Of a stretch of 41,298 nucleotides of DNA, positions 1 to 41,298 are shown piece after piece. The DNA comes from an uncultured Candidatus Saccharibacteria bacterium (GTDB lineage Bacteria; Patescibacteriota; Minisyncoccia; Phycocordibacterales; WO2-35-19). The stretch is from NCBI GenBank assembly GCA_964455485.1, contig CAYVXT010000003.1, forward strand, positions 1-41,298. Direction: 5' to 3'. Made by a program: the position numbers and the translations under genes. The notes under the pieces are model-generated. The model made no database searches, had not been told where the DNA came from, and was given only the letters and a program-made list of their open reading frames with translations. Positions within the stretch are counted from its first letter, which is position 1. Every line of letters begins with the position of its first letter.

Positions 1-68
1 ATGGAGCTCCAGTAGGAATAGGTGAGCGCTACGAATAGCACCACCAAGAAAACGATAACTTTTCTCAC
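1..68 (-). CDS. N-terminal fragment of a secreted or membrane protein (runs off the window)
   Basis: GTG at 66-68 (reverse complement) lies about 10 nt downstream of AAGGAG. It translates VRKVIVFLVVLFVALTYSYWSS, a hydrophobic signal/TM-like start. It is too short to appear in the ORF track. Confidence 0.35.
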   Translation of the reverse strand, partial: MRKVIVFLVVLFVALTYSYWSS

Positions 69-182
69 GGTTATGCTTCTCCTTTTCTCAATGATCTTTA
101 ATCCGGCCATATTATATCATAAAAGGTGTATAAATGCAAGAAAAATACTTGTAAAAAAGCAAAAATATGATAAAATTTAAAC

Positions 183-552
183 AGGCTTTCATTCCGAGCA
201 TTAGCTCTATACCGTCTGGTATAGGGAGGAAAGTCCGAACATGCACTCTTTTTTAAAGAGTAGTACGGTAGTGGGTAACACCCATCGCCTCGTACCGTAA
301 GGTATGGGTAGAGGTGCGAACAGAAACGCTCGAACCGAAAGGGGAGAGATTCCGAAAGGAATTGTCATACGGAAACGTATGGATGCAACGGCTAAATCCT
401 TACCTGCATGCAAGGCCGTGCCTCGGCAATTTATTGCTGAGGAGTGCCGCTAATGCCCTGAGTTTAATCGAAGGGCTTGATCCGTTTGGTAACAAACGTG
501 ACAGATAAATTAATGCAGAGAAACAGAATTCGGCTTATGAGAATGAAAGCCT
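183..552 (+). ncRNA. rnpB: RNase P RNA (bacterial)
   Basis: Contains GGGAGGAAAGTCCGAAC (the conserved GAGGAAAGUCCG motif) near the 5' end and ACAGAATTCGGCTTATGA (the ACAGAAnnCGGCUUA motif) near the 3' end. A perfect 12-bp P1 forms between AGGCTTTCATTC (183-194) and GAATGAAAGCCT (541-552). Confidence 0.9.
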
Positions 553-557
553 ATAAA

Positions 558-594
558 ATGCAAAATCCGCCCTCACGGGCGGATTTTGCATTTA
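558..594. terminator. Bidirectional intrinsic terminator shared by rnpB and TEC-A
   Basis: 15-bp stem ATGCAAAATCCGCCC/GGGCGGATTTTGCAT with loop TCAC, flanked by A-run and T-run on both sides. Confidence 0.7.
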
Positions 595-740
595 TGGGGG
601 CAGGAGAGAAGTCTTGATCCTTACAGGATCTGTACACCTTTCGTATCGTACTCACCTTCGCCATGCTCAGGTTTTGTGCGATTTACTCAAGGTCTTCAAG
701 TCCTCCCACGCAAGCAAAGCAGTTTGCTTGCTCTGCCCAC
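595..740 (-). ncRNA. TEC-A: short tRNA-end-capped structured element downstream of tRNA-Leu(TAG)
   Basis: Read on the minus strand it runs GTGGGCAGAG, hairpin GCAAGCAAA-CTGC-TTTGCTTGC, GGGAGGACTTGAAG ... CTCTCCTGCCCCCA. The 3' end copies 11 nt of the tRNA 3' end (598-608 = 780-790). GAGGACTTGAA (reverse complement of 695-705) is the exact reverse complement of the tRNA T-loop plus 3' T-stem, TTCAAGTCCTC. Confidence 0.6.
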
Positions 741-778
741 AAAATAAAACACCAGCAAAAATGCTGGGTTTTATTTTG
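741..778 (-). terminator. Hairpin plus T-run after tRNA-Leu(TAG)
   Basis: On the minus strand the sequence is AAAATAAAACCCAGCA-TTTTT-TGCTGGTGTTTTATTTT. Confidence 0.6.
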
Positions 779-860
779 TGGGCAGGAGAGGACTTGAACC
801 TCCATTCCTTGCGGAACATGCTCCTAAGGCATGCGCGTCTACCAATTTCGCCACCTGCCC
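779..860 (-). tRNA. tRNA-Leu (anticodon TAG)
   Basis: Manual cloverleaf: acceptor GGGCAGG/CCTGCCC plus discriminator A, anticodon loop CTTAGGA, long variable arm, T-arm GGAGG-TTCAAGT-CCTCT. Confidence 0.9.
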
Positions 861-901
861 ATTTTTTATTTTAATTCAATATGCTATATTTTTAAACGAA
901 T

Positions 902-974
902 CCGCTCATAGCTCAGCTGGTAGAGCAGCTCCCTCTTAAGGAGATGGTCGGGGGTTCGATTCCCTCTGAGCGGA
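902..974 (+). tRNA. tRNA-Lys (anticodon CTT)
   Basis: Acceptor CCGCTCA/TGAGCGG plus A, D-arm AGCTCAGCTGGTAGAGC, anticodon loop CTCTTAA, T-arm GGGGG-TTCGATT-CCCTC. Confidence 0.88.
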
Positions 975-999
975 CTAAGATAATAACATAATTACCTTG

Positions 1000-1140
1000 T
1001 GCCTGGGGTGGGACTCGGTCACAACTCTTTTGTTTTCCAAAAGGTTTCGACCCCGCCTCGCCTGTTTCGTTTTGCTCAACATCGCTCCGGCTTTCTCGTC
1101 CCACTCGCAAAGCAGAGCAGTCTGCTTTGCTCACAGACAT
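1000..1140 (-). ncRNA. TEC-B: short tRNA-end-capped structured element downstream of tRNA-Leu(TAA)
   Basis: On the minus strand it runs ATGTCTGTGA, hairpin GCAAAGCAG-ACTGCT-CTGCTTTGC, GAGTGGGACGAGAA ... GGCGAGGCGGGGTCG, a hairpin, then GTGACCGAGTCCCACCCCAGGCA. A 21-nt exact repeat of the tRNA 3' end and flank is present (997-1017 = 1160-1180). Confidence 0.6.
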
Positions 1141-1161
1141 AAAATTCGCATTGCGAATTTT
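1141..1161 (-). terminator. Hairpin after tRNA-Leu(TAA)
   Basis: AAAATTCGCA-TT-GCGAATTTT palindrome immediately 3' of the tRNA. Confidence 0.55.
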
Positions 1162-1162
1162 G

Positions 1163-1244
1163 TGCCTGGGGTGGGACTCGAACCCACAAGCCTTTGGGGC
1201 AAGAGATTTTAAGTCTCTCGTGTATACCATTCCACCACCCAGGC
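1163..1244 (-). tRNA. tRNA-Leu (anticodon TAA)
   Basis: Acceptor GCCTGGG/CCCAGGC plus A, anticodon loop CTTAAAA, long variable arm, T-arm GTGGG-TTCGAGT-CCCAC. Confidence 0.9.
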
Positions 1245-1248
1245 AGGG

Positions 1249-1320
1249 AGACCTAGGGCGGAATCGAACCGCCGTATAAGAGTTTTGCAGACTCTTGCCT
1301 TACCACTTGGCGACTAGGTC
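1249..1320 (-). tRNA. tRNA-Cys (anticodon GCA)
   Basis: Acceptor GACCTAG/CTAGGTC plus T, anticodon stem-loop AGAGT-CTGCAAA-ACTCT, T-arm GGCGG-TTCGATT-CCGCC. Confidence 0.85.
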
Positions 1321-1365
1321 TAATATTAAATTGCCTCTATATAAAGCATTTTAGCCTTTATAGTA

Positions 1366-1734
1366 TTAATTTTCAATCTGATTCTGATTTAGGAGCTCAT
1401 CGATTCGTTGACGATTGTGTTCGCCCATATCGATTTGAAAATCTATCCTTGGAGCGTATCCAAATGACTTTTTACTTATGACAAATTGCCTAAATTCGCT
1501 TCTGTGTCTTCGCATAAAATCAAGCGCCGCTTCTTCTTTATGTTGAGGTAAAGCAGTAAAATAAATCATGGCTCTTTTGCCCCGATCTAATATTTGTGAA
1601 TTTGTAATAGTGATCAAAGAATCGTGGTTTGATTCTCTTTCAAAATACTCAGCAGCAAATTCTTTTAGAAGGGAAGCCGCCCTTTCGTCTTTGTGATGTT
1701 TTGGTTGGTGACCCATAAAATTACTTTTTATCAA
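1366..1734 (-). CDS. rbfA: Ribosome-binding factor A
   Basis: The ORF lies immediately downstream of infB, the conserved infB-rbfA order. Size and C-terminal region fit RbfA. The start could instead be the internal Met at 1716. Confidence 0.75.
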   Translation of the reverse strand: MIKSNFMGHQPKHHKDERAASLLKEFAAEYFERESNHDSLITITNSQILDRGKRAMIYFTALPQHKEEAALDFMRRHRSEFRQFVISKKSFGYAPRIDFQIDMGEHNRQRIDELLNQNQIEN

Positions 1735-3214
1735 CCATTATTGTTGCTTGTAGCACATCAATTGGGGCAATTTCAATTTTAGATTCTACCATCAGTCCAA
1801 ACTCGTCTCCTTCCTTGGCATGATCAGCTTTTATTTTTTGAACCTGAAGCTCTTTTATCTTACCTTCACCTATAATTGCGTCTCTTCTAATTATTTTTAC
1901 CGTTGAACCGGTTTTAATTTCACCTTCTTGGACTTTACCACCGATTACTTGTTTGTCTTTATTTTTACTAAATATTCTAAGTACTTTGGCTGAGCCAGTG
2001 ATGACTTCTACTTTTGATATTGGGGTAGCTTCGTCCAACCTTTCTCTTAGAAAGTCCATAAGCTCATAAATTATTCTGAAAGATTTGACTTGTATGTTTT
2101 CTCGCAGTGCAAATGCTTCAGCATTTTTTTCTGTGCTTACATTGAAACCAATAACCAGACTATGCTTTATCTCTGCAGTTTTTATATCATTTTCAGAAAC
2201 TGCACCTATGCCTTTTAAAACTATTTGCGGCCTGATTTTTTCATTACCAATTTTCTTGATTTCATGCTCTACAGCTTCGAGTGATCCGTAAGTATCGGTT
2301 TTTATAATTAGAGGCAGAGTGATCCTTGTATCTGTGTGATCTACATCGGTCTCAGTTTTAGTTGTTTGGGTATTTGCAAATTTAATTGCTTCTTCCTTAT
2401 CAGCAAATGCTCTAAACTCTTGACCCACTCCTGGCATTTTGTCCCATCCTACTATTTCAACTGGGCTTGAGAAGGTTGCGCTATCAATTTGTTTACCTTG
2501 GAAATTATGTATGGAACGTACTTTTGCATATGCACCACTTGCGGCTACAAACATTCCAATTTTTAATAAACCATCTTTTATAATTAGAGTTGCAGATATT
2601 CCTTGTTTAGGATTTAGCTCACTTTCAATAATAAATCCCTCTGCATTTTTAGACGGATCTCCTTTTAAGTCTTCCATGTCAGATTGGAGAATAATAAGTT
2701 CTAACAAATCAGTTATATTGTCACCGGTTTTTGCAGAAACTGCGACGGCTGGTACTGACCCGCCCCAACCTTCAATAAAAACTTCGTTTTCAGCAAGACT
2801 TTGTTTTGTCTTATCTATGTTTGCGCCTGGTTTGTCGATTTTGTTTAGAGCCACAATGAATGGAATGCCATCATTTCTAATGCATGAGAGTGCTTCTATG
2901 GTTTGAGGTTTTACTCCATCATCTGCTGCTACTACAAGTATCGCAATATCTGCAACACTGGCTCCGCGCTCTCGAATCGAACAAAAAGCTTCATGACCAG
3001 GGGTATCCAAAAATGTTATAGTGCGAACATCGTCACCAACTTTGCATTCAGCTTCGTATGCGGAAATATGCTGGGTTATTCCCCCAGCTTCTGAACCTGC
3101 CGTGTTTGACTTTCGGATATAGTCGAGCAAAGTCGACTTGCCGTGGTCAATATGCCCCATTACTACTACCACAGGAGGCCTTTTTATTTGTTTTTCTCCG
3201 TTAGTTATAGCCAT
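1721..3214 (-). CDS. infB: Translation initiation factor IF-2 (short form)
   Basis: GTPase motifs GHIDHGKST and DTPGHEAF, followed by the IF-2 C-terminal domains. Start set at MAITNGEK (3214); the ORF track extends to 3250. Confidence 0.92.
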   Translation of the reverse strand: MAITNGEKQIKRPPVVVVMGHIDHGKSTLLDYIRKSNTAGSEAGGITQHISAYEAECKVGDDVRTITFLDTPGHEAFCSIRERGASVADIAILVVAADDGVKPQTIEALSCIRNDGIPFIVALNKIDKPGANIDKTKQSLAENEVFIEGWGGSVPAVAVSAKTGDNITDLLELIILQSDMEDLKGDPSKNAEGFIIESELNPKQGISATLIIKDGLLKIGMFVAASGAYAKVRSIHNFQGKQIDSATFSSPVEIVGWDKMPGVGQEFRAFADKEEAIKFANTQTTKTETDVDHTDTRITLPLIIKTDTYGSLEAVEHEIKKIGNEKIRPQIVLKGIGAVSENDIKTAEIKHSLVIGFNVSTEKNAEAFALRENIQVKSFRIIYELMDFLRERLDEATPISKVEVITGSAKVLRIFSKNKDKQVIGGKVQEGEIKTGSTVKIIRRDAIIGEGKIKELQVQKIKADHAKEGDEFGLMVESKIEIAPIDVLQATIMVDKK

Positions 3215-3272
3215 AAAGTGAAGTCGTTGACATTCTCGCGTATTATACACTAAATGTGATATTATCCAAATA

Positions 3273-4475
3273 ATGAAAGGTATTAAGAAAAAAACTAAAA
3301 AAGGGAGCCAAAAGACCAGAGTATTTCTGGACTATGCTTCTATTACCCCAGTAGATAGTAGGGTAGGGAAAAGGGTGGCAGAGGTAGAGGAAAAATTTTG
3401 GGCAAACCCATCATCTATACACTCTGAGGGTGAAAGTGCCAAAAATACTTTGGAAGAATCAAAGCGCAAAATTGCTTCTGTGTTGCATTCGCGTTCGAGT
3501 GAAGTTGTGATTACAAGTGGAGGTACTGAATCATTAAACTTGGCTATACTGGGTGTAGTAGCCGCTTTCGAAAAAGATAATGTTGGCGTGCCACACATTA
3601 TTACATCTATTATCGAACATCCTGCAGTACTGGAACCAATAAAATCTTTGGTTAAGTCAGGAAAAGCTGAAGCTTCGTATGTTATGCCAAATGAGTCAGG
3701 TCTCGTGAGTGCTGAATCGGTGGAGAAGGAACTAAGAAAAAATACAGTATTGGTAGCTATTCAACATGCCAATAATGAAATTGGCACAATTCAACCAATT
3801 TCTAAAATTTCTAAATTGGTAAAAAGTTTTAGAGATATTAATAATTCTAATTATCCTTATGTTTTGGCTGATGCCAGCCAAAGTTTTTTATACGAGCATG
3901 TTTCTTTAGAAAGACTGCAAGCTGACCTAATAGTGGTTGATGGTATAAAAGTTTATGGCCCTCGGGGGTCAGGAGTTTTGGTGGTTAGGAGTGGTACTCG
4001 TATTTCCTCATTATATAAAGGTGGTGGTCAGGAGAATGGCTTAAGATCTGGCACTGAAAATGTTGCAGGAGCAGCCGGACTAGCTCTTGCATTAGAAATG
4101 GGCGCTAAAGTACGTGAAGAGGAATCAAAACGTCTTACTAAAATTCGCGACTATTTAATAAAAAGAATATTAGAGGAATTTTCAAATTCATCATTGAATG
4201 GTGATCAAAAAGAGAGGTTGCCAAACAATGCAAACATTTGCTTTTCTGGAAGCGATTCGGAATTTTTAGTTATTCGACTTGATGTGGCAGGTTTTGCGGT
4301 TTCAGCTGCATCTGCTTGTCACGCATTGTCCTTGGAAAATTCTTCTTATGTTATAGATGCATTAGGCAAAAAAGGGTGTGGATCTTCATCACTCCGTTTT
4401 ACTTTTGGACGCCAAACAAAAAAAGCAGATATAGATGCTCTGATTGTGGCACTTCATAAAATAATCAAGCATTAA
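3273..4475 (+). CDS. Cysteine desulfurase (NifS/IscS-type class V aminotransferase)
   Basis: Contains TSGGTESLNL, the RSGTEN motif, a PLP-lysine region GIKVYGPRGSGVL, and an active-site loop SAASAC. Confidence 0.85.
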   Translation: MKGIKKKTKKGSQKTRVFLDYASITPVDSRVGKRVAEVEEKFWANPSSIHSEGESAKNTLEESKRKIASVLHSRSSEVVITSGGTESLNLAILGVVAAFEKDNVGVPHIITSIIEHPAVLEPIKSLVKSGKAEASYVMPNESGLVSAESVEKELRKNTVLVAIQHANNEIGTIQPISKISKLVKSFRDINNSNYPYVLADASQSFLYEHVSLERLQADLIVVDGIKVYGPRGSGVLVVRSGTRISSLYKGGGQENGLRSGTENVAGAAGLALALEMGAKVREEESKRLTKIRDYLIKRILEEFSNSSLNGDQKERLPNNANICFSGSDSEFLVIRLDVAGFAVSAASACHALSLENSSYVIDALGKKGCGSSSLRFTFGRQTKKADIDALIVALHKIIKH

Positions 4476-4567
4476 ATGCTTATATAAATTCAGGCGGATA
4501 TCCACAAGATAGGAAATTAATTGTGTTTGAAATTGTTTTTTGATTTTGCTTTTGATAAAATGAAGTA

Positions 4568-5374
4568 ATGGAGGATCTCACTAAACACCAATTAATACTA
4601 CTAGTGCTCTTGATCACTTTTGTGACTTCAATTGCGACTGGTATTATTACTTTTACCTTACTTCAGGAAGCTCCGGTGGAAGTGACCCAGACAATAAATA
4701 GAGTGGTAGAAAAAACAATAGAAACAGTAGTGACTGAGCCAGGTAAACCAGAAAAGGTGGTTGAAACAGTGGTGATAAATGAAGAGGATAGAGTTTTGGA
4801 TTCTATATCGAAAAATGAAAAATCCATAGTTAGGTTAAAAACCACTGGTGCTGATGGGAGCGAAGTTGTGACTGGTATGGGGGTTGTAGTTTCTTCTGAT
4901 GGTACAGTCATGGCTCAGGAAAAAAGTTATTCTAGTCTGTCAGCATTCTCCATAGTGTTCTTTGATGGGAAATCACTTTCAATACGAAAGGTCCACATTG
5001 ATTCAAAAAATGGTCTTGTGTTCTTGAAACCAGATGTACCAATAAACGAAAAATATGCTTTTTATCCTGCTACGCTCGGAGATTCAAATCTTCTCAAAAT
5101 TGGTCAAACGGTTGTAGCACTTAGTGGTAAAGACTCAAATGCGGTATCAATTGGACGAATAAAACAGCTTTCTATTGACAGTAGCAAATCACTAGAGAAC
5201 ATAATAACCGATATTGCTTTCACAAAAAATTTCCCAGGAAGCCCGATTATAAGCCTATCAGGAGAAGTAGTAGGAATTGAGTCGCCTACAAGTTCAGCAG
5301 AAACATTTACCTATATCCCAATAAATAGCTTTAAGCCCGCAATACAAGAAGGAATAAAAAATCTTTCAAATTAG
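4568..5374 (+). CDS. Membrane-anchored trypsin/HtrA-like domain protein, probably catalytically degenerate
   Basis: N-terminal TM helix. The C-terminal segment PGSPIISLSGEVVGIE aligns to the HtrA GNSGGPLxNxxGEVIGI block. No clear catalytic His block is seen. Confidence 0.6.
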   Translation: MEDLTKHQLILLVLLITFVTSIATGIITFTLLQEAPVEVTQTINRVVEKTIETVVTEPGKPEKVVETVVINEEDRVLDSISKNEKSIVRLKTTGADGSEVVTGMGVVVSSDGTVMAQEKSYSSLSAFSIVFFDGKSLSIRKVHIDSKNGLVFLKPDVPINEKYAFYPATLGDSNLLKIGQTVVALSGKDSNAVSIGRIKQLSIDSSKSLENIITDIAFTKNFPGSPIISLSGEVVGIESPTSSAETFTYIPINSFKPAIQEGIKNLSN

Positions 5375-5444
5375 CTTTGGAAATCCTGTTCTAAAGTAGT
5401 CTGGCTTTTTCTCCAAATATTTGTTATAATATAATCATAAAATT

Positions 5445-8135
5445 ATGACGCCATTTAACAATTTCACAACAAAAGCAAAGGAGGCAATAAAGCGAGCTCA
5501 TGAGCTCGTAATTGAGCGTGGTCAAAATCATGTTGGTCCGCTCCAACTACTCACTGCACTTATACTGCAAGAAGAGAGCATGGTTGCTTCTATTTTGGAC
5601 CGCATGGAAGTAGATACTATTTTGCTCACCGACTCGCTTATAGAGGCTATGGAGGCAGGCACACAGAGCAATACAGTGGCACCTTCGTACCAAATATATC
5701 TTACCCCTGAGCTTGCCATGATCATAGAACACTCGGCAAAGGTGGCAGCTGGTATGAATGATGAATTTGTATCGACTGAACATTTGTTTATAGCGTGTCT
5801 TGAAGTAGAAAGTCCAGCTCGCCAAATACTTTCGCGATTTAAGATTGAAAAAGAAAAAGTAATGTTCTTGATTCAGGAAATGAAGCAGGGAAGAATGCAA
5901 GAACACAAGGGGCAACCAAGAGCAAAGGCTTTAGTGAAATACACAAGGTCACTAACTAAGCTTGCAAGAGATAACAAACTTGACCCTGTAATTGGACGTG
6001 ACGAAGAAATCTCTCGCATAATCCAAATACTTTCAAGGAGAACAAAAAATAACCCAATACTTATTGGGGAAGCCGGTGTGGGTAAAACTGCTATCGCAGA
6101 AGGCTTGGCTATGCGTGTTGCCACAGGTAATGTGCCTGAGTCTTTGAAAGATAAAGAAATTGTTTCTCTTGATCTCGGGCTTTTAGTTGCTGGTACGAAG
6201 TATCGAGGTGAATTCGAAGAGCGACTAAAAAACATTATCAAGGATATTGAAAAATCTGAAGGTAAAATAATTCTATTTATTGATGAAATCCATACTATAG
6301 TAGGAGCTGGTAGTGCCGAAGGGTCTCTCGACGCTTCAAATATGCTTAAGCCACCTCTAGCTAGAGGTGAGCTTCGAGCTATTGGTGCTACAACTATCAA
6401 AGAATATCAAAAACACATAGAAAAGGATCCTGCTCTCACTAGAAGGTTCCAGCCTGTATATGTAAATGAGCCATCAATTGAGGACGCTATTACAATTTTG
6501 CGCGGTTTAAAGGAAAAGTATGAACTTTATCATGGTGTTCATATTACAGATGATGCTATAAAAGCTGCTGTAAATCTTTCGTCGAGATATATTGCCGATA
6601 GATTTTTGCCTGACAAAGCAGTAGATTTGATAGACGAAGCGGCATCTCATCTCAAAATTTCACTTGAGAATATGCCTCCTATATTGCAGGAAACAAATTC
6701 TAAAATCGTAAAGTTAGAAATAGAACGTGAGGCTCTTAGAAAAGAAGCCGAGGGTAAAAATGTTAAAGCCAAAACTCGACTCGAAGAAATTGAAAAGGAA
6801 ATCGCTGATTTGAAGGAAAAGACTGCCGAGATCGATCTTAAATGGAAGAACGAAAAAGAAACAGTGGGTGAAATCAAACGAATAAAAAAGGAGCTTGAAG
6901 AAGCCCGTCTTGAAGCTGAAGCTGCTGAAGCAAGAGTAGATTTAGGAAAAGCTGCAGAGGTTCGGTATGGCCGAATTCCTACTTTAGAAAAGGAGCTGGA
7001 GGCAAATGTTAAAAAACTCAAAAAACTTCAAAGTTCTCGACGTATTCTAAAAGAAGAAATTACCGAAAACGATATTGCAAATATAGTTGCAAAGTGGACT
7101 GGCATTCCTGTTTTCAGAATGCTTGAAGAGGAAGCTGAGAAGCTATCTAGAATGGAAGATGAGCTTAAGGGCAGGATCGTTGGTCAAAATGAGGCTGTAA
7201 AGAAAATATCTGAAACAATAAAAAGGAGTAGGGCGGGTATTTCTGATCCAAACAAACCAATTGGTTCGTTTATATTCCTTGGGCCAACAGGGGTAGGTAA
7301 AACTGAGCTTACCAAAGCATTAGCAGAGTTTATGTTTAATGATGATAAAGCTTTGATTCGTGTAGACATGTCAGAGTTTATGGAAAAGCATTCTGTTTCT
7401 AAACTCATTGGTTCGCCTCCGGGTTATGTAGGCTATGACGAAGGTGGTGGGCTTACTGAAATGGTGCGTCACAGACCATATTCAATAGTGTTGTTCGATG
7501 AGATTGAAAAGGCACACCCTGAAGTTTTCAATGTGCTTTTGCAAGTACTTGATAACGGTAGGCTCACAGACTCAAAAGGTAGGACAGTAAACTTCAAAAA
7601 TACAATAATAATAATGACCTCAAACATTGGTGCTCAATATATCGATAAAATGGAGAAACTAGGTTTTGGGGACCGAGAGTCAAAGGAAGATGGTGCATAT
7701 GCAAACGTAAAGGATAAAGTCATGGATGCTATGAAAGATTATTTTAGACCAGAATTTCTAAACCGTGTTGACGACATTATAATCTTTGATGTTCTCCCAA
7801 TGGAGGCCATAAGAGATATTGTAAAAATTCAAATTAATTTGGTTCGCGACAGACTTGCAATTAAGGAAATTTCAATTGATCTTACTGATGAAGCCTACGA
7901 ATATCTTGCAAGGGAAGGGTATAACCCTCAGTATGGTGCAAGACCACTCAAGCGATTGATTCAAAATAAAATATTAAATCCGATTGCCTCGCTAATTATT
8001 TCGAAAGGCATAATGAAAGGTGGCTTGGTCAGTGTTTCGGTTAAAAATGGCGACCTCGTATTTGATGTTAAAAAAGGAAGGAAGGGCGCAATCATAGAAG
8101 CATCGATACTTAATACTCCCACTCAGGTAGAATAG
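5445..8135 (+). CDS. clpB: ClpB disaggregase (AAA+ chaperone)
   Basis: Clp N-domain, two Walker A sites (GEAGVGKT, GPTGVGKT) and a long coiled-coil middle domain between the two AAA modules. Confidence 0.95.
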   Translation: MTPFNNFTTKAKEAIKRAHELVIERGQNHVGPLQLLTALILQEESMVASILDRMEVDTILLTDSLIEAMEAGTQSNTVAPSYQIYLTPELAMIIEHSAKVAAGMNDEFVSTEHLFIACLEVESPARQILSRFKIEKEKVMFLIQEMKQGRMQEHKGQPRAKALVKYTRSLTKLARDNKLDPVIGRDEEISRIIQILSRRTKNNPILIGEAGVGKTAIAEGLAMRVATGNVPESLKDKEIVSLDLGLLVAGTKYRGEFEERLKNIIKDIEKSEGKIILFIDEIHTIVGAGSAEGSLDASNMLKPPLARGELRAIGATTIKEYQKHIEKDPALTRRFQPVYVNEPSIEDAITILRGLKEKYELYHGVHITDDAIKAAVNLSSRYIADRFLPDKAVDLIDEAASHLKISLENMPPILQETNSKIVKLEIEREALRKEAEGKNVKAKTRLEEIEKEIADLKEKTAEIDLKWKNEKETVGEIKRIKKELEEARLEAEAAEARVDLGKAAEVRYGRIPTLEKELEANVKKLKKLQSSRRILKEEITENDIANIVAKWTGIPVFRMLEEEAEKLSRMEDELKGRIVGQNEAVKKISETIKRSRAGISDPNKPIGSFIFLGPTGVGKTELTKALAEFMFNDDKALIRVDMSEFMEKHSVSKLIGSPPGYVGYDEGGGLTEMVRHRPYSIVLFDEIEKAHPEVFNVLLQVLDNGRLTDSKGRTVNFKNTIIIMTSNIGAQYIDKMEKLGFGDRESKEDGAYANVKDKVMDAMKDYFRPEFLNRVDDIIIFDVLPMEAIRDIVKIQINLVRDRLAIKEISIDLTDEAYEYLAREGYNPQYGARPLKRLIQNKILNPIASLIISKGIMKGGLVSVSVKNGDLVFDVKKGRKGAIIEASILNTPTQVE

Positions 8136-8155
8136 GGTAAATAATTTGAGAGCTA

Positions 8156-8188
8156 CCAAAAAAGCCTTAAAATAAGGCTTTTTTGGTA
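8156..8188 (+). terminator. clpB terminator
   Basis: ACCAAAAAAGCCTTA-AAA-TAAGGCTTTTTTGGT. Confidence 0.75.
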
Positions 8189-8214
8189 ATGTTAAATATT
8201 AAATTAAAAAAGAC

Positions 8215-8243
8215 TTGACAAAAAGTCAAGGATAGTATATACT
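8215..8243 (+). promoter_or_regulatory. Sigma-70-like promoter (TTGACA-N17-TATACT)
   Basis: TTGACA at 8215-8220, a 17-nt spacer, then TATACT at 8238-8243. Confidence 0.6.
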
Positions 8244-8249
8244 TATACA

Positions 8250-8397
8250 AGAAATTAGTTCCGAGTATGACCTCGCTAGAGACTCGTACTATTTCCCGCC
8301 TGAGTCTCTACACAACCCTGCCAGTTTCCTCCCAGACATCTGCTAGGTTTTACTAAGGCGCAAGCCACCCCCCGACTTTGTTTCGGGGGATTTTTTT
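8250..8397 (+). ncRNA. Candidate small RNA of about 150 nt, unassigned
   Basis: It is bracketed by the promoter above and the terminator CCCCCGA-CTTTGTT-TCGGGGG plus T7. It contains a perfect 9-bp helix TAGAGACTC/GAGTCTCTA. It is visibly GC-richer than its flanks. The only ORF is a 30-codon one with no SD. Confidence 0.4.
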
Positions 8398-8452
8398 ATA
8401 AAATTTTAAGTTGATTGAATCGAAAAATATGTTAGATTTGTATATGCATATT

Positions 8453-8536
8453 GCGTCGGTGGTAGAGTGGTCAATTACAACAGACTGTAAATCTGTCGCC
8501 CATCGGGCTACGCAGGTTCGAATCCTGCCCGGCGCA
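8453..8536 (+). tRNA. tRNA-Tyr (anticodon GTA)
   Basis: Acceptor GCGTCGG/CCGGCGC plus A, anticodon loop CTGTAAA, class II variable arm, T-arm GCAGG-TTCGAAT-CCTGC. Confidence 0.9.
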
Positions 8537-8542
8537 CCCAGG

Positions 8543-8566
8543 AAAAACTGCTGCAAAGCAGTTTTT
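8543..8566 (+). terminator. Hairpin plus T-run after tRNA-Tyr
   Basis: AAAAACTGC-TGCAAA-GCAGTTTTTT. Confidence 0.6.
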
Positions 8567-8575
8567 TCTTACCTT

Positions 8576-8811
8576 TGCTCCGGGAGGAAAAGCGTGGGAC
8601 GCTTTTCCGTCAGGATTCGAACGACGGAGAGGGACCCGCTTTAGCAAAAGCGGGAGCGAGTCGGTGCCCAGACCAAAAAAGTTTTGACGAAAACTTTTTG
8701 AGTCGAGGGTGAGCTTGGGGTGGGACCCAAGCGCAAGACTTATTGAGACTGAACAAAGTGAGGTCCAATAAGTAGACAGCTTCTGTAAGAAGAAATTCCT
8801 GCCCGGCGCAC
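8576..8811 (+). ncRNA. TEC-Tyr-L: long tRNA-end-capped structured RNA (group-I-intron-like core?)
   Basis: 5' TGCTCCGGG pairs with 3' CCCGGCGCA. CAGGATTCGAAC (8611-8622) is the reverse complement of GTTCGAATCCTG in tRNA-Tyr. Three hairpins have compensated stems relative to the 39.1-kb copy. The last 15 nt (8797-8811) are identical to tRNA-Tyr 8523-8537. Confidence 0.65.
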
Positions 8812-8850
8812 AGGAAAAAATCGCATTGGCGGTTTTTCTTGTGCGCCGGG
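8802..8850 (+). repeat. Long inverted repeat using the duplicated tRNA-Tyr acceptor strand
   Basis: CCCGGCGCACAGGAAAAAATCGC-ATTG-GCGGTTTTTCTTGTGCGCCGGG. Confidence 0.6.
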
Positions 8851-8927
8851 CGAGTAGCTTCGATGATCAAATCGAAGCGTTACATAGGATTCGAAAGGTG
8901 GAAGAAATTTTTCAGCAGAAAAATTTC
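8848..8927 (+). ncRNA. TEC-2: 3'-truncated short element
   Basis: Hairpin GCTTCGAT-GATCAA-ATCGAAGC, then ATAGGATTCGAAAGGTGG, then hairpin AAATTTTTC-AGCA-GAAAAATTT. This matches the layout of TEC-Asn-S (38160-38291) but lacks the 3' tRNA-like end. Confidence 0.45.
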
Positions 8928-8951
8928 CTAAAAAATTGCTATAATAATAAA

Positions 8952-9620
8952 ATGGAGGAACTACCAAGCAATAATCAAGATAATTTGCCCGTGTCTGAAG
9001 AATGGGAAGGTAATGACACCTTTAATAATTCTGAAAATAATAACGACAACTACGCTGAGAGTTATAATACTGCAGATTATGCCAATAAACTTTCAGAACA
9101 TCTTCTTGGTCTAAAAACCAATGACCCTAAAATAGTAGAGAGGCTTATAGAGGACCAAAATATAATAAGAGCTAAATATAATCTGCCTCCACGCAAAGCT
9201 ATTTCAAATTTACCAGAATATGAACGCTTATTGAGAAATATTGCCCAATCTATTGGTGTCTCGATAAAAGAAAAATCAGAGTGTGGAAAATTTTTTGAAG
9301 AAAACTCAGTAGGAGGAGTTCATTTCGAAAATGACAATAAAATAGGAGTTAACATAAACAAGAATACAAAACAAAGTTATACCAATAGTTTAAACTCTCT
9401 TGAACATGAACTAATCCATGCTTTACAACATCACTTTTCCCCCAGAATGCCAATTGAACTTATGGAATACGAGGCATATATTGCCGGTGGTAATAATGAA
9501 TTCTTAAGAGAAAGTCCAGAAGGAGTTGAAGTGGTTTTTAGTGATCTAATCGGTGCCTCCATAAGATGGTGGTATTCACAAGAGAGCAAAAATAAAGGCG
9601 AAACAAATTCACCTGACTGA
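8952..9620 (+). CDS. Hypothetical protein with an HExxH zinc-metallopeptidase-like motif
   Basis: Start moved to MEELPSNN, because the upstream part of the tracked ORF covers TEC RNA. The motif LEHELIHALQH is present. The N-terminus is low-complexity and rich in N/D/E. Confidence 0.6.
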   Translation: MEELPSNNQDNLPVSEEWEGNDTFNNSENNNDNYAESYNTADYANKLSEHLLGLKTNDPKIVERLIEDQNIIRAKYNLPPRKAISNLPEYERLLRNIAQSIGVSIKEKSECGKFFEENSVGGVHFENDNKIGVNINKNTKQSYTNSLNSLEHELIHALQHHFSPRMPIELMEYEAYIAGGNNEFLRESPEGVEVVFSDLIGASIRWWYSQESKNKGETNSPD

Positions 9621-9682
9621 CTATCACCACCTGAACACTGATATATTCGGTAAATGTAGATTGACCCAACTTTTCATCAACT

Positions 9683-9748
9683 CAGTTCTAACGTGATCCA
9701 GTGCCCCACACCAAAATAAAAAACATGTTTTGGAATAAATTCCTGCCC
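9683..9748 (+). repeat. Degenerate or deleted TEC copy at the left edge of the GC-rich island
   Basis: CAGTTCTAAC (9683-9692) resembles the AAGTTCTAAC junction motif. AAATTCCTGCCC (9737-9748) is identical to the last core nucleotides plus the start of the tRNA-Tyr copy in TEC-Tyr-L (8793-8804). Confidence 0.5.
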
Positions 9749-9808
9749 TCTAAAATCTTGTTTTAATTGAAGTTCAGAATAGCTAAACACCCTTATTTTT
9801 AGGTCCCC

Positions 9809-9837
9809 TTTACACCCATTGACTTTTAGTGTATAAT
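9809..9837 (+). promoter_or_regulatory. Promoter TTTACA-N17-TATAAT for the 9871 cassette
   Basis: TTTACA at 9809-9814 and TATAAT at 9832-9837. AAGGAG lies 7 nt before the ATG. Confidence 0.6.
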
Positions 9838-9870
9838 TTGCTATTCTTATCTTAGAAAAGGAGCATACAC

Positions 9871-10371
9871 ATGACGACACTTCAGGTGTGGAAGAAGGTC
9901 CCGACGATCAAAGGTGCCTCCAGAATGAAAGAGTTGATTGCGATTGTAGGAAAAAGCTGTGTCATCAGACCGGCAGCACGAGAGTTGTGCGAGCGAGTAG
10001 AGGAAAAATTCTCGCTTCCAGCCGGCGACACCAGCGTAGCTCTTCTCTCGATGGCGGATCTTGGCTTCAGCCAGGGTGTGCCATTCTACGAGTTCTACGA
10101 TCGCGCTGCGGAACAGGGCTACCAACTCTGCACTCCCGAAGTGGGATTGCTGATCAGGAAAGCCTTCAGTAAAGGAGAGCAGCACTCCCGTCCCGACCGC
10201 AGTTTCCGTTGCATTTATGTGGCAATGGAACCTGTCGAAATCGGTATCGGCGAAACCGCTGTCCTTTCGTTGGAAGTCACCGACACCGAAGCTGAATTAC
10301 GTGCGGCACGATGTATGCCGCAGACAGCTTTCGGACCGTCGGAGAAGTGGGCTTTCAAGGTTCCTGCTTAA
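9871..10371 (+). CDS. Hypothetical protein (GC-rich cassette)
   Basis: 166-aa ORF with a strong SD. No recognisable motif. Confidence 0.6.
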   Translation: MTTLQVWKKVPTIKGASRMKELIAIVGKSCVIRPAARELCERVEEKFSLPAGDTSVALLSMADLGFSQGVPFYEFYDRAAEQGYQLCTPEVGLLIRKAFSKGEQHSRPDRSFRCIYVAMEPVEIGIGETAVLSLEVTDTEAELRAARCMPQTAFGPSEKWAFKVPA

Positions 10372-10492
10372 GATCCTTAAACTGGGGCCAGTTTCGGCTG
10401 GCCCTCCTACCAGAGTTTTTCAGAAATGGAGAATTGCGGTGGGAGACTGCAAATCCCTAAATCTCAGATCTGTACTTTCAAAGGAGAAAGTC

Positions 10493-10840
10493 GTGAGCTT
10501 ACTTAGTCGATTGATCTACATGTATTTCCGCATCGCACTCTTCTTCGGAAGAGAGATGCACGTCTACAACGTGAGCAGCCGCTGGGGCTCGAGGACTGAC
10601 AGGATTCCGCATCGCTACAACGCGGCGTGGGAAATCCAGAAGGTTCTGGAGAAGAAGGGTTGGCCCCGCTGTGCGTTCTGTGGCTGGGTAACCAAGGAGT
10701 TCGACGAGCACCTCAAAACGGGCGAAGGATACTGCTACCAGCAGTCCATCGGCAACCCCGGAGTGCCGTGGGATCAGGAACCTGACCCACAGCTCTCCTA
10801 CGACAAGATGCCTGATCGGCTCCGTCACTGGCCGGCGTAG
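10493..10840 (+). CDS. Hypothetical Cys-containing protein (GC-rich cassette)
   Basis: The GTG start follows AAAGGAGAAAGTC. The in-frame upstream part of the tracked ORF lacks an SD. A CAFCGW motif is present. Confidence 0.5.
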   Translation: MSLLSRLIYMYFRIALFFGREMHVYNVSSRWGSRTDRIPHRYNAAWEIQKVLEKKGWPRCAFCGWVTKEFDEHLKTGEGYCYQQSIGNPGVPWDQEPDPQLSYDKMPDRLRHWPA

Positions 10841-10945
10841 AAGTTCTTTCTTGGGCGAGTCAGAAATGATTCGCCCTTCCATCAAAGTATTTTTCTTTAA
10901 GAATATTTTGATGGGAGTAAAATCCGAGTTCTTTAGGAGATGAAT

Positions 10946-11161
10946 ATGGCAAATTACGAAGTTTGGTATACGGAAATTCGATACCGTGACCAAACACGCA
11001 CCTGGATGACTTCTTCTGATCGAAAGTCGACTCCTTTCGAGGAGTCGAGCGATGAGAAAGCGAGAGAGATCGCAAAAGCGCTCATGAACGCGCCGAGCGA
11101 TGATCCTCTTGTAGACAGGAGAATTCCTATTAAGCTCGTGAAAGTCATTGAGATCATGTAA
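10946..11161 (+). CDS. Hypothetical small protein (GC-rich cassette)
   Basis: AGGAG lies 6 nt upstream of the second ATG. The ORF is about 71 aa. Confidence 0.5.
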   Translation: MANYEVWYTEIRYRDQTRTWMTSSDRKSTPFEESSDEKAREIAKALMNAPSDDPLVDRRIPIKLVKVIEIM

Positions 11162-11175
11162 AAAGGAGCAGGACA

Positions 11176-11616
11176 ATGAAGCAAACTCTTATTCTGACTT
11201 ACAATCGGGTTCAGGGGTTCGCTCCTGGCTCGCACGGCAATGATCGCGTTGTGATCCACAAGATCGACAAAGACGCTTTCACCGAAGAAAACTACGAGAA
11301 GGCGACAGCGGCACTCCGAGCTCAGGTTTCCGTGAGTAATCCACTCGAAACTGAAGCCTACGTGTATCTGGGTTATTCGGGAGGAGAAGAGCAATACTCC
11401 CACTTGCAACGCAGGGTATTCAGAGCAGCGACAGAAACCGTCCTGGCCTTGATAAAGGAAAGGGCCCGTATTCATATTGTTGGCTGCACCTGCTTCAGCA
11501 CCAGCAAGCGGGAGTTCACTGAAGCTAGTGGCTTTGACTACATTGAAAGCAAAGAGTGTGGTGGCCATCTGAAGCTCGGCAAAATTGTCAGTGAGATTCT
11601 CAAGACTACTGCTTAG
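11176..11616 (+). CDS. Hypothetical protein (GC-rich cassette)
   Basis: AAAGGAG SD, 146-aa ORF, followed by a terminator. Confidence 0.6.
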   Translation: MKQTLILTYNRVQGFAPGSHGNDRVVIHKIDKDAFTEENYEKATAALRAQVSVSNPLETEAYVYLGYSGGEEQYSHLQRRVFRAATETVLALIKERARIHIVGCTCFSTSKREFTEASGFDYIESKECGGHLKLGKIVSEILKTTA

Positions 11617-11624
11617 ATTTACAA

Positions 11625-11668
11625 CCGCCCACACCGGGACAAAATCCGGTGGAGGGCGGATTTTGTTT
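11625..11668 (+). terminator. Terminator of the 9871-11616 cassette operon
   Basis: CCGCCCACACCGG...CCGGTGGAGGGCGG followed by ATTTTGTTT. Confidence 0.7.
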
Positions 11669-11890
11669 ATTATACTGGCCGGTCACCGGCAAGTACGGGT
11701 TGTACATCGGACTCTCTGTCTGGACTGCGGGGTTATTCACCTGGTTCTGGGCAGTGCATCGGTCGTTTTGCATCACGAGAACAGCATAATGTTTTCGAAA
11801 CCGCTTTGGGAGTCGCTCGACCCTCGGGCGGCTTTCTTCATATCTGAATTATTATCAAACTAGTTCCAACGCTACACCGGACAATACACC

Positions 11891-12240
11891 AAAAAATAAA
11901 CCGCCATGTTGATGGCGGTTGCGAAAGGCGAGCGAGATGAAGTTCTTTGTCGGCCAACTACAATAAAAAGTTATAAAAATTTATATTTTAACTTTTCATT
12001 TTCATTAACCTGGTGTGGGTCTGCGCCCCTGCTATGTATGCTTACATAGTTTCGTTCAGCTTCGGCGCATTTGGGGTCTTAACCTTGTGTGCTGTTGGTA
12101 CGTCCATCGAACTAAGCTTTGCGATTAGGAAGGTCAATCCCAACCATACGTTCCTATTTCAAATCGGTCCTCACACACCACACTCGAGAGTTCTTTTCCT
12201 CTTTTCGTTCTTCTCTCGCCTTGACTCGTAAGAAGTCATT
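11891..12240 (-). ncRNA. Candidate non-coding transcript of about 350 nt, unassigned
   Basis: Minus-strand promoter TTGACT (12275-12270), N17, TATAAG (12252-12247). Minus-strand terminator AACCGCCATCAACATGGCGGTT plus TTATTTTTT near 11891-11920. No ORF above about 25 codons has an SD. Confidence 0.35.
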
Positions 12241-12336
12241 AATTTACTTATAACTTATTTTATATATAAAGTCAATCTAGTAAAGTAGTTTATACTTTTA
12301 AATATAATAAACTGAATAACTTTCGAACTGTTTTAT

Positions 12337-13995
12337 TTATTGCTGTTCGTCAGCACCTATGTCCCATGAGCCGCTTCGTGTTTGACCATCAATGTCGGTT
12401 GTAAATAGTCCTCCAACGCTATTGGTACCAAAATCTTTAGCACCAGCATCGCCTGCTTGGAGGTGATAGTCTTTTGCGCCCGCGTTAACAAATGTAAATG
12501 TTGTAGCACTTCTTGAGTTTGCACCTGGTGCGCCATTACCATCATCTTCTGCATTGTAGTTTGATGTGCCAGCAAATGTTCCTACAAAGCCTATGGTTGC
12601 TCCAGTCACTAAATGATTAACAACTTTGGTGCTTGTTACATCAGTCACAAAACCATAAGTACAGCCGGCAGAAGTATTATTATAATATTCGTCGGTGTCG
12701 GCAAGGTCAGTCGCAAAACATTGTCCAAAGTCATAAACCAAATTATTCCAAACTTTAACAGTCGCTCCAGCTAGTCCTGCTGGTCTATTATTTATTCCAA
12801 TTGTATTACCTTTTGTTCCAGTTAAAGTTACAATATTATTTGATATTCTACAGTCGACGTCGGCATAGTTTTGGTTTGCGTTTGAACATTTAATTCCAAT
12901 ATAACTATCTCCAGCGCTTCTGGTAATTTTAATTTGTATCCCTTCAATACGAAGATGTCCTGGTGTATTGTTATACAATGCATTTGTATTTGTAACTTCC
13001 AAGCGATATTTGTTTGTATCGTACTTACCAGTGGGGGAGTTAGAAAAGTGATTTGGGCTTTGTTCTCCAATTATCCAGAGGTAATTTGCAGCTGATGTGG
13101 TTTGATCAAATGGTGTTTGGTTTATAGCTGAAGTATCAGCGACTGATCCTGAGGCATATATACGATAAGGGGTAGTTAGAGTAGCTGGTAGCAGGTTGAT
13201 TGCTTCGAGTAAGGTTGCGCATGCGCGAGTAGCTCCTGCTGTGTTGTTTGTAGTGCAATCTCCGCCCGCTGATGAGCTTGTATTTACGTATAATGTTGTG
13301 CCGGTAAAGGAGTCACCACCTGAGCTACCGCCCCCTCTAAAGGAAACTCTGCCACCGCTACTCGAGCCTCCTCTCACCGAAACTCTTCCTCCTCCAGCTC
13401 CTCCACCACGGATGCTTACTGATGAAAATAGTGGATCAAGGAGCCCATAACCATTTTTATTACCTATTGCTTCAATCCAAAACTCTCCTGATGAACTCTC
13501 AGGAAAGTATATTATTGCACGAAAATGCACAATATCATTTGGTTTGAGTTCAGTATTAAAATTATTTTTTGATTCAAATTCCTGAGGAATAGGTTTTTTA
13601 GATATTGCATGTTCGGCCTTACCTTCTTTAACTTCCAAGGCTTGCCAAGTACCGCTCACCATACGCTCTATTTTTAAAGCGCCCGATTTTAAATTTCTTG
13701 GAAAGTAAAGTTGGAAGTCAAAATTTTCAACAGTGGTACCGATATTTTGTGCTGAAAAATAAACTTCAGCATCAGAAATTCCAGAATAACTACCAGCATC
13801 TGATTTTATTATTACAGTTTCGTTTGTGTTTTCGTCTGTATTCTCAATTGTAGGAATTTCTGTCCTTTGGAATGTTAGATCTCTTTCAGTATTTTTACTA
13901 TTTTTAAAATTAAAATATAAAAAAACTAAAATTACTAAAATACCCAAACTTACCCAAACTATAAGATTTTTTTTAGAATTATTAGGACTATCCAT
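12337..13995 (-). CDS. Membrane-anchored surface protein with a Gly/Ser/Arg repeat and a beta-helix-like C-terminal half
   Basis: N-terminal TM helix. Tandem GGRVSVRGGSSSGG / RVSFRGGGSSGG. The C-terminal half is rich in N/T/G, typical of parallel beta-helix adhesin-like proteins. Confidence 0.7.
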   Translation of the reverse strand: MDSPNNSKKNLIVWVSLGILVILVFLYFNFKNSKNTERDLTFQRTEIPTIENTDENTNETVIIKSDAGSYSGISDAEVYFSAQNIGTTVENFDFQLYFPRNLKSGALKIERMVSGTWQALEVKEGKAEHAISKKPIPQEFESKNNFNTELKPNDIVHFRAIIYFPESSSGEFWIEAIGNKNGYGLLDPLFSSVSIRGGGAGGGRVSVRGGSSSGGRVSFRGGGSSGGDSFTGTTLYVNTSSSAGGDCTTNNTAGATRACATLLEAINLLPATLTTPYRIYASGSVADTSAINQTPFDQTTSAANYLWIIGEQSPNHFSNSPTGKYDTNKYRLEVTNTNALYNNTPGHLRIEGIQIKITRSAGDSYIGIKCSNANQNYADVDCRISNNIVTLTGTKGNTIGINNRPAGLAGATVKVWNNLVYDFGQCFATDLADTDEYYNNTSAGCTYGFVTDVTSTKVVNHLVTGATIGFVGTFAGTSNYNAEDDGNGAPGANSRSATTFTFVNAGAKDYHLQAGDAGAKDFGTNSVGGLFTTDIDGQTRSGSWDIGADEQQ

Positions 13996-14082
13996 AAGTT
14001 AGCTCTAATTTTACCTCATCAGTGCTACTTAGCAAATAAGGGGATGGGGCATATTTTGCGGTATATATATCCATGTACTAAA

Positions 14083-14541
14083 TCAATTTTCCAATGCTGA
14101 GTTCCAAAGAATTTTCTTGATTTTTCTAGTGCTGTCAAAAGTAAAATGATGCTCACAAATTTCTCCTGTTTTAGAATTATTGCTTATCGCTGTCTCGCCT
14201 CCTACAAAAAAACCGATGTGCTTGTGCATATGACCACCTCCAAAATCAGTTTTTTCCCAAACTAGCACACACCCTGTTTTTGGTTCATTTATTTCCACCC
14301 AGTCATTTTCAAGCATGTCGCGCACGGTTCCATCTACTGTAGCGTGCGGGCTTTTTATAAGTTTTGTTATCAAAAGTATGGAAGAAACATAAAAGGCACA
14401 TGAAAGGTTTCCATTTTCTGTAATGTCGGTTTTAACTCCGTCAACCGACATATAAAGGTTTTTAAATATTTTAGATCCAACACTGTTTTTTATAATGGAC
14501 TGATAAGTATTAAATGTTAAAATTTTATTCGTTTTTTCCAT
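14083..14541 (-). CDS. Putative papain-fold (NlpC/P60- or CHAP-like) cysteine hydrolase
   Basis: Candidate nucleophile in LSCAFYVSS and a downstream His in HKHIGFFVG. Confidence 0.45.
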   Translation of the reverse strand: MEKTNKILTFNTYQSIIKNSVGSKIFKNLYMSVDGVKTDITENGNLSCAFYVSSILLITKLIKSPHATVDGTVRDMLENDWVEINEPKTGCVLVWEKTDFGGGHMHKHIGFFVGGETAISNNSKTGEICEHHFTFDSTRKIKKILWNSALEN

Positions 14542-14609
14542 GTGGGTAGATCTATGATATATTAGTTTAATTGAATCATAATATCATAAGATACCAATCA
14601 TTTACCTAA

Positions 14610-15191
14610 ATGCCTGAATATGCTAATAATTTAAATAGGGAGGTTAAATTCGTGGACAATATTTTAGCCGTTCCGTACTCGTCGCAGTACTTGGACATAG
14701 ATGAAAAGATACATCTTCTAACAGCGTGCGGAATGACCTCGGTGTACATGGCACTGAGGTACTACGGGGTCTCGAATGGCGGCTTAGATAAGCTCGTCGA
14801 AAAGGGTGTAGGTGAGGGCGGATACAGTAAATCTGGTTGGGTCCATGACTACCTGGTTAAAGTCTTTGAGGACCATGGCGTGAGATGCACCAGAATGGAA
14901 CAGATGAGGGACCGAGACATTGAGATAATCTGGGAGTCGTTGAAGGAGAATAATCCCGTCGTGATCTCAATGCAAAGGTTTTCGTTTGATAGAAGGATTT
15001 TCCATATGGTCGTTGTAACTGGGTATAGGTGCAACGAAAGTGGAAAATTGGAAGGATTCTTTTATCATGATCCGGCCGGACTCAACCCTGACGAAGTAAC
15101 CAATTTGTTCGTTTCTATTCCTGTCTTTCTCCAGTACTGGAGGAAGATGGCTATTTTGCCAACTGGCAAAAATGCTCCGCAACCAAGCTAA
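14610..15191 (+). CDS. Peptidase C39-like domain protein
   Basis: Cys block LLTACGMTSVYMAL and His block FHMVVVTGY with C39-like spacing. Confidence 0.55.
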   Translation: MPEYANNLNREVKFVDNILAVPYSSQYLDIDEKIHLLTACGMTSVYMALRYYGVSNGGLDKLVEKGVGEGGYSKSGWVHDYLVKVFEDHGVRCTRMEQMRDRDIEIIWESLKENNPVVISMQRFSFDRRIFHMVVVTGYRCNESGKLEGFFYHDPAGLNPDEVTNLFVSIPVFLQYWRKMAILPTGKNAPQPS

Positions 15192-15216
15192 TAGGTGGCG
15201 GAGCTTTGTTAATTAT

Positions 15217-16047
15217 ATGAATCAATATTGTTTTTTAAATGGAAAGATTGTGCCAATGGAAGAAGCGAAAGTTTCTGTTTTAGACATAGGGCTTTTACGA
15301 GGATACGGTATTTATGAAGGTATTGCTGGGATTAAGGGTAAACCTTTCAGGTTCTCTGACCATTGGGACAGGTTTCTTTCAGGTGCTCATATACTAAATT
15401 TAAATGTACCAATTACTCATGATTCAGCAGAGAAAAAAATAATTGAACTTCTCGAGAAAAATGGACATACCGAGAGGGCTAATATTCGGATTATTCTTAC
15501 CGGGGGGAATACAATAAATGGTATTGAATTTGATTTTGAAAACCCAACCTTTTATATAGTTACTGAAAAATGGGAAAAGCTTAAAGATGAATATTATACT
15601 GAAGGCGCTAAGCTCATAACCCAAAGACACCTCCGTGAATTGCCCGAATATAAAACCATAAACTACATAAAGTCTGTTAATTTGCAGGATCATAGAAAAT
15701 CTGAAGGTGCAGCCGAAATACTATTCACATATGATGATCAGATATTAGAATGTGCAACTAGCAATATTTTTATTGTTAAAGATGGTGTTGTTATAACACC
15801 TGAGGAAGATATTTTGAAAGGTATTACACGAAAGGTGATAATTGAAATATGTAATGGCAAATACTCCATTGAAACCAGGCCCATAGATGAAGGGGAATTG
15901 AGGGTGGCCGATGAAGTATTTATAACTTCCTCATTTAAGGATATAGTGCCAATTGTCAAAATTGATGAGTTTGAGGTGGGGAATGGGGAGCCTGGGCCTA
16001 TCACAAAGGACCTTATGGCCACATTTGCTCAAATTTTAAAGATGTGA
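15217..16047 (+). CDS. Class IV aminotransferase (branched-chain or D-amino-acid type)
   Basis: Start set at MNQYCFLNGK. Contains the typical LNGKxVPxEEAKVSVxDxGxLRGYGxYE N-terminus and a class IV fold-length ORF. Confidence 0.8.
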   Translation: MNQYCFLNGKIVPMEEAKVSVLDIGLLRGYGIYEGIAGIKGKPFRFSDHWDRFLSGAHILNLNVPITHDSAEKKIIELLEKNGHTERANIRIILTGGNTINGIEFDFENPTFYIVTEKWEKLKDEYYTEGAKLITQRHLRELPEYKTINYIKSVNLQDHRKSEGAAEILFTYDDQILECATSNIFIVKDGVVITPEEDILKGITRKVIIEICNGKYSIETRPIDEGELRVADEVFITSSFKDIVPIVKIDEFEVGNGEPGPITKDLMATFAQILKM

Positions 16048-16170
16048 TATTCTAATCCAGTTAGAAAGTTTAAAAAGCGCCCGCCTTCGCTAAAGCTACG
16101 GACGGGCAAGCAGATTAAAAGTTTGCTATGGCTTTATAACTTTCAAACTTTTTAACTTTTAAACTCGATT

Positions 16171-16347
16171 ATGTCCCAAGATAATCTTATAGCGTTAGTA
16201 AATAAGAAAACTGGTACGGTCTATTTTACTCGTAAAAATAAGCGTAAAGTAGAGCGTAAAATTGAGCTCAAAAAATACGACAAAGCTCTTCGTAAAAGAG
16301 TTGTATTTACTGAGGCAAAACTCCCTCTAAAGAGGGTAAAAAAATAA
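16171..16347 (+). CDS. rpmG: 50S ribosomal protein L33
   Basis: 58-aa ORF absent from the track. YFTRKNKRKVERKIELKKYDKALRKRVVFTEAK matches the L33 signature (Y.T.KNKR....KLEL.K.D......V...E.K). Confidence 0.8.
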   Translation: MSQDNLIALVNKKTGTVYFTRKNKRKVERKIELKKYDKALRKRVVFTEAKLPLKRVKK

Positions 16348-16389
16348 TCCGCAGAATTTCGCTGAACTCACGCAAAAAAACGCAGAAGC

Positions 16390-16416
16390 AAAAATTCGCC
16401 AAAAAGGCGAATTTTT
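16390..16416 (+). terminator. rpmG terminator
   Basis: AAAAATTCGCC-AAAAA-GGCGAATTTTT. Confidence 0.7.
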
Positions 16417-16451
16417 GTCCAAAAGTACGAATAGTGTATAATATAACCAAT

Positions 16452-16628
16452 ATGTTTTCCTTTCTCAAAAAAAAGAATACTGACATAAGAAAAGTTGCGG
16501 AAAAGCAACTTAGTGAAAATGTATTAGTTATAAAATCTCTCCGTGATTATGATACAGGTAAAAAGGACATTTCAACCGCTGATATTGAAAGACGTATGTC
16601 AGATATACAAACTGCTTCACGAACATAA
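16452..16628 (+). CDS. Small ORF upstream of and overlapping doc (putative antitoxin)
   Basis: The ATG lies about 10 nt after a TATAAT (16437-16442), so the mRNA may be leaderless. The ORF is 58 aa and its 3' end overlaps the doc ORF by 86 nt in another frame. Confidence 0.4.
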   Translation: MFSFLKKKNTDIRKVAEKQLSENVLVIKSLRDYDTGKKDISTADIERRMSDIQTASRT

Positions 16629-16965
16629 ATTCGTATCATTTGCTCTTAATCTCGAATCCGAATCAAAGATAGATGCTATTATTACCAATATCAATGGTAG
16701 TAATTTTGATGTAGAAAACTATAAGACCATAGAAGAGAAGTCTGTTGCTTATCTATTCTTCATAATCAAAGACCATCCTTTTATCGATGGTAACAAAAGA
16801 ACCTCAGTATTAGTATTTAAAGTTATTTGTGCGCTAAATAATATCTCCCCTGATCCAGAAATCCCATTGGATGCATTGGCTGTATATATTGAGGAACATA
16901 AAGACAAAGATCATCATGTTTTTATTAAAGCTTTGGCAACTTTTCTTTTTGATAAAAAGTCATAA
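16543..16965 (+). CDS. Doc/Fic-family toxin
   Basis: HPFIDGNKRT matches the Doc variant of the Fic motif HxFx(D/N)(A/G)NKR. Confidence 0.8.
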   Translation: MIMIQVKRTFQPLILKDVCQIYKLLHEHKFVSFALNLESESKIDAIITNINGSNFDVENYKTIEEKSVAYLFFIIKDHPFIDGNKRTSVLVFKVICALNNISPDPEIPLDALAVYIEEHKDKDHHVFIKALATFLFDKKS

Positions 16966-16986
16966 ATCGGTTAATATGCCTGAGTT

Positions 16987-17057
16987 GGGTGATTAGTTTA
17001 GTGGTAAAACGACGGTCTCCAAAACTGTAGTCGAGGGTTCGATTCCTTCATCACCCG
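16987..17057 (+). tRNA. tRNA-Trp (anticodon CCA)
   Basis: Acceptor GGGTGAT/ATCACCC plus G, anticodon loop CTCCAAA, T-arm GAGGG-TTCGATT-CCTTC. Confidence 0.85.
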
Positions 17058-17063
17058 CAAAAT

Positions 17064-17996
17064 TTAATTTAAGAACTTTTTGACTTCCTTCTCCAAAATA
17101 TTGATTTTTGGTTCAAACCATTTTATGGATTTGTCCCCGCCTGGATGACTCAATCTGGCAGGCTTCTTAAACCAAGTCATTTGGCGCTTGGCGTAGTGCC
17201 AAATTTCGTTTTGGAGGCAAGTAATCATCTCCTGTTTAGTAATTTTATTTTGAAGAAAGTCGGCGAGGGCAGCGTATTCCAGTCCCAAACTTGTCATACG
17301 TTTGTATGACAATCCATTTTTGTGAAGTTTTTTTGCTTCAGCTATCATTCCTTGTTTTATTCTTTTTTCCAATCTTTTATTAATCCTTCTTTTCAATTCT
17401 TCATCATCAACCTTAATCCCAATCTTCAAAACATCATATTTCATTTCTCCAAGCTCCAAGCTCTTAGCTCCAAGCTTTGGCACGCTTCCTAAAGCGTGAC
17501 AAATTTCAATCGCTCTAACCAACCTTCTTGGATTGTAGCGATCAATCGCTACAGATCGGTCTTTGTCTAGCTTTTGCAGTATTTCAAAAAGTTCTTCTGC
17601 TGTTTTTGTTTCAAGTTCCTTTCTCAGTTTTTCATTTGGGGGTACTTCAGGAATTTGTTTTTCACCGAGTAGTGCGTCTATATAAAACCCAGTGCCTCCA
17701 CAAACAATTGGCAACTTTCCTCTTTTAATTATTTCATCAATTTTCCTTTCTGCCAGAATTTTAAAATCAGAGGCGGTGAATACTTTGCGCGCATTTGCAA
17801 CATCAAGGAGGTGATGAGGCACACCCTTCATTTCTTTTTTTGTTATTTTGCCCGTGCCAATATCAAGCCCTTTGTAAACTTGCCTTGAGTCTGCTGAAAT
17901 GACTTCGCCGTCAAATTTTAAAGCTAGGGCAACCGCCAAGTCGCTCTTGCCACTAGAAGTAGGCCCCAGTATTACAATCAACCTCAATTTTTTCAT
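17064..17996 (-). CDS. miaA: tRNA dimethylallyltransferase
   Basis: P-loop GPTSSGKS, SADSRQVYKGLDIGTGK, and a full-length MiaA-like ORF. Confidence 0.9.
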   Translation of the reverse strand: MKKLRLIVILGPTSSGKSDLAVALALKFDGEVISADSRQVYKGLDIGTGKITKKEMKGVPHHLLDVANARKVFTASDFKILAERKIDEIIKRGKLPIVCGGTGFYIDALLGEKQIPEVPPNEKLRKELETKTAEELFEILQKLDKDRSVAIDRYNPRRLVRAIEICHALGSVPKLGAKSLELGEMKYDVLKIGIKVDDEELKRRINKRLEKRIKQGMIAEAKKLHKNGLSYKRMTSLGLEYAALADFLQNKITKQEMITCLQNEIWHYAKRQMTWFKKPARLSHPGGDKSIKWFEPKINILEKEVKKFLN

Positions 17997-18097
17997 TAGT
18001 TATTCCATTTAAGCTTGTTTATAAGAAAACATATTAAATAATTACTGTCAATTTGCTATTTTTTTAAAATATGATTAAATATTAATGGAAAGGAGTA

Positions 18098-18532
18098 GTG
18101 GTGCAGTCTGATAGAGAATGGCATTTCCAGATCGTCCGTTCTAGCGGGCTATCAGCAGATTACACAAACAACATAACCTCAGCTCTTGATCCTATTCACA
18201 AAAGAGAGTCTTCGTTAAGAGAAGCTACAATGGCAATCAGCGAACGAATTCTGCAACTTCCAGATTACACTGATTATGCTCGCGCTTCAGCACAGTCTTC
18301 CGGTATTCCATCCGACTTCGACGTTTTCGTGAATGATAGTAACAAAGAAGCAGTCGCTCGTATTGACACTCTAGTCGTGGAATTGAAAGCTGAAGTGCAC
18401 AAACCGGTAGCTCAGATTGACCTTGCTTTAGTTTGCAGTAAAGCTGAAGCAATCTATTCTGCCGTGATGGGCAAAGCTGTCACTTTTGGGTTGTTTCGGC
18501 AATCCCTAAACTCGCTTGTTCAAAAGGCCTGA
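18098..18532 (+). CDS. Hypothetical protein (GC-rich two-gene insert)
   Basis: GTG start after AGGAG. The ORF is 144 aa and visibly GC-richer than miaA. Confidence 0.5.
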   Translation: MVQSDREWHFQIVRSSGLSADYTNNITSALDPIHKRESSLREATMAISERILQLPDYTDYARASAQSSGIPSDFDVFVNDSNKEAVARIDTLVVELKAEVHKPVAQIDLALVCSKAEAIYSAVMGKAVTFGLFRQSLNSLVQKA

Positions 18533-18593
18533 TCCAGCAATACCGGATCGGGCTCTTCTCCTGGTTCATCCATGAGGTGGATCGAGTGTCGGT

Positions 18594-18911
18594 ATGGGAG
18601 AAAGTCAAAAACCGACCGACGATTCCTATGTAGAATCGAACGAGAGTTCTTTCGACGATTACTTAGCAATGTGCAAGAGGGCTGCCAAGGACGTCGACTT
18701 CTACCAAAAGGCGTCAATTCAGGCTATTGTCAAAGACATGTTGCGGCGGGTCGAAGAACTGAACGTTCAAATTTTGGCTGGCGAGATCGAGCCCACTCCC
18801 TATCTCAAGCCGATCGAGAAGAGCAATTATTTAGGCAAGACTCTAATCGCCCTAGCCGAAGCCTTCGAAGTCGAATTGCCGGCGTCTACAACAACTCCGG
18901 TCTCGGTATAA
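18594..18911 (+). CDS. Hypothetical acidic protein (GC-rich two-gene insert)
   Basis: 105-aa ORF followed by a GC-rich terminator. Confidence 0.5.
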   Translation: MGESQKPTDDSYVESNESSFDDYLAMCKRAAKDVDFYQKASIQAIVKDMLRRVEELNVQILAGEIEPTPYLKPIEKSNYLGKTLIALAEAFEVELPASTTTPVSV

Positions 18912-18937
18912 ATACTGGAACACCCCGCTCACAAGAG

Positions 18938-18976
18938 CCGCCCACTTTGTGGAACTCTTGCGGGCGGTTTTCTTTT
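18938..18976 (+). terminator. Terminator of the 18.1-18.9 kb insert
   Basis: CCGCCC ... GGGCGG followed by TTTTCTTTTT. Confidence 0.6.
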
Positions 18977-18998
18977 TGTTTACATAATAACAACGATT

Positions 18999-19229
18999 TT
19001 ATTTTTCCCTTACATAAACAAATCGGGGTCCTTTGTAGGGGATTTCGGGTTTGTCTACTTCTTCTAAGAACATTGAAATAGGGCGCACCCACAATTTCCT
19101 TTCTCCGTACAGTGCGCGATAAACAACATACTCTTCTTGTGTTTCTGAATGTAAGGCAACATCTATAACTTCGTATTCATTGCCTTTAAAATGCTTATAA
19201 ATACCTTTTTTGATTTCCATATCAATCAT
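18999..19229 (-). CDS. DUF1653-family protein
   Basis: YKHFKGNEYEV...VVYRALYGERKLWVRPISMF matches the DUF1653 pattern. Confidence 0.75.
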   Translation of the reverse strand: MIDMEIKKGIYKHFKGNEYEVIDVALHSETQEEYVVYRALYGERKLWVRPISMFLEEVDKPEIPYKGPRFVYVREK

Positions 19230-19296
19230 GTTAAATCAAAAACCAATTAAATCAAAATCATTGATTTTAAGGTGTTTTTCATTATAATGAGAAACA

Positions 19297-19367
19297 TGCC
19301 GGAGTGGATAAAAAGCAAACTGCTTTGCTTTTTATCCGAGCGTAGCGAGGTGGCCGACACTCTGGCA
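19297..19367 (+). ncRNA. TEC-F: minimal 71-nt element upstream of tRNA-Leu(CAA)
   Basis: TGCCGGAGTGG copies the tRNA 5' end (the 12-nt repeat 19296-19307 = 19400-19411). It is followed by hairpin AAAAAGCAAA-CTGC-TTTGCTTTTT, then CCGAGCGTAGCGAGGTGGCCGA, then CACTCTGGCA, which is complementary to the 5' copy. Confidence 0.5.
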
Positions 19368-19401
19368 TTATAGTAAAAATACTATAGTATATTTTTACAA
19401 T

Positions 19402-19482
19402 GCCGGAGTGGCGGAATGGTAGACGCGCACGACTCAAAATCGTGTCTCGCAAGGGGTGAGAGTTCAAGTCTCTCCTCCGGCA
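19402..19482 (+). tRNA. tRNA-Leu (anticodon CAA)
   Basis: Acceptor GCCGGAG/CTCCGGC plus A, anticodon loop CTCAAAA, long variable arm, T-arm GAGAG-TTCAAGT-CTCTC. Confidence 0.9.
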
Positions 19483-19568
19483 CAGCATAAACTTTTACAC
19501 CAAACCCACCTTGAAATTTGGGTGTTAGGAGCTATAATTTAGCCACCAGTCTTCATGTGTATACCATT

Positions 19569-20573
19569 ATGAATACCTCAAATTTTTATCAAAATTCAAT
19601 ATTTTGGGTTGAAGTAGACAAAATAAAACCAAACCCATTTCAGCCAAGGCGTGAATTTGACGAAGAAGCTCTTCGAGCTCTATCTGAGTCTATAAAGCAG
19701 TACGGAGTGCTTCAGGCACTTGTGGTAACGAGGAAGGAAGTGGTGAAGGAAGATGGTTTAGGTGTTGAGTATGAACTAATTGCCGGAGAGAGAAGGTTGA
19801 GAGCATCAAAACTAGCAGGACTTCAGCAAGTGCCAGTAATCATACGAACTAACGAAGAAAATAAAGTGCAAGATGATTTGATGAAGCTAGAGCTTGCGAT
19901 CATTGAAAATGTACAAAGAGAAGATTTGAACCCAGTAGAGCGGGCTAAAGCTTTCAAAAAACTTGCTGACCAATTTGGTTTTAAACATCACGAAATTGCT
20001 CAAAAGATAGGTAAAAGCCGTGTTTATGTGACTAACACTATGCGTATTTTGGATTTGCCAGATGAAATGCTAATTGCACTTTCTGAGGGTAAGATAAACG
20101 AAGGTCATACGAGGCCTCTGCTCATGTTGATTGATAGACCAGAAGAGCAAAAAGTACTTTTCCAAGACATTATTTTACGAAGGATGAATGTACGCGATGC
20201 AGAACAGGCTGCTCGAAAGATAGCGATCGAAAGAGTGCGTAAATTTGATGCAGCACTTGATCCAGAAATTTCAGCTCTTGAAGAAAAGTTTTCAGAAACT
20301 CTTGGTACTAAAGTGAGGATTGAAAAGAAAACAGAGAATTTTGGGAAGCTTACTATAGAATTTTTCTCTAATGATGATTTGGAAAGTATTTTGAAGATGA
20401 TCCAAAATCAAAATAGCAAAACCCAAACAATAAATGATGAAAAAGGGGAGATGGTGGATGACAGAACGCCTGAGCAAGTAAAGATCGCAGAAAATACTCC
20501 TATTCCTACTGTTGCAGAAATTGCAAAAGAGCCCGAGGAAGATTTGTATTCCATTCACAACTTCTCAATATAA
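19569..20573 (+). CDS. parB: ParB/Spo0J partition protein
   Basis: Contains PNPFQPRREFDEEAL and LIAGERRLRASKLAG (ParB box) plus an HTH region. Start set at MNTSNFYQ. Confidence 0.9.
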   Translation: MNTSNFYQNSIFWVEVDKIKPNPFQPRREFDEEALRALSESIKQYGVLQALVVTRKEVVKEDGLGVEYELIAGERRLRASKLAGLQQVPVIIRTNEENKVQDDLMKLELAIIENVQREDLNPVERAKAFKKLADQFGFKHHEIAQKIGKSRVYVTNTMRILDLPDEMLIALSEGKINEGHTRPLLMLIDRPEEQKVLFQDIILRRMNVRDAEQAARKIAIERVRKFDAALDPEISALEEKFSETLGTKVRIEKKTENFGKLTIEFFSNDDLESILKMIQNQNSKTQTINDEKGEMVDDRTPEQVKIAENTPIPTVAEIAKEPEEDLYSIHNFSI

Positions 20574-20577
20574 AAAA

Positions 20578-20666
20578 CAAAATGTGAGAAGTACTCTTCA
20601 AAAAGTCCTCGGGTCGCCTGTTGCACGGCTCAACCAGACTTTTTTCATAGCACTTCTCACATTTTG
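20578..20666. terminator. Long imperfect palindrome between convergent parB and rel genes
   Basis: Arms of about 29 nt, AAAATGTGAGAAGTACTCTTCAAAAAGTC and GACTTTTTTCATAGCACTTCTCACATTTT, enclose a GC-rich loop. Confidence 0.6.
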
Positions 20667-20690
20667 CTTTTAGAATAATTAGAAATTAGG

Positions 20691-22088
20691 TCAATTAGAA
20701 TAATTCCTAATATGTTTTTTGGCGAATGTAGTTTTGGCAGAGTCTAACCATTTACGATTGGGTTTGGCGTTTTTACTTGTTATAACTTCAACAATTTCAC
20801 CGCCATTCAAAATGGTTTCAATTGAAGACATTTTACCGTTGATTTTGACGCCTGACATTTTGTTGCCAATGTCGGAATGTATCGAGTAAGCAAAATCGAT
20901 AGCTGAAGACCCAACAGGTAAGTCAACCACGTCACCTTTTGGCGTAAACACGAAAATTCTTTCAGAAAGGAAGTCGTCTTTAATTTCATTTTCGCTATGA
21001 TCGCTCATTGCCTTTATCCAAGACGCGAGGTGTTTTTTACTGATATTTTTATCACCATCAGATTTGTACGAAGCATGTGATGCAACCCCATATTCTGCTT
21101 CTTTGTGCATTTCTTCTGTTCTGATTTGTATTTCCACCAAATTACCGTCGCCCGTGAAAATAGTAGTGTGTAAACTCTGATACCCGTTTTGTTTTGGGAA
21201 GGCGATATAGTCTTTGATGCGTCCTGGTACAGGTTTCCATGCCGAATGTATGATCCCTAAGGCTCTATAACAATCATCAGTCCTTTGAACTGTGATGCGC
21301 ATAGCAAGCACATCAAATATTTTTTCAAAATCTTTTTTAAACTTGATGTATTTTTTGTACAAACTGTACAAACCTTTCACTCTATAATCTGATCTAAAGT
21401 TAGTAAGGTCTGCTTTGCTTAATTCAGTCACTACTGATTTCCTAAATTTTTCTAAACCTTTAGTCTTTTCTTCATACCCAGCTTTTAGTAGTGATTTTAT
21501 TTCATCATAACCATCTTTATTGACGTACGAAAATGCCAAATCCTCTAGTTCTCTTGAGAGCTTCCTGATACCTAAACGATAAGCTATGGGCGCGTAAATT
21601 TCTAAAGTTTCTCTTGCTATACGATCCTGCTTTTCTTTAGGTACATGTTCCAAAGTTCTCATGTTGTGAAGCCTGTCACATAGTTTGACTATAAGGACTC
21701 GAATGTCTTTTGATGTCGCTACTAAAAGTTTCCGAAGTGATTCATTGTGTCGATCTGCACCGTGGTATTTTAAACTACCAAGTTTTGTTACACCTTCTAC
21801 GATAAATCGTACGTCCTTACCAAATTCTTTTTCCAAAATTTCTGGAGTCGTTTTTGTGTCTTCCAGTGTGTCGTGCAAAAAACCGGCCGTTACAGTAGTA
21901 GAGTCCATGCCAAGCTCGGCAATATTTTTGGCAGTTTCAAAGAGATGATTAAAGTAGGGTTCGCCCGAATTTCGCTTTTGGTCTCGGTGGGCATCTTCAG
22001 CAAAGTAGAAAGCCTTTTTTACTAGGTCCTTTTCTTCTTTACTTGAGTTTTTGAGCAGAGAGGTTATTTGTTCTGGGTGGAGTTCCAT
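20691..22088 (-). CDS. Rel/SpoT-family (p)ppGpp synthetase/hydrolase, short form with HD, synthetase and TGS domains
   Basis: HD-domain motifs (HRDQKRNSGEPYFNH, HDTLED), a RelA_SpoT core (YQSLHTT) and a TGS-like C-terminus. Start set at MELHPEQ. Confidence 0.88.
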   Translation of the reverse strand: MELHPEQITSLLKNSSKEEKDLVKKAFYFAEDAHRDQKRNSGEPYFNHLFETAKNIAELGMDSTTVTAGFLHDTLEDTKTTPEILEKEFGKDVRFIVEGVTKLGSLKYHGADRHNESLRKLLVATSKDIRVLIVKLCDRLHNMRTLEHVPKEKQDRIARETLEIYAPIAYRLGIRKLSRELEDLAFSYVNKDGYDEIKSLLKAGYEEKTKGLEKFRKSVVTELSKADLTNFRSDYRVKGLYSLYKKYIKFKKDFEKIFDVLAMRITVQRTDDCYRALGIIHSAWKPVPGRIKDYIAFPKQNGYQSLHTTIFTGDGNLVEIQIRTEEMHKEAEYGVASHASYKSDGDKNISKKHLASWIKAMSDHSENEIKDDFLSERIFVFTPKGDVVDLPVGSSAIDFAYSIHSDIGNKMSGVKINGKMSSIETILNGGEIVEVITSKNAKPNRKWLDSAKTTFAKKHIRNYSN

Positions 22089-22138
22089 ATTTACAAATAT
22101 AGCAAAATATAGCCTACTTGCCACCTACTCCTAATTAT

Positions 22139-24388
22139 TTAATTAGTTTTCTTTTTCCATCCACCTCTTCTGCCAACTTTTTTAGGTTCCTTAAGTATTT
22201 CCAAAGCTCGAGGAAGTTCTATTTTATAAACATCGTCACCATCGGCTGCTTTGAGAGAACGAAAATCTTTTTGGTGCACGATATAAGGCCCAAAGCGCCC
22301 AATGTTTGCGCTTATCATTTCGCCAGTGTCGGGGTGTACTCCGAGCTCTCTTGGTAAACTCAAATATTTGAGAGCATCTGCCACTGTCACTTCGTTTGGA
22401 TTTTTATCTTTTGGTATGCTTGCCCTCCTCGGCTTCACCTTCCTCACTCTTTTTGGTTTTTTCCCATCTTTTATTTCATTTGTGCTTTGCGCTTTTTCAC
22501 TTTCTACCTCTTCAAGTTCTACATATGGCCCAAACCTTCCGTCTTTGACGAAAATCTTTTTGCCGCTTTCAGGGTCGACTCCTATTGCTTCTGCCTCTTT
22601 TATTTCGCTTCCGTCCATGTTGCGCATTCCTTTGCATTCAGGAAATGTTTCGCAACTCAAAAACTTGCCGCCACGCCCTAGCTTTACTATCATGCTAGCT
22701 CCACAAATAGGGCATTTGAGTTTAGGGTCAGCGTCGCCGAGGGTAGTGAGTTTTGCTGTTTTTTCTTTTTCCTTTACATCTTTTATAAATGGTTTATAAA
22801 ATTCTCGCAAAGTTGGTTCGTACTCTCTCTTGCCCTCTGCAATTTGGTCAAGCTCATCTTCCATTTCTGCAGTGAAAGTGTCGCTAATATAATTTTCAAA
22901 ATTGTTTTCCAAAAATGTGGAAACTACATCGCCTGTATCGGTAGGTTTGAGTGTGCGACCATCTTTTTCAACATAACCCCTTTCTACAATAGTGTTTATG
23001 ATTGAAGCGTAAGTTGAAGGGCGACCTATGCCTCTTTTTTCAAGTTCTTTTATGAGCCCCGCTTCGCTATATCTGTTTGGGGGTTCTGTTTGCTTCTCCT
23101 CATTTTTCAAATCAAGTAAAGACAATGGGTCATTTGCCTTAACTTTTGGTAGTAATAAGTCCTCACCTTTTGCTTGAGGGTCTGCGAGGAGCCAGCCATC
23201 ACTCATCACACGCGAGCCGTTGGCGGCAAAGTTTGGGATTTTTTCATCACTGACTCCGGTTGTTATTTTCGTACGCATCATCAAAGCGTCCTTCATTTGG
23301 CTTGCCACTGATCTCTGCCAAATAAGTTTGTACAATCTTTTTTGGTCCTCTGTATGACCAACATTTTCCTTATCAAAATGTGTAGGGCGGATAGCTTCGT
23401 GCGCCTCTTGTGCGTTTTTTGATTTATTTTTGTAAACTCTTGATTGATGTAATTCAGAGCCAAATTTTTTATCAATCACTCCTTTTATTTGTGAGAGAGC
23501 CACAGCAGCCATGTTTAGGCTATCTGTACGCATATAAGTTATGTGTCCCGACTCGTACAACTTTTGAGCTGTCATCATGGTGCGCTTCGGTGAAAAACCT
23601 AGGCGAGTCGAAGCTGCTTGTTGCAAAGTGGAAGTAGTAAAAGGTGGGCGAGGAGCTCTTTTTGCTTCGCTTTCAACTACATCTTTTACTTTCCAATCAC
23701 TACTCTTTACTGCGTTGTAAATTTTTTCTGCCTCTTCTTTTGTTTTTGGTTCTACTTCGCAAAAAGCTGTAAATTTTTCTTTTGAATTAGTTTCAAGATT
23801 GGCACTCAATACAAAAAATGCTTCAGGAATAAAAGCGCGTATTTCTCTTTCGCGTTCCATCAAAATACGCAAAGCAGGGGACTGGACACGTCCCGCTGAA
23901 AGTCCATATCGTACTTTTTTCCAAATAAGTCCTGAAAGATCATAACCCACAAGCCTATCCAAAACCCTTCTTGCTTCCTGAGCTCTTCTCAAATTTTGAT
24001 CAATGTGGCGGGTATGCTCAAGCGCCTCTTCTATAGCTTCTTTGGTAATTTCGTGATAAGTCGCTCTTTTAATGTCCTTTGCGGACATGTCTTTTTTGAG
24101 TATTTCTGCTAAGTGCCATGCAATAGCCTCTCCTTCACGGTCGGGGTCAGTGGCGAGTATTACTTCGCTCGCTTTTTTGGCTAATCTTCTTATATCTTCA
24201 ACGACTCTTTCCTTTCCTTTTGAAATTTCATAATGAGGAATGAAGCCACCCTCAATATCAATAGCTTTTTTGTTTGATTTTGGTAAATCGCGGATATGTC
24301 CAACAGAAGCAACGACTTCATATTCGTCACCCAAATATTTTCCTATTGTTTTTGCCTTTGCTGGCGATTCTACGATTAGTAATTTCAT
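22139..24388 (-). CDS. topA: DNA topoisomerase I
   Basis: Toprim N-terminus (MKLLIVESPAKAKTI), the catalytic region YITYMRTDS, and C-terminal zinc-ribbon Cys motifs. Confidence 0.95.
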   Translation of the reverse strand: MKLLIVESPAKAKTIGKYLGDEYEVVASVGHIRDLPKSNKKAIDIEGGFIPHYEISKGKERVVEDIRRLAKKASEVILATDPDREGEAIAWHLAEILKKDMSAKDIKRATYHEITKEAIEEALEHTRHIDQNLRRAQEARRVLDRLVGYDLSGLIWKKVRYGLSAGRVQSPALRILMEREREIRAFIPEAFFVLSANLETNSKEKFTAFCEVEPKTKEEAEKIYNAVKSSDWKVKDVVESEAKRAPRPPFTTSTLQQAASTRLGFSPKRTMMTAQKLYESGHITYMRTDSLNMAAVALSQIKGVIDKKFGSELHQSRVYKNKSKNAQEAHEAIRPTHFDKENVGHTEDQKRLYKLIWQRSVASQMKDALMMRTKITTGVSDEKIPNFAANGSRVMSDGWLLADPQAKGEDLLLPKVKANDPLSLLDLKNEEKQTEPPNRYSEAGLIKELEKRGIGRPSTYASIINTIVERGYVEKDGRTLKPTDTGDVVSTFLENNFENYISDTFTAEMEDELDQIAEGKREYEPTLREFYKPFIKDVKEKEKTAKLTTLGDADPKLKCPICGASMIVKLGRGGKFLSCETFPECKGMRNMDGSEIKEAEAIGVDPESGKKIFVKDGRFGPYVELEEVESEKAQSTNEIKDGKKPKRVRKVKPRRASIPKDKNPNEVTVADALKYLSLPRELGVHPDTGEMISANIGRFGPYIVHQKDFRSLKAADGDDVYKIELPRALEILKEPKKVGRRGGWKKKTN

Positions 24389-24476
24389 AATGCGACACTA
24401 ATCCACGAATTCACACGAATGACACGAATGGTGGGATTAGAATTATGATAAGAATAAAAGATAAGTGAATAAAAAG

Positions 24477-24534
24477 CAAAAAACCTCTCCCGGACTTCCC
24501 ACCAGGCACAACACGAGCGGGAAGTCCGGGAGAG
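24477..24534 (-). terminator. dprA terminator
   Basis: 15-bp GC-rich stem TCTCCCGGACTTCCC/GGGAAGTCCGGGAGA followed by GGTTTTTTGC on the minus strand. Confidence 0.75.
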
Positions 24535-24535
24535 A

Positions 24536-25426
24536 TTATGAAAGCCTGATTTGGCCGAGGGTTTCCTTGATGAGGCCTTTGAGTTCGAGAAGGGAGAGGA
24601 GGGTTTGAGTCTCGCCAACACCTATTTTGTGAATGCTGTTCATGTGGCGTAAAATTTCATCACGCTCTAAAGGCTCGTTTAGCATTTCTATAATTAACAT
24701 TTCTCTTTCTGAGCAATCAAAATATTTTGCTTCGTCCCGCGAAGCCCCGTCTAAAACGGTAGAATGGGATTCCAAATGCAGTGCTTCCAAAATATCATCA
24801 GCACTCCTTACAGGAGTTGCCCCTAGCTTGATTAGCATGTGTGGTCCAGAGCTTGTGGAATTAAAAATACTTCCTGGAAGTGCTAGCACATCTCTATTAT
24901 ATTCAGTTGCAAGCCGGGCTGTGATGAGTGTTCCGGACTTTTTCTCAGCTTCTATTATAAGAGTAGCGTGCGACATACCCGCCATTATGCGGTTTCGTTG
25001 AGGGAAACTATAATGAGTAGCTTTAAACTCAGGTTTGAACTCATTCATGAGAGTGTTGCCACTTTGTACTATTTCTTCCGCAAGTCTTACATGAGATTGG
25101 GGGTGCAAAACATCTTTTAAAAGTCCTGATCCAGGTACGGCAATAGTAGGTAGACCATATTTAAGTGCCGCTCGGTGAGCGATCGAGTCAATACCAAGGG
25201 CAAGACCGGAAACGATGGTAATAGGGTAGCCACGCAAATTTTCAATAAATGTTTCCACCGCCTCTTTGCCATAGTTTGTATTTTTGCGAGCACCAACTAC
25301 ACAAAGAAGCTTGTTTTTCCAGTCTGGTATTTTACCTGCATAAAAAAGCTCTTTTGGGAGTTGTGGAATCTCTTCTAGTAGTGGAGGCCAGTCTTTTCGG
25401 TCTAGAATGTTGATTGAATATGACAT
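24536..25426 (-). CDS. dprA: DNA processing protein DprA (Smf)
   Basis: Contains SGLALGIDSIAHRAAL and a Rossmann-like DprA core. Start set at MSYSINIL. Confidence 0.88.
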   Translation of the reverse strand: MSYSINILDRKDWPPLLEEIPQLPKELFYAGKIPDWKNKLLCVVGARKNTNYGKEAVETFIENLRGYPITIVSGLALGIDSIAHRAALKYGLPTIAVPGSGLLKDVLHPQSHVRLAEEIVQSGNTLMNEFKPEFKATHYSFPQRNRIMAGMSHATLIIEAEKKSGTLITARLATEYNRDVLALPGSIFNSTSSGPHMLIKLGATPVRSADDILEALHLESHSTVLDGASRDEAKYFDCSEREMLIIEMLNEPLERDEILRHMNSIHKIGVGETQTLLSLLELKGLIKETLGQIRLS

Positions 25427-25552
25427 TTTAATCGTGAATTCACTTTTATTGTAGCATTTGGTATGATTAGTTTGAAAGTAAAAAAGCGCAAAACGCAAGT
25501 TCCAAAACATCCTACTTTTCAACTTTTTACTTTCTAACTTTCAAACTTATTT

Positions 25553-26821
25553 ATGCTTGATATAAAATTCATAAGAGAAAATGCAGAGCTGGTACAAGAG
25601 GGAGCGAAAAAGAAACGCATTGATTTTGATGTAAAAAAGTTAATTGAAGTAGATGACAAAAGAAAAACAATTTCATTAGAGCTTGAAGGTAAAAGAGCAA
25701 GGCAAAACGAGGTAAGCACAAAAATGCCATCAGCTACTCCAGAGGAGAGGGAGAGTTTGATTAAGGAAATGCAACCTATCAAGGAAGACGTCCAGAAGCT
25801 TGAGAGTGATTTGAAGGAAGTGATGATCGAATGGCAAAAACTCATGGTATCTGTACCAAATATTCCTGATATGTCAGTACCTGAAGGTGAGACTGATGCT
25901 CAAAATCAAGAGGTTAAACAATGGGGCGACAAACCAAAATTTGATTTTGAACCAAAGAGTCATATAGAACTAATGCAAAATTTGGACATGGTTGATTTGG
26001 AAAGAGGGACTAAGGTTTCTGGCTTCAGAGGTTATTTTTTGAAAAACGATGGAGCATTACTTGCATATGCAATATGGCAAGCGGCCCAAAAACATTTTCT
26101 TTCAAAATCTTTTATTCCAATGATAGTTCCATCTTTGGTAAATAGGGAGACTTTGCTTGGTACAGGGTATTTGCCTCAAGGCGAGGATGATTTATACAAA
26201 ACACAAGATGGTGATTATTTGGCTGGTACTGCAGAGGTGGCAACAATGGCATATCACTCTGGTGAAGTATTAGATAAAAAAGATCTTCCCAAAAAGTTTC
26301 TGTCTTTTTCCCCATGTTTTCGTCGCGAAGCGGGAAGTCATGGTAAAGATGTGAAGGGGCTTATTCGTGTGCACGAGTTTTATAAACTGGAACAAGTGGT
26401 GCTCTGTGAGGCAAGTCACGAAGAGTCGGTAAAATATCACGAGGAAGTCAATAGAAATACTGAGGAGTTTATTGAGAGCTTGGAAATTCCATACCATACA
26501 GTTATAAATTGCGGAGGAGACCTTGGTTTAGGTCAAGTTAAAAAATACGACATCGAGCTTTGGGTACCGGGAGAAAATACATATAGGGAAATCAGTTCTG
26601 CATCATACTTCCATGACTTCCAAGCAAGAAGGTTAAATATTAAATACAGAGATGCTGATGGAAAGCTTAAATATGTACATTCATTAAATAGTACTGCTAT
26701 ACCAACTCCAAGAATTTTGGTGTCTCTAGTTGAAAACTATCAGCAAAAAGATGGATCAATCTTGGTCCCAGAAATCCTTAGGCCTTACATGGGTGGCAGA
26801 GAAAAGATTTCTCCACAATAA
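25553..26821 (+). CDS. serS: Seryl-tRNA synthetase
   Basis: N-terminal coiled-coil arm and class II motifs (FRREAGSHGKDVKGLIRVHEF, GLGQVKKYDIELW). Confidence 0.95.
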   Translation: MLDIKFIRENAELVQEGAKKKRIDFDVKKLIEVDDKRKTISLELEGKRARQNEVSTKMPSATPEERESLIKEMQPIKEDVQKLESDLKEVMIEWQKLMVSVPNIPDMSVPEGETDAQNQEVKQWGDKPKFDFEPKSHIELMQNLDMVDLERGTKVSGFRGYFLKNDGALLAYAIWQAAQKHFLSKSFIPMIVPSLVNRETLLGTGYLPQGEDDLYKTQDGDYLAGTAEVATMAYHSGEVLDKKDLPKKFLSFSPCFRREAGSHGKDVKGLIRVHEFYKLEQVVLCEASHEESVKYHEEVNRNTEEFIESLEIPYHTVINCGGDLGLGQVKKYDIELWVPGENTYREISSASYFHDFQARRLNIKYRDADGKLKYVHSLNSTAIPTPRILVSLVENYQQKDGSILVPEILRPYMGGREKISPQ

Positions 26822-26850
26822 ATTCCTAAAAATAAGGATATAATAGATAT

Positions 26851-27660
26851 ATGTACGTCAGAAAAAAGTACAATCCTTCTTCACGCATAAAAAGGAGGGG
26901 TGAAATTAGAAAGCAGGTGGCTTTTGGTATGAAAATTATTTTGCCCATCATACTCATCATGGTTGGGGTGTTAGTAATGCGTTCAAGTTTTATGCAGATA
27001 AAAAATATTGAAGTTGTAGGGTCTGTACAGACTGAAGATGTAAAACAAATTGCGGCTGCGACACTCTCGGGTAATAAAATGCTGTTATTTCCAAAAACCA
27101 ATACTTTGCTCATAAGTAAAAACAATTTGAAGGAGAAAATTTTGAAGACATTTCCAAAAATTGAAGATGCAAGCATTTCATATGATTTAGGGGGTGTATT
27201 AAAAATCGATGTGACTGAAAGAGTGGGCGAAATGCTATGGTGCAGTGATGTTGAATGTTATCTTATGTCGAATGCTGGTTTGGTTTTCGCAAAAGCTTCT
27301 CCTGATGATATGATAGGAAAAATAAGATTTGAAGGAAGCATTATGGGAGATCCAATTTTACAGGAGTTTGCAAGCGGTGGTAGCATGCAAAATTATCTAG
27401 ATGTTATTTCAACTATCAACGCTTCTTCTATTCAAGTTGAGAAAGTTATAGAAGAGCTTCCAAATAAGGCAAATATAATCACATCATCAGGTACAATAAT
27501 ATTAAATCCTGAAGAAAATATGAGTGATGCAGCAAAAAATGCCATTCTTTTAATTTCTGAAATCAAAGCAAAGGACCCGGCTACAAAATTGGAATATGTT
27601 GATGCGAGATATGGAAAGAAAATGTTTTATAAAATCGAAGGAAAGTCTGAAAAGAGTTAA
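26851..27660 (+). CDS. FtsQ/DivIB-like cell-division protein (TM plus POTRA)
   Basis: Single TM helix followed by a POTRA-like segment IKNIEVVGS...ISKNNLKEKILKTFPKIEDASI. Confidence 0.65.
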   Translation: MYVRKKYNPSSRIKRRGEIRKQVAFGMKIILPIILIMVGVLVMRSSFMQIKNIEVVGSVQTEDVKQIAAATLSGNKMLLFPKTNTLLISKNNLKEKILKTFPKIEDASISYDLGGVLKIDVTERVGEMLWCSDVECYLMSNAGLVFAKASPDDMIGKIRFEGSIMGDPILQEFASGGSMQNYLDVISTINASSIQVEKVIEELPNKANIITSSGTIILNPEENMSDAAKNAILLISEIKAKDPATKLEYVDARYGKKMFYKIEGKSEKS

Positions 27661-27681
27661 AACTTTGGTACAATATATATC

Positions 27682-28071
27682 ATGACTGACTACGAAGCAA
27701 AGCCAGAAATCTTCATGTATGTGAAGTGGCATTATGGAAAAGGGTTAGGTGAAATTTTTGGTACAGTAGGTAACCTGCTGTGGTTTATCTTACATTTTTT
27801 TTCATTTTCCTTAGCTTGGCGAACATTGTTTGATCCGTGGGATATTGGTAAAGCGTTGCGAGAAAGTGGTGATGATGTGGGTATGCACTCTGTACCGCGA
27901 ATGATGCTCAGGATATTTGGATTTGCAAGCAAGATTTTCGTAATATTTGTAGGAATTGCTTCATACATTTTAGTTTTAGTAGTATCTTCCTTGTTCGTAC
28001 TTATTTGGATTCTGGCCCCAGCAGTACTTCTCGGTTCGATTGTGCTTGCAATAACATTTTTAAATTTGTGA
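27682..28071 (+). CDS. Hypothetical integral membrane protein
   Basis: 129-aa ORF with three or more hydrophobic helices. Confidence 0.55.
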   Translation: MTDYEAKPEIFMYVKWHYGKGLGEIFGTVGNLLWFILHFFSFSLAWRTLFDPWDIGKALRESGDDVGMHSVPRMMLRIFGFASKIFVIFVGIASYILVLVVSSLFVLIWILAPAVLLGSIVLAITFLNL

Positions 28072-28072
28072 T

Positions 28073-29539
28073 ATGACATTTAAAGGTTTATTAAAAAAAT
28101 CAAAACCACATTTCGATAGTATAACGATTGATCGTTATTTTGGTAAAAAAGTAAGGACGGTTTTCCGTTTTATATTTTCCGGCGCAGCAATTATTGGATT
28201 AGCATTTTCTTTTGGTACATTCTCTTTTGTAATGAGTAAAGCAGACAGTTTGTTTTTTGTTTCTGTATTCATGCTTTTGTGTTTAATTTTTTTGGAAGTG
28301 TTTTACAATTCGATGCGACACGAGGGTTTGGCTTCTAGGGTTGTTGAAAGTATTTCTGATAACTCAAATTCTATTGATTTTGCATTATCAGAACTTTTGT
28401 ACGGTACAGATGATATCGATCTGTCTCGAGCCTTTTTTGACACAAAAATTGGTATTAAAGTGATGGAGCGCTGCGCCATATCTTTAAAAGACCTTGAAGA
28501 ATTTATACAAGGTGATCGAACTCCAGTAATAGGTTCGTCTCTTCGTTTTGAAAATGATAACGTTCGTTTCGTTCAATATGTTTTAGCTATCTATGATATT
28601 GATAAGTCATTACAAGACTTTTTGCAGTCTCGTTTTTGCACTAGGTCTGATTTTGCCGGAGCGGCACTGTGGGTGCAAGAAGAAATTGAATCGAAATTAC
28701 GAAAAGAAAGAATCTGGTCGAGGGAAAACTTGGGCACCTTTCCATCCATTGGTTCAAGTTGGAAATTCGGTACCACATTTCTTATGCCTGATTATTGTAA
28801 ATATTTTGAGTTGAGTAAAACCACGTATGATAGTGGTTATCGAAGTAGGGAAGCCCTCCAGCTCGAAAGTGCGTTCCAGGGTTTAAAGTCCAATGTTCTA
28901 ATTGTTTCAGAATCAGAAGTTGCTAACGAAATTGTTGGTAAGGTTTCTCAAATGATAGAGCTTGGAACAGCTTTGCCATCACTTGAACACAAATCAATAC
29001 TTTATTATGACTGGAAAAAAATGTTGGGCGATATCTTTGATGGGCCGCGTATAGTAGATAGTATAAAAAGCACCTTTGAGAAAGCTCAGATTGGTAGGAA
29101 TTCTATAATTTTTATTCCTGAATTATTACATTTTGTTATTGAGACTAAAACTAAAAATGTAAGTCTTTTAGAAATATTGAGGCCATACTTTGCTTCCAAT
29201 GATATTCAAATAGTTGCTACTAGCGATCCTATTGATGCCAAATTTTTTGCTTCAGCTCCAGAATTTGAAGATTACTTTGAAAAAATTTCTCCTTCGGGGG
29301 GTATAATTGCTTTACTCCCCGAAACTCAGAGGACGCTTATAAATATTGAAGATAAATACAATATAATATTTTCATATAGTGCGGTTATTGCGGTTCTCAA
29401 CCATGCCTCTAGGTTTGAGGAATTTAAAAATATCGTTCCTGTAGATCAAATTGAAAAACTAGCAATAATCGGCAGAACAAAAGGTCTAGCTTTTATCAGC
29501 GAAAAAGAAGTTAACGAATTTTTTTCTGCATCTGTTTAG
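28073..29539 (+). CDS. Membrane-anchored protein with a degenerate Clp-type AAA+-like module
   Basis: Two N-terminal TM helices. NSIIFIPELLHFV...LLEILRPYFASNDIQIVATSDP parallels ClpB ILFIDEIHTIV...MLKPPLARGELRAIGATT in this same window. No intact Walker A is seen. Confidence 0.5.
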   Translation: MTFKGLLKKSKPHFDSITIDRYFGKKVRTVFRFIFSGAAIIGLAFSFGTFSFVMSKADSLFFVSVFMLLCLIFLEVFYNSMRHEGLASRVVESISDNSNSIDFALSELLYGTDDIDLSRAFFDTKIGIKVMERCAISLKDLEEFIQGDRTPVIGSSLRFENDNVRFVQYVLAIYDIDKSLQDFLQSRFCTRSDFAGAALWVQEEIESKLRKERIWSRENLGTFPSIGSSWKFGTTFLMPDYCKYFELSKTTYDSGYRSREALQLESAFQGLKSNVLIVSESEVANEIVGKVSQMIELGTALPSLEHKSILYYDWKKMLGDIFDGPRIVDSIKSTFEKAQIGRNSIIFIPELLHFVIETKTKNVSLLEILRPYFASNDIQIVATSDPIDAKFFASAPEFEDYFEKISPSGGIIALLPETQRTLINIEDKYNIIFSYSAVIAVLNHASRFEEFKNIVPVDQIEKLAIIGRTKGLAFISEKEVNEFFSASV

Positions 29540-29900
29540 ACTCAGTAAGAGAATTTAATATACCTAAAAGTTGGCTAACTGAAAATGGTTTTGCTATAAA
29601 CGCATCCGCTCCTGATTTTTTTGCTATGTCTTCTAGGCGGTTTTTAGCGGAAACCAAAATGACAGGAACATTTTTTGTTTTTGGATTCTTTTTTATTTTT
29701 TGAGTTACTGCTGAGCCGTCTATCCCCGGCATCCATAAATCCATTATTACTGCGTACGGGTGCAACTTTAAAATTTGTGATACTGCATGTTTGCCATTAT
29801 ATTGAAGGCAAGCTTCAAAACCGTTTTTTTGCAAAATTAAACCTAGCATTTCGCATATTTCAGTATCGTCTTCTATTATCAAAACTTTTTTCTTGTGCAT
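29511..29900 (-). CDS. Single-domain response regulator (receiver only)
   Basis: Contains KKVLIIEDD, DLWMPGIDG and PVILVSAK. Confidence 0.88.
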   Translation of the reverse strand: MHKKKVLIIEDDTEICEMLGLILQKNGFEACLQYNGKHAVSQILKLHPYAVIMDLWMPGIDGSAVTQKIKKNPKTKNVPVILVSAKNRLEDIAKKSGADAFIAKPFSVSQLLGILNSLTESKQMQKKIR

Positions 29901-29905
29901 ATAAT

Positions 29906-31450
29906 TTATTTTTCATCTTCATCTAGATGTTTATAGTATGGAATAGTGAAGTAAAAAATTGCTCCCCTGGCTTTTGGCTTGTTCCGAAAGCTCACAATCC
30001 CTCCATGGTGTTTTACAATTGCACTTGCAATATAGAGTCCAAGTCCAAGACCGGGCAAATTTTCTTTCGTTATATTTTTACTTTGGAAAAATCTTTTGAA
30101 TATTTTTGATTGATCTTTGATTGAAATACCGTAACCATGATCTTCAACCTCAACCACTGCCACCCCATCCTTTTCAGTAACACACACATTTATCTTTGAT
30201 CCGACGGGGGAGTATTTGGAGGCGTTACTTACAAGATTTGAGAGTACTCGTTCAATTCGCTCACAGTCACCCCGTACCAAAAATTTTCCGTATGCTTTAA
30301 AGGATATAGGGTTAGAAGGGATTGCAACCCGAAGATTTTCGATGGCATGGCCGATTGATTCAGACAACTCAAAATTTTCGTTTTCAAAGCGCATTTTACC
30401 TGTTTCGATGCGAGACACATCGAGCAAATCATTAACCAGTCGAGTCAGCTTTTCAGTTTGAGAACTTATTTTACCAAGATATTTTTTTGAAGTTTCACTA
30501 TCGTTTTTAATTTCATGCTCTAGCATTTCTGTATAGCCCTTGATAGTCGTTACTGGTGTCTTCAGTTCGTGGCTTGCAATATTGAAGAATTCATCCTTTT
30601 GCTTCATTATTTTCTGTAATTCTCTTTCTGCCTTTTTATGTTCAGTAAGGTCATGCACTGTGCAAATTAGCTTATATTTTTTATCGAGAGATTCAGTTAA
30701 CTGCAAAAGCAATTCCACGGGAATGGTATTACCGTTCTTTATTTGTAGGAGCGTTTCGATAGATAATAACTCTATTCTTTTAAACATAAGTGGTAGTAAC
30801 TTTCGTTTAAAATCATATTTGTCAGATTTAGGTTGTAAATTGAATAAGTTTTTTTTAAGAAATTCTTTAGAAGTAAACCCAAATTTTCGTTGAGCTCCGT
30901 TATTTGCATATTCTATAGCTAAACTTGATGGGTGGAGAATAAAAACCGGATCAAGGCTCTTGTCCATACGGTTTTTGAAATTTCTTAAATCAAAATATAA
31001 TTCATGTATTGTAAGAACCTGTGCTGCTGCGTTGCTTAGCGCAATACTCAACTCTCTTTCATCAGGATTCAATTTCCTTTTACTTTTGTAGCATAAAACA
31101 ATATTTCCGTACTGTTGTTTTTTGTAAAATATTGGAACTATAAAGAAACATTTCATGTACTTCAATAAATACTCAGGAGGATTACTTACAAAATATGGAG
31201 TCTTTCTAGTTGAAGCTTTGTAATTAAAACCATGTTTCCTGGGAAGATCAGGATTGTAAGGAGTTTTTGGACTTTTGTATATCAATCTGTAGGAATTATG
31301 CCCTCTTAATTTCCAAAACATAAATCCAAAATCTGCATCAAATATATCTAAAGCAGTTTTTGTAAACTTTTTTACAATACCAATACGATCCACCTCATCT
31401 AAGCAGTCTAAAGTAGTTTTGTTTAATTTTTGTAATGTTTCGTTTAACAT
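29906..31450 (-). CDS. Cytoplasmic sensor histidine kinase (GAF/PAS-like, HisKA, HATPase_c)
   Basis: H-box FFNIASHELKTPVTTIKGY, an N-box and G-boxes in the C-terminus (GYGISIKDQSKIFKRF, GLGLGLYIA). No TM segments. Confidence 0.88.
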   Translation of the reverse strand: MLNETLQKLNKTTLDCLDEVDRIGIVKKFTKTALDIFDADFGFMFWKLRGHNSYRLIYKSPKTPYNPDLPRKHGFNYKASTRKTPYFVSNPPEYLLKYMKCFFIVPIFYKKQQYGNIVLCYKSKRKLNPDERELSIALSNAAAQVLTIHELYFDLRNFKNRMDKSLDPVFILHPSSLAIEYANNGAQRKFGFTSKEFLKKNLFNLQPKSDKYDFKRKLLPLMFKRIELLSIETLLQIKNGNTIPVELLLQLTESLDKKYKLICTVHDLTEHKKAERELQKIMKQKDEFFNIASHELKTPVTTIKGYTEMLEHEIKNDSETSKKYLGKISSQTEKLTRLVNDLLDVSRIETGKMRFENENFELSESIGHAIENLRVAIPSNPISFKAYGKFLVRGDCERIERVLSNLVSNASKYSPVGSKINVCVTEKDGVAVVEVEDHGYGISIKDQSKIFKRFFQSKNITKENLPGLGLGLYIASAIVKHHGGIVSFRNKPKARGAIFYFTIPYYKHLDEDEK

Positions 31451-31494
31451 TTTTAATTAAATAAGGGAGGCACGCTTCCGAGCCCCCCAAATGA

Positions 31495-32364
31495 TCAACA
31501 CTTCGCTACAAAAAGCGCAGCCGTGTAAGTGTGCATGTAGAACTTGATTTTGCCGAGAATCCTGAACTCGACTTTGTTTCCCAACCCCTCAGCCATGAAT
31601 TCGGCTATTAGCCCCAAACTGTCAGGGGTGGTATCTCCCCAGATTACTCCAGGGTTGTCTTCCGGTTGTGGATGGATCAGAAGCGCATCCAAAAAACTGA
31701 GCAACTTTCCAATCCTTCTTGCTGTTCTTGCCATTTTTCGCTGGTGTTTTGGCTTAAGATCGTGAGGCTCCTGTTTGTCAAGAACGCTAAGGACTCTCGA
31801 GGCTACTAACAAGCGTGCACTCTCAGAAGGAATGTACTTTTTCCGGCAGGCAAAGTTAATGTCTGCGCGGTATACATCATTCCCTAGGGCGTTGTGGGCT
31901 TGCTGATCTATGATAGATCTGCCAATATCACATCCAACCTGAGAAGCGTCATAGGCTATAACACCCATCTTCTGTTGGTTGGCAATTGGAAGGATCATTT
32001 CTAAGGCTTGGCCAGTGCCAATACCGAAATATCTTAAATCTTTAGGTAGGGCGTCGCCGTAAAATTTTCTAAAATTTAATGCTTTTTTAACGGCGTCAGC
32101 TTCACCGGTCGCAAGTCGATACATCTCGACCTGGTGGCGTGCGGAATTGAACTGGCCTTGTTGCAGTACGTGAGTTGGGATTATTCCTTTTTTGATTTTA
32201 TTGTCCCAATGGTCCTCAACTTCACGGTTGACACTGTAGGCAAGCTCTTCCCATAAGGTGAGCGTGGGCGCTATCAACATCTTTGCGCTCACGTGCGTCT
32301 CCTTTCCTGTTCGTCCTTTCGTAGAAAGAACTAAGTTTTCTAAGCCGATTATAACAGACTTCAT
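31495..32364 (-). CDS. Putative SAM-dependent methyltransferase-like protein (GC-richer gene)
   Basis: YFGIGTGQALEMI resembles motif I (GxGxG). The gene is visibly higher in GC than the adjacent kinase gene. Confidence 0.4.
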   Translation of the reverse strand: MKSVIIGLENLVLSTKGRTGKETHVSAKMLIAPTLTLWEELAYSVNREVEDHWDNKIKKGIIPTHVLQQGQFNSARHQVEMYRLATGEADAVKKALNFRKFYGDALPKDLRYFGIGTGQALEMILPIANQQKMGVIAYDASQVGCDIGRSIIDQQAHNALGNDVYRADINFACRKKYIPSESARLLVASRVLSVLDKQEPHDLKPKHQRKMARTARRIGKLLSFLDALLIHPQPEDNPGVIWGDTTPDSLGLIAEFMAEGLGNKVEFRILGKIKFYMHTYTAALFVAKC

Positions 32365-32398
32365 TATCTTTTTGTAAAGATTCTATTAGAATATAGAT

Positions 32399-32638
32399 AT
32401 GAATATAAAAAAAGATGATGAAGTGGAAATGAAGGCTAACGGGGGAGATTTGACCCAAAACCCTGAATTTAGAAGGTTTTGTCATGATATAAAAAACCCT
32501 TTGGCGGCCCTGCAGCTGCAGGTTGAAGTGCTAGAAATGAGTTTGGAAGACGATGATTATAAAGAAAAACTGAAAAGTGCAACAATCAAAATGAAGCAAG
32601 AAATTAGCAAAATGGTAGGTATGTTGGATAAAGGCTAA
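32399..32638 (+). CDS. Stand-alone HisKA/DHp-like phosphoacceptor domain protein
   Basis: The 79-aa ORF contains RRFCHDIKNPLAALQLQVEVL (H-box) and has no ATPase domain. Confidence 0.55.
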   Translation: MNIKKDDEVEMKANGGDLTQNPEFRRFCHDIKNPLAALQLQVEVLEMSLEDDDYKEKLKSATIKMKQEISKMVGMLDKG

Positions 32639-32732
32639 ATTAAAGTCATTTTTCAGCTAGCTACAAATAATGGCTCTGTTGAGCCGTTATTTTAGACTGT
32701 CCACAACAAAATAAAATATTCATGAAAAATGC

Positions 32733-32760
32733 TTGACAATTTTTGCATAACTGCTATACT
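32733..32760 (+). promoter_or_regulatory. Promoter TTGACA-N16-TATACT
   Basis: TTGACA at 32733-32738 and TATACT at 32755-32760. Confidence 0.6.
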
Positions 32761-32766
32761 AATACT

Positions 32767-33075
32767 GAATTTGAACATTGAATTTTGCAAGGTTGGGGGG
32801 AATTTTGAACCCGACCTTGCGGAGGTTGAAATGGCCGCACGTACACACTCGCCTCCGGCGCAGATGCCGGAAACAATTAATAGCCGAATGATCAGCAGCC
32901 AGGGCGCCGGCGCCGCCAGCTAGCCAACGACATCGGGCAAGCAGGCAGCATGCCGTGTTGTAGTACCGCGCTTCGCGTGAGCTAAAGCTCCCTTTTGATT
33001 AGGAGTTGGCCGCGCGAGCGCAAAACAGTCCCGTTCCCCAGTATTATCGGGGGACGGGCTGATTTATTTTATATA
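32767..33075 (+). ncRNA. GC-rich transcription unit of about 300 nt, unassigned (structured RNA or small-peptide mRNA)
   Basis: It lies between the promoter above and the terminator CAGTCCCGTTCCCC...GGGGGACGGGCTG plus ATTTATTTT. Several GC helices are visible (GCAAGGT/ACCTTGC, GGAGG/CCTCC, TCCGGC/GCCGGA). A 30-codon ORF sits behind a GGAGG SD at 32831-32923. Confidence 0.4.
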
Positions 33076-33127
33076 AAATTTTTCTTGCGCTTTGCGCTTT
33101 TCTATTTTTTACTCATAACTCACCCCG

Positions 33128-33173
33128 CTCTTCGCTAAGCTCAGAGTCGACCCTCCCTTACCTCAAGGGAGGG
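33128..33173. repeat. GC-rich mini-repeat plus perfect hairpin upstream of dus
   Basis: CTCTTCGCTAAGCTCAGAG, whose reverse complement is CTGAGCTTAGCGAAGAG, followed by CCCTCCC-TTACCTCAA-GGGAGGG. Confidence 0.5.
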
Positions 33174-33203
33174 AAAAGGCAAAACCTATGATAATATGCA
33201 AAC

Positions 33204-34376
33204 ATGGTAAATTTAGGATTTTGGAAAAAATCAAAAAGCCCAATATTGTGCTTGGCGCCGATGGCAGATGTTACAGATGCAGCTTTTAGATACATCATTG
33301 CAAAATATTCCAAACTTGCTCGAAGTCCAGAAAAAACTTCTTCGAGCGTGCCTAGCGAGCGCGACTGGCGCGAGCTCGAGGAATTTTCTAGCAAGAAAAT
33401 ATCCGTGCAAAGCGAGAAGAACGTTTTTTCTGGACTATACCCTTATGCTACTTGGACAGAGTTTGTGAGTGCAGATGGGTTGGTGAGAGCGCCGGAGGAG
33501 GGTAGGAAAAAGCTTTTGAAAGATTTGGAGTATTCTGAAATTGAAAGGCCAATAGTTGCACAATTTTTTACAAGCAAACCGGAAATGATGGAAAAGGCAG
33601 CAGCTCTAGCGGTGGAACTTGGGTTTGATGGTATTGATATAAACATGGGCTGTCCTGACAAAAGTATTGAAAAGCAAGGTGCGGGGGCTGCGCTTATAAA
33701 AAATCCAACACTTGCTAAAGAAATTATTTTGGCTGCCAAACGAGGTGTGGCCCTTCGACAAGCTCAGGGCGAACGACAACTTCCTGTATCGGTGAAAACA
33801 CGCTTGGGTTATAACAAAGATGAATTAGAAACTTGGCTACCTGCTCTTTTGGAGGCGGAGCCAGCTGTTATGACTATTCATGCGCGCACTAGGAAAGAGA
33901 TGTCAAAGGTGCCAGCAAGGTGGGAGAGGATAAGGAGAGCAGTGGAGATAAGGGATGAGATTCAAAGAACCTCACCCCTAGCCACTCTCCTAGAAGCAGG
34001 AGAGGGGAAAAACGAAGAGGGAAAGACCTTAATCTTCGGGAATGGGGATGTTTTGAGTGTGGAAGATGCATACAAAAAGTGTGCAGAAACAGGAGCAGAC
34101 GGAGCGATGCTTGGTAGAGCTATTTTTGGCAACCCGTTCCTTTTTTCGGGCCACACGCCAACTTTGGAAGAGAAGTTGAAAGTGTTGGTGGAGCATTCAA
34201 AACTTTTTGAGCAAAAACTTGGAGCCATCAAAAATTTTGCAGTAATGAAAAAACATTTTAAATCATATATAGGCAGTTTCAGTCACTCTAAAGACTTGCG
34301 CGAAAAGTTGATGGAAGCAGAGAGTGCTGGTGATGTAGAAAATGTGGTAAGTAATTTTTTGATAAGTTATAATTAG
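33204..34376 (+). CDS. tRNA-dihydrouridine synthase carrying in-frame GC-rich insertions
   Basis: Contains LAPMADVTDAAFR, DGIDINMGCP and VSVKTRLG, all Dus/FMN TIM-barrel motifs. Confidence 0.88.
   Translation: MVNLGFWKKSKSPILCLAPMADVTDAAFRYIIAKYSKLARSPEKTSSSVPSERDWRELEEFSSKKISVQSEKNVFSGLYPYATWTEFVSADGLVRAPEEGRKKLLKDLEYSEIERPIVAQFFTSKPEMMEKAAALAVELGFDGIDINMGCPDKSIEKQGAGAALIKNPTLAKEIILAAKRGVALRQAQGERQLPVSVKTRLGYNKDELETWLPALLEAEPAVMTIHARTRKEMSKVPARWERIRRAVEIRDEIQRTSPLATLLEAGEGKNEEGKTLIFGNGDVLSVEDAYKKCAETGADGAMLGRAIFGNPFLFSGHTPTLEEKLKVLVEHSKLFEQKLGAIKNFAVMKKHFKSYIGSFSHSKDLREKLMEAESAGDVENVVSNFLISYN
33315..33395 (+). repeat. 81-nt in-frame TEC-like insertion inside dus
   Basis: Terminal stem CTTGCT/AGCAAG, hairpin CTCGAAG...CTTCGAG, and GAGCGCGACTGGCGCGAG, which is nearly the same as GAGCGCGACGGCGCGAG in TEC-Asn-S. 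It encodes LARSPEKTSSSVPSERDWRELEEFSSK. Confidence 0.55.
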
Positions 34377-34380
34377 AAAT

Positions 34381-34602
34381 ATGCAATACATGCCATTGTG
34401 GCTCGACCTAAATTTTAATGCTAATTCGATAGCAGAGTTTGCTTTTATGCTTGTTGCAATATTTGCAGTTGTTTCAACACTTATTTTATTTTTCCATTGG
34501 CAGAAATATGGAATGGGGAGCAAGGGAATTTGGTTTGCTGAAATTTCTTATGTTTTTGTGAGTTTGATTTTGTTGGTAACAGCCTTTTATAGTATGAATT
34601 AG
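34381..34602 (+). CDS. Small membrane protein
   Basis: 73-aa ORF with two hydrophobic helices, tightly packed between dus and the next gene. Confidence 0.5.
   Translation: MQYMPLWLDLNFNANSIAEFAFMLVAIFAVVSTLILFFHWQKYGMGSKGIWFAEISYVFVSLILLVTAFYSMN

Positions 34603-41298: not shown

Follow-up and report, generated by a model that had tools for sequence, protein, structure and literature searches.

Folded non-coding elements with tRNA-tailored ends downstream of two tRNA-Leu genes in an uncultured Candidatus Saccharibacteria bacterium

Two short elements, TEC-A and TEC-B, follow two tRNA-Leu genes in a 41,298-nt stretch of DNA from an uncultured Candidatus Saccharibacteria bacterium (the window), and each ends in a sequence resembling the tRNA beside it. 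What kind of element carries ends that fit its neighbor, and how do such ends arise? We find that TEC-A and TEC-B belong to one family of folded non-coding elements with tRNA-tailored ends. In the 3' flank of tRNA genes of ultra-small (CPR) bacteria this family is widespread and apparently undescribed; a full-text literature search returned no account of TEC-like elements.

The host of TEC-A is tRNA-Leu(TAG) (778-860, minus strand; called by ARAGORN and scored at 58.7 bits by the Rfam tRNA model). The spacer behind it (742-777, minus strand) holds a stem-loop (752-767) that, with its A- and U-tracts, resembles a bidirectional terminator and whose arms extend into a perfect 18-nt inverted repeat (733-750 and 768-785) pairing the 3' end of the tRNA with the start of TEC-A. 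TEC-A (595-741, minus strand) is a decayed member with an RNA fold z of -3.6, and it was missed by our covariance model R1. Read along the minus strand, it consists of a complement of the acceptor 3' strand (740→731), the hairpin HP1 with a CUGC loop (731→710), an antisense T-loop/T-stem segment GAGGACTTGAA (705→695), a degenerate core (694→619) and a degenerate direct copy of the 3' part of the tRNA (618→596, exact over 608→598). It is co-linear with the tRNA-Leu(TAG) element of another genome in HP1, CGUG and the antisense T-loop and has decayed beyond. The 11-nt copy of its own tRNA's 3' end described in the original prediction is exact (598-608 = 780-790) and extends to a match of 17 nt at 88% (592-608 vs 774-790). 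The antisense orientation claimed for the T-loop segment was also confirmed: TTCAAGTCCTC occurs only twice in the window, in the tRNA (788-798, minus strand) and on the opposite strand inside TEC-A (695-705, plus strand), so the TEC-A segment is antisense, with 0.03 such matches expected by chance.

TEC-B (997-1140, minus strand) is an intact member with a fold z of -4.6; it lies outside the seed of model R1, which scores it at 54.2 bits (E ~8e-13). Its host is tRNA-Leu(TAA) (1162-1244, minus strand; ARAGORN and Rfam), and the spacer between them is an AT-rich hairpin (1141-1161, minus strand). A terminator-like hairpin had been proposed after each tRNA; a hairpin is present at both, and the one at 752-767 passes a terminator scan, but the AT-rich hairpin after tRNA-Leu(TAA) fails it. 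Being a terminator, the first of these hairpins does not account for the element behind it. TEC-B comprises an imperfect complement of the acceptor 3' strand (~1138→1132), HP1 (1130→1107), an antisense T-stem/T-loop segment GTGGGACGAGAA (1104→1093), a three-way-junction core AAAGCCGGAG...GCGAGGCGGGGTCG...GTGAC (1092→1018) and a direct copy running from C56 to the tRNA 3' end plus CAA (1017→997), all on the minus strand. The predicted 21-nt copy is 100% identical (997-1017 = 1160-1180; 0 matches expected from 100 shuffles), and the antisense segment, already described as diverged, is 83% complementary to the T-arm of tRNA-Leu(TAA). ARAGORN called none of the TEC elements as tRNAs.

Other copies are present in the window on the plus strand. 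TEC-Asn-S (38160-38291; fold z = -7.1), a canonical compact member, follows tRNA-Asn (38038-38112), with GTGAC at 38267-38271 and a degenerate direct copy from 38272. It is co-linear with TEC-B, as had been noted, and its R1 score of 98.9 bits is partly circular because it belongs to the seed. The long form TEC-Tyr-L (8574-8811), after tRNA-Tyr (8452-8540), has the 5' half of the compact form, a module of ~130 nt in place of P3, and the end TCCTGCCCGGCGCAC, which equals the 3' end of tRNA-Tyr. It is followed by a truncated second unit (8841-8950) with the complement of the tRNA-Tyr 3' end, HP1, antisense T-loop and a P3-like hairpin, and without a direct copy. A second long form, TEC-Asn-L (39092-39330), lies 1 kb downstream of tRNA-Asn, and its end repeats 15 nt of the tRNA-Asn 3' end exactly (39314-39328); its 3' module is ~96% identical to that of TEC-Tyr-L.

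One pattern scan of species-representative genomes found at least 119 TEC loci, and those listed span a wide range of Patescibacteria lineages as well as several Elusimicrobia MAGs. Among the matches listed, 107 of 126 cores have a same-strand tRNA 5-250 nt upstream, which speaks against the possibility, raised with the original prediction, that the elements occur mostly away from tRNA genes. The host tRNAs represent 26 isoacceptor types among the matches listed, and the orientation is always tRNA sense. The covariance model, which does not depend on the pattern used to collect the first loci, later found further copies, and these too lie mostly downstream of a same-strand tRNA. Units measure 100-250 nt and are non-coding; the shortest complete ones (~106-116 nt) are tandemly repeated, and decayed, truncated, tandem and orphan forms all occur. 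Fragments of tRNA are enriched beside tRNAs in these genomes, both from the 3' part (63/224 vs 1) and from the 5' part (19/224 vs 1).

The order of parts in a TEC locus is tRNA, spacer hairpin, hairpin-split antisense segment, conserved core, GUGAC and direct tRNA copy. The antisense segment covers the T-loop and T-stem of the host tRNA and, in ~20% of copies, the acceptor 3' strand as well; in fuller versions the left end is antisense also to the trailer. The 5' arm had been taken for a copy of the tRNA 5' strand, a reading that is ruled out, as in all six informative cases (6/6) it is the complement of the 3' strand plus trailer. Across ~100 loci the direct copy corresponds to the last 19-20 nt of the tRNA, from C56 to ~N74/75. 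It always starts at C56, immediately past GUGAC, and identity to the tRNA drops after position 74-75. C56..N74/75 is thus present twice, within the working tRNA and behind the GUGAC right end, as a 19-20-nt duplication with a fixed left boundary and no autonomous partner observed among the loci sampled. The direct copy matches the trailer encoded in the genome and lacks CCA unless this is gene-encoded, as in L135, which implies copying from DNA or a precursor and rules out a retro-copy of mature tRNA. Templating of the direct copy from the antisense arm is also ruled out, since full-length copies exist without an acceptor arm.

The fit of the ends to the local tRNA is measurable over more than 100 loci in other genomes, where terminal and antisense segments co-vary with tRNA identity, as the window had suggested. 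Positions 61-73 of the 3' copy show 67% identity to the tRNA of the same locus vs 41% when permuted (maximum 44% in 200 permutations), and 56 in-register copies are 86-98% identical. In the antisense segment, complementarity to the local tRNA holds in 96% at the two variable T-loop positions (vs 52% permuted) and in 86% at the T-stem positions (vs 58%). At mismatches between direct copy and tRNA, the antisense arm sides with the tRNA by 10 to 1 in the in-register set and 155 to 18 overall. The arms vary among copies, tracking the local tRNA, and there are no fixed terminal inverted repeats; the ends are therefore tailored, unlike the fixed terminal repeats of ordinary MITEs. This distinction, drawn in the original prediction, is borne out by internal modules, which can share 94-96% identity between tRNAs of a single genome despite differing ends (Val and Leu in L135, where the cores are 94% identical vs a background of ~60%; Tyr-L and Asn-L in the window).

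Read in tRNA sense, the core forms a three-way junction, closed by pairing of the antisense and sense copies. In the alignment 91% of cells are paired, with double changes in 21 of 32 pairs, and P2a, P2b and P3 are 97-99% paired, a level reached by 0 of 500 shuffles. The covarying core is 64-90 nt long and occurs in more than 100 species. G45.U73 is invariant, with G.U outnumbering A.C by 50 to 4, and the hairpins are strand-specific. A UNCG-like tetraloop, tandem G-A pairs and CAGCAG and CUGC loops are conserved, and predicted folds yield an acceptor-like outer stem. The seed of model R1 was TEC-Asn-S together with 32 elements of other genomes, 33 in all. No Rfam 15 match overlapped any TEC, either in the window (E<=1-5) or at 27 loci (gathering score).

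How the elements reach their tRNAs is suggested by comparisons between genomes. The tRNA-Leu(TAG)+TEC block is 93-100% identical in three genome pairs (L080/L149, L072/L163 and L004/L153), chosen by high tRNA identity and hence subject to selection bias. Coding DNA is 65-70% identical where aligned in the first two pairs and none aligned in the third, and other tRNAs are 67-97% identical in the two pairs with shared tRNAs. RNase P RNA is ~83% identical and TEC 98-99% identical in L080/L149. The shared block starts exactly where the tRNA starts and stops exactly where the direct copy stops. A terminator common to tRNA-Leu(TAG) and RNase P RNA comes directly after this tRNA in the relative L002; in the window it sits behind the direct copy of TEC-A. 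Presence at orthologous tRNAs varies among relatives, and no filled/empty pair from a single population was seen.

From these sequence patterns we consider it an even chance that TECs are a non-autonomous, horizontally spreading insertion module for which the tRNA 3' half would be the attachment or homology site. A TEC would enter a tRNA gene by recombination over the identity from C56 to the 3' end, either homologous or homology-facilitated after DNA uptake or mediated by a site-specific recombinase acting in trans; the competence protein DprA is encoded within the window. The incoming TEC would bring along a tRNA 3' half of its own, in many cases an entire tRNA, with spacer and terminator, and the resident 3' half would stay behind as the downstream copy and later decay. 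Gene conversion could then swap internal modules between copies of one genome. The conserved fold would reflect selection on a single-stranded form, most likely read-through RNA from the tRNA promoter, although read-through would be limited in the approximately half of copies elsewhere that have a terminator-like hairpin between tRNA and core. The right arm of 19-20 nt is short for RecA-type recombination, and recombination does not account for the colonization of a new tRNA type or for the match of the antisense arm. A useful RNA under selection could likewise show near-identity of blocks across divergent genomes, covariation and conserved bases in its loops and junction.

An insertion module of this kind would have partial counterparts among known mobile repeats. 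MITEs, Rickettsia palindromic elements, REP/BIME and IS200/IS605-derived PATEs are likewise small, non-coding, multi-copy, hairpin-rich and non-autonomous, but TECs differ in their tRNA-matched arms, their strict sense placement 3' of tRNAs and the lack of a partner transposase or RAYT among our findings; no Y1 transposase was found in the window or loci. IMEX elements such as CTX-phi also lack a recombinase of their own and fold as a single strand whose stem reproduces the target as a duplex. The CTX-phi hairpin borrows a host recombinase, whereas use of Xer or another host enzyme by TECs is hypothetical; the target is dif in one case and the tRNA 3' half in the other, and TECs have no attached phage genome. 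Were the insertion reading correct, tRNA genes across a very large portion of bacterial diversity would carry an unannotated, strongly structured element that spreads between divergent genomes without an enzyme of its own, using conserved tRNA sequence as a landing pad. In CPR genomes it would account for many hitherto unexplained fragments of tRNAs and for long intergenic regions beside tRNA genes, and it would offer a new family for RNA and repeat annotation as well as a system for studying target specificity of a geneless element.

A possibility that we hold more doubtful is that TEC is a tRNA-linked RNA useful to its host, co-transcribed and with a tRNA-like fold that has the same acceptor and T helices and a three-way junction in place of the T-loop. 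Working in cis or in trans, it could signal processing by RNase P or RNase Z, compete for the tRNA 3' half as a switch, or decoy enzymes that target tRNAs, with selection keeping the arms matched to the tRNA and gene conversion homogenizing the cores. The RNA-type covariation with its invariant G.U and conserved loops, the acceptor-like outer stem, the constant sense orientation and the excess of TEC over RNase P RNA identity all fit such a role, as do the half of copies without a terminator before the core and the L080/L149 pair, in which the sole terminator lies past the direct copy. Plant mitochondrial t-elements and mascRNA-type mimics also place an acceptor-like and T-stem-like helix beside a gene, and by analogy the TEC helix is plausibly a candidate substrate of RNase P, RNase Z or the CCA enzyme; unlike these mimics, TEC helices copy the neighboring tRNA, a three-way junction replaces the T-loop, and many copies are decayed. 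The frequency of decayed, truncated and orphan copies and the variable presence at orthologous tRNAs speak against a host function. Because the direct copy degenerates as the antisense arm keeps pace with the tRNA, P1 pairing is not upheld in general; only ~20% of copies have an acceptor arm, and no function calls for identity to the local tRNA. Relatives of the core also occur at unrelated sites, including in frame within dus, a likeness to Rickettsia palindromic elements. A useful RNA would represent a new layer of tRNA biology in minimal-genome organisms.

More speculatively, TECs could be a new class of RNA elements that mimic tRNA and are programmed by their target, in which RNA or single-stranded DNA would direct insertion or homing through a trans-acting enzyme, a geneless bacterial counterpart of SINEs or bridge-RNA-type guides. 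It is similarly speculative that the scaffold of such a class would be the conserved three-way junction, with arms that both copy and complement the 3' half of the colonized tRNA. We think it improbable, more specifically, that the arms guide or prime a recombinase, nuclease or reverse transcriptase encoded in trans and are templated anew from every tRNA that is targeted. Like IS110 bridge RNA, TnpB/IscB omega-RNA and SINEs, TEC has a scaffold abutting a 19-20-nt target-identical segment, here with the fixed junction GUGAC|C56, is non-autonomous and relies on a strong upstream promoter and sense orientation; near-identical cores with different tRNA-specific arms in one genome point the same way. 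However, no recombinase, transposase or reverse transcriptase was linked to TECs among the scanned window ORFs and at least 119 loci, nor was a TnpB/IscB gene found in cis at these loci or in the window. Known guides do not have arms that pair with each other, as those of TECs do; a CCA or poly-A signature is absent, and without CCA in the direct copy mature tRNA is not the template. The mosaic identity of Tyr-L and Asn-L is better explained by gene conversion than by retargeting of a whole element. Arms acting as guides would amount to a new kind of programmable targeting.

It is quite unlikely that TECs are scars of integrase-mediated islands or prophages, with the direct copy as attR and the remainder left by deletion. 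The duplicated segment does extend from the T-loop as far as the 3' end of the tRNA, as identity blocks of P4-type integrases typically do, and tRNA-Asn and tRNA-Tyr in the window have GC-rich islands with orphan ORFs downstream. TEC loci further resemble islands and prophages of P4-type tyrosine integrases in their intact working tRNA, displaced downstream fragment and tandem accumulation. They differ in lacking a cis integrase and in measuring just 100-250 bp, and add a conserved covarying single-strand fold and an antisense segment against the 3' part of the tRNA. One covarying core of the same 64-90 nt in so many species is not what random deletion would leave behind, and the ~106-116-nt units are complete and tandemly repeated. 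No tyrosine or serine recombinase was found among the scanned window ORFs or inside TEC loci, and a tyrosine-recombinase motif search around the loci gave 4 Xer-like genes, none adjacent. Chance similarity, or tRNA pseudogenes from tandem duplication, has the tRNA-like ends in its favor but is hardly credible, being refuted by exact repeats far above chance, a covarying non-tRNA core common to phyla and many genomes, tRNA-tracking ends and a 5' arm that complements the 3' strand and trailer.

About 2,000 neighboring ORFs of TEC loci, when clustered, comprised housekeeping families only, with no recurrent family; an apparent link to the CCA-adding enzyme we take to be, most simply, synteny with one tRNA. 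A LAGLIDADG homing endonuclease suggested by faint Pfam marks in L002 was rejected, as the ORFs look like membrane proteins by eye and no tRNA fragment lies behind them. An element-borne promoter was also rejected, a consensus promoter being present past the direct copy in just 5 of 116 copies. A search for contigs encoding two of the window proteins returned no record. The Tyr elements had no blastn match in 50,697 phage records, an exact core 21-mer had one chance match in viral contigs, in a high-GC gene, and the specific TEC pattern had 0 matches there, so that no carrier element is known and a phage or viral origin is rejected. A looser pattern gave 41 viral loci, 40 of them high-GC coding noise and one (L009) a genuine tandem TEC array beside cellular genes.

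A last copy in the window stands on the other side of its tRNA. This mini TEC-like unit (19297-19368, plus strand; fold z = -4.8) lies upstream of tRNA-Leu(CAA). It contains 12-13 nt that repeat the 5' end of the tRNA, along with HP1, remnants of the core (GCGAGGTGG) and CTCTGGCA.

TEC elements, the small folded non-coding elements that lie 3' of tRNA genes, form a real, widespread and structured family that is linked to tRNAs and has arms matching the local one, and the family shows turnover together with horizontal or intragenomic sharing of modules. The window contains eight tRNA genes, along with genes for a short IF-2, RbfA, MiaA, ParB, DprA, Dus and a ClpB whose best matches are 88% identical and named Candidatus Zambryskibacteria; the genome belongs to Patescibacteria (CPR), near that group. 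TEC-A (741->595, minus strand) follows tRNA-Leu(TAG) (860->778, minus strand) and TEC-B (1140->997, minus strand) follows tRNA-Leu(TAA) (1244->1162, minus strand), each after a hairpin. The original prediction was that each ends in its own tRNA's 3' end, and both repeats are exact: 21 nt for TEC-B (997-1017 = 1160-1180), where chance predicts none, and 11 nt for TEC-A (598-608 = 780-790), extending to 17 nt at 88%. The proposed antisense segment was also recovered, since TTCAAGTCCTC has just two occurrences in the window, one in the tRNA and an inverted one in TEC-A, where chance predicts 0.03; a diverged equivalent is present in TEC-B. TEC-A is co-linear with another tRNA-Leu(TAG) element across HP1, the hairpin that splits the left arm, and the antisense T-loop, and is degenerate past that point.

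A compact copy of the same architecture, TEC-Asn-S (38160-38291), follows tRNA-Asn, as does a long copy, Asn-L (39092-39330), which terminates in 15 nt identical to the tRNA end. A second long copy, Tyr-L (8574-8811), and a truncated unit (8841-8950) follow tRNA-Tyr, while a mini unit (19297-19368) upstream of tRNA-Leu(CAA) carries a duplicated tRNA 5' end. Tyr-L and Asn-L have a 3' module in common (GGTGCCCAGACC...GAGTCGAGGGTGAGCTTGGGG...GAAGAAAT; about 130 nt), which has no Rfam match and may be a second structured module nested inside the first.

Read in the tRNA sense, the order of parts is tRNA, spacer hairpin, optional acceptor complement, optional HP1, T-stem/T-loop complement, core, GUGAC and a direct copy of the tRNA from C56. 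The spacer hairpin is variable and terminator-like in about half of the copies. Complementarity to the acceptor 3' strand plus trailer reaches 8/9 positions or better in 22 of 106 copies (about 1 expected), and in all six informative cases this part complements that strand and does not copy the tRNA 5' strand. HP1 has a conserved top, AAACUGCUUU, and the segment complementary to the T-loop and the 3' strand of the T-stem ends in GAYUYG-AA. Among 56 in-register copies, identity of the direct copy to the local tRNA is 95-98% at positions 56-66, 86-93% at 67-73, 82% at 74, 68% at 75 and 41% at 76, so the duplicated piece runs from C56 to about N74/75. The direct copy follows the genomic trailer, with CCA present only where the gene encodes it. 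As predicted, the ends track the local tRNA: direct-copy positions 61-73 are 67% identical to their own tRNA versus 41% when permuted (maximum 44%, 200 permutations), and the antisense arm agrees at 86% versus 58% in the T-stem and at 96% versus 52% at two variable T-loop positions. At positions where direct copy and tRNA no longer agree, the antisense arm sides with the tRNA by 10 to 1 in a clean set and 155 to 18 overall.

Outside the window, a pattern derived from the conserved core placed an element 3' of tRNA-Leu(TAG) in one relative (L004) and 3' of tRNA-Lys in another (L002), and matched at least 119 loci in a scan of species-representative genomes. By record title, the matches listed include Saccharibacteria, Parcubacteria/Paceibacteria, Nomura-, Kaiser-, Yonath-, Taylor-, Falkow-, Yanofsky-, Campbell-, Moran- and Berkelbacteria, WWE3 and several Elusimicrobia MAGs. 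The expected proximity to tRNA genes holds among these matches, with 107 of 126 cores lying 5-250 nt 3' of a same-strand tRNA. The hosts of 99 scored copies span 26 isoacceptor types; Leu, Ser and Tyr account for about half, and class II tRNAs are favoured. Further copies found by covariance model, independently of the pattern, mostly occupy the same position, and about 10% of copies are orphans with no intact tRNA upstream. High-GC Elusimicrobia MAGs (L093, L106, L113, L139, L146), which fall outside Patescibacteria, carry typical elements with direct copies matching the tRNA. Elements also occur on two small contigs labelled Gammaproteobacteria (L112, L141), where mis-binning is possible. 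LOOT RNA (RF03000) exceeds its gathering score in two TEC-bearing loci (L119 7855-7976 and L053 3852-3985).

Over 89 nt, 33 compact copies can be aligned with no gaps. We specified a three-way junction by hand: P1 pairs the antisense arm with the direct copy; P2a leads through a GGA/GA internal loop to P2b, capped by a GACG/UACG-type tetraloop; P3, 14 bp long, contains a bulged A and carries a CAGCAG loop. Pairing reaches 91% in this structure overall (97-99% in P2a, P2b and P3), with both sides changed in 21 of 32 pairs and the outer part of P1 frequently unpaired. None of 500 shuffles reached this level, and pairing was lost when partners were slid. The G45.U73 pair is invariant and G.U exceeds A.C by 50 to 4; the folded strand is therefore the tRNA-sense one, whether RNA or DNA in single-stranded form. 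The same layout emerges from MFE folding of the copies in the window (z-scores -3.6 to -7.1). R1, a covariance model built from the 33 elements, gives TEC-B, which is outside the seed, 54.2 bits and TEC-Asn-S 98.9 bits, a partly circular score since it is one of the seed sequences; TEC-A was undetected by R1. No Rfam family matched any TEC copy, and we found no description of the element family in the literature. The conserved fold points to selection on a single-stranded form, probably read-through RNA. A tRNA-like RNA useful to the host is a less likely alternative.

In L002 tRNA-Leu(TAG) is followed directly by the terminator that it has in common with RNase P RNA, and the orthologous terminator in the window sits after the TEC-A direct copy, so spacer, arms and core are added material between C56 of the tRNA and the old 3' end. 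The set of element-carrying tRNAs differs among relatives, and perfect tandem units occur in L163 and L053. In L135 the cores after tRNA-Val and tRNA-Leu(GAG) share 94% identity, where the background is about 60%, and have unrelated spacers; the 3' modules of Tyr-L and Asn-L are about 96% identical with differing upstream hairpins; such within-genome mosaics fit gene conversion. Three genome pairs share tRNA-Leu(TAG) at 100% identity and its TEC core at 93-99%; these pairs were picked by high tRNA identity and thus demonstrate that such cases exist, not how frequent they are. Coding DNA, where aligned, is 65-70% identical in L080/L149 and L072/L163, and none aligned in L004/L153. For the two pairs having other tRNA types in common, identity of those tRNAs is 67-97%, and RNase P RNA, measured for L080/L149 only, is about 83% identical in aligned blocks. 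The identical block in L080/L149 runs from the tRNA 5' end to the end of the direct copy.

The best reading, which we hold with about even confidence, is an element with no genes, spreading through recombination over the 3' half of the tRNA. An incoming unit would bring along a 3' half of its own (in many cases the entire tRNA), spacer/terminator, antisense arm and core, and the displaced resident 3' half would become the downstream copy and decay. That blocks end where tRNA homology ends is consistent with DNA uptake followed by homologous or homology-facilitated recombination, and DprA is encoded in the window; a site-specific recombinase acting in trans would yield the same product. We place TECs among small non-autonomous mobile or repeat elements at tRNA genes, and consider it unlikely that they are categorically new as target-programmed RNA elements. 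No recombinase, transposase or reverse transcriptase was found among the scanned window ORFs, or recurrently near the 119 loci among the matches listed. A truly guide-programmed or retro-mobile element appears quite improbable. TECs work most like tRNA-targeting integrative elements, because the same tRNA segment is duplicated, but the defining integrase is missing, and we give integrase scars very little credence. MITE/RPE-type structured repeats are closest in appearance, but their defining fixed terminal repeats are missing from TECs. Chance or pseudogenes can be set aside almost entirely.

Two kinds of tRNA fragment are enriched in the fetched loci: 3' fragments lie downstream of 63 of 224 tRNAs (1 in the control), and 5' fragments lie upstream of 19 of the 224 (1 in the control). 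The 5' copies, such as that at 19297-19368, comprise the first 12 nt of the tRNA, in many cases together with leader and promoter; they are located 65-155 nt upstream of tRNA genes and mirror the 3' duplications, and tRNA-Lys(CTT) is frequent. Most differences between two L135 cores (1143-1234 and 1512-1603), 94% identical, are C-to-T changes that cluster on one strand, several retaining pairing as G.U, and the adjoining direct copy shows CCC -> TTT.

Inside dus, the tRNA-dihydrouridine synthase gene (ORF 33204-34376), lies an in-frame hairpin element (33315-33445, plus strand; about 120 nt; 23.5 bits by R1) whose modules resemble P2b and P3 of TECs and which is flanked by a 13-bp inverted repeat, GTCCAGAAAAAAC / GTTTTTTCTGGAC. 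The match to Dus in Pfam is drawn out by about 50 residues, and relatives of this element with non-tRNA arms occur in L049, L097, L111 and L080. A class A RNase P RNA (186-553, plus strand) scores 84 bits, below the Rfam gathering score of 100, and thus goes unreported in a default scan; a bidirectional terminator (560-589) is common to it and the TEC-A/tRNA-Leu(TAG) side. GC-rich islands follow tRNA-Tyr (9.8-11.9 kb) and tRNA-Asn (38.1-41.3 kb), at 0.43-0.52 versus about 0.37, and their ORFs have no Pfam match except a weak EamA. Just upstream of tRNA-Tyr (8245-8395, plus strand) come a consensus promoter, about 130 nt of GC-rich untranslated sequence and a terminator, with no Rfam match; this may be an unknown small RNA. 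Consensus TTGACA/TATAAT promoters also begin directly after direct copies, at about 38296 and 39331.

Follow-up and report, generated by a model that had tools for sequence, protein, structure and literature searches.

What kind of sequence follows the tRNA-Tyr gene of the window (the whole stretch of DNA that was analysed, 41,298 nt from an uncultured Candidatus Saccharibacteria bacterium), and why does it end in a second copy of the 3' part of that gene? The first-pass annotation had described there a structured RNA with tRNA-like ends and had listed several possible functions, among which the footprint of a tRNA-targeting mobile element fits best; roles as decoy, enzyme substrate, or ribozyme are conceivable as well. 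With a probability of about one half, the 236 nt behind tRNA-Tyr belong to a superfamily of structured insertion elements that are small and encode no protein, the Tyr copy being a composite of type A and type D; the elements would be non-autonomous and would target the flanks of tRNA genes in Paceibacteria (CPR). The family is apparently undescribed and consists of protein-less folded elements at tRNA gene ends of Patescibacteria, with the layout tRNA, terminator hairpin, left arm, one or two folded cores, and right arm (Table 1).

Table 1. Features of the tRNA-Tyr locus and further copies of the superfamily in the window.
Feature	Position	Strand	Basis
tRNA-Tyr (GTA)	8453-8537	+	ARAGORN (end 8536/8540 by method); Rfam tRNA model, 60.6 bits
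Direct repeat, copy 1 (final 15 nt of tRNA-Tyr)	8523-8537	+	Repeat family
Palindromic terminator-like hairpin followed by T-run; spacer between tRNA and element	8540-8569	+	Inverted repeat; terminator scan (8550-8562)
Left arm part 1 (X'), antisense to an acceptor 3' strand	8576-8584	+	Sequence, blast
Optional hairpin splitting the two left-arm parts	8586-8608	+	Inverted repeat; copy comparison
Left arm part 2 (T'), exact antisense of tRNA-Tyr T-loop and T-stem 3' strand	8611-8622	+	Inverted repeat, 12/12
Type-A core	8622-8709	+	92% identity to 39174-39322; model, 85.6 bits; covariation
Helix P-a, enclosing hairpin hp2	8622-8625 paired with 8660-8663	+	
Hairpin hp2, inside P-a	8631-8657	+	
First box of type-A core, GGTGCCCAGACC	8663-8674	+	
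Hairpin hp3, between the boxes	8675-8699	+	
Second box of type-A core, GAGTCGAGGG	8700-8709	+	
Second core module (type D), between type-A core and right arm	8710-8792	+	Alignment to stand-alone type-D cores
Right arm/tail, sense copy of tRNA-Tyr 3' part	8793-8811	+	Repeat copy 2 at 8797-8811; family-wide repeat analysis
Second terminator-like hairpin	8812-8839 (part of 8812-8851)	+	Inverted repeat
Exact antisense of acceptor strand, after second hairpin	8841-8851	+	Inverted repeat
Truncated second element	8857-8945	+	Repeat family; homologue-built model matches 8881-8945, E = 0.015
Parts of truncated element: hairpin; TAGGATTCGAA; hp2-like hairpin	8857-8878; 8885-8895; 8900-8928	+	
Second composite type-A plus type-D copy, ending in tRNA-Asn 3' part	39092-39329	+	Model, 97.7 bits
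Type-B element, immediately after tRNA-Asn and its hairpin	38160-38291	+	Model match 38195-38268
Type-B element after tRNA-Leu(TAA), between direct repeats of TCCCACCCCAGGCAC	998-1161	-	Model match 1004-1107, 33.4 bits
Type-D element after tRNA-Leu(TAG)	595-740	-	
5'-side version upstream of tRNA-Leu(CAA)	19296-19368	+	

The sequence features on which the first-pass annotation had been built were all recovered. The 15-nt repeat TCCTGCCCGGCGCAC occurs in exact form only at its two positions in the whole window (chance expectation for matches with up to three mismatches, 0.29). Similarly, the antisense T-loop 12-mer CAGGATTCGAAC of left arm part 2 is the exact reverse complement of 8516-8527, and TGCTCCGGG of left arm part 1 pairs, by direct reading of the sequence, with 8802-8810 at eight of nine positions. 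The truncated second unit carries another AGGATTCGAA (8886-8895), and TATAAT is found at 8940-8945, 7 nt 5' of the ATG (8952) that opens the next ORF. A palindrome with 19-nt arms is formed by 8801-8819 and the region 8812-8851 downstream. At the position of the optional hairpin, copy comparison revealed that most copies hold the palindrome AGC..AACTGCTT..GCG, which was found in other contexts too. The type-D module is missing from most type-A copies, for example those of loci L121 and L005; in the Tyr copy, it aligns with stand-alone type-D cores (616-693 of the window, minus strand, and locus L013). Folding of a 241-nt stretch gave z = -8.0 versus shuffled sequences, and the opposite strand (z = -7.7) folds nearly equally well because most hairpins are perfect palindromes. 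In addition, blast comparison showed that the 13 nt of 8574-8586 are perfectly complementary to 38281-38293, where a different element, situated at tRNA-Asn, has its tail. This suggests that the Tyr copy is a recombinant; in that case, the eight-of-nine match to the Tyr tail would reflect acceptor-stem similarity.

Elements of the superfamily flank five of the eight tRNAs of the window. The core of the second composite copy is 92% identical to the Tyr core (39174-39322), yet its arms are Asn-specific, and 39314-39329 repeat 38097-38112 of the tRNA-Asn 3' part. The tail of the type-B element after tRNA-Asn (GAATCCTGCTCCCGGAGCA) is mismatched to the local tRNA. At tRNA-Leu(TAG), the order of parts is X' left arm, AACTGCTT hairpin, T', a different core, and a tail resembling the tRNA 3' part. 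The 5'-side version at tRNA-Leu(CAA) consists of four parts, namely a sense copy of the 5' end of the tRNA, the AACTGCTT hairpin, a miniature core resembling type A, and an antisense copy; it is situated between a promoter-like site (19261-19288) and the tRNA. Apart from these elements, a candidate small RNA was noticed at approximately 8247-8396 of the window, a counterpart of which was not found in the fetched loci.

Homologues elsewhere and linkage to tRNA genes, which the first-pass annotation had proposed to look for, were both found in abundance. At least 117 further stretches with the conserved core were retrieved, nearly all from Paceibacteria (CPR) and with several copies per genome; as the sample was gathered by a pattern that fixed the two boxes, the box invariance and part of the family picture are biased by that search. 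Among the matches listed, 87 of 120 copies are located 100-300 nt 3' of a tRNA gene on the same strand, and at least 18 tRNA isotypes bear an element. Repeats of the tRNA end, 11 to at least 40 nt long and mostly spaced by 135-206 nt, are present in most of these 87 tRNA-linked copies. A census showed a downstream repeat of the tRNA's own 3' part for 60 of 169 tRNAs, compared with one and none in two control searches. Furthermore, unrelated cores (types B, C, and D) have the same outer layout as type A, 5'-side versions exist, and the modules are mosaic among copies, with cores shuffled between them. The supposition that no described RNA class has this layout was borne out as well. With Rfam 15, gathering scores were reached by tRNAs only in the window and 18 loci; the sub-threshold matches in 8150-9000 were weak and were taken as chance (best over the element, E = 0.014 and 19.6 bits versus a gathering score of 69). 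Known RNA families were rejected, since no model matched the element, as was a phage, plasmid, or viral origin, since the phage, plasmid, and viral collections contained no match. Full-text literature searches returned nothing describing the element.

The type-A core, approximately 90 nt long with a conserved three-way junction as its loop, has a fold that is under selection on the tRNA-sense strand, because its internal helices covary strongly. Indeed, 95.5% of the cells in the core helices are paired versus 73.5% in shuffles, and the covariation score is 0.548 versus 0.138 in shuffles and 0.07-0.12 with slid partners. G-U pairs outnumber A-C pairs by 21:10, and tandem G-A pairs are seen on the plus strand only. 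Compensatory change, proposed by the first-pass annotation as a check on its helices, is abundant inside the element and absent from the helix that closes it. Such a core could belong to a family of functional non-coding RNAs capped by a copied T-stem/acceptor helix, acting as decoy, enzyme substrate, or RNP scaffold; this was the main idea of the first-pass annotation. The RNAs would arise from pre-tRNA leaders or from transcription past the terminator, and maturation would rely on RNase P, 3' processing, and the CCA-adding enzyme. This explanation, which we consider unlikely but still a serious alternative, is favoured by the strong covariation, the tandem G-A pairs, and the excess of G-U on the tRNA-sense strand, although the ratio of G-U to A-C of only about 2:1 counts against it. 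Expansion modules and cores in tandem, which many functional RNAs have too, also agree with it, and so does the good closing helix of the Tyr copy.

The arms argue against a functional RNA. Read as its reverse complement, the left arm corresponds to the acceptor 3' strand, T-stem 3' strand, and T-loop of the tRNA, and the right arm repeats this segment directly, from T-loop position 56/57 to the tRNA end or past it; in other copies too, the T' segment tracks the T-loop and T-stem of the cognate tRNA. The tRNA-minihelix mimic of the first-pass annotation stood in so far as an acceptor-like plus T-stem-like closure is possible, as RNA or DNA, but was not supported as the element's functional purpose. 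Just 34 of 72 non-redundant tRNA-linked copies had a recognisable acceptor-antisense arm (at least 6/7), and in 21 the arm was at chance level (at most 4/7). At positions that differ between tRNA and repeat, the left arm is complementary to the tRNA in 56 cases and to the repeat in one, indicating that no compensatory evolution took place in the closing helix. At positions of G-U pairs or mismatches in the tRNA stems, the arm perfectly complements the 3' strand (acceptor stem, 22:2; T stem, 13:1), and the repeat can enter the locus-specific trailer by 30 to at least 40 nt, terminators included, where it has no pairing partner. In view of these four observations, the arms look like gene copies made at installation, and sequence comparison thus indicates that they were copied from the neighbouring gene and not tuned by compensatory change. 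Moreover, no T-loop was found on the sense strand, ARAGORN and Rfam detecting genuine tRNAs only, and the tRNA and tmRNA models were silent on the element.

Conservation and transcription signals point in both directions. The order ClpB, tRNA-Tyr, element is kept across genomes with 64-86% ClpB identity, including those with 64-68%, and this persistence favours a functional RNA. In the comparison of the window with L121 (ClpB 83% identical), the promoter and the terminator spacer were unalignable and the element was nearly identical from left arm to first box, with differences at four positions (two of them in the left arm, one ahead of hp2, and one a compensatory pair within hp2). This favours mobility and turnover and hints at a core much younger than its hosts, which would support horizontal spread; conservation of the element to the same degree as the tRNA itself favours a functional RNA. 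In addition, the 5'-side copy between promoter-like site and tRNA should be transcribed. Against a functional RNA, nearly all 3'-side copies come after a strong terminator and have no promoter ahead of them, and a promoter scan found no promoter-like site in 8540-8811. Also, the elements are sporadic over tRNAs and genomes, and empty sites exist, as is the case for the tRNA-Tyr site of the relative L001.

Returning to the insertion elements, we infer a mobile or selfish module that is non-autonomous. Mobility and turnover are favoured by the empty tRNA-Tyr site of L001, the comparison with L121, the mosaic modules, the outer layout common to unrelated cores, and the 5'-side versions; mobility is reached indirectly, because no enzyme, excised form, or true filled/empty pair of close strains was found. 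Speculatively, installation would take place just past the tRNA terminator (within the leader in the 5' version), anchored in the conserved T-loop, and would duplicate the stretch from T-loop to insertion point and add to it a folded-back copy. One candidate process is template switching via T-loop microhomology, and another is the action of an enzyme encoded elsewhere that would recognise the folded core. The resemblance to a minihelix would be a by-product of target copying, and the element would be carried passively in pre-tRNA leaders or read-through trailers. Template switching might predict core-less fold-backs; core-less fold-back palindromes centred on T-loop sequences were absent from approximately 1 Mb of fetched loci, and an intermediate of this type was rejected. 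The synteny at 64-68% ClpB identity, together with the structural conservation and the expansion modules in streamlined genomes, could mean a host function. We tentatively suggest that the elements may form a new class, either of elements without protein that rewrite their own arms from the target or of tRNA-end-capped RNAs matured by the tRNA machinery, or both.

An improbable explanation is that the elements are decayed attL/attR junctions of integrase-driven islands, either remnant or cis-mobilisable, from which integrase and cargo were lost. Islands are classically marked by a direct repeat of the tRNA 3' part, tRNA-Tyr and tRNA-Asn are each followed by higher-G+C stretches with small unknown genes, and degenerate tRNA-Asn 3' halves (AGTTCTAACATCCTCTATYAARCGGAGC) are repeated in the Asn island. 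Similarly, several loci contain typical island cargo between tRNA and element, the examined cargo comprising AAA_21 ATPase genes, a transglutaminase-like gene, and one IS481 transposase (of the DDE type, in L072, and part of an unrelated insertion sequence); a putative heavy-metal P-type ATPase was noted in a further cargo ORF. However, where cargo is present, a remnant tRNA end plus trailer lies directly 5' of the element, which indicates that the islands arrived later and are not part of it. Neither tyrosine or serine integrase nor integron integrase was found among the window ORFs, and no recombinase domain was found in the examined cargo. Across the 117 loci examined, no protein family was linked to the element and none was common to more than eight, so that a linked integrase, transposase, reverse transcriptase, or TnpB was rejected; the shared families that were traced, ClpB and its syntenic neighbours, are housekeeping genes. 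Att junctions would also have to account for one covarying core of approximately 90 nt at 18 or more tRNA targets, for an inverted arm that is foreign to them, for 5'-side versions, and for repeats that include locus-specific trailers and thereby speak for duplication rather than attP/attB identity.

Very improbable, finally, is a host-encoded cis structure at tRNA genes, such as a reinforced terminator or insulator, a replication-transcription buffer, or a pre-tRNA folding device working by alternative pairing, in which gene conversion would keep the match to each tRNA. Two alternative pairings are available to the antisense arm, with the 3' half of the tRNA (a long palindrome across the terminator) or with the downstream repeat, the arms follow the tRNA and not each other, and hp3 is alike within one genome while hp2 is locus-specific, which suggests concerted evolution; however, the element occurs at only some tRNAs, empty orthologous sites are viable, several unrelated cores share the position, and nothing connects it with downstream gene expression.

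Other identities were rejected. A tmRNA or permuted tmRNA, prompted by the resemblance of AGGATTCGAACGACGG to a tmRNA 5' region and by the short ORF ARLIETEQSEVQ with its stop within 8733-8771, was not reported by ARAGORN or Rfam; the element has no T-arm, is multi-copy, and lacks the ORF segment in most copies. A degenerate tRNA with a T-loop insertion does not agree with a left arm that tracks the antisense of the 3' strand rather than the tRNA 5' strand, nor with a T-loop copy that is antisense even where the loop is non-palindromic. A guide RNA (omega-RNA, bridge RNA, or CAST homing spacer), an idea raised by the conserved scaffold followed by 15-20 variable nt, was discarded as an adjoining nuclease or recombinase gene is absent. 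Kissing of the AACUGCUU loop with the AGCAG loop of hp2 was discarded too, as consistent covariation was not seen on inspection.

Several known systems share some of these properties. Genomic islands and cis-mobilisable elements (CIMEs) enter the 3' ends of tRNA genes by means of tyrosine integrases. As in these, the tRNA 3' part is targeted, a displaced copy of the tRNA 3' end marks the far end, tandem units are possible, and real islands occupy the same tRNAs here. Unlike these, the element has no integrase, its body is a covarying structure of 90-190 nt, one core serves at least 18 tRNA types, the target identity segment is not supplied by the element, and an inverted target copy, trailer-spanning repeats, and 5'-side versions occur. 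Folded single-strand recombination sites are known as integron attC and as the forked hairpin of CTX-phage attP(+). These have in common with the element the order repeat, spacer or cargo, inverted copy, structured loop, and direct copy, a strand-specific fold (here, the plus-strand G-U and G-A bias), a stem that reproduces the target duplex, and a structure kept more than its sequence. They differ in that neither GTTRRRY/RYYYAAC core sites nor dif-like XerCD sites were seen at the element arm ends when the copies were read, and no IntI or Xer link was found; type-A units have no ORF, their loop is a three-way junction and not freely variable, and the target is a tRNA gene. RNAs that mimic tRNA include the tRNA-like domain of tmRNA, YrlA (bacterial Y-RNA-like), viral tRNA-like structures, and mascRNA. 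As in tmRNA, the 5' and 3' ends of the element can stack acceptor and T stem around a larger domain, but the sense strand has no T-loop, tRNA and tmRNA models miss the element, the many copies are each tied to the adjoining tRNA, and the acceptor helix is neither conserved nor covarying. MITE, REP, and BIME sequences are likewise small, multi-copy, ORF-less, hairpin-rich, intergenic, and similar within a genome; in contrast with them, the terminal inverted repeat comes from the target, the arms vary according to the adjoining tRNA, long target duplications of variable length (11 to at least 40 nt) take the place of short, fixed ones, and the elements are strictly associated with tRNA ends. Casposons and Cas1-type integration at tRNA 3' ends give target duplications of 14-15 bp, a length resembling the 15-nt duplication of the Tyr copy at the tRNA gene 3' end, whereas the element has no casposase or polymerase gene, the duplication ranges from 11 to at least 40 nt, and the inverted arm is derived from the target.

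A large part of bacterial diversity belongs to CPR bacteria, and to our knowledge their non-coding repertoire is almost unknown. If mobile, the elements would represent a targeting of tRNA genes that spares the tRNA and copies the target into the element's own ends; we know of no described transposon, integron, or island that does so while leaving the tRNA intact. This would help to account for the strong variation at tRNA flanks, which are hotspots in these reduced genomes. As functional RNAs, the elements would constitute an abundant new class standing one-to-one with tRNAs. For genome annotation, the elements produce partial tRNA copies and long palindromes that confuse predictors of tRNAs, islands, and terminators, and they supply a highly covarying alignment for structural and biochemical work.

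The first-pass annotation had placed a structured tRNA minihelix mimic behind tRNA-Tyr (8576-8811), and its description of the sequence was correct. Indeed, TCCTGCCCGGCGCAC, the final 15 nt of the tRNA gene, had a single further occurrence in the window, an exact copy at 8797-8811; CAGGATTCGAAC (8611-8622) was perfectly antisense to 8516-8527, which comprise the T-loop and the 3' strand of the T-stem; and TGCTCCGGG (8576-8584) formed eight of nine pairs with the repeated acceptor strand. A shorter second unit followed, composed of an exact acceptor-strand antisense (8841-8851), a hairpin, and a further AGGATTCGAA (8886-8895). In addition, the stretch folded far better than its shuffled versions, with z = -8.0 and, for the opposite strand, -7.7. 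The element was preceded by a strong terminator and by no promoter-like site. Between clpB and tRNA-Tyr (8215-8396), about 150 nt of structured non-coding sequence were framed by a promoter-like TTGACA-17-TATACT (8215-8243) on one side and, on the other, by a strong terminator with its T-run (8369-8389); this sequence matched nothing in Rfam, and the fetched related loci lacked a counterpart.

AGGATTCGAA was found near tRNA-Asn too. The core of the second element there (39092-39329) was 92% identical to 8657-8805, but the element terminated in the tRNA-Asn 3' part, TTCCTACCCGCGGAGCC, and it had TAGG where the antisense T segment of the Tyr element has CAGG. Therefore, the core is common to both copies and both arms, the antisense left one and the sense right one, are specific to the adjoining tRNA. 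When run on the window, a homologue-derived covariance model gave five matches (see table). Such an element accompanied five of the eight tRNA genes of the window; the one on the 5' side of tRNA-Leu-CAA lay between a promoter-like site and the tRNA. The type-B element at tRNA-Asn had a tail (...CTCCCGGAGCA; 38273-38291) that did not match the tRNA-Asn of this genome and was a perfect complement of the Tyr element's left arm (8574-8586), a sequence relationship that points to recombination among elements located at different tRNAs. A small palindrome with the loop AACTGCTT, such as AAGCAAACTGCTTTGCTT, recurred inside elements (711-730 on the minus strand, 19309-19335, 39103-39126, and many loci) as well as in the partial tRNA copies that precede tRNA-Leu-CAA and, in the fetched locus L119, tRNA-Ser; it may be an independent mini-insertion.

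Element copies and model matches in the window
Feature	Position	Strand	Score (bits)
tRNA-Tyr(GTA)	8453-8537		
Model match, tRNA-Asn, second element	39125-39240	+	97.7
Model match, tRNA-Tyr	8607-8723	+	85.6
Model match, after tRNA-Leu-TAA	1004-1107	-	33.4
Model match, truncated unit after tRNA-Tyr	8881-8945	+	14.1
Model match, tRNA-Asn, first element	38195-38268	+	13.4
Different-core element after tRNA-Leu-TAG	595-740	-	
Mirror-image version upstream of tRNA-Leu-CAA	19296-19368		

Based on its ClpB (5445-8135), the window belongs to Candidatus Zambryskibacteria (Paceibacterota). Searched for in a single genome of each species, the pattern GGTGCCCAGACC-N15-40-GAGTCGAGGG matched at least 117 stretches. 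Among the matches listed, nearly all originated from Patescibacteria, with multiple copies in several genomes; a same-strand tRNA gene occurred 100-300 nt upstream of 87 of the 120 copies, at least 18 isotypes were represented, and the repeats of the tRNA 3' part ranged in length from 11 to at least 40 nt, with a spacing of mostly 135-206 nt. A census of the fetched DNA retrieved a downstream repeat of the 3' part for 60 of 169 tRNAs, versus 1 and 0 in two control searches. Nothing similar was found in Rfam, phage and plasmid records, viral contigs, or the literature searched. The order of the parts was tRNA, terminator-like palindrome, X' (antisense to the 3' strand of the acceptor stem), a palindrome that is not always present (AGC..AACTGCTT..GCG, known from other contexts too), T', core, and a sense tRNA copy beginning at T-loop position 56/57. 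T', which is antisense to the T-loop and to the 3' strand of the T-stem, tracked the cognate loop, for example GGACTTGAAC beside TTCAAGTCC. The core comprised a 4-bp helix (P-a) around hairpin hp2, followed by box GGTGCCCAGACC, hairpin hp3, and box GAGTCGAGGG, the invariance of both boxes being a product of the search design. Types B, C, and D, which differ in their cores, shared the outer layout, and the core of type D corresponded to an extra 83-nt module in the two type-A copies of the window (8710-8792 and 39227-39309).

Across 100 copies, 95.5% of the predicted core pairs were paired (73.5% in shuffles), the covariation score was 0.548 (0.138 shuffled; 0.07-0.12 with slid partners), and 11 of 20 core pairs displayed changes on both sides. 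G-U exceeded A-C, and tandem G-A pairs occurred on the tRNA-sense strand only; therefore, it is this strand that is folded, as RNA or single-stranded DNA. Such folding is compatible with a functional non-coding RNA capped by the tRNA-like helix, a less probable reading. At G-U or mismatch positions of the tRNA stems, the left arm was perfectly complementary to the 3' strand instead of reproducing the 5' strand, by 22:2 in the acceptor stem and 13:1 in the T stem, and where tRNA and downstream repeat differed, it was complementary to the tRNA 56 times and to the repeat once; drift from the tRNA was similar in amount for each arm. Among 72 copies, the acceptor arm was recognisable in 34 and at chance level in 21, with T-stem parts retained in 53 and 67, and repeats can take in 20-30 nt of locus-specific trailer without any pairing partner. 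Given these counts, the loss of the acceptor arm, and the unpaired trailers, the arms resemble a pair of copies taken from the neighbouring gene segment during installation more than a helix kept for its function.

No recombinase was found in the window, and no protein families accompanied the elements in the fetched loci, among the matches listed. Where tRNA and core were far apart, ordinary island cargo filled the interval, and a remnant tRNA end plus trailer stood directly before the element in these cargo-bearing loci, so the islands arrived later. Decayed integrase att junctions, which the repeated tRNA 3' parts could recall, are improbable. The arrangement of ClpB, tRNA-Tyr, and element recurred at 64-86% ClpB identity, and the tRNA-Tyr site of one relative was empty; a cis-acting host structure at tRNA genes is very improbable. 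When the window was compared with the fetched locus L121, whose ClpB is 83% identical, the promoter and terminator spacer was unalignable and the element almost identical, with four differing positions from left arm to first box, one a compensatory pair; hp3 and the extra module differed, indicating module exchange. The segment with tRNA-Tyr and element was inverted relative to clpB in L005/L006, L019, L121, and L065, compared with the window, L013, and L033.

Stretches of higher G+C content (up to 0.52) followed tRNA-Tyr (9600-12300) and tRNA-Asn (38113-41298), containing small ORFs without Pfam matches, several followed by a terminator-like hairpin, and repeated degenerate tRNA 3' halves; AGTTCTAAC... 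occurred at 9686-9694, 39019-39046, and near 40405, and AAATTCCTGCCC at 9737-9748. This pattern looks like tandem cassette-like islands. A small Fic/DOC-family ORF (16543-16965) lay directly upstream of tRNA-Trp, with unannotated neighbours. In L075 (about 3200-3700), a tRNA-Asn copy adjoining an intact tRNA-Asn was broken behind its anticodon-stem region by a long insert that may be an intron. Upstream of tRNA-Thr in L036, a partial tRNA-Thr 5' fragment preceded sequence of coding appearance, whose product, judged by visual reading, could be a small GIY-YIG-like protein.

The best-supported reading, with a probability of about one half, is a non-autonomous structured element targeting tRNA gene ends. 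Its installation would be anchored at the T-loop, the stretch from there to the insertion point being duplicated and a fold-back copy added; candidate routes are template switching via the conserved T-loop and a trans-acting enzyme that works on the folded core. A search for core-less intermediates found none. The interpretation in the first-pass annotation thus held in part, chiefly through the option it had listed last, the footprint of a mobile element; the minihelix appearance would be a consequence of installation by target copying.

Follow-up and report, generated by a model that had tools for sequence, protein, structure and literature searches.

The tRNA-Tyr gene at positions 8452-8540 of the window, as we call the whole 41,298-nt stretch of DNA that was analyzed, is followed on its 3'-end side by a GC-rich group of four genes, isl1 to isl4. 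The window comes from a tiny, Zambryskibacteria-like genome (Parcubacteria/CPR). The gene group, hereafter the island, starts at 9749, and a TEC element, a cassette carrying orf222 and a TEC relic lie between it and the tRNA gene. The features of the locus are as follows:

8452..8540, plus strand: tRNA-Tyr (GTA), anchor of the array (ARAGORN; Rfam tRNA, 60.6 bits at 8453-8536)
8570..8815, plus strand: long-form TEC, type A (149 nt are 90% identical to 39174-39322; RNA fold z = -9.6)
8836..8930, plus strand: 5' half of a second TEC, type S, truncated by the orf222 promoter
8952..9620, plus strand: orf222, cargo of the cassette preceding the island (host-like composition, GC3 0.26)
9641..9721, plus strand: Tyr-type junction motif containing CAGTTCTAAC, putative right end of the orf222 cassette
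9719..9748, plus strand: TEC-A relic, collapsed to the hairpin AAAACATGTTTTG, GGAAT and AAATTCCTGCCC in this order
9809..9837, plus strand: predicted cassette promoter TTTACA-N17-TATAAT (11/12 matches)
9871..10371, plus strand: isl1, 166 aa, near-orphan (one homologue, with 53% identity, among 5.8e9 proteins)
10372..10492, plus strand: intergenic element of two hairpins (a GC hairpin, followed by CTCCTACC..GGTGGGAG and AAATCCC)
10493..10840, plus strand: isl2, 115 aa, GTG start, Cys-containing small protein that recurs in other cassettes
10841..10945, plus strand: second two-hairpin intergenic element, like L082 and L084, with AGTTCTTT direct repeats at its flanks
10946..11161, plus strand: isl3, 71 aa, no homologue found
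11176..11616, plus strand: isl4, 146 aa, with invariant GCxC..ECGG residues in the alignment of homologues
11622..11668, plus strand: operon terminator hairpin, then ATTTTGTTT (read from the sequence; arm detected in the repeat analysis)
11854..11885, plus strand: ATCAAACTAGTTCCAACG..CTACACCGGACAAT, a weak junction-like match and candidate right boundary of the four-gene cassette
11886..12336, no strand assigned: non-coding remainder (hairpin at 11899-11920; minus-strand fold z = -4.6)

A previous reading of the sequence alone (the sequence-only reading) had described this region as a GC-rich island of 2.6 kb, with a TTTACA-N17-TATAAT promoter and four ORFs with strong SDs. Promoter and ORFs are indeed present, each ORF with an AGGAG-type SD upstream. 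The GC enrichment also holds: GC is around 50% over 9750-11950, compared with a background of around 38%, and in 500-nt windows it reaches 0.50-0.53 at 10001-11500 and 0.46 at 11501-12000 (median of the whole window around 0.38). The region is however not a single 2.6-kb unit, as it divides into the four-gene cassette, probably up to around 11885, and a separate non-coding segment at 11886-12336. Codon usage likewise departs from that of the host. GC3 is 0.58, 0.75, 0.51 and 0.55 in isl1 to isl4, and 0.312 +/- 0.064 in 19 host genes (P-value = 2e-4, Mann-Whitney test), and when synonymous codons are compared with the host table, the four island ORFs give a chi2/df of 8.7 and single host genes 0.7-3.1. 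This shows that the four-gene segment is compositionally foreign.

In 80 related loci, the order of genes is ClpB, tRNA-Tyr, a variable stretch of 0.4-8 kb and tRNA-Trp, and tRNA genes are often adjoined by GC-rich segments. The comparison showed that the island is absent from all 80 syntenic loci, the one exception being an isl2 homologue that belongs to another cassette. The island-free site is represented by L011, where the homologue of orf152 of the window starts 48 nt after tRNA-Tyr, in keeping with the insertion that had been proposed from the sequence alone. A native, vertically inherited operon, GC-rich for functional reasons, would account for the host-type promoter and SD signals, but a GC3 about twice that of the host, a chi2/df of 8.7 where host genes do not exceed 3.1, the lack of the island in relatives and the extreme rarity of homologues make this origin hardly credible.

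The four island proteins are near-orphans, with no matches in Pfam, PHROGs or PADLOC. There are thus no phage-type proteins (PHROG) in the island that would indicate a prophage or satellite, nor a replication module, and no proteins of known defence systems among isl1 to isl4 (PADLOC). isl2 is 67-73% identical to P0026-P0028, and its homologue at L038:9068-9406 (39% identity) lies right behind tRNA-Tyr and a TEC. The partner genes of isl2 vary between cassettes, and one of these GC-rich cassettes with isl2 (L082) is found on a 4-kb contig with no tRNA. The intergenic element at 10372-10492 shares 56 nt with L082 and L083 at 75% identity, and the similarity to L085 runs on 5' of the isl2 start. 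No homologue of isl3 was found in Pfam, PHROG and the related loci. isl4 has 22 representatives among 1.8e9 proteins, and its AF2 model is a confident alpha/beta structure (pLDDT 91.6) that matches only generic three-layer alpha/beta folds in PDB (TM <= 0.46). isl4 is thus confidently modeled as an alpha/beta domain, with an invariant Cys triad. The orf222 protein of the preceding cassette also returned no match in Pfam and PHROG searches. A sister cassette in L048 encodes a type IV restriction-like helicase.

At the left edge of the island, a degenerate TEC copy composed of CAGTTCTAAC and AAATTCCTGCCC had been proposed, and the two parts fared differently. The 12-mer AAATTCCTGCCC at 9737-9748 is identical to 8793-8804 and, as claimed, corresponds to the end of the long-form core plus the start of the tRNA-Tyr 3' copy. 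It occurs three times in the window with at most one mismatch, each time at a TEC 3' end, compared with 0.29 expected. A chance match is contradicted by further TEC homology, since the 35 nt flanking AAATTCCTGCCC are 71% identical to the TEC end, and, across 1.34 Mb of related loci, the only other place with the 13-mer AAAACATGTTTTG is the L038 TEC hairpin. Besides this 13-mer, the stretch 9719-9748 comprises the 3' tail of TEC-A and 7 nt from the start of the tRNA-Tyr 3' copy, and judging from these similarities it is a real TEC relic that has lost its middle. At the end of the long-form TEC-A, positions 8795-8810 (ATTCCTGCCCGGCGCA) repeat the 3' end of tRNA-Tyr exactly. The type-S half element shares 41 nt with the L007 TEC (14641-14681), at 93% identity.

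CAGTTCTAAC, at 9683-9692, does not belong to the TEC. It is the core of a separate, putative junction motif of around 70 nt that closes the preceding cassette. The stretch 9641-9721 matches the junction model with 69.8 bits (nhmmer, E = 1e-19), a score that shows family fit only because this sequence is among the five members from which the model was built. Its minus strand translates to ..LDHVRTELMKS..PNI, resembling the C-terminal tail of large serine recombinases.

The tail of the island had been described as lacking credible ORFs and as containing convergent terminators and a minus-strand promoter. Accordingly, no ORF in 11617-12336 exceeds 92 aa or carries an SD. The plus strand has a hairpin with a T-run at around 11622-11668, and the minus strand a terminator-like hairpin at 11899-11920 as well as a weak promoter-like site at 12284-12257 (9/12 matches). 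No recombinase pseudogene lies in 11886-12336, and the 650-nt tail, TEC and junction remained without Rfam match up to E = 5 (8400-12400). The four-gene cassette probably ends near 11885. The junction match at 11854-11885 is weak (nhmmer E = 0.039 in a search limited to the 741-nt tail) and has no clean copy of a tRNA end. As for direct repeats, AAATTCCTGCCC on the left is tRNA-derived over 7 nt, and the right side bears a weak CCGGACA beside the weak junction-like site.

The junction motif recurs in the window and beyond. AGTTCTAAC occurs five times in the window, compared with 0.35 expected, and four of the five copies are at cassette boundaries. Several cassettes of this kind are present in the window, at two tRNAs (Tyr and Asn), and the likeness to the tRNA-Asn array noted in the sequence-only reading extends to the use of the same boundary elements. 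In the related loci, we detected the motif in L037, L038, L048 (twice), L069 (twice) and L027, with L027 and L069 providing matches to the junction HMM independent of the five model sequences. These HMM matches are confined to sites downstream of tRNA-Tyr or ClpB, and show that the putative boundary motifs are conserved. L038 has tRNA-Tyr, TEC-A, the 3' copy, a promoter, the isl2 homologue, the junction motif and a host gene in this order; in L048, tRNA-Tyr is followed by two GC-rich cassettes, with a junction motif closing each, and a TEC; L069 has the same pattern of tRNA-Tyr, cassettes and junction motif as L048. An assembly or binning artefact, in which a GC-rich fragment of another organism was joined in, could produce the sharp GC step and would fit the near-orphan proteins, whose nearest relatives are on short contigs, some of them GC-rich (for example L085). 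It is very unlikely, given that three independent assemblies (L038, L048 and L069) share the layout of tRNA-Tyr, TEC, GC-rich cassette and junction motif, that the left edge bears a locus-specific TEC tail of the tRNA-Tyr type, and that the window has several cassettes at two tRNAs.

The 20-mer of the junction motif is present in 113 metagenome contigs. We examined 80 of these, and 21 have an identifiable tRNA upstream on the same strand, belonging to nine species (His, Gly, Asp, Trp, Tyr, Ala, Glu, Val and Ile); the array in the window adds Asn as the tenth. In the 21 contigs, the segment 3' of the 20-mer is closer to the end of its cognate tRNA than to the ends of non-cognate ones (P-value = 2.5e-5).

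Recombinase genes lie beside the motif or tRNA ends in other contigs, and encode Resolvase, Recombinase and Zn_ribbon_recom domains. In L155, the 20-mer is within the last 25 codons of the recombinase gene, and the antisense of the motif encodes the VVEDVRT tail. L162 bears a palindromic attP-like site, GTTCTAAC-N20-GTTAGAAC, 110 nt from the recombinase stop codon, and is the only contig where we saw such a palindrome. The 3' end of the recombinase ORF overlaps a tRNA in L056 (two genes) and L129. The junctions of the window resemble a left attP half followed by a pseudo-acceptor. A recombinase is directly beside the motif in just two of the 80 motif contigs examined, and the window has no recombinase gene or pseudogene according to domain searches and blastx. 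Nor did any turn up among 47 ORFs from GC-rich tRNA-side segments of the related loci. When the entire window was compared by blastx with six serine recombinases, all matches were trivial, due to recombinase tails that overlap tRNA sequence, and the island ORFs have no recombinase domain that would mark an island-borne integrase. The cassettes without recombinase open on a promoter at their left ends and have no recognisable right attP half, so that they have no evident means of moving on their own.

Tyrosine integrases of phages, ICEs or tycheposon-like elements also target tRNAs, and such an enzyme, since lost, could have left the tRNA-end copies as attR scars. This would agree with the position of the island behind a tRNA, with the incomplete copies of the tRNA 3' end at 8795-8810 and 9741-9748, and with the TEC 3' junctions, which fall inside the T-loop, the classical sublocation for these enzymes. 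There is also a precedent in tycheposons, where serial integration leaves scattered partial tRNAs (10.1101/2020.12.28.424599). We nevertheless regard it as unlikely, because no Phage_integrase was found in the window or, by Pfam, in the 47 ORFs from GC-rich tRNA-side segments of related loci, phage-type proteins and a replication module are absent, and the sole recombinases seen by the boundary motif or over tRNA ends are serine recombinases.

Our preferred reading, to which we assign a probability of about 0.55, is that the region from around 9749 to 11885 is a horizontally acquired four-gene cassette without recombinase, in a stack of inserts behind tRNA-Tyr that was built by serine recombinases. 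Such stacks at tRNAs are common in this clade, and the island, equipped with a sigma-70 promoter, SD sites and a terminator of its own, sits just distal to the junction at 9641-9721 and to the internally deleted TEC at 9719-9748. The enzymes would be large serine recombinases with an attP that overlaps the 3' end of their own gene. Each integrated unit would retain, at its tRNA-distal end, the left attP half, namely the conserved junction motif AGTTCTAACATYCTC, joined to an acceptor-like stretch that is specific to the tRNA type; the antisense of AGTTCTAACATYCTC encodes ..VVEDVRT.. in the one recombinase gene that contains the motif. Later arrivals would then push earlier cassettes outward. 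Because the window has no recombinase, we infer the enzyme family that inserted this cassette. The exact crossover point and the direction of array growth are likewise inferred. The left breakpoint of the island, after CCTGCCC, is off the crossover suggested by the junctions. We dropped a recombinase crossover between CCTGCC and the final C of this sequence, since, by the junction motifs, the common core is located close to the very 3' terminus of the tRNA. With no recombinase and a decayed right junction, the island is most likely an immobilised remnant of cargo, expressed from its own predicted promoter.

Natural transformation followed by homologous recombination, with tRNA, TEC and junction as homology anchors, would need no dedicated recombinase, and most cassettes indeed miss the recombinase and the right attP half. 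It would also suit the TEC cores, which are mosaic between loci and, in the Tyr and Asn arrays, 90% identical with different tRNA-specific ends, as well as the different partner genes of isl2. This route is improbable in our view, as it explains neither why a 20-mer that codes for a recombinase tail recurs at cassette ends at no fewer than ten tRNA species nor why a class-specific pseudo-acceptor follows it.

TEC is in the main not an insertion scar. It is a structured element with strong covariation that trails many tRNA species. We found 50 tRNA-trailing units that end in a tRNA 3' copy in the window and the 80 loci. TEC has at least four core types and an upstream segment complementary to the tRNA end. 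At the gathering score, Rfam returned tRNAs only. TEC is a widespread structured element behind tRNAs that has no Rfam entry. The complementary strand of the 5' segment is not a sense copy of the tRNA 5' end, since the complement extends beyond the acceptor stem into the discriminator and the next base, and tRNA leaders do not have the corresponding letters. As readings of TEC, MITE, IS200/605-omega-RNA, IS110 bridge-RNA, retron and group I/II intron were also set aside, as we saw no transposase, reverse transcriptase or ribozyme signature. In viral scans, a TEC-A 21-mer gave one chance match, in a high-GC contig. In scans with the junction and TEC-S patterns, L095 has a strong TEC match (68 bits) and a weaker second one, L103 has one weak match (E = 0.002), and the others scored nothing; none of the five loci picked up by the junction pattern was shown to be related. 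Units behind E. coli tRNA-Tyr (tyrT distal repeats, rtT RNA, RF00391) also end in a tRNA 3' copy. The likeness concerns TEC and not the island, and TEC differs from rtT in having no Rfam match, many tRNA species, at least four core types, strong covariation and the upstream complementary segment. A further reading is that TECs mimic the top half of tRNAs, the closing helix copying acceptor and T stems, and act as decoy attB for elements with large serine recombinases that target tRNA ends, the island, whose start falls inside a TEC 3' copy, being one capture. We consider it speculative and rather unlikely.

The array is similar to the tycheposons of Prochlorococcus in the variable tRNA-side islands of a streamlined genome, in the stacked units with partial tRNAs in between, the newer of which are thought to push the older outward, and in a cargo of unknown or adaptive function (10.1101/2020.12.28.424599). 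Unlike tycheposons, it has no tyrosine recombinase and no primase/helicase module, its very small units (0.7-2.2 kb) bring a promoter and a terminator each, and the boundary consists of a conserved 20-mer and an imperfect pseudo-acceptor in place of an exact attachment repeat of around 40 nt. The motif-adjacent recombinases share the set of Resolvase, Recombinase and Zn-ribbon domains with phiC31, Bxb1 and SCCmec Ccr-type enzymes. As in these systems, the site in L162 is an imperfect inverted repeat, attP-like, and the common core of attP-like and attB-like sites is apparently short. However, in mycobacteriophages, phages with serine integrases avoid tRNA genes (PMC9262239), whereas here the targets appear to be tRNA 3' ends, the attP would lie over the 3' end of its own gene, and the enzyme is missing from most array units and from this window. 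Integron arrays also consist of small orphan-gene cassettes, mostly without recombinase, with a recurring motif and a fixed chromosomal anchor. Here, however, there is no IntI, attI or Pc in the window, the anchor is a tRNA gene, the boundary motif does not have the hairpin geometry of attC R''/R' (RYYYAAC/GTTRRRY), and cassettes carry their own promoters (11/12 matches in this one) and terminators.

CPR/Patescibacteria combine tiny genomes, thought to hold few classical mobile elements, with many orphan genes that set them apart from one another. The locus represents one concrete route to this variation, through promoter-bearing mini-cassettes stacked behind tRNAs, and TEC offers RNA biologists a defined, testable object. 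If TECs were decoys, a gene-poor CPR genome would capture promoter-bearing orphan cassettes in integron-like arrays while sparing its single-copy tRNA genes. In one contig, the motif that marks cassette boundaries also forms the coding end of a serine recombinase gene. Should this link to the enzyme be true, serine integrases would be aimed at tRNA 3' ends and retargeted to at least ten tRNA species, which would be relevant to the biology of mobile elements and to searches for programmable integrases.

The island, a GC-rich four-gene cassette behind tRNA-Tyr (8452-8540), lies on a chromosomal window of about 38% GC that carries housekeeping genes, including IF-2, SufS-like, ClpB, TopA, RelA, SerRS and ParB, and eight scattered tRNAs. 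All ClpB relatives in species-representative genomes belong to Patescibacteria/Parcubacteria, the closest being those of Candidatus Zambryskibacteria (87% amino-acid identity). The order ClpB, tRNA-Tyr, variable stretch, tRNA-Trp and tRNA-Leu(CAA) is widely conserved in the 80 related loci that we compared with the window (L002-L081), with a Tyr-Trp spacing that starts at approximately 0.4 kb and exceeds 7 kb at the upper end, compared with 8.4 kb in the window. Locus L011 offers an empty site, with a homologue of the window's orf152 only 48 nt past tRNA-Tyr. GC-rich segments adjacent to tRNAs are frequent among the 80 loci. Mis-assembly of the island is a rival explanation. Relative to ClpB, tRNA-Tyr is inverted, together with its trailing structured element (TEC) where present, in L005 (13519-13788), L010, L015, L017, L021, L030, L054, L070, L073 and L078, which suggests inversions at the hotspot.

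GC content of the island is 0.50-0.53 over 10001-11500 and 0.46 up to 12000. The GC3 of its four ORFs is significantly higher than that of 19 host genes (0.51-0.75 and 0.312 +/- 0.064, respectively; p = 2e-4), and their synonymous codons depart from the host table with a chi2/df of 8.7, compared with 0.7-3.1 for single host genes. These calculations uphold the GC-rich, atypical composition noticed in the sequence-only reading. Promoter and ORFs also sit where that reading had placed them, and the tail of the island is as it described, with opposed terminators and a minus-strand promoter-like site, the latter weak; our search found no credible ORF in these 720 nt.

Features of the island
9809-9837: promoter TTTACA-N17-TATAAT, the best promoter-like site within 8400-12500
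9871-10371: isl1 ORF
10372-10492: two-hairpin spacer element
10493-10840: isl2 ORF, GTG start
10841-10945: two-hairpin spacer element
10946-11161: isl3 ORF
11176-11616: isl4 ORF
about 11622-11668, plus strand: terminator hairpin
11899-11920, minus strand: terminator-like hairpin in the tail

Between the weak promoter-like site and the terminator-like hairpin, 371 nt of minus strand (11885-12255) are devoid of ORFs and fold with z = -4.55, with no homologue in related loci and no Rfam match. Other window genes with high GC3 are a C39-like peptidase (14610-15191, plus strand; 0.53), two orphan ORFs 5' of tRNA-Leu(CAA) (18098-19081, plus strand; GC3 0.38-0.39, total GC 0.45-0.47) and a 289-aa orphan (31495-32364, minus strand; 0.48); these four may be further acquired genes.

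The cargo proteins have few relatives. A single homologue of isl1 (53% identity) was found among 5.8e9 proteins, the search with isl3 gave none, and isl2 is represented by three close homologues, all on short contigs, and by one in L038. For isl4, 22 representatives were retrieved among 1.8e9 proteins, some as the N-terminal domain of proteins of 450-500 aa, with invariant G18, Y64, C104, C106, C128 and G130 (GCxC..ECGG). Its confident AlphaFold model (pLDDT 91.6) shows a three-layer alpha/beta fold, for which no neighbour above TM 0.46 was found in the PDB, and none of the four proteins matches Pfam, PHROGs or PADLOC. On L082, a contig without tRNA, isl2 is paired with a different gene, and their GC-rich cassette is flanked by host genes. 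The two-hairpin spacers, composed of a GC hairpin, a TCC..GGGAG hairpin and AAATCCC, are kept in L082 (3274-3383, 3600-3680), L083, L084 and L085 (820-880). In three cases they are bordered by direct repeats of AGTTCTTT, one just past the stop codon and the other in the ribosome-binding region of the next gene.

The sequence-only reading held that the island begins with a degenerate TEC. This stands for 9719-9748, a collapsed type-A TEC composed of AAAACATGTTTTG, GGAAT and the TEC-A tail AAATTCCTGCCC; it does not stand for CAGTTCTAAC, which belongs to a conserved junction motif (9641-9721) closing the cassette of orf222, a gene of host-like composition. AAAACATGTTTTG occurs twice in 1.34 Mb, once in this relic and once in the L038 TEC hairpin. 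The tail at 9737-9748 is identical to 8793-8804 and, with up to one mismatch, occurs three times compared with 0.29 expected, always at TEC 3' ends. AGTTCTAAC occurs five times (0.35 expected), four of them at cassette boundaries. The observation behind the earlier reading was confirmed, and its interpretation partly supported.

TEC copies lie in the window behind tRNA-Tyr (8570-8815) and within the tRNA-Asn array (39090-39322), with further sites at 1000-1161 (minus strand) and 38150-38292. The Tyr and Asn copies share a 149-nt core with 90% identity, each ends in an exact 3'-end copy of its own tRNA, and both fold far more stably than shuffled sequence (z = -9.6 and -8.3, respectively). By scanning the window and the 80 loci for the last ~14 nt of each tRNA, with one mismatch tolerated, we identified 50 units composed of a tRNA (Tyr, three Leu species, Lys, Trp, Glu or Cys) and a downstream same-strand 3'-end copy, in most cases 116-290 nt away. 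All units follow a common plan: often a hairpin, the complement of the acceptor 3' strand extending into the discriminator, a hairpin, the T-stem complement with (A)TTCGAA, a structured core, which comes in at least four types (A, S, B and C), and the tRNA 3' copy. Each upstream complement fits its own tRNA specifically (cognate versus non-cognate, p = 3e-10).

The alignment of 18 type S sequences supports 22 pairs, with 96% of cells paired compared with 72.5% in shuffles and 36-50% in slid controls, and 86 double-change cells compared with 20.6 in shuffles. G.U pairs exceed A.C pairs (14 versus 3), which favours the tRNA-sense strand. The corresponding covariance model returned 67 matches (E < 0.01) in the 1.34 Mb of the window and L002-L081, partly in tandem arrays; 61 of them follow a tRNA on the same strand within 600 nt, most at a distance of 11-87 nt. 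No Rfam family matches TEC. These data define TEC as a tRNA-trailing family of structured elements, more than an insertion scar.

Tandem TEC-S-like arrays of 2-3 units per tRNA occur in L067 (13690-14090), L024 (3080-3460), L017 (2377-2762, 3368-3670) and L029 (4554-5124), part of the units being without the tRNA-like closing helix. In the window, the exact tRNA-Tyr 3' copy pairs with a downstream complement in a hairpin with 19-nt arms (8801-8851). Beyond it lies a second TEC, of type S (within 8816-8935), of which only the 5' half is present, broken off at the orf222 promoter. Behind tRNA-Leu(TAG) in L051 (3971-4446, minus strand), a promoter, a small ORF and a terminator lie between two copies of the last ~27 nt of TEC-S, ATTTATGCGTGACCAAGTCCC.CCTCG, rather than being bounded by the AGTTCTAAC motif. 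A viral-classified IMG/VR contig of 34.7 kb (L095, 2833-3186) bears a strong TEC-S match (68 bits) and a weaker second one; the expected upstream tRNA would lie at or past the end of the stretch examined.

The ~70-nt junction motif ends tRNA-Tyr cassettes at their tRNA-distal side in L037, L038, L048 (twice) and L069 (twice), and in L027 it lies downstream of ClpB. L038 is arranged as tRNA-Tyr, TEC-A, exact 3' copy, TTGACA/TATAAT promoter, isl2 homologue (112 aa, 39% identity), junction motif and AT-rich host gene. L048 shows tRNA-Tyr, a terminator, a GC-rich cassette, a junction, a second GC-rich cassette (326 aa), a junction, a TEC and host genes; L069 has three cassettes with junctions between them. 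The product of the first L048 cassette (12947-14869) is a 640-aa ResIII/Helicase_C protein whose C-terminal part bears four INT_rpt repeats. Its resemblance to type IV restriction and PbeA helicases suggests that defence genes may be among the cargo of some cassettes. In the tRNA-Asn array of the window (38113-41298) we counted at least five small cassettes (141, 63, 65, 164 and 117 aa; GC3 0.39-0.66), each with a TTGACA-type promoter directly behind a GGAGC(C) copy of the tRNA-Asn end; one of the boundary motifs (40955-41025) has its AACATCCTC..CAAACGGAGC sequence interrupted by an inserted GC hairpin.

A metagenome scan with the 20-mer of the junction motif, AGTTCTAACATYCTCYANTA, returned 113 contigs, of which we analyzed 80. 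An upstream same-strand tRNA was found in 21 (His, Gly, Asp, Trp, Tyr, Ala, Glu, Val or Ile); Asn is a further species, known from the window's own array. Behind the 20-mer, these 21 contigs have an acceptor-like end of the kind expected for the upstream tRNA, which fits the cognate tRNA better than non-cognate ones (p = 2.5e-5). His-type sites, for instance, carry CGGCACCC, and Asn-type sites GCGGAGCC. The match is imperfect, yet conserved inside each tRNA class, so most of the acceptor-like end belongs to the element itself and the common core is located close to the extreme 3' end.

Clustering the ORFs of the motif contigs led to large serine recombinases with Resolvase, Recombinase and Zn_ribbon_recom domains. 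The 20-mer of L155 lies within the last 25 codons of the recombinase gene, whose product ends in ..YTVVEDVRTFYEMNREAMIPNLKR, VVEDVRT being the 20-mer read antisense. L162 has a palindromic attP-like site, GTTCTAAC-N20-GTTAGAAC, 110 nt from the recombinase stop codon. The minus-strand translation of the window junctions reads LDHVRTELMKS..PNI (Tyr array) and IEDVRT (Asn array). In L056 and L129, recombinase ORFs overlap convergent tRNAs with their 3' ends:

L056, 11915-13747, minus strand: recombinase overlapping tRNA-Trp (11976-12047, plus strand)
L056, 1366-2907, plus strand: recombinase overlapping tRNA-Leu(TAA) (2821-2908, minus strand)
L129, 1550-3259, minus strand: recombinase running into two tRNA-Met

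Their last 20-60 residues thus derive from tRNA antisense, and the integrated and excised forms would encode enzymes with different C-termini.

These sister contigs suggest, with a probability of roughly 0.55, that a large serine recombinase is the enzyme for the cassettes. Elements with an attP overlapping the 3' end of their own recombinase gene would integrate at tRNA 3' ends, and the left attP half and a pseudo-acceptor would be retained at the tRNA-distal end of the unit. By way of comparison, among mycobacteriophages tRNA attB sites are used by tyrosine-integrase and not by serine-integrase phages (PMC9262239). Tycheposons are a documented case of serial integration at tRNAs, with partial tRNAs left scattered behind (10.1101/2020.12.28.424599). 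Insertion of the island by a tyrosine integrase is a rival, and cassettes might also have spread through transformation and homologous recombination. We found no recombinase or recombinase pseudogene in the window and no recombinase among 47 cassette ORFs of related loci. Recombinase-less cassettes open directly with a promoter, with no visible right attP half. The right end of the island shows a weak junction-like site (11854-11885; E = 0.039 in a 741-nt search), and its left breakpoint, after CCTGCCC, differs from the common-core position given by the junction motifs. For these four reasons, we interpret the island as a remnant of cargo that has become immobilised within an accretion array.

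Taken alone, a foreign cassette at a tRNA hotspot such as this island is nothing out of the ordinary. What surrounds it is unusual in three respects: stacks of promoter-bearing mini-cassettes in CPR genomes, resembling integron arrays; a boundary motif that two contigs connect with a serine recombinase gene, at its 3' end, and that is found behind at least 10 tRNA species; and a family of tRNA-trailing structured elements that is absent from Rfam.

Follow-up and report, generated by a model that had tools for sequence, protein, structure and literature searches.

Direct and inverted copies of tRNA-gene ends in a non-coding sequence family of Patescibacteria suggest a new miniature mobile element

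Introduction

To our knowledge tRNA genes are the classic landing sites of integrases, always entered through their 3' part and always by elements with the enzyme gene aboard, and we know of no description of an integrase-borne island that inserts at a 5' end and brings its own -10 and leader. Integron attC sites are non-coding imperfect palindromes whose strands recombine singly in folded form. The crossover falls at the hairpin base, the stems vary but keep conserved features, the recombinase acts in trans, and the sites are themselves targets of IS1111-family elements. The bridge or seek RNAs of IS110/IS1111 elements carry guides of 4-14 nt in internal loops and are encoded within the insertion sequence beside its DEDD gene. 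In IS1111, the subterminal inverted repeats are 11-13 bp long and lie 7 and 3 bp from the ends (PMC11187229). CTX-phi has no integrase and integrates as folded single-stranded DNA through host XerCD, forming tandem arrays, and in its integrated form two inversely oriented att sequences lie 90 bp apart (PMC4246890).

Here we analyse a window of 41,298 nt, the whole stretch of DNA studied, from an uncultured Candidatus Saccharibacteria bacterium whose genome the analysis assigns to Zambryskibacteria (Patescibacteria). A 71-nt unit on the 5' side of its tRNA-Leu(CAA) gene is the smallest, 5'-side member of a modular non-coding family that is widespread in Patescibacteria and undescribed, a literature search for earlier descriptions of such units having found none. 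Members of this family, here called TECs (the name given in the initial annotation), are defined by copies of the neighbouring gene end in both direct and inverted orientation, together with a CAAACTGCTTTG hairpin and the motif GAGC-N3-GCGA, all of which the 71-nt unit possesses. The layout of direct and inverted gene-end copies suggests a new miniature mobile element.

Results

The unit occupies 19296-19368 and is followed by a 31-nt spacer and tRNA-Leu(CAA), giving the order direct copy, body, inverted copy, spacer, gene, all on the forward strand. Its first element is a distal direct copy of tRNA positions -2 to +10 (19296-19307), 100% identical to the proximal copy at 19400-19411, which runs into the functional tRNA (19402-19483, ARAGORN and Rfam tRNA model) starting at 19402. 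The parts described in the initial annotation are all present. The 12-nt duplicate of the tRNA 5' end, ATGCCGGAGTGG, is found at both positions, and the CTGC-loop hairpin has a perfect stem that is longer than was claimed, 14 bp (GGATAAAAAGCAAA and TTTGCTTTTTATCC at 19306-19319 and 19324-19337). The motif after the hairpin is GAGCGTAGCGAGGTGG (19338-19353), and the 3' arm pairs with the duplicated 5' end in 10 bp including one G-T pair (TGCCGGAGTG with CACTCTGGCA). An exact 12-nt repeat with copies 104 nt apart has a chance expectation of about 1e-5 and is therefore not accidental; we read the distal copy as the original tRNA 5' end, displaced.

The family hairpin (19306-19337, forward strand, an inverted-repeat match) has the core AAGCAAACTGCTTTGCTT, an 18-mer present in more than 120 metagenome loci, and its outer stem pairs covary (A-T, G-C, C-G) in three loci (L018, L031, L032). 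The motif behind it (19338-19353, forward strand) reads GAGC-GTA-GCGA then GGTGG. As an exact 16-mer it occurs once in the window, even with up to 3 mismatches permitted, and what is conserved family-wide is the mini-hairpin GAGC-N3-GCGA, with counterparts GAGCAAAGCGAGG in L098, GAGCACAGCGAGG in L147 and GAGCGATAGCGAG in L142. This GA mini-hairpin is a reduced version of the GGAG-hairpin-CGAGGYGGGGTCG module of larger units. The inverted arm, CCGACACTCTGGCAT (19354-19368, forward strand), is the reverse complement of positions -2 to +13 of the intact tRNA with 2 mismatches, and so overshoots the direct-repeat boundary by 3 nt. The predicted fold of the 71-mer combines a single closing stem with a long hairpin and a mini-hairpin (-30 kcal/mol, z = -4.0, with 0 of 200 shuffles equally stable). 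Alternatively, the arm could pair with the 5' end of the tRNA itself (19400-19414) across the 31-nt AT-rich spacer, in a hairpin with a single-stranded DNA fold of -20.7 kcal/mol and z = -7.3. The spacer (19369-19399, forward strand) has its own hairpin, is homologous to the spacer of L031 and holds a diverged second copy of the -10 and leader (CATTATAGTAAAAA, compared with CATTATAATGAGAA at 19280-19293). The unit has no coding capacity and lies behind a sigma-70-type promoter, TTGATT-16 nt-TATAAT (19261-19288, forward strand, 10 of 12 consensus matches), that ends 7 nt 5' of it and is of the same type as the native tRNA-Leu promoter of unit-free relatives; in the empty sites L001 and L013, TTGATT-N17-TATATT-N9 stands immediately 5' of the tRNA.

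The window holds seven units in total, at five of its eight tRNAs. On the reverse strand, TEC-A lies 3' of tRNA-Leu(TAG) (596-777, with an 11-nt direct repeat at 598-608) and consists of a terminator-like spacer, an inverted arm, the CTGC hairpin and a hairpin module with a TGTAA loop; a second reverse-strand member lies 3' of tRNA-Leu(TAA) (997-1161) and repeats 21 nt of the 3' end of that tRNA in direct orientation. The remaining members are on the forward strand. Two stand in tandem 3' of tRNA-Tyr (8541-8925), the first at 8541-8811 with its direct repeat at 8797-8811 and the second truncated. Two belong to tRNA-Asn, the first 3' of the gene (38113-38291) with a degenerate distal copy, and the second (39040-39329, with an exact 16-nt direct repeat at 39314-39329) 1.2 kb from the tRNA with two genes between. 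The 3' ~100 nt of the core of this second Asn member differ from the tRNA-Tyr member at only 4 positions (~96% identity), one of which turns a G-C pair into a G.U pair.

A search of metagenomes with the family hairpin 18-mer gave at least 127 matches, and 78 of the 127 listed lie within 300 nt of a tRNA, compared with an expectation of 11% from the share of bases (binomial 2e-42). Among the matches listed, these 78 hairpins are found at 26 tRNA isoacceptors and divide into 59 downstream on the same strand, 11 upstream on the same strand and 8 on the opposite strand; six further hairpins in the same set are at tmRNA genes, and the rpsI 3' end provides additional sites. Strict regular-expression matching to the GGAG...GTGACC module found no more than 13 units. 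Units on the 5' side share a core, with arms matched to the tRNA at each site (Leu, Ser-CGA, Ser-GCT, Glu, Tyr and Met). The initial view of the 71-nt unit as a reduced member of a real family holds, and the further claim that the family caps either tRNA terminus agrees with the upstream and downstream counts among the matches listed and with genuine 5' direct repeats at some 25 tRNAs.

The units are regular in build. Direct repeats of 5' units stop in the D-loop after G18G19 and those of 3' units begin in the T-loop, the 5' units being the exact mirror image of the 3' units, and the junctions fall at fixed places, AGC[hairpin]GCG precisely where acceptor stem and T-stem meet, and GG|AT within the D-loop. 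Hairpins formed by gene end and inverted copy are very stable, with single-stranded DNA z-scores between -6 and -16 (-7 to -16 in 3' units), and the CTGC hairpin branches off from their side. Tandem arrays are seen at tRNA-Tyr and tRNA-Asn of the window and in L145, which has 5 copies. Mismatches in the arms are of the G.T type in 22 cases and of the A.C type in 28; RNA-type wobble bias is lacking, and the arms behave as DNA duplications. The corresponding figures for the extension of the hairpin are 3 and 3. In L059 the direct repeat passes the tRNA by 20 nt: it starts in the T-loop, stops at the apex of the terminator hairpin and is identical at 38 of 38 nt. In L097 the inverted segment complements tRNA positions 23-33, just outside the repeat boundary, and resembles a guide more than the arm of a hairpin.

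The initial annotation had proposed a comparison of orthologous loci for presence or absence of the unit and for its exact junctions. The comparison settled the former and not the latter, as the genomes are only 60-88% identical in ParB. A 5' unit is present in only 5 of 46 parB-linked tRNA-Leu(CAA) loci (the window, L018, L031, L032 and L038) and absent from the other ~41, closest relatives included, indicating an insertion/deletion polymorphism. The units at rpsI are informative about which copy belongs to the element. In L078, rpsI ends in TCGAAGCGCTAG beside the hairpin while the displaced copy past the body is TCTAAACGTTAA, both coding S-K-R-stop, and in L073 the same TCGAAGCGCTAG lies within the element while rpsI retains its own end. 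The arm in these units pairs with the gene-proximal copy and not with the distal one. The gene-proximal copy is thus a synonymously recoded replacement, from which it follows that the element carries its own copy of the gene end, and this points to an element that travels as a unit.

Discussion

The explanation that best accounts for the whole, which we hold with a confidence slightly short of even, is that TECs are non-autonomous insertions arising by site-specific recombination of a gene end with a folded single-stranded DNA element. The unit together with its spacer (19308-19411, ~104 nt) would then be one such small insertion, non-coding and placed within the 5' part of tRNA-Leu(CAA); the native-type promoter directly 5' of the unit and the absence of a terminator between unit and tRNA speak for this. 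In Patescibacteria the targets of TECs would be tRNA and tmRNA gene ends and, in occasional cases, those of ribosomal-protein genes. Each has a replacement gene-end copy that is fused to the gene and so leaves it intact, an inverted copy a short spacer away that can therefore fold with the gene end into a hairpin reproducing the target duplex, and a conserved body of hairpins that include the CTGC hairpin and the GA mini-hairpin. The gene end present before insertion would be pushed to the far side of the body, giving the order direct, spacer, inverted, body, direct in 3' units and its mirror image in 5' units.

The partners in recombination would be the gene end in the chromosome and the element in a folded, single-stranded state, the hairpin serving as a target-mimicking attP and the crossover falling at its base, in the T-loop for 3' units and, as we infer from the mirror-image repeats that end there, in the D-loop for 5' units. 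The catalyst would be a recombinase acting in trans and probably host-encoded, in the manner of CTX-phi with XerCD; we know of no tested enzyme that handles tRNA-gene ends as Xer handles dif. dprA is present, which makes uptake of single-stranded DNA plausible. At tRNA-Leu(CAA), an 8-nt deletion between TGG repeats probably cut the distal copy from ~20 nt to 12 nt, and the unit would be transcribed within the tRNA leader and presumably removed by RNase P. A wider reading, which we regard as doubtful, would make TECs a new class of miniature, gene-less integrating elements, widespread in Patescibacteria, that use a folded single-stranded hairpin attP copying the end of an essential gene (tRNA, tmRNA, rpsI), hijack a host recombinase, enter and restore either gene end, and possibly draw their DNA from natural transformation; this would amount to an IMEX/attC-like strategy redirected to tRNA genes. 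Several observations count against the insertion model: the variable repeat length (11 to 38 nt) and the L059 repeat could also reflect replication template switching or gene conversion, 8 of the 78 tRNA-linked hairpins among the matches listed are on the opposite strand, L097 has its guide-like segment, and the body is conserved and structured.

Simple duplication of a 3'-end att site by an integrase had been judged an insufficient explanation in the initial annotation, on the ground that a 5' end is capped, and this is partly supported. Exclusion does not follow from 5' capping, with which mirror-image att-type recombination remains compatible: in a D-loop crossover the gene-adjacent copy would supply the -10, the leader and the tRNA 5' end. 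A recoded replacement copy brought by the element, as seen at rpsI, is the hallmark of site-specific integration of the att type. Three features go beyond the scars of ordinary integrases, namely an inverted copy of the gene end inside the unit, a non-coding body that is conserved, and the missing recombinase gene; Pfam scans of 30 proteins of the window found no recombinase, and the insert itself is 104 nt. Like tRNA/tmRNA islands and prophages with tyrosine integrases and attL/attR repeats, and like their CIME-like deletion derivatives, TECs show a direct repeat of the gene end flanking the insert (here the exact 12-nt repeat) and an element-borne copy that preserves the gene, and they share with islands the repeat boundaries in the T-loop, the use of tmRNA and the tandem insertions. 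They differ from islands in having neither integrase nor cargo, in their internal inverted target copy and conserved structured body, and in 5'-end (D-loop) insertions that supply their own -10 and leader. The 3' part of the tRNA gene, the usual island target, is used by the 3'-side relatives, while the 71-nt unit is at the 5' end.

A close parallel is CTX-phi (PMC4246890), to which TECs are similar in lacking a recombinase gene, in having an inverted pair of target-like sites with a short spacer, in forming tandem arrays, in the integrated order of direct, spacer, inverted, body, direct, and in an element-side copy that restores the target. The 71-nt unit likewise has the IMEX feature of two inverted target-like sites a short distance apart that can fold into a target-mimicking duplex. 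Unlike CTX-phi, TECs are non-coding and 100-300 nt long compared with a 7-kb phage; their targets are the ends of tRNA, tmRNA or rpsI genes, at both 3' and 5' ends, in place of dif, and their inverted arm bears a conserved side hairpin. With integron attC sites they share a non-coding palindrome, variable stems with conserved features and use as an IS1111-family target, whereas attC neither mimics nor duplicates its target, has no tRNA link and needs IntI and attI, neither of which was seen here. REP, BIME and REPIN sequences are, as TECs are, short, intergenic, hairpin-forming and abundant landing sites of the IS110/IS1111 family (PMC12288879; PMC11208160), but REPs have no neighbouring gene-end copies and are not bound to tRNA termini. 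The unit is also distinct from MITEs, as its inverted copy is of the target and not of the other element end and repeat length in the family varies from 11 to 38 nt.

If the insertion model is true, genome-reduced Patescibacteria hold very many gene-less elements of 100-300 nt that enter either end of a tRNA or tmRNA gene and rebuild it with a copy of their own, which would be a new minimal form of site-specific mobile DNA. Much unexplained structured intergenic sequence beside tRNAs in these genomes would be accounted for, annotators would gain a reason for the partial tRNA fragments common in Patescibacteria assemblies, and the natural target of a clade of IS1111-type RNA-guided transposases would have been identified. 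The predicted folded-hairpin attP is directly testable.

The conserved structured body, the four-position difference with its G.U change and the covarying stem make an RNA-level function possible. The units might accordingly be structured non-coding RNA genes that work with the neighbouring tRNA, co-transcribed with it, closed by an acceptor-stem mimic and released by RNase P or RNase Z, with possible roles in processing control, as a decoy or as a tRNA regulator; the match to the tRNA end would then be functional and not an insertion footprint. We consider this unlikely. A shared strand with the tRNA in 70 of the 78 units among the matches listed, the promoter directly 5' of the 71-nt unit with no terminator ahead of the tRNA, stable folds (z -3 to -8) and a closing stem that stays paired as its sequence shifts with tRNA identity are all in keeping with RNA genes. 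Most orthologous loci lack the units, however, even in the closest relatives, and the 3' units stand behind intrinsic-terminator-like hairpins. The arm mismatches lack the wobble bias of RNA, truncated or degenerate copies are numerous (the second Tyr unit and first Asn unit of the window, and L031), and capping extends to the rpsI 3' end, a site at which mimicking a tRNA would make no sense and the gene-proximal copy is the one paired with the arm.

It is improbable that no dedicated machinery is involved at all, and that the repeats stem from replication template switching or from tandem-inversion duplication where tRNA genes are naturally palindromic (T-arm, D-arm, terminator) while recombination at the universal T-loop box, possibly with natural transformation, spread the body. 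The L059 repeat, which ends at the exact apex of the terminator hairpin, is what such switching would leave, and the 'terminator' merely continues the palindrome of gene end and inverted copy. Mosaic or gene-conversion patterns among units of one genome, the neutral-looking decay of the arms and the presence of dprA also fit. Against it stand the high regularity of module order and junctions, the recurrence of an identical 18-mer at more than 120 loci (with 26 isoacceptors among the matches listed), and the recoded rpsI end with its indication of unit-wise travel.

An IS1111-type element is embedded in units at nine loci (L145, L172-L174, L186-L190), always at ATTCG^A inside the inverted T-arm copy and in one case (L186) in a bare palindrome. 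It has 12-bp subterminal inverted repeats a few bases from its ends and its own 250-nt 3' non-coding region. In the short contigs L174 and L187 the flanks of two different tRNAs are joined across the insertion sequence, and these are probably chimeric assemblies. The association raises the prospect, in our judgement very improbable, that the units are non-autonomous IS110/IS1111 partners moved in trans by a DEDD transposase, with their arms as guides of the bridge- or seek-RNA kind. TECs do resemble bridge and seek RNAs as structured non-coding modules with target-complementary segments and reprogrammable specificity, the arms are target-complementary, those of L097 matching the flank immediately beyond the point of insertion, and the GA motifs are reminiscent of the box C/D-like anchors of bridge RNAs (PMC12045711). 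IS110-family transposases can mobilise small non-coding modules (PMC12288879), the ssr9 module of ISPpu9 being a precedent. Yet the insertion sequence is complete on its own, with the features defined for IS1111 (PMC11187229), and shares no end sequences with the units, and IS110-family insertions are made without target copies. TECs differ further from bridge and seek RNAs in their arms of 10-25 nt, in carrying a target copy and in having no transposase and no subterminal inverted repeats; the 71-nt unit has neither these repeats nor a long non-coding region beside a DEDD gene, and no DEDD transposase was found in the window when the L145 enzyme was used as a tblastn query. Derivation of the units as ends or deletion products of the L145 element was rejected, as further copies show a constant insertion sequence with its own subterminal repeats at ATTCG^A. 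A constant, complete element at this site indicates that the units serve as its target, as REP or attC do for its relatives.

The suggestion that the 71-nt unit arose by decay of a tandem tRNA-Leu paralogue, which the retention of both acceptor-stem strands and a discriminator-position A might recall, deserves almost no credence and is already refuted on the terms set in the initial annotation (a pseudo-tRNA score with recognisable D and anticodon arms): the unit lacks D, anticodon and T arms alike, its interior consists of the same hairpin and GA motif as at tRNA-Ser, Glu, Tyr, tmRNA and rpsI, and its 3' arm complements the tRNA 5' end, including 2 nt upstream of the tRNA and positions 8-13, and is thus not a tRNA 3' end. 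The ARAGORN check proposed there gave a tRNA call at 19402-19483 only, leaving the unit unscored, and the Rfam tRNA model (gathering score; E <= 10) likewise detected only the real tRNA-Leu(CAA). With the Rfam 15 families, searches of four regions at the gathering score and at an E-value threshold gave just tRNAs and low-scoring chance matches. Phage or plasmid origin was rejected after an 18-mer search of viral contigs, whose single match was coding and due to chance, and blastn of the long core and the 71-nt unit against phage and plasmid collections, which gave no match. TIGR-Tas or box C/D guide arrays were set aside, their spacer/repeat geometry being unsuited. At the foot of the hairpin, GTGGATAA could be read as a DnaA box, but the positions concerned covary as a stem.

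A capped 5' end at tRNA-Leu(CAA)

The tRNA-Leu(CAA) gene (19402-19483 by ARAGORN and Rfam) is preceded by a 71-nt unit that opens with ATGCCGGAGTGG (19296-19307), an exact repeat of 19400-19411 and thus of the 2 nt before the tRNA and its first 10 nt. There follow a hairpin with a perfect 14-bp stem and CTGC loop (19306-19337), the string GAGCGTAGCGAGGTGG (19338-19353), which occurs once in the window even at 3 mismatches, and an inverted arm, CCGACACTCTGGCAT (19354-19368), which forms 10-11 bp with the first copy, one of them a G-T pair; an AT-rich, itself hairpin-forming 31-nt spacer separates the arm from the proximal copy. Duplication, hairpin, motif and arm are as the initial annotation described them, and a pseudo-tRNA origin is ruled out, as the unit gets no score from ARAGORN or from the Rfam tRNA model, even at E <= 10.

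For the 71-mer the folding energy is -30 kcal/mol (z = -4.0). Its inverted arm is complementary to intact tRNA-Leu(CAA) from -2 to +13, i.e. 3 nt past the repeat boundary, and can pair with the distal copy or, over the spacer, with the real tRNA 5' end, the latter as a single-stranded DNA fold of -20.7 kcal/mol (z = -7.3). Most upstream units have a distal copy that extends to the D-loop GG, with AT and the hairpin coming next; in the window and three Leu relatives it ends at G10. An 8-nt deletion between TGG repeats (GAGTGG / CGGAATGG) could have generated this end, and such loss from a longer distal copy would account for the arm matching positions 11-13.

A large family of units at gene ends

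The finding is real, and the unit belongs to a large family (TEC) in which it is the smallest. The hairpin-centre 18-mer AAGCAAACTGCTTTGCTT has at least 127 matches in at least 120 metagenome loci, and in viral contigs a single chance coding match only. For 78 of the 127 listed matches a tRNA gene is no more than 300 nt away, a distance that takes in only 11% of the bases in those loci (binomial 2e-42), and the matches listed cover at least 26 isoacceptors. That either tRNA terminus can be capped, as first claimed, is borne out by 59 same-strand downstream and 11 same-strand upstream units among the matches listed, the other 8 of the 78 being on the opposite strand. Six more listed matches follow tmRNA genes, and some units cap the 3' ends of rpsI (L078, L073) or of other protein genes, ribosomal and otherwise (also L058, L133). 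The fetched loci contain 244 tRNAs in total; a 3' direct repeat of at least 12 nt is present at 65 of them and a genuine 5' direct repeat at about 25. Upstream units share the layout at tRNA-Leu(CAA); that at tRNA-Ser(CGA) in L098 has a core, ATGAAAAGCAAACTGCTTTGCTTTTCATCCGAGCAAAGCGAGGTGG, nearly matching the window core, with arms from tRNA-Ser. No Rfam family matches any unit, nothing similar was found in the phage and plasmid collections, and no prior description was found in the literature; the family is apparently undescribed. Unusual ARAGORN anticodons occur beside some units, namely a TTA ('Stop') tRNA, a tRNA-Ser(ACT) and several tRNA-Ile(TAT) (L171:2358-2431, L190:1272-1359, L080, L107, L146).

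Seven related units are present at five of the eight window tRNAs: one downstream of tRNA-Leu(TAG), one downstream of tRNA-Leu(TAA), two in tandem downstream of tRNA-Tyr, two with two genes between them downstream of tRNA-Asn, and the upstream unit at tRNA-Leu(CAA). A ParB query assigns the window to Candidatus Zambryskibacteria (Patescibacteria/CPR). Window genes are housekeeping only (IF-2, RbfA, ClpB, MiaA, TopA, DprA, RelA/SpoT, SerRS, Dus and others), with no integrase, transposase or reverse transcriptase among them. Downstream of a tRNA the order is terminator-like spacer, reverse complement of the tRNA 3' end, hairpin body and second direct copy; the hairpin interrupts the inverted copy exactly at the acceptor/T-stem boundary, and the second direct copy begins in the T-loop. 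A Tyr unit (8575-8811) and an Asn unit (39090-39329) differ at four positions in the 3' ~100 nt of the core (~96% identity) and entirely in their three internal hairpins and arms, a pattern that looks like mosaic recombination or gene conversion between copies in one genome. In the tRNA-Asn region (38113-39329) the two small intervening genes occupy 38326-38751, which has weak similarity to EamA, and 38763-38952. Near-identical TTGACA promoters follow the two units, as if the tRNA-Asn end and downstream promoter had been duplicated together.

Presence and absence at the parB-linked locus

Among 45 orthologous parB-linked tRNA-Leu(CAA) genes besides the window's, the 5' unit is found only in L018, L031, L032 and L038. 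The closest relatives (ParB 83-88% identical) are without it and have a TTGATT-N17-TATATT promoter directly 5' of the tRNA. A promoter of this type in the window (TTGATT-16-TATAAT, matching at 10 of 12 positions) stops 7 nt short of the distal copy, with no predicted terminator ahead of the tRNA. The tRNA-adjacent spacer, homologous to that of L031, holds a second, diverged -10/leader copy, so that the promoter-leader-5'-end segment is present twice. The 5' region of tRNA-Leu(CAA) is thus a presence/absence polymorphism.

Most relatives (L001-L048, against window 19230-19570) have the tRNA between parB and a DUF1653 gene, on the strand opposite to parB; the window has tRNA, promoter and unit inverted and thus on the parB strand. 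A further small hairpin repeat, rich in GC (GTCCGCC...GGCGGGAC type), lies between tRNA-Leu and parB in L002, L006, L010, L016, L024 and L029, filling the position held by the unit in the window. DnaA-box-like TATCCAC(C/T) sequences are conserved within the -35/-10 interval of the tRNA-Leu promoter beside parB (tRNA-Leu/parB intergenic regions of L001-L046; window 19303-19311) and may mark oriC proximity.

Origin of the gene-proximal copy

The capped rpsI genes show which of the two copies is the element's own. The L078 gene ends ...CAGTGGTC|GAAGCGCTAGTAA immediately at the hairpin, and the body is followed by GTGACC|TAAACGTTAA; both ends encode S-K-R-stop and differ at synonymous sites, the last four codons being element-supplied and synonymously recoded and the original end displaced behind the body. 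In L073 the gene retains TCTAAACGCTAA and the unit holds the same TCGAAGCGCTAG internally. The gene-proximal copy therefore comes from the element and the distal copy is the displaced original, as at the attP of integrative elements. Mismatches between inverted arm and repeat (22 G.T, 28 A.C, 50 other) lack an RNA-type wobble bias, and by this measure the arms behave as decaying DNA duplications.

Proposed integration and possible mobilisation of the units

Constant in all units is a gene-end copy with its reverse complement around a short spacer, adjacent to the gene, with the body and displaced original beyond. As single-stranded DNA these pairs form very stable forked hairpins (z -6 to -16), the CTGC hairpin being a side branch. 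In CTX-phi, which has no integrase and whose prophages lie in tandem arrays, two inverted dif-like sites 90 bp apart fold in the single-stranded genome into a dif-resembling attP that host XerCD recombines by one strand exchange, completed by replication (PMC4246890). Once integrated it has the order of a TEC (direct, spacer, inverted, body, direct), and on this likeness we propose that TECs integrate in folded single-stranded form. The hairpin would mimic the target gene end, with crossover at its base (T-loop for 3' units, D-loop for 5' units) and a recombinase supplied in trans. We consider this the best of several options. Units in tandem (at Tyr and Asn in the window; five copies of 136 nt in L145) and a dprA gene are compatible with it, with no force of proof; neither an enzyme nor a free form of a unit was found. 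The units are likely non-autonomous insertions that bring their own replacement for the gene end. The conclusion of the initial annotation that att-type duplication is insufficient is only partly right; a mirror-image att event can explain the 5' units, and it is the inverted target copy, the conserved non-coding body and the missing enzyme gene that need a new explanation.

Several facts do not fit neatly with this model. Direct repeats vary from 11 to 38 nt, some reaching into the trailer as far as the terminator apex (L059); the L097 arm is complementary to tRNA positions 23-33, just past the junction; opposite-strand hairpins number at least 8 among the matches listed; and the body is strongly conserved, the Tyr/Asn cores indicating probable mosaic recombination between copies. 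There is room for an RNA-level role.

As a minor rival, the units could be mobilised in trans by the transposase of an IS1111-type element, for which ISPpu9/ssr9 gives a precedent (PMC12288879). In L145 a 1.7-kb element encoding a DEDD_Tnp_IS110/Transposase_20 protein (4700-6300, minus strand) lies between tRNA-Asp and a 28-nt repeat. Further copies (P0055, P0039, P0025, P0070; L172-L177, L186-L190) define a constant insertion sequence, in which 12-bp subterminal inverted repeats, CATAGAACCC / GGGTTCTATAG, stand a few bases in from the ends and 250 nt of non-coding sequence lie 3' of the gene; subterminal repeats and a long 3' non-coding region define IS1111 (PMC11187229). Insertion, downstream of tRNA-Asp, Tyr, Ser and Ala, is always at ...ATTCG^A... 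within the inverted T-arm copy, in L186 within a bare palindrome, and with the element removed L145 reads as an intact small unit. From these sites we conclude that the units are the target of the insertion sequence, as REP, attC or Tn21 ends are for its relatives, and not its ends. The L145 element as autonomous parent of the units was discarded, being a constant insertion sequence with its own ends inside an arm. Homologous transposases number more than 160, mostly on 1.2-2-kb contigs.

At L145:4150-4760 a 136-nt unit (hairpin, arm, GGAG..CGAGTCGGGGTCG module, GTGACC) is repeated in tandem in five identical copies, their arms matching the tRNA-Asp trailer (CGCAGTTAGGC); the array could be a real amplification or an assembly artefact. 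Another insertion type occurs upstream of tRNA-Ser and tRNA-Arg (L055, L138, L072), where small GIY-YIG nuclease ORFs lie between a partial or disrupted 5' tRNA copy (13-36-nt repeat) and the intact gene.

Follow-up and report, generated by a model that had tools for sequence, protein, structure and literature searches.

The GC-rich region directly upstream of dus, at positions 32733-33071 of the window (the whole stretch of 41,298 nt that was analyzed), is tentatively interpreted here as a real, independently transcribed and family-specific micro-gene, the structured RNA of which would be translated in its 5' half and would work as a translation-coupled, cis-acting device. The probability of this reading is estimated at roughly 45%. 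Comparison among homologues demonstrated the conservation of the unit, its synteny, its patterns of frame and codon use and the covariation of its hairpins; transcription, ribosome pausing and any output of the unit are inferred. A preliminary description of the region had postulated an independent and unassigned transcription unit of approximately 300 nt, a claim which is upheld by the combination of promoter, GC-rich body and terminator. The 30-codon open reading frame (ORF) flagged in that description turned out, on comparative evidence, to be the conserved core of the unit, and a plain non-coding RNA conflicts with the comparative evidence for a reading frame under selection.

Structure and composition of the transcription unit

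The region is composed of a promoter, a GC-rich body and an intrinsic terminator (Table 1). The promoter, already recognized as TTGACA-N16-TATACT in the preliminary description and confirmed here, agrees with the consensus at 11 of 12 positions, has a TG-extended -10 box and is among just 23 promoters of the full -35/extended -10 type in the genome (G000; 831 kb, 82 contigs, 98.6% complete). Transcription from this promoter would yield an RNA of about 305 nt. The arrangement of upstream hairpin, A-rich block and TTGACA/TG-extended -10 box is a generic strong-promoter architecture, found by the R1 model at many loci per family genome, and for this reason the conserved upstream block was rejected as a regulatory site specific to the unit.

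The terminator is present, as had been claimed, and carries a U-rich tail, yet its stem consists of 13 pairs plus a bulge instead of 14 bp (3 + 10 pairs, one bulged U, loop of 9 nt). A simple terminator scan with a loop limit of 8 missed it on account of the 9-nt loop. A C-run/G-run terminator was found at the end of every homologue.

The G+C content was 0.59 over positions 32790-33065, versus 0.383 genome-wide. Among the 270-nt stretches of the window the unit (0.600) ranked second to positions 10571-10840 (0.611), and is not, as had been stated, the most GC-rich of all. The transcript folded into a chain of local hairpins with a z value of -4.1 with respect to shuffled sequences; since the opposite strand folded nearly as well (z -3.9), folding energy alone decides nothing. 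The unit is present in single copy, as positions 32766-33068 had no other match in the genome (blastn-short). The CTTCGCG-type pattern, of which one copy of a repeat had been reported, occurs nowhere else, even when up to 3 mismatches are allowed, and its loose core CTTCGC..AAGCT is the sole part that recurs, in the small palindromes located at 16085 and 33130. At the position of hairpin P3, which contains this stretch, GC hairpins of variable length were seen by eye in several homologues, including a 5-bp stem in locus L014.

Table 1. Features of the transcription unit and of the 16S rRNA locus (positions refer to the window unless a contig is named).
Feature	Position	Strand	Remarks
Short palindrome or terminator-like hairpin (GGCTC..GAGCC, then T-run)	32670-32689	+	Upstream of promoter; kept in all homologues
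Sigma-70-type promoter	32733-32760	+	TTGACA, 16-nt spacer, TG-extended TATACT; near-invariant across 16 homologues
Predicted transcript (about 305 nt)	32767-33071	+	Start inferred from the -10 box
P1, 11-bp hairpin of the 5' untranslated region	32787-32820	+	Folds; ends directly before the AGGAG-like element
GGAGG, Shine-Dalgarno-like element of the AGGAG (GGGAG) class	32821-32825	+	5 nt before ATG
Micro-ORF (30 codons + TAG)	32831-32923	+	G+C 0.63, GC3 0.71
Conserved-motif codons (His-Ser-Pro-Pro)	32846-32857	+	Family pattern (R/H/N)-(G/S/A)-(A/P/G)-Pro
P2, 6-bp GC hairpin	32854-32871	+	5' arm contains the invariant Pro codon
GCCGGC element	32906-32911	+	Frame closes here; stop codon at 32921-32923
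P3, long GC-rich hairpin of the 3' domain	32968-33021	+	Fold; contains the CTTCGCG..GCTAAAGCTC stretch
Intrinsic terminator	33026-33071	+	Stem 33026-33061, 13 pairs, one bulge, 9-nt loop, U-rich tail
Split 16S rRNA	G000 C55:8859-11399, joined to C8	C8 reverse	Loci L122/L124; family loci L123-L143

Homologues, synteny and distribution

No homologues were retrieved by BLAST of the unit DNA in 40 relatives, nor by nhmmer with the window sequence alone in 80 metagenome dus loci. Homologues were reached via dus synteny, by means of these 80 metagenome loci holding a Dus relative and, subsequently, of a three-sequence profile. The analogous unit found first, at locus L014, was linked to the window by nhmmer (E 4e-8), and, with the three-sequence profile, 15 or more of the 30 loci of same-family genomes proved to carry the unit upstream of dus. 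Reading of the remaining loci revealed diverged copies in L097, L098, L099, L100 and L119, as well as a remnant in L093. Altogether, 20 or more of the 34 family genomes, plus three metagenome contigs, have the unit immediately upstream of dus. When a promoter-to-ORF model was searched in 151 genomes sampled across the order, full-length matches were restricted to family f1, with none in 148 genomes of other families.

The genes downstream are constant, consisting of dus, p73 and a gene for a bPH-domain protein, while those upstream of the unit vary. The product of p73 was discarded as an RNA-binding partner, being a two-helix membrane protein of 73 aa. In several genomes of the family dus directly follows the upstream gene and the unit is missing, and the unit is consequently regarded as dispensable. 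In several others, insertions of palindromic elements, 100-330 nt in length, lie between terminator and dus.

Small palindromic elements with the core CTTCGCTAAAGCT were located at 33115-33175 and 16085 of the window, at 8456 of contig C11 and on contig C49; at least five contigs contain elements related to the copy that separates the terminator of the unit from dus. In relatives, such elements occur between unit and dus and also within the N-terminus of dus. On the upstream side, positions 32399-32638 encode a 79-aa protein with little beyond a HisKA (DHp) H-box helix (Pfam E 2e-6), which adjoins a PAS histidine kinase and is not conserved beside the unit in relatives.

Evidence for a selected reading frame

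An AGGAG, GGAGG or GGGAG element precedes the ATG by 5-10 nt in nearly all homologues. Within the first 20 residues, 19 of 23 units encode the four-residue motif given in Table 1, with Arg (6 units), His (6), Asn (3) or another residue (4) at position -3 and with the final Pro in all 19 motif-bearing units (codons CCG in 11, CCC in 7 and CCT in 1). The Ser found at position -2 is encoded by TCG, TCC, AGT and AGC; as it spans both the TCN and the AGY codon families, selection on the motif probably operates at the amino-acid level. Despite ATG offsets of 9-42 nt, the nucleotide motif was in frame 0 in 12 of the 12 units with Ser/Ala-Pro-Pro, which implies that insertions and deletions came in threes.

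The end of the frame followed a different element. GCCGGC was present in 19 of the 23 units, versus 2.0 expected, and the first in-frame stop fell within -25 to +20 nt of the first GCCGGC in 17 of these 19 (median +2), while the other two frames had a stop within the same interval in 2 and 4 of the 19 units, respectively. Because the stop tracks GCCGGC in the ATG frame only, the frame appears to be held open from the ATG to this element and closed there. ORF length varied from 13 to 60 codons (42-183 nt) across units, and the tails could not be aligned. According to these comparisons the only conserved coding content is the N-terminal four-residue motif, the sequence of the tail being apparently unconstrained. 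The GC3 value of the window ORF indicates that constraints at the RNA level would shape the same bases as the ORF. Altogether, the comparative data support a frame under selection and a translated ORF.

The products of five micro-ORFs, that of the window included, were not found in a collection of 15 billion proteins, and the micro-ORF product matched no protein family. A -1 frameshift site at the Pro codons was considered and rejected since heptamer and spacer do not fit, and so was a non-stop design of the ArfA/BrfA type, as the ORFs end well before the terminator.

Covarying hairpins within the unit

Two hairpins of the 5' half were supported by compensatory substitutions. The consensus of P1 is GUGAG-GUUGGG / CCCGAC-CUCAC, and where relatives have GUGAG/CUCAC the window carries, as judged by eye, the compensating pair GCAAG/CUUGC. 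On a plain MAFFT alignment (A3), 81% of the cells of P1 were paired and both-side changes were detected in 6 of 11 pairs; the covariation score was higher than in 499 of 500 shuffles and than in all slid controls. For 8 or more units, the stem of P2 starts a single nucleotide ahead of the Pro codon. Its arms differ in sequence between genomes with complementarity kept (mean z -1.2), and compensatory changes were found in 4 of 5 consensus pairs.

Start signals in a lineage without an anti-Shine-Dalgarno sequence

In this genome, Shine-Dalgarno-like motifs preceded 55 of 585 long ORFs, versus 49 in controls, showing no enrichment, and an ATG was no commoner after AGGAG than other triplets. Enrichment was found instead for a -10 box located 5-14 nt before the ATG (214 vs. 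71 in controls) and for TGnTAnnnT located 5-8 nt before it (67 long ORFs vs. 2 in controls). The 16S rRNA, distributed across two contigs, is split after approximately position 1390, where an ORF-containing intervening sequence some 1 kb long is inserted, and its tail past helix 45 reads GGAAUAUUUCAAGGUGAA, without CCUCC. The same tail is common to 21 family genomes, in one of which (L139) a CCUCC is found some 18 nt beyond it and has the look of a remnant in decay. Since the 16S rRNA has no CCUCC, the GGAGG of the unit cannot be a classical Shine-Dalgarno sequence. The 30-codon ORF and its GGAGG, located 5 nt before the ATG, are confirmed, yet the label of a perfect Shine-Dalgarno sequence is doubtful in a lineage without its counterpart.

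The leader before the ATG of the micro-ORF measures 64 nt, and the genome encodes EF-P. A CsrA site (ACAAGGA-like context) was rejected because the genome has no CsrA gene. No consistent intramolecular CUCC partner sequestering AGGAG was detected by eye across units, and neither the 16S tail nor its complement matched the leader consistently.

The AGGAG element is not exclusive to the unit. Of the 23 promoters of the full -35/extended -10 type, eight drive GC-rich ORFs that are AGGAG-led, including five that encode 102-210 aa, and the unit presents the same set of traits, namely a consensus promoter of its own, AGGAG plus ATG, raised G+C and its own terminator, in a genome that does not use Shine-Dalgarno sequences. 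A GC-rich island (0.50-0.61) at positions 9819-11700 of the window, behind a consensus promoter at 9819, contains two AGGAG-led ORFs assigned to no Pfam family, one of 166 aa at 9871-10371 and one of 146 aa at 11176-11616; both belong to the same class of cassettes as the unit. Small ORF-less units with the same promoter architecture were located on contigs C38 (reverse, at about 5230), C5 (reverse, at about 11257), C15 (at 6632) and C53 (reverse, at about 650). The one on C38 corresponds to a closed hairpin RNA some 100 nt in length, and that on C53 reproduces the last part of 16S helix 44 together with helix 45, with a terminator at its end.

Less likely readings: an ordinary small-protein gene or a non-coding RNA

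The abundance of such cassettes bears on the possibility that the unit is just an ordinary accessory small-protein gene of the AGGAG-led GC-rich class, whose free peptide acts via the short N-terminal motif. This remains a serious candidate, even if its odds are well below even. Frame and motif appear to be selected at the amino-acid level, as would be expected from such a gene, at least seven other AGGAG-led GC-rich ORFs lie behind full consensus promoters in the genome (including the five of 102-210 aa), and the unit has been lost in several relatives, as accessory genes are. However, only four residues are conserved, and the peptide would range from 13 to 60 aa with tails that change through indels and through extension of the frame; the stop codon is placed according to an RNA element and not the length of the peptide, the residues encoded by P2 change in step with the covariation of the hairpin, and neither a family match nor a database entry was found for the product. 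With ORF lengths so variable and tails that cannot be aligned, a free peptide appears unlikely.

The opposite alternative is a purely non-coding, structured small RNA, in which ORF and AGGAG would be incidental or would have a structural role. It would account for the high G+C, the several covarying hairpins and the RNA motifs conserved outside the ORF; moreover, it would fit an organism devoid of both anti-Shine-Dalgarno sequence and Shine-Dalgarno usage, and ORF lengths are near chance expectation for 60% G+C. Nevertheless, it is rendered improbable by the in-frame indels, by the TCN/AGY switch of the serine codons and by Pro codons that vary at the third position only, as well as by the fact that frame 0 is the only one open to GCCGGC and that ATG and AGGAG spacing is kept in nearly all units.

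Relation of the unit to dus

The position of the unit raises the question of whether it is a leader-peptide attenuator, that is, a cis-regulatory 5' region of the dus-p73-bPH operon. In every case dus is the next gene downstream of the unit, the genes on the other side being variable, and Pro codons occur in a leader ORF that is combined with hairpins and a terminator, a geometry that recalls the trp, pyrBI and mgtL leaders. Yet dus has its own TGn-extended -10 box (TAATAT; 33189-33206 of the window), 6-7 nt before its ATG, which is kept in relatives with or without the unit. A leaderless dus mRNA is implied, because the ATG of dus sits 6 nt after the TGn-extended -10. The insertions of 100-330 nt described above separate terminator and dus in several genomes, and stop codon and terminator are as little as 11 nt apart in some units and more than 100 nt apart in others. 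In constrained folds, which covered only those homologues with a correctly located terminator, the terminator stayed in the minimum-energy fold when a ribosome footprint over either the motif or the stop codon was masked, and no antiterminator alternative arose. On this evidence, control of dus by attenuation seems very unlikely.

Known RNA families and the signal recognition particle pathway

Only eight tRNAs were recovered when the window was scanned with Rfam at gathering thresholds. Positions 32600-33250 yielded nothing meaningful against Rfam up to E 10, the best match being a viral snRNA model (E 0.21) over the promoter, and ARAGORN gave no tmRNA in the window. This agrees with the preliminary description, in which the region could not be fitted by eye to tmRNA, SRP RNA, 6S RNA or a riboswitch. 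As a separate observation, a 149-nt direct repeat (90% identity) was found behind tRNA genes at positions 8657-8805 and 39174-39322.

Each of these identities was also rejected individually. tmRNA (RF00023) was detected in the window neither by ARAGORN nor by cmscan, and that of the genome is located on contig C62 (94.6 bits). SRP RNA (RF00169 / RF01854) had no match in the region (E up to 10) or in the genome, and would have no Ffh partner. For 6S RNA (RF00013) there was no covariance-model match, and the fold is a chain of local hairpins rather than a closed rod. T-box, riboswitch or other cis-regulatory leaders were likewise without a match to Rfam covariance models. RNase P RNA is encoded elsewhere, at positions 186-553 of the window. 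It is of bacterial type A, and its score of 84 bits explains why the default Rfam scan missed it, as the gathering score is 100.

Neither SRP RNA nor 6S RNA was detectable genome-wide. The Ffh M domain (PF02978) and the SRP54-type GTPase domain (PF00448) were absent from the genome, and no SRP-GTPase motifs were found in its six-frame translation. Similarly, 40 relatives of the order showed no real SRP54-domain match and no SRP RNA, while all 14 control genomes were positive in these searches. As Ffh and FtsY are absent, SRP RNA is not expected. The tmRNA and SRP RNA that had seemed to be missing are therefore accounted for, the former by its location on another contig and the latter by its absence, together with Ffh and FtsY, from the genome and the 40 relatives. 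Judging from these genomes, the SRP pathway looks as if it had been lost across the whole order. Literature searches on SRP loss or anti-Shine-Dalgarno loss among Patescibacteria turned up no relevant paper.

A divergent housekeeping RNA (SRP RNA, 6S RNA, tmRNA or RNase P RNA), suggested by a GC-rich unit of about 300 nt with a strong promoter in a genome where SRP RNA and 6S RNA are undetectable, can practically be dismissed, as tmRNA and RNase P RNA are located elsewhere, SRP RNA is not expected without Ffh and FtsY, no Rfam match was obtained even at E 10, the fold is a chain of local hairpins with no closed rod, and the unit is confined to one family and lost in some of its members.

Proposed mechanism and significance

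Under the preferred reading of a translation-coupled device, the strong promoter would give rise to a transcript of about 305 nt beginning with P1, the AGGAG-type element and the ATG. A ribosome would load there and slow or pause at the x-x-Pro motif and the P2 hairpin, the foot of which would be formed by the invariant Pro codon. The ORF would then be kept open through free sequence until the ribosome terminates on the GCCGGC helix, with P3 and the very stable terminator following. It would be the passage of the ribosome, rather than a folded peptide, that matters, given the four-residue core, the hairpin placed on the Pro codon, the free open tail and the stop tied to an RNA helix. The unit could act in this manner as a translation sensor or as a self-stabilizing dual-function RNA, in which translation sets the fold or the lifetime of its own 3' domain.

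Several observations weigh against this interpretation. In the homologues the terminator stays folded with the footprint at motif or stop, and no output was found; dus keeps its own extended -10 box whether or not the unit is present, and the unit, missing upstream of dus in several family genomes, is dispensable. Arg occupies the first position of the core in only 6 of 19 units, in spite of being irreplaceable in characterized RAPP peptides, and the motif lies 3-14 residues from the N-terminus, a shorter distance than in the arrest peptides studied. In addition, the ribosome would have to load on a 64-nt leader in a lineage without an anti-Shine-Dalgarno sequence. A more specific version, in which the unit would be a self-contained translation sensor where AGGAG recruits the ribosome without a 16S anti-Shine-Dalgarno sequence, the N-terminal R/H-x-x-Pro core in its hairpin arrests or slows it, and termination on GCCGGC sets the fold or lifetime of the 3' portion, is considered unlikely as a whole.

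As a small promoter-ORF-terminator cassette the unit is ordinary; it is unusual in its family-wide synteny, in its interlocked coding and RNA constraints and in its conserved AGGAG, present in a lineage without an anti-Shine-Dalgarno sequence. It represents an undescribed and unannotated gene family, absent from Rfam and from the collection of 15 billion proteins and distributed over at least 10 genera of an uncultured family of Patescibacteria, and it offers an unusually clear comparative case for a translated micro-ORF within a structured RNA. To date it also provides the best-conserved instance of a paradox, in that an AGGAG "ribosome-binding site" appears to be under purifying selection where the 16S rRNA has no anti-Shine-Dalgarno sequence and ordinary genes are leaderless. 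The unit is small enough for in vitro tests, which could reveal a second route of initiation as well as pausing at very short N-terminal x-x-Pro cores. If the translation-sensor reading were true, it would provide a compact handle on the translation of AGGAG-led genes in Patescibacteria devoid of an anti-Shine-Dalgarno sequence.

Comparison with known systems

The closest resemblance of the peptide is to the RAPP-like and SecM-type arrest peptides (ApdA, ApdP, ApcA, SecM; PMC12992588, PMC10951233), which share with it a four-residue core that opens with a basic or polar residue, continues with two residues that are small or Pro, and always ends in Pro. RAPP, RGPP, RAGP, RSPP and HGPP cores arrest ribosomes, the Pro-tRNA in the A site failing to react (PMC12992588). 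RSPP and HGPP, obtained from random screens, do so as well, although the rule for RAPP-like cores is Arg-(Ala/Gly)-Pro-Pro, RAGP or RAPG, and the Arg of the core is irreplaceable in the characterized RAPP peptides (PMC12992588). In arrest peptides, as in the unit, the sequence outside the core can vary freely and the small ORF lies upstream of other genes. In contrast, Arg is found in only 6 of the 19 motif-bearing units, with His in the window, while the final Pro is found in all 19; the core follows the N-terminus by only 3-14 residues, that of arrest peptides being close to the C-terminus, and the ORF, unlike those of arrest peptides, has no signal or transmembrane segment. No sequestered downstream start that a stalled ribosome might unmask was seen, dus being leaderless with its own promoter. 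Considering that most units, including that of the window, do not have the irreplaceable Arg, the unit was not filed among the RAPP-like arrest peptides.

The trpL, pyrL and mgtL/mgtP Pro-codon leaders likewise precede an operon and consist of a short ORF, in which certain codons are diagnostic, with hairpins and an intrinsic terminator behind it, and the stop position of leader-peptide attenuators is tied to an RNA helix, as in the unit. The differences reside in the alternative antiterminator, which was not found here, in the leaderless promoter that the downstream gene has of its own, and in the dispensability of the unit in relatives. Dual-function small RNAs (SgrS/SgrT, RNAIII/hld, SR1/SR1P) are similarly small, structured transcripts with their own promoter and terminator and a translated micro-ORF, but their peptides are conserved over the whole length, whereas conservation of the peptide in the unit is limited to the four-residue motif. 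At the RNA level, conserved motifs are present in the 3' domain of the unit.

Finally, the unit has in common with the other AGGAG-led GC-rich cassettes the full -35/-10 promoter, AGGAG plus ATG, the raised G+C and a private terminator, and in their hosts the core genes are AT-rich and leaderless and the 16S rRNA has no anti-Shine-Dalgarno sequence. Unlike those cassettes, the unit consists of a micro-ORF at one syntenic site in at least 10 genera, with covarying RNA hairpins and a stop codon tied to an RNA motif.

Follow-up and report, generated by a model that had tools for sequence, protein, structure and literature searches.

An in-frame palindromic insertion in a Patescibacteria tRNA-dihydrouridine synthase gene is a copy of R1, a family with a conserved three-way-junction core

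On a 41,298-nucleotide stretch of DNA from an uncultured Candidatus Saccharibacteria bacterium (contig CAYVXT010000003.1, positions 1 to 41,298; hereafter the window), the gene for a tRNA-dihydrouridine synthase (Dus) carries a palindrome within its reading frame. This raises the question of what the palindrome is, and how an enzyme gene accommodates it. The host gene itself is that of a regular Dus. Its only Pfam domain is Dus (PF01207, E 1.2e-52), it matches Dus structures in PDB, and its AF2 model (pLDDT 83.7) reaches Foldseek TM scores of 0.80-0.81 to 3b0u and 1vhn. The TIM-barrel domain and the conserved catalytic blocks are present, and C150, K198 and H226, which lie in these blocks, do not vary across a 40-ortholog alignment. 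Structure modeling, proposed as a check in the original prediction, gave a confident Dus barrel with low confidence limited to the inserts (pLDDT 51-64 for residues 41-80 in the first insert and 60 for residues 261-270 in the third).

Alignment with Dus orthologs confirmed that the segment is an insertion and that it sits, as predicted, in the stretch from the APMADVTD block to the TEFVSADG block, which is short in other Dus proteins. The spacing between these blocks is 51 residues here compared to eight in the T. maritima Dus 1vhn. Many Paceibacteria orthologs (e.g., P0006, P0011, P0014) have no insert at this site, and the insert-free orthologs define the boundaries given in Table 1. The Dus orthologs are 309 to 416 aa long, and the Dus proteins of this clade have several hypervariable loops. 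Filled and empty sites were also found between close relatives (L002 vs L123), and the sister genes P0002 and P0076, whose flanking DNA is ~93% identical, differ by a 105-nt insert that is the palindrome.

The boundaries and fold of the element differ from those first proposed. The original prediction described an 81-nt unit at 33315-33395 with a terminal stem, CTTGCT/AGCAAG, and an inner hairpin, CTCGAAG/CTTCGAG. That segment is indeed 81 nt long and in frame, encoding LARSPEKTSSSVPSERDWRELEEFSSK (Dus residues 38-64), and both motif pairs are complementary. The unit, its terminal stem and its inner hairpin nevertheless proved to be a mis-parse of a 123-nt insertion that forms one long hairpin, closed in the best fold by AGUCCAGAAAAAACUUCUUC/GAGAAGAACGUUUUUUCUGGACU. 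AGCAAG belongs to P3, a hairpin conserved across the family, and lies in its apical loop region. CTTGCT is not kept in orthologous copies, and CTTCGAG is part of the outer stem, with its partner downstream. The long hairpin has an MFE of -52.5 kcal/mol (RNA z -4.73, 0/200 shuffles; DNA z -5.91) and contains a 14-nt perfect inverted repeat detected by BLAST, whereas the 81-nt unit folds more weakly (z -2.81).

Table 1. Coordinates of the host gene, the R1 copy and other palindromic features in the window.
Feature	Coordinates	Strand	Description
Host gene Dus, tRNA-dihydrouridine synthase	33204..34376	+	390 aa, intact
Whole in-frame insertion, LARSPEKTSSSVPSERDWRELEEFSSKKISVQSEKNVFSGL	33315..33437	+	123 nt = 41 codons; absent from insert-free orthologs
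Long hairpin (element proper)	33324..33436	+	113 nt
Outer stem P1	5' arm ~33324-33343; 3' arm ~33414-33436	+	Part of long hairpin
Covariance model R1 match	33336..33422	+	Three-way-junction core and inner P1; 78 bits, E 6.7e-20
P2	33354..33376	+	AGC-GA-GCGC-(GACUG loop)-GCGC-GA-GCU; helix with tandem G.A; contains GAGCGCGACTGGCGCGAG (33357-33374)
P3 hairpin	33380..33404	+	GGAATTTTCT-AGCA-AGAAAAT(A)TCC; most conserved part of the family
Second in-frame variable insert, ALRQAQGE	33750..33773	+	Short palindrome GCCCT...AGGGC at 33750-33770
Third in-frame insert, about RTSPLATLLEAGEGKNEEG	33966..34022	+	Contains palindrome 33975-34007; insert-free orthologs exist
Divergent R1 member 'TEC-Asn-S'	38198..38280	+	86 nt downstream of tRNA-Asn; R1 full length, 34.7 bits, E 1.6e-7 (rough)
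Isolated P3-like hairpin, AAAUUUUUC-AGCA-GAAAAAUUU	8903..8928	+	tRNA-Tyr-adjacent; partial R1 match, 17.8 bits, E 0.011, weak

The Dus insertion is a copy of a family that we call R1, and the 'TEC' units named in the original prediction are its relatives. A covariance model of the three-way-junction core and long closing stem recognizes both the Dus copy and TEC-Asn-S in the window, and yielded 129 matches in 718 kb. More than 119 genome stretches contain the exact 25-mer of P3; apart from one 1.7-kb contig labelled Flavobacterium, all of them belong to Patescibacteria MAGs. Judging from these matches, R1 is specific to Patescibacteria (class Paceibacteria-like lineages), that single contig aside. 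Exact-core copies number at least seven each in the MAGs ELA554 and SRP292972_co3_134, and five each in REEB237 and H43-bin056_1; their positions are not conserved between genomes. Assembly artefacts are unlikely, since independent ENA, JGI and NCBI assemblies agree. Searches of Rfam and for literature on Patescibacteria MITEs and palindromes or CPR structured RNAs found no description of R1, and the family is apparently undescribed so far.

R1 copies are ~105-125 nt long and consist of a short unpaired 5' leader followed by a long outer stem, the tip of which is a strongly conserved three-way junction formed with P2 (tandem G.A, GACG/GACUG loop) and P3 (GGAAUUUUCU-AGCA-AGAAAAUAUCC, with an AGCA loop and a bulged A). 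The outer stem is near-identical within recent lineages and differs between copies, yet it stays paired. All four helices covary in sets of 60 and 129 copies, both P2 segments included: 90-93% of cells are paired, compared to 68-70% in shuffles and ~45% for slid partners, and there are 431 and 1007 double-sided changes compared to 138 and 280 in shuffles. Variant P3 copies carry compensatory changes, with 99.9% pairing. Dus copies are 87-90% identical in the core, with 31 nt at 100%. In the three Dus copies at the present site, the outer arms are unrelated in sequence and still paired, and the peptides that they encode are unrelated. Even the best-conserved Dus coding block falls below the R1 core, at 65-74% identity and 48% at third codon positions. 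In P1, G.U pairs outnumber A.C mismatches by 80:27 and, after clustering, by 60:24 (p 1e-4), with the register set by Watson-Crick matches only; a count made on MFE structures was dropped as confounded. The + strand has the lower MFE in 97 of 122 copies. Together, these patterns show that selection acts on the nucleic acid itself, on one strand, to maintain the R1 core. Relative to neighboring genes, the folded (+) strand is more often the antisense one (76 vs 35, p 1e-4, as judged with local GC skew), which argues against a simple role within the host mRNA; it also tends to be the C-rich strand.

We next considered where R1 copies lie relative to genes. Long ORFs hold 19 of 113 copies (~17%), compared to 64% of random positions. 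Most surviving copies are just outside genes, and many begin no more than ~12 nt from a stop codon and have runs of A and T on their flanks. The copies inside genes occupy unrelated housekeeping genes, encoding SecA, UvrB (two copies), UvrC, TsaD, Tgt, Fmt, RNase HII, ComEC, MetRS, a methyltransferase and Dus. None of them contains a stop, and each orientation (10 forward and 9 reverse copies) keeps to a single reading frame. The forward copies read EFSSKKI in 10/10 cases, within the peptide EEFSSKKISV, and the reverse copies read DIFLLEN in 8/9, within TDIFLLENSSCS; across all R1 copies, these frames are stop-free in only 26% (forward) and 42% (reverse). No gene split by an R1 copy was found among ~113 copies, for which 11 pairs of 20 candidates were checked by translation or Pfam: six were adjacent separate genes and five were spurious short frames. 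Among the other candidates, those at the copies in the window and in L044 are antisense artefacts. These results show that an in-gene copy persists only where it preserves the reading frame, introduces no stop codon and falls in a permissive region. The original prediction had left it between inserts that the protein tolerates and inserts removed at the RNA level, and it is tolerance with translation that the evidence favors. A protein-database search with the reverse-frame peptide returned a single candidate, too little to be informative.

Dus carries R1 at three or more sites and in both orientations, and several of its regions are permissive for R1 copies. Forward copies at the same site in three to four scattered lineages could reflect repeated insertion, an ancient insertion followed by many losses, or gene conversion. 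The two further in-frame palindromes reported in this gene both exist; the coordinates of the later one were exact and those of the earlier one were 1 nt off. Both are lineage-variable in-frame inserts in the ortholog alignment. At the second insert site, orthologs are empty or have unrelated peptides, with RQAQG common to three; its palindrome folds weakly and no further copy was found in the window by BLAST or in the fetched loci by exact match. At the site of the third insert, P0015/L122 has a larger palindromic insert made of two hairpins, and the first of these is homologous to the third insert.

Kinship with TEC-Asn-S had been suggested from the similarity of GAGCGCGACTGGCGCGAG to 38215-38231, which does match with one indel. 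By itself, this 17/18 match is at chance level (BLAST E ~3.5-5 within the window), and the link is significant only once the covariance model is used, not by plain BLAST. It holds because the model scores 78 bits on the Dus copy and 34.7 bits on TEC-Asn-S, which it covers over its full length. Relative to the R1 model, TEC-Asn-S has compensatory changes in P3, and the enclosing region 38113-38310 folds with z -8.67. The same variant lies directly 3' of tRNA-Ile, tRNA-Trp and tRNA-Arg in three other genomes.

Signs of mobility were also found within one genome. In the MAG REEB237, 122-nt copies in UvrB, Tgt and MetRS are identical but for 1 nt, arms included, showing that R1 spreads within genomes as a whole hairpin without visible target-site duplication. 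No such duplication was found at these three copies or at other R1 flanks, and the recurring CGA...GAG flanks look structural, corresponding to tandem G.A. There are also no conserved terminal inverted repeats among the copies, the arms of which differ between copies and subfamilies while conservation is central. R1 is therefore not a textbook MITE. Clustering of 1487 ORFs revealed no transposase or recurrent partner gene within ~4-8 kb of the copies. The family does share the hallmarks of the Rickettsia palindromic elements (RPEs), namely multiple copies within single genomes, in-frame and stop-free insertions in housekeeping genes with a conserved peptide, and mobility. We consider it probable that Dus carries a non-autonomous, RPE-like selfish palindromic mobile element, translated into a surface excursion that the protein tolerates. 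In-gene copies would be transcribed and translated, and the insert is predicted from its sequence to be a hydrophilic, poorly ordered excursion (...EEFSSKKISV... forward, ...TDIFLLENSSCS... reverse). The conserved core is probably a recognition structure for the machinery that copies or moves the element, via a single-stranded DNA or RNA intermediate.

Several other explanations were weighed against this one. R1 might be an intervening sequence, either a mini-intron or an RNase-cut-and-religated hairpin, that is removed after transcription so that the mature mRNA and protein lack it. Its very stable and evolutionarily conserved RNA-like fold, covariation and G.U asymmetry all suit such a role, and CPR bacteria have rRNA-gene insertions that are absent from the mature rRNA. 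Yet an excised sequence needs no open frame and every in-ORF copy maintains one, fixed for each orientation; an RNA excision signal would work in one orientation and genes contain R1 in both; none of the ~113 copies was found to interrupt a gene out of frame; and most copies are intergenic. There was likewise no match to an Rfam intron or ribozyme. Rfam 15 gave no match on the Dus copy at E<=10 and only sub-threshold chance matches on a canonical copy, and searches of both copies and the tRNA-Asn region (gathering and E<=10) returned only tRNAs and sub-threshold hairpin noise. Removal thus seems very improbable. A self-splicing intron or ribozyme is not supported, since no known RNA family was matched in Rfam. 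The same holds for an intein, since the insert has 41 aa compared to the at least ~130 aa of a Hint/splicing domain and Pfam finds Dus only, and for programmed translational bypass, since the insert is in frame and stop-free. We can discard with near certainty that the segment is a lineage-specific, fast-evolving loop with a coincidental palindrome and a coincidental similarity to 38215-38231. The short match is within chance when taken alone and this clade's Dus has hypervariable loops, but the same nucleotide core recurs at more than 119 unrelated, mostly non-coding genomic places, the helices covary, the model E-value is 7e-20, and the arms stay paired while the encoded peptides are unrelated.

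It is also conceivable, though in our judgment unlikely, that R1 is primarily a module beneficial to the host, such as a transcript-end stabilizer or terminator, a protein-binding site, or a small RNA with master copies in tRNA trailers, and that in-gene copies are by-products or regulatory. In line with such a function, the core is better conserved than coding sequence, forms a three-way junction with tandem G.A motifs and pairs in a strand-specific way; many copies start near stop codons between A and T runs; and a variant immediately follows tRNA genes in four genomes, within a larger fold of z -8.7. Against it, R1 is not co-directional with adjacent genes and is if anything antisense, its positions are not conserved between genomes, and near-identical copies in three unrelated essential genes of one genome look like parasitic spread. 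A host benefit would be compatible with mobility and concerns why the core is conserved. We give a small but real chance to a broader proposal, in which R1 is a Patescibacteria-wide structured nucleic-acid module, folded on one strand, that an as yet unrecognised system for mobilisation or RNA processing uses as its substrate or guide. The tRNA-3' versions would then be expressed 'master' copies of a bacterial SINE-like or ssDNA-hairpin element, and in-gene copies could modulate essential mRNAs or be processed out of them.

The selfish, RPE-like reading has consequences beyond Dus. In-frame palindromic colonization of essential genes has so far been treated largely as a Rickettsia peculiarity, and the same phenomenon is seen here in an unrelated, ultra-reduced, episymbiotic radiation. 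R1 explains part of the protein-length heterogeneity of Patescibacteria and is a caveat for CPR gene calling, alignment and phylogenomics. Its copies also act as natural markers of the loops in essential enzymes that tolerate insertions. As a well-covarying RNA or ssDNA fold, it makes its partner machinery searchable with the covariance model.

Among known systems, the bypass inserts (T4 gene 60; Magnusiomyces mitochondrial 'byps') are likewise GC-richer hairpins within coding regions of an AT-rich genome; they break the frame and need take-off and landing codons plus a stop, whereas in-gene R1 copies are in frame and stop-free. REP/REPIN elements, mobilized by RAYT, and IS200/IS605-type palindrome-associated elements resemble R1 in forming strand-specific single-strand hairpins, often with a bulged base, which in their case are the structure that is recognized; they leave no target-site duplication, and none is visible at R1 copies. 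REPIN stems have also been reported to evolve by compensatory change. In contrast to these elements, R1 showed no GTAG/CGTC head motif and no Y1/HUH transposase near its copies, forms a single three-way-junction hairpin rather than a REP doublet or a left-end/right-end pair, and has a folded strand that tends to be the C-rich one. Bacterial MITEs (Correia/NEMIS, ERIC, RUP, BOX, Nezha, Coxiella QMITE) are, like R1, short, non-autonomous, multi-copy and hairpin-forming, mostly intergenic and near gene ends, with occasional in-frame intragenic copies. Conserved terminal inverted repeats and target-site duplications define MITEs; R1 shows neither, and no parental insertion sequence was identified for R1 among 1487 ORFs near its copies. 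A 2024 review of MITEs singles out the RPEs and does not mention CPR/Patescibacteria.

The RPEs (RPE-1 to RPE-10; Ogata et al., 2000, Science 290:347, summarised in PMC10969869) are the closest likeness in their features, and belong to another phylum. Both groups are hairpin-forming elements of ~100-150 nt dispersed in small AT-rich genomes without a linked transposase, and a large share of copies lies in frame in unrelated housekeeping genes, with a conserved peptide per family. In both, the host proteins presumably remain functional, with the insert at the surface. R1 differs in having a variant in tRNA trailers and a strand-specific G.U signature. Furthermore, RPEs are conserved along their length, whereas R1 has an 'inside-out' architecture, in which a structured central three-way junction is conserved and the arms co-evolve, diverging with compensatory change.

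The window lies in the AT-rich (~38% GC) genome of a member of the Patescibacteria (Parcubacteria/Paceibacteria), and the closest homologs of its tRNA-dihydrouridine synthase (Dus; 57–65% identical) come from Zambryskibacteria, Paceibacterota, and similar MAGs. Between the LAPMA..TD..FR and TEFVSA blocks, this protein has 51 residues, compared to 8 in Thermotoga maritima Dus (1vhn). An alignment of 40 orthologs (309–416 aa) revealed invariant catalytic blocks and at least five insertion hot-spots in the clade. Since 1vhn is short at this site and many orthologs lack the insert (e.g., IIAKYSK-IKYVTYTEF), insert 1 is a true insertion, as originally predicted, though it spans 41 codons rather than 27. 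The 81 nt first proposed (33315–33395) are indeed in frame and encode the predicted 27 residues, and the complementarities CTTGCT/AGCAAG and CTCGAAG/CTTCGAG exist, but the fold is a different one. The wider stretch forms a single long hairpin (33324–33436; −52.5 kcal/mol; z = −4.73 as RNA, −5.91 as DNA), compared to a z of −2.81 for the 81-nt unit; the supposed terminal stem joins CTTGCT, from a leader that is not conserved, to AGCAAG, the apical loop of P3, a conserved hairpin, and CTTCGAG belongs to the outer stem instead of an inner hairpin. Given the ortholog alignment, AlphaFold2 modelled the Dus fold confidently (mean pLDDT 83.7; target-normalised TM 0.80–0.81 to 3b0u and 1vhn in Foldseek), with low confidence in insert 1 (residues 41–80, pLDDT 51–64) and insert 3 (261–270, pLDDT 60). 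From this low confidence and its position between core elements, we infer that insert 1 would form a surface excursion.

In two Dus orthologs, P0108 and P0002 (loci L001 and L002), an insert occupies the same codon position, with near-identical centres and outer arms that are wholly different yet paired. A scan of one genome per GTDB species with the 25-nt P3 sequence GGAATTTTCTAGCAAGAAAATATCC found exact matches in at least 119 genome stretches, with several copies apiece within single MAGs. Among the matches listed, all were Patescibacteria MAGs (Paceibacterota, Zambryski-, Yonath-, Nomura-, Vogel-, Taylor-, Giovannoni-, Wildermuth-, and Moraniibacteria, and some generic ‘Saccharibacteria’ labels), bar a 1.7-kb contig labelled Flavobacterium. 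Many copies have extra tandem G.A steps (CGA...GAG) at intervals along the outer stem. Across 60 hand-picked copies, 90.3% of cells were paired, compared to 70.4% in shuffles and 42–52% with slid partners, and double-sided changes numbered 431, compared to 138 in shuffles. The covariance model, R1, recovered 129 copies from the 718 kb of loci that were fetched. Covariation extends to all four helices, P3 among them even where the exact 25-mer is absent, and 92.8% of cells are paired in the 129-copy alignment, which was fitted to the model. The original prediction had linked insert 1 to a unit near tRNA-Asn (TEC-Asn-S) through a short match to 38215–38231. That match is present (17/18), and because R1 matches TEC-Asn-S over the full model, the family claim survives proper alignment and gains strength. 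No Rfam family matched the window copies or a canonical copy.

Features of the Dus gene, the R1 family, and related inserts (window coordinates unless a locus is named)
Feature	Position	Strand	Evidence or description
Dus, 390 aa	33204–34376	+	Pfam Dus E 1.2e-52; PDB Dus matches
Insert 1, 41 codons	33315–33437	+	ortholog alignment
R1 match in Dus insert	33336–33422	+	78 bits, E 7e-20
R1 match, TEC-Asn-S	38198–38280	+	34.7 bits, E 1.6e-7 (rough); full model length, compensatory P3 changes
R1 variant	38113–38310		tRNA-Asn
R1 variant	L087 1886–1978; L090 669–730; L060 4547–4637		tRNA-Ile, Trp, Arg
Insert 2	33750–33773		ALRQAQGE
Insert 3	~33966–34022		SPL...GEG peptides
P1			long outer stem; inner part ..GGAGAC/GU(G)CUCC..; consensus of copies
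P2			WGC-GA-[4 bp + GACG/GACUG loop]-GA-GCW; consensus of copies
Junction			CGA; consensus of copies
P3			GGAAUUUUCU-AGCA-AGAAAAU(A)UCC; consensus of copies

Sister Dus genes P0002 and P0076, with flanking DNA ~93% identical, differ by a 105-nt insert that is the palindrome. In MAG REEB237, a 122-nt segment (GAAACAGAAAGCGAAGCGACC...GGUCGCGGAGCUU) within UvrB, Tgt, and MetRS is identical save one base, arms included. The mobile unit is therefore the hairpin in its entirety, with a short unpaired 5′ leader (window counterpart CTTGCTCGA). No target-site duplication was visible at the three REEB237 copies, and a neighbour-gene survey found no transposase or other recurrent gene near copies. The in-gene REEB237 copies (L044, L063, L102) have similar left flanks, TTGAAGGY or ATGAA preceding GAAACAG, a hint that GAA-rich targets may be preferred.

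Copies inside long ORFs are few (19/113, compared to 64% of random positions). The others are intergenic, often starting within ~12 nt of a stop codon (e.g., after recR; between groES and groEL), and show no co-orientation with flanking genes. In-ORF hosts comprise SecA, UvrB (two sites), UvrC, TsaD, Tgt, Fmt, RNase HII, ComEC, MetRS, and a SAM methyltransferase by Pfam, and RNase R by eye. Within Dus, copies occupy the insert-1 site in both orientations, the EIRDEIQ site in reverse, and a site near FGNPW forward; P0002 holds two (L002 79–165, +; 708–795, −). It had been left open whether the protein tolerates the insert or the RNA loses it. All ten forward in-ORF copies read ...EEFSSKKISV... 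and eight of nine reverse copies read ...TDIFLLENSSCS.... Only 26% and 42% of all copies, respectively, are free of stops in these frames, and other frames are open more often. No gene split by a copy was found among the checked candidates, most of which are adjacent complete genes. Together, the depletion in ORFs, fixed open frames, and lack of split genes among the checked candidates favour translation of in-gene copies, with filtering by selection, over RNA-level excision.

The core is 87–90% identical among three forward Dus copies, with 31 nt at 100%, whereas the best-conserved Dus coding block reaches 65–74% (48% at third codon positions), and the arms encode unrelated peptides. Judging from these comparisons, selection on the R1 core acts on nucleic acid and not on peptide. 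With the P1 register picked by Watson-Crick matches only, before mismatches were counted, G.U-type mismatches exceeded A.C-type on the folded strand (80 vs. 27; 60:24 once related copies were clustered, p = 1e-4), and MFE was lower on that strand in 97/122 copies. The folded strand favours the locally C-rich strand (76 vs. 35, p = 1e-4; L003–L121 and the window) and is therefore mostly antisense to neighbouring genes; given this preference, a skew-type mutation bias predicts the opposite of the G.U excess. An antisense lie is also the opposite of that expected for a host-mRNA function.

Directly 3′ of tRNAs, on the same strand, four genomes carry an R1 variant (GGAGCGCGACGGCGCGAGG-YGGGGUCGC-P3-GUGACC), which in the window is part of a larger fold (z = −8.7). 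The variant is possibly a tRNA-trailer RNA that is expressed, or possibly the end of an element. Both tRNA-Tyr (..TCCTGCCCGGCGCAC) and tRNA-Asn (..TCCTACCCGCGGAGCC) have their 3′ ends repeated ~270 nt and ~1.2 kb downstream (8452–8811, 38038–39326), and these duplicates form the exact end of a 149-nt direct repeat (8657–8805 and 39174–39322, 90% identical). The arrangement resembles the att-type duplications that small modules leave on integrating at tRNA genes. Elsewhere, a 1.5-kb stretch (10001–11500) has a GC content of 0.50–0.53, compared to ~38% genome-wide, and no Rfam match.

Both further palindromes originally reported in Dus are lineage-variable in-frame inserts; insert 3 belongs to a family other than R1, and the insert-2 hairpin is weak. 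In other orthologs (P0015, locus L122), this site holds a larger palindromic insert with two hairpins, to the first of which insert 3 is homologous. This second palindromic family at the EIRDEIQ hot-spot (L122 2715–2867; window 33966–34022) combines a pair of GC-rich hairpins, CCCCTCTCCT..AGGAGAGGGG and CCCTCCCCT..AGGGGAGGG, within an outer stem and encodes SPL..GEG..SPDQGEG; the window holds the first hairpin only. Insert 2 is a short variable insert that the window's Dus shares with three orthologs, with no further copies in the window or fetched loci. It reads LRQAQGE, or FDKLRA in another frame, and several orthologs have short N-terminal inserts (PFDGTQDKP, PLDSARGKP, SHDAEASRDKP); all presumably resemble the GC-rich repeat-derived peptides of many metagenomic proteins. 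At the insert-1 hot-spot, P0015 has a perfect ~72-nt long hairpin without the R1 core (L122 2112–2204, −46 kcal/mol), which belongs to another palindromic family or else derives from an R1 copy by loss of the core; its MAG carries a ‘Dus-type’ R1 copy directly after recR (L115).

No description of R1 was found in Rfam, a 2024 MITE review, or the full-text literature searched, including by sequence strings, and the family is apparently undescribed. MITEs are defined by conserved terminal inverted repeats, which R1 lacks, and its likeness to REPINs and IS200/IS605-type elements is limited to reliance on a strand-specific hairpin. Functionally, R1 in genes is the phenomenon of Rickettsia palindromic elements in another phylum.
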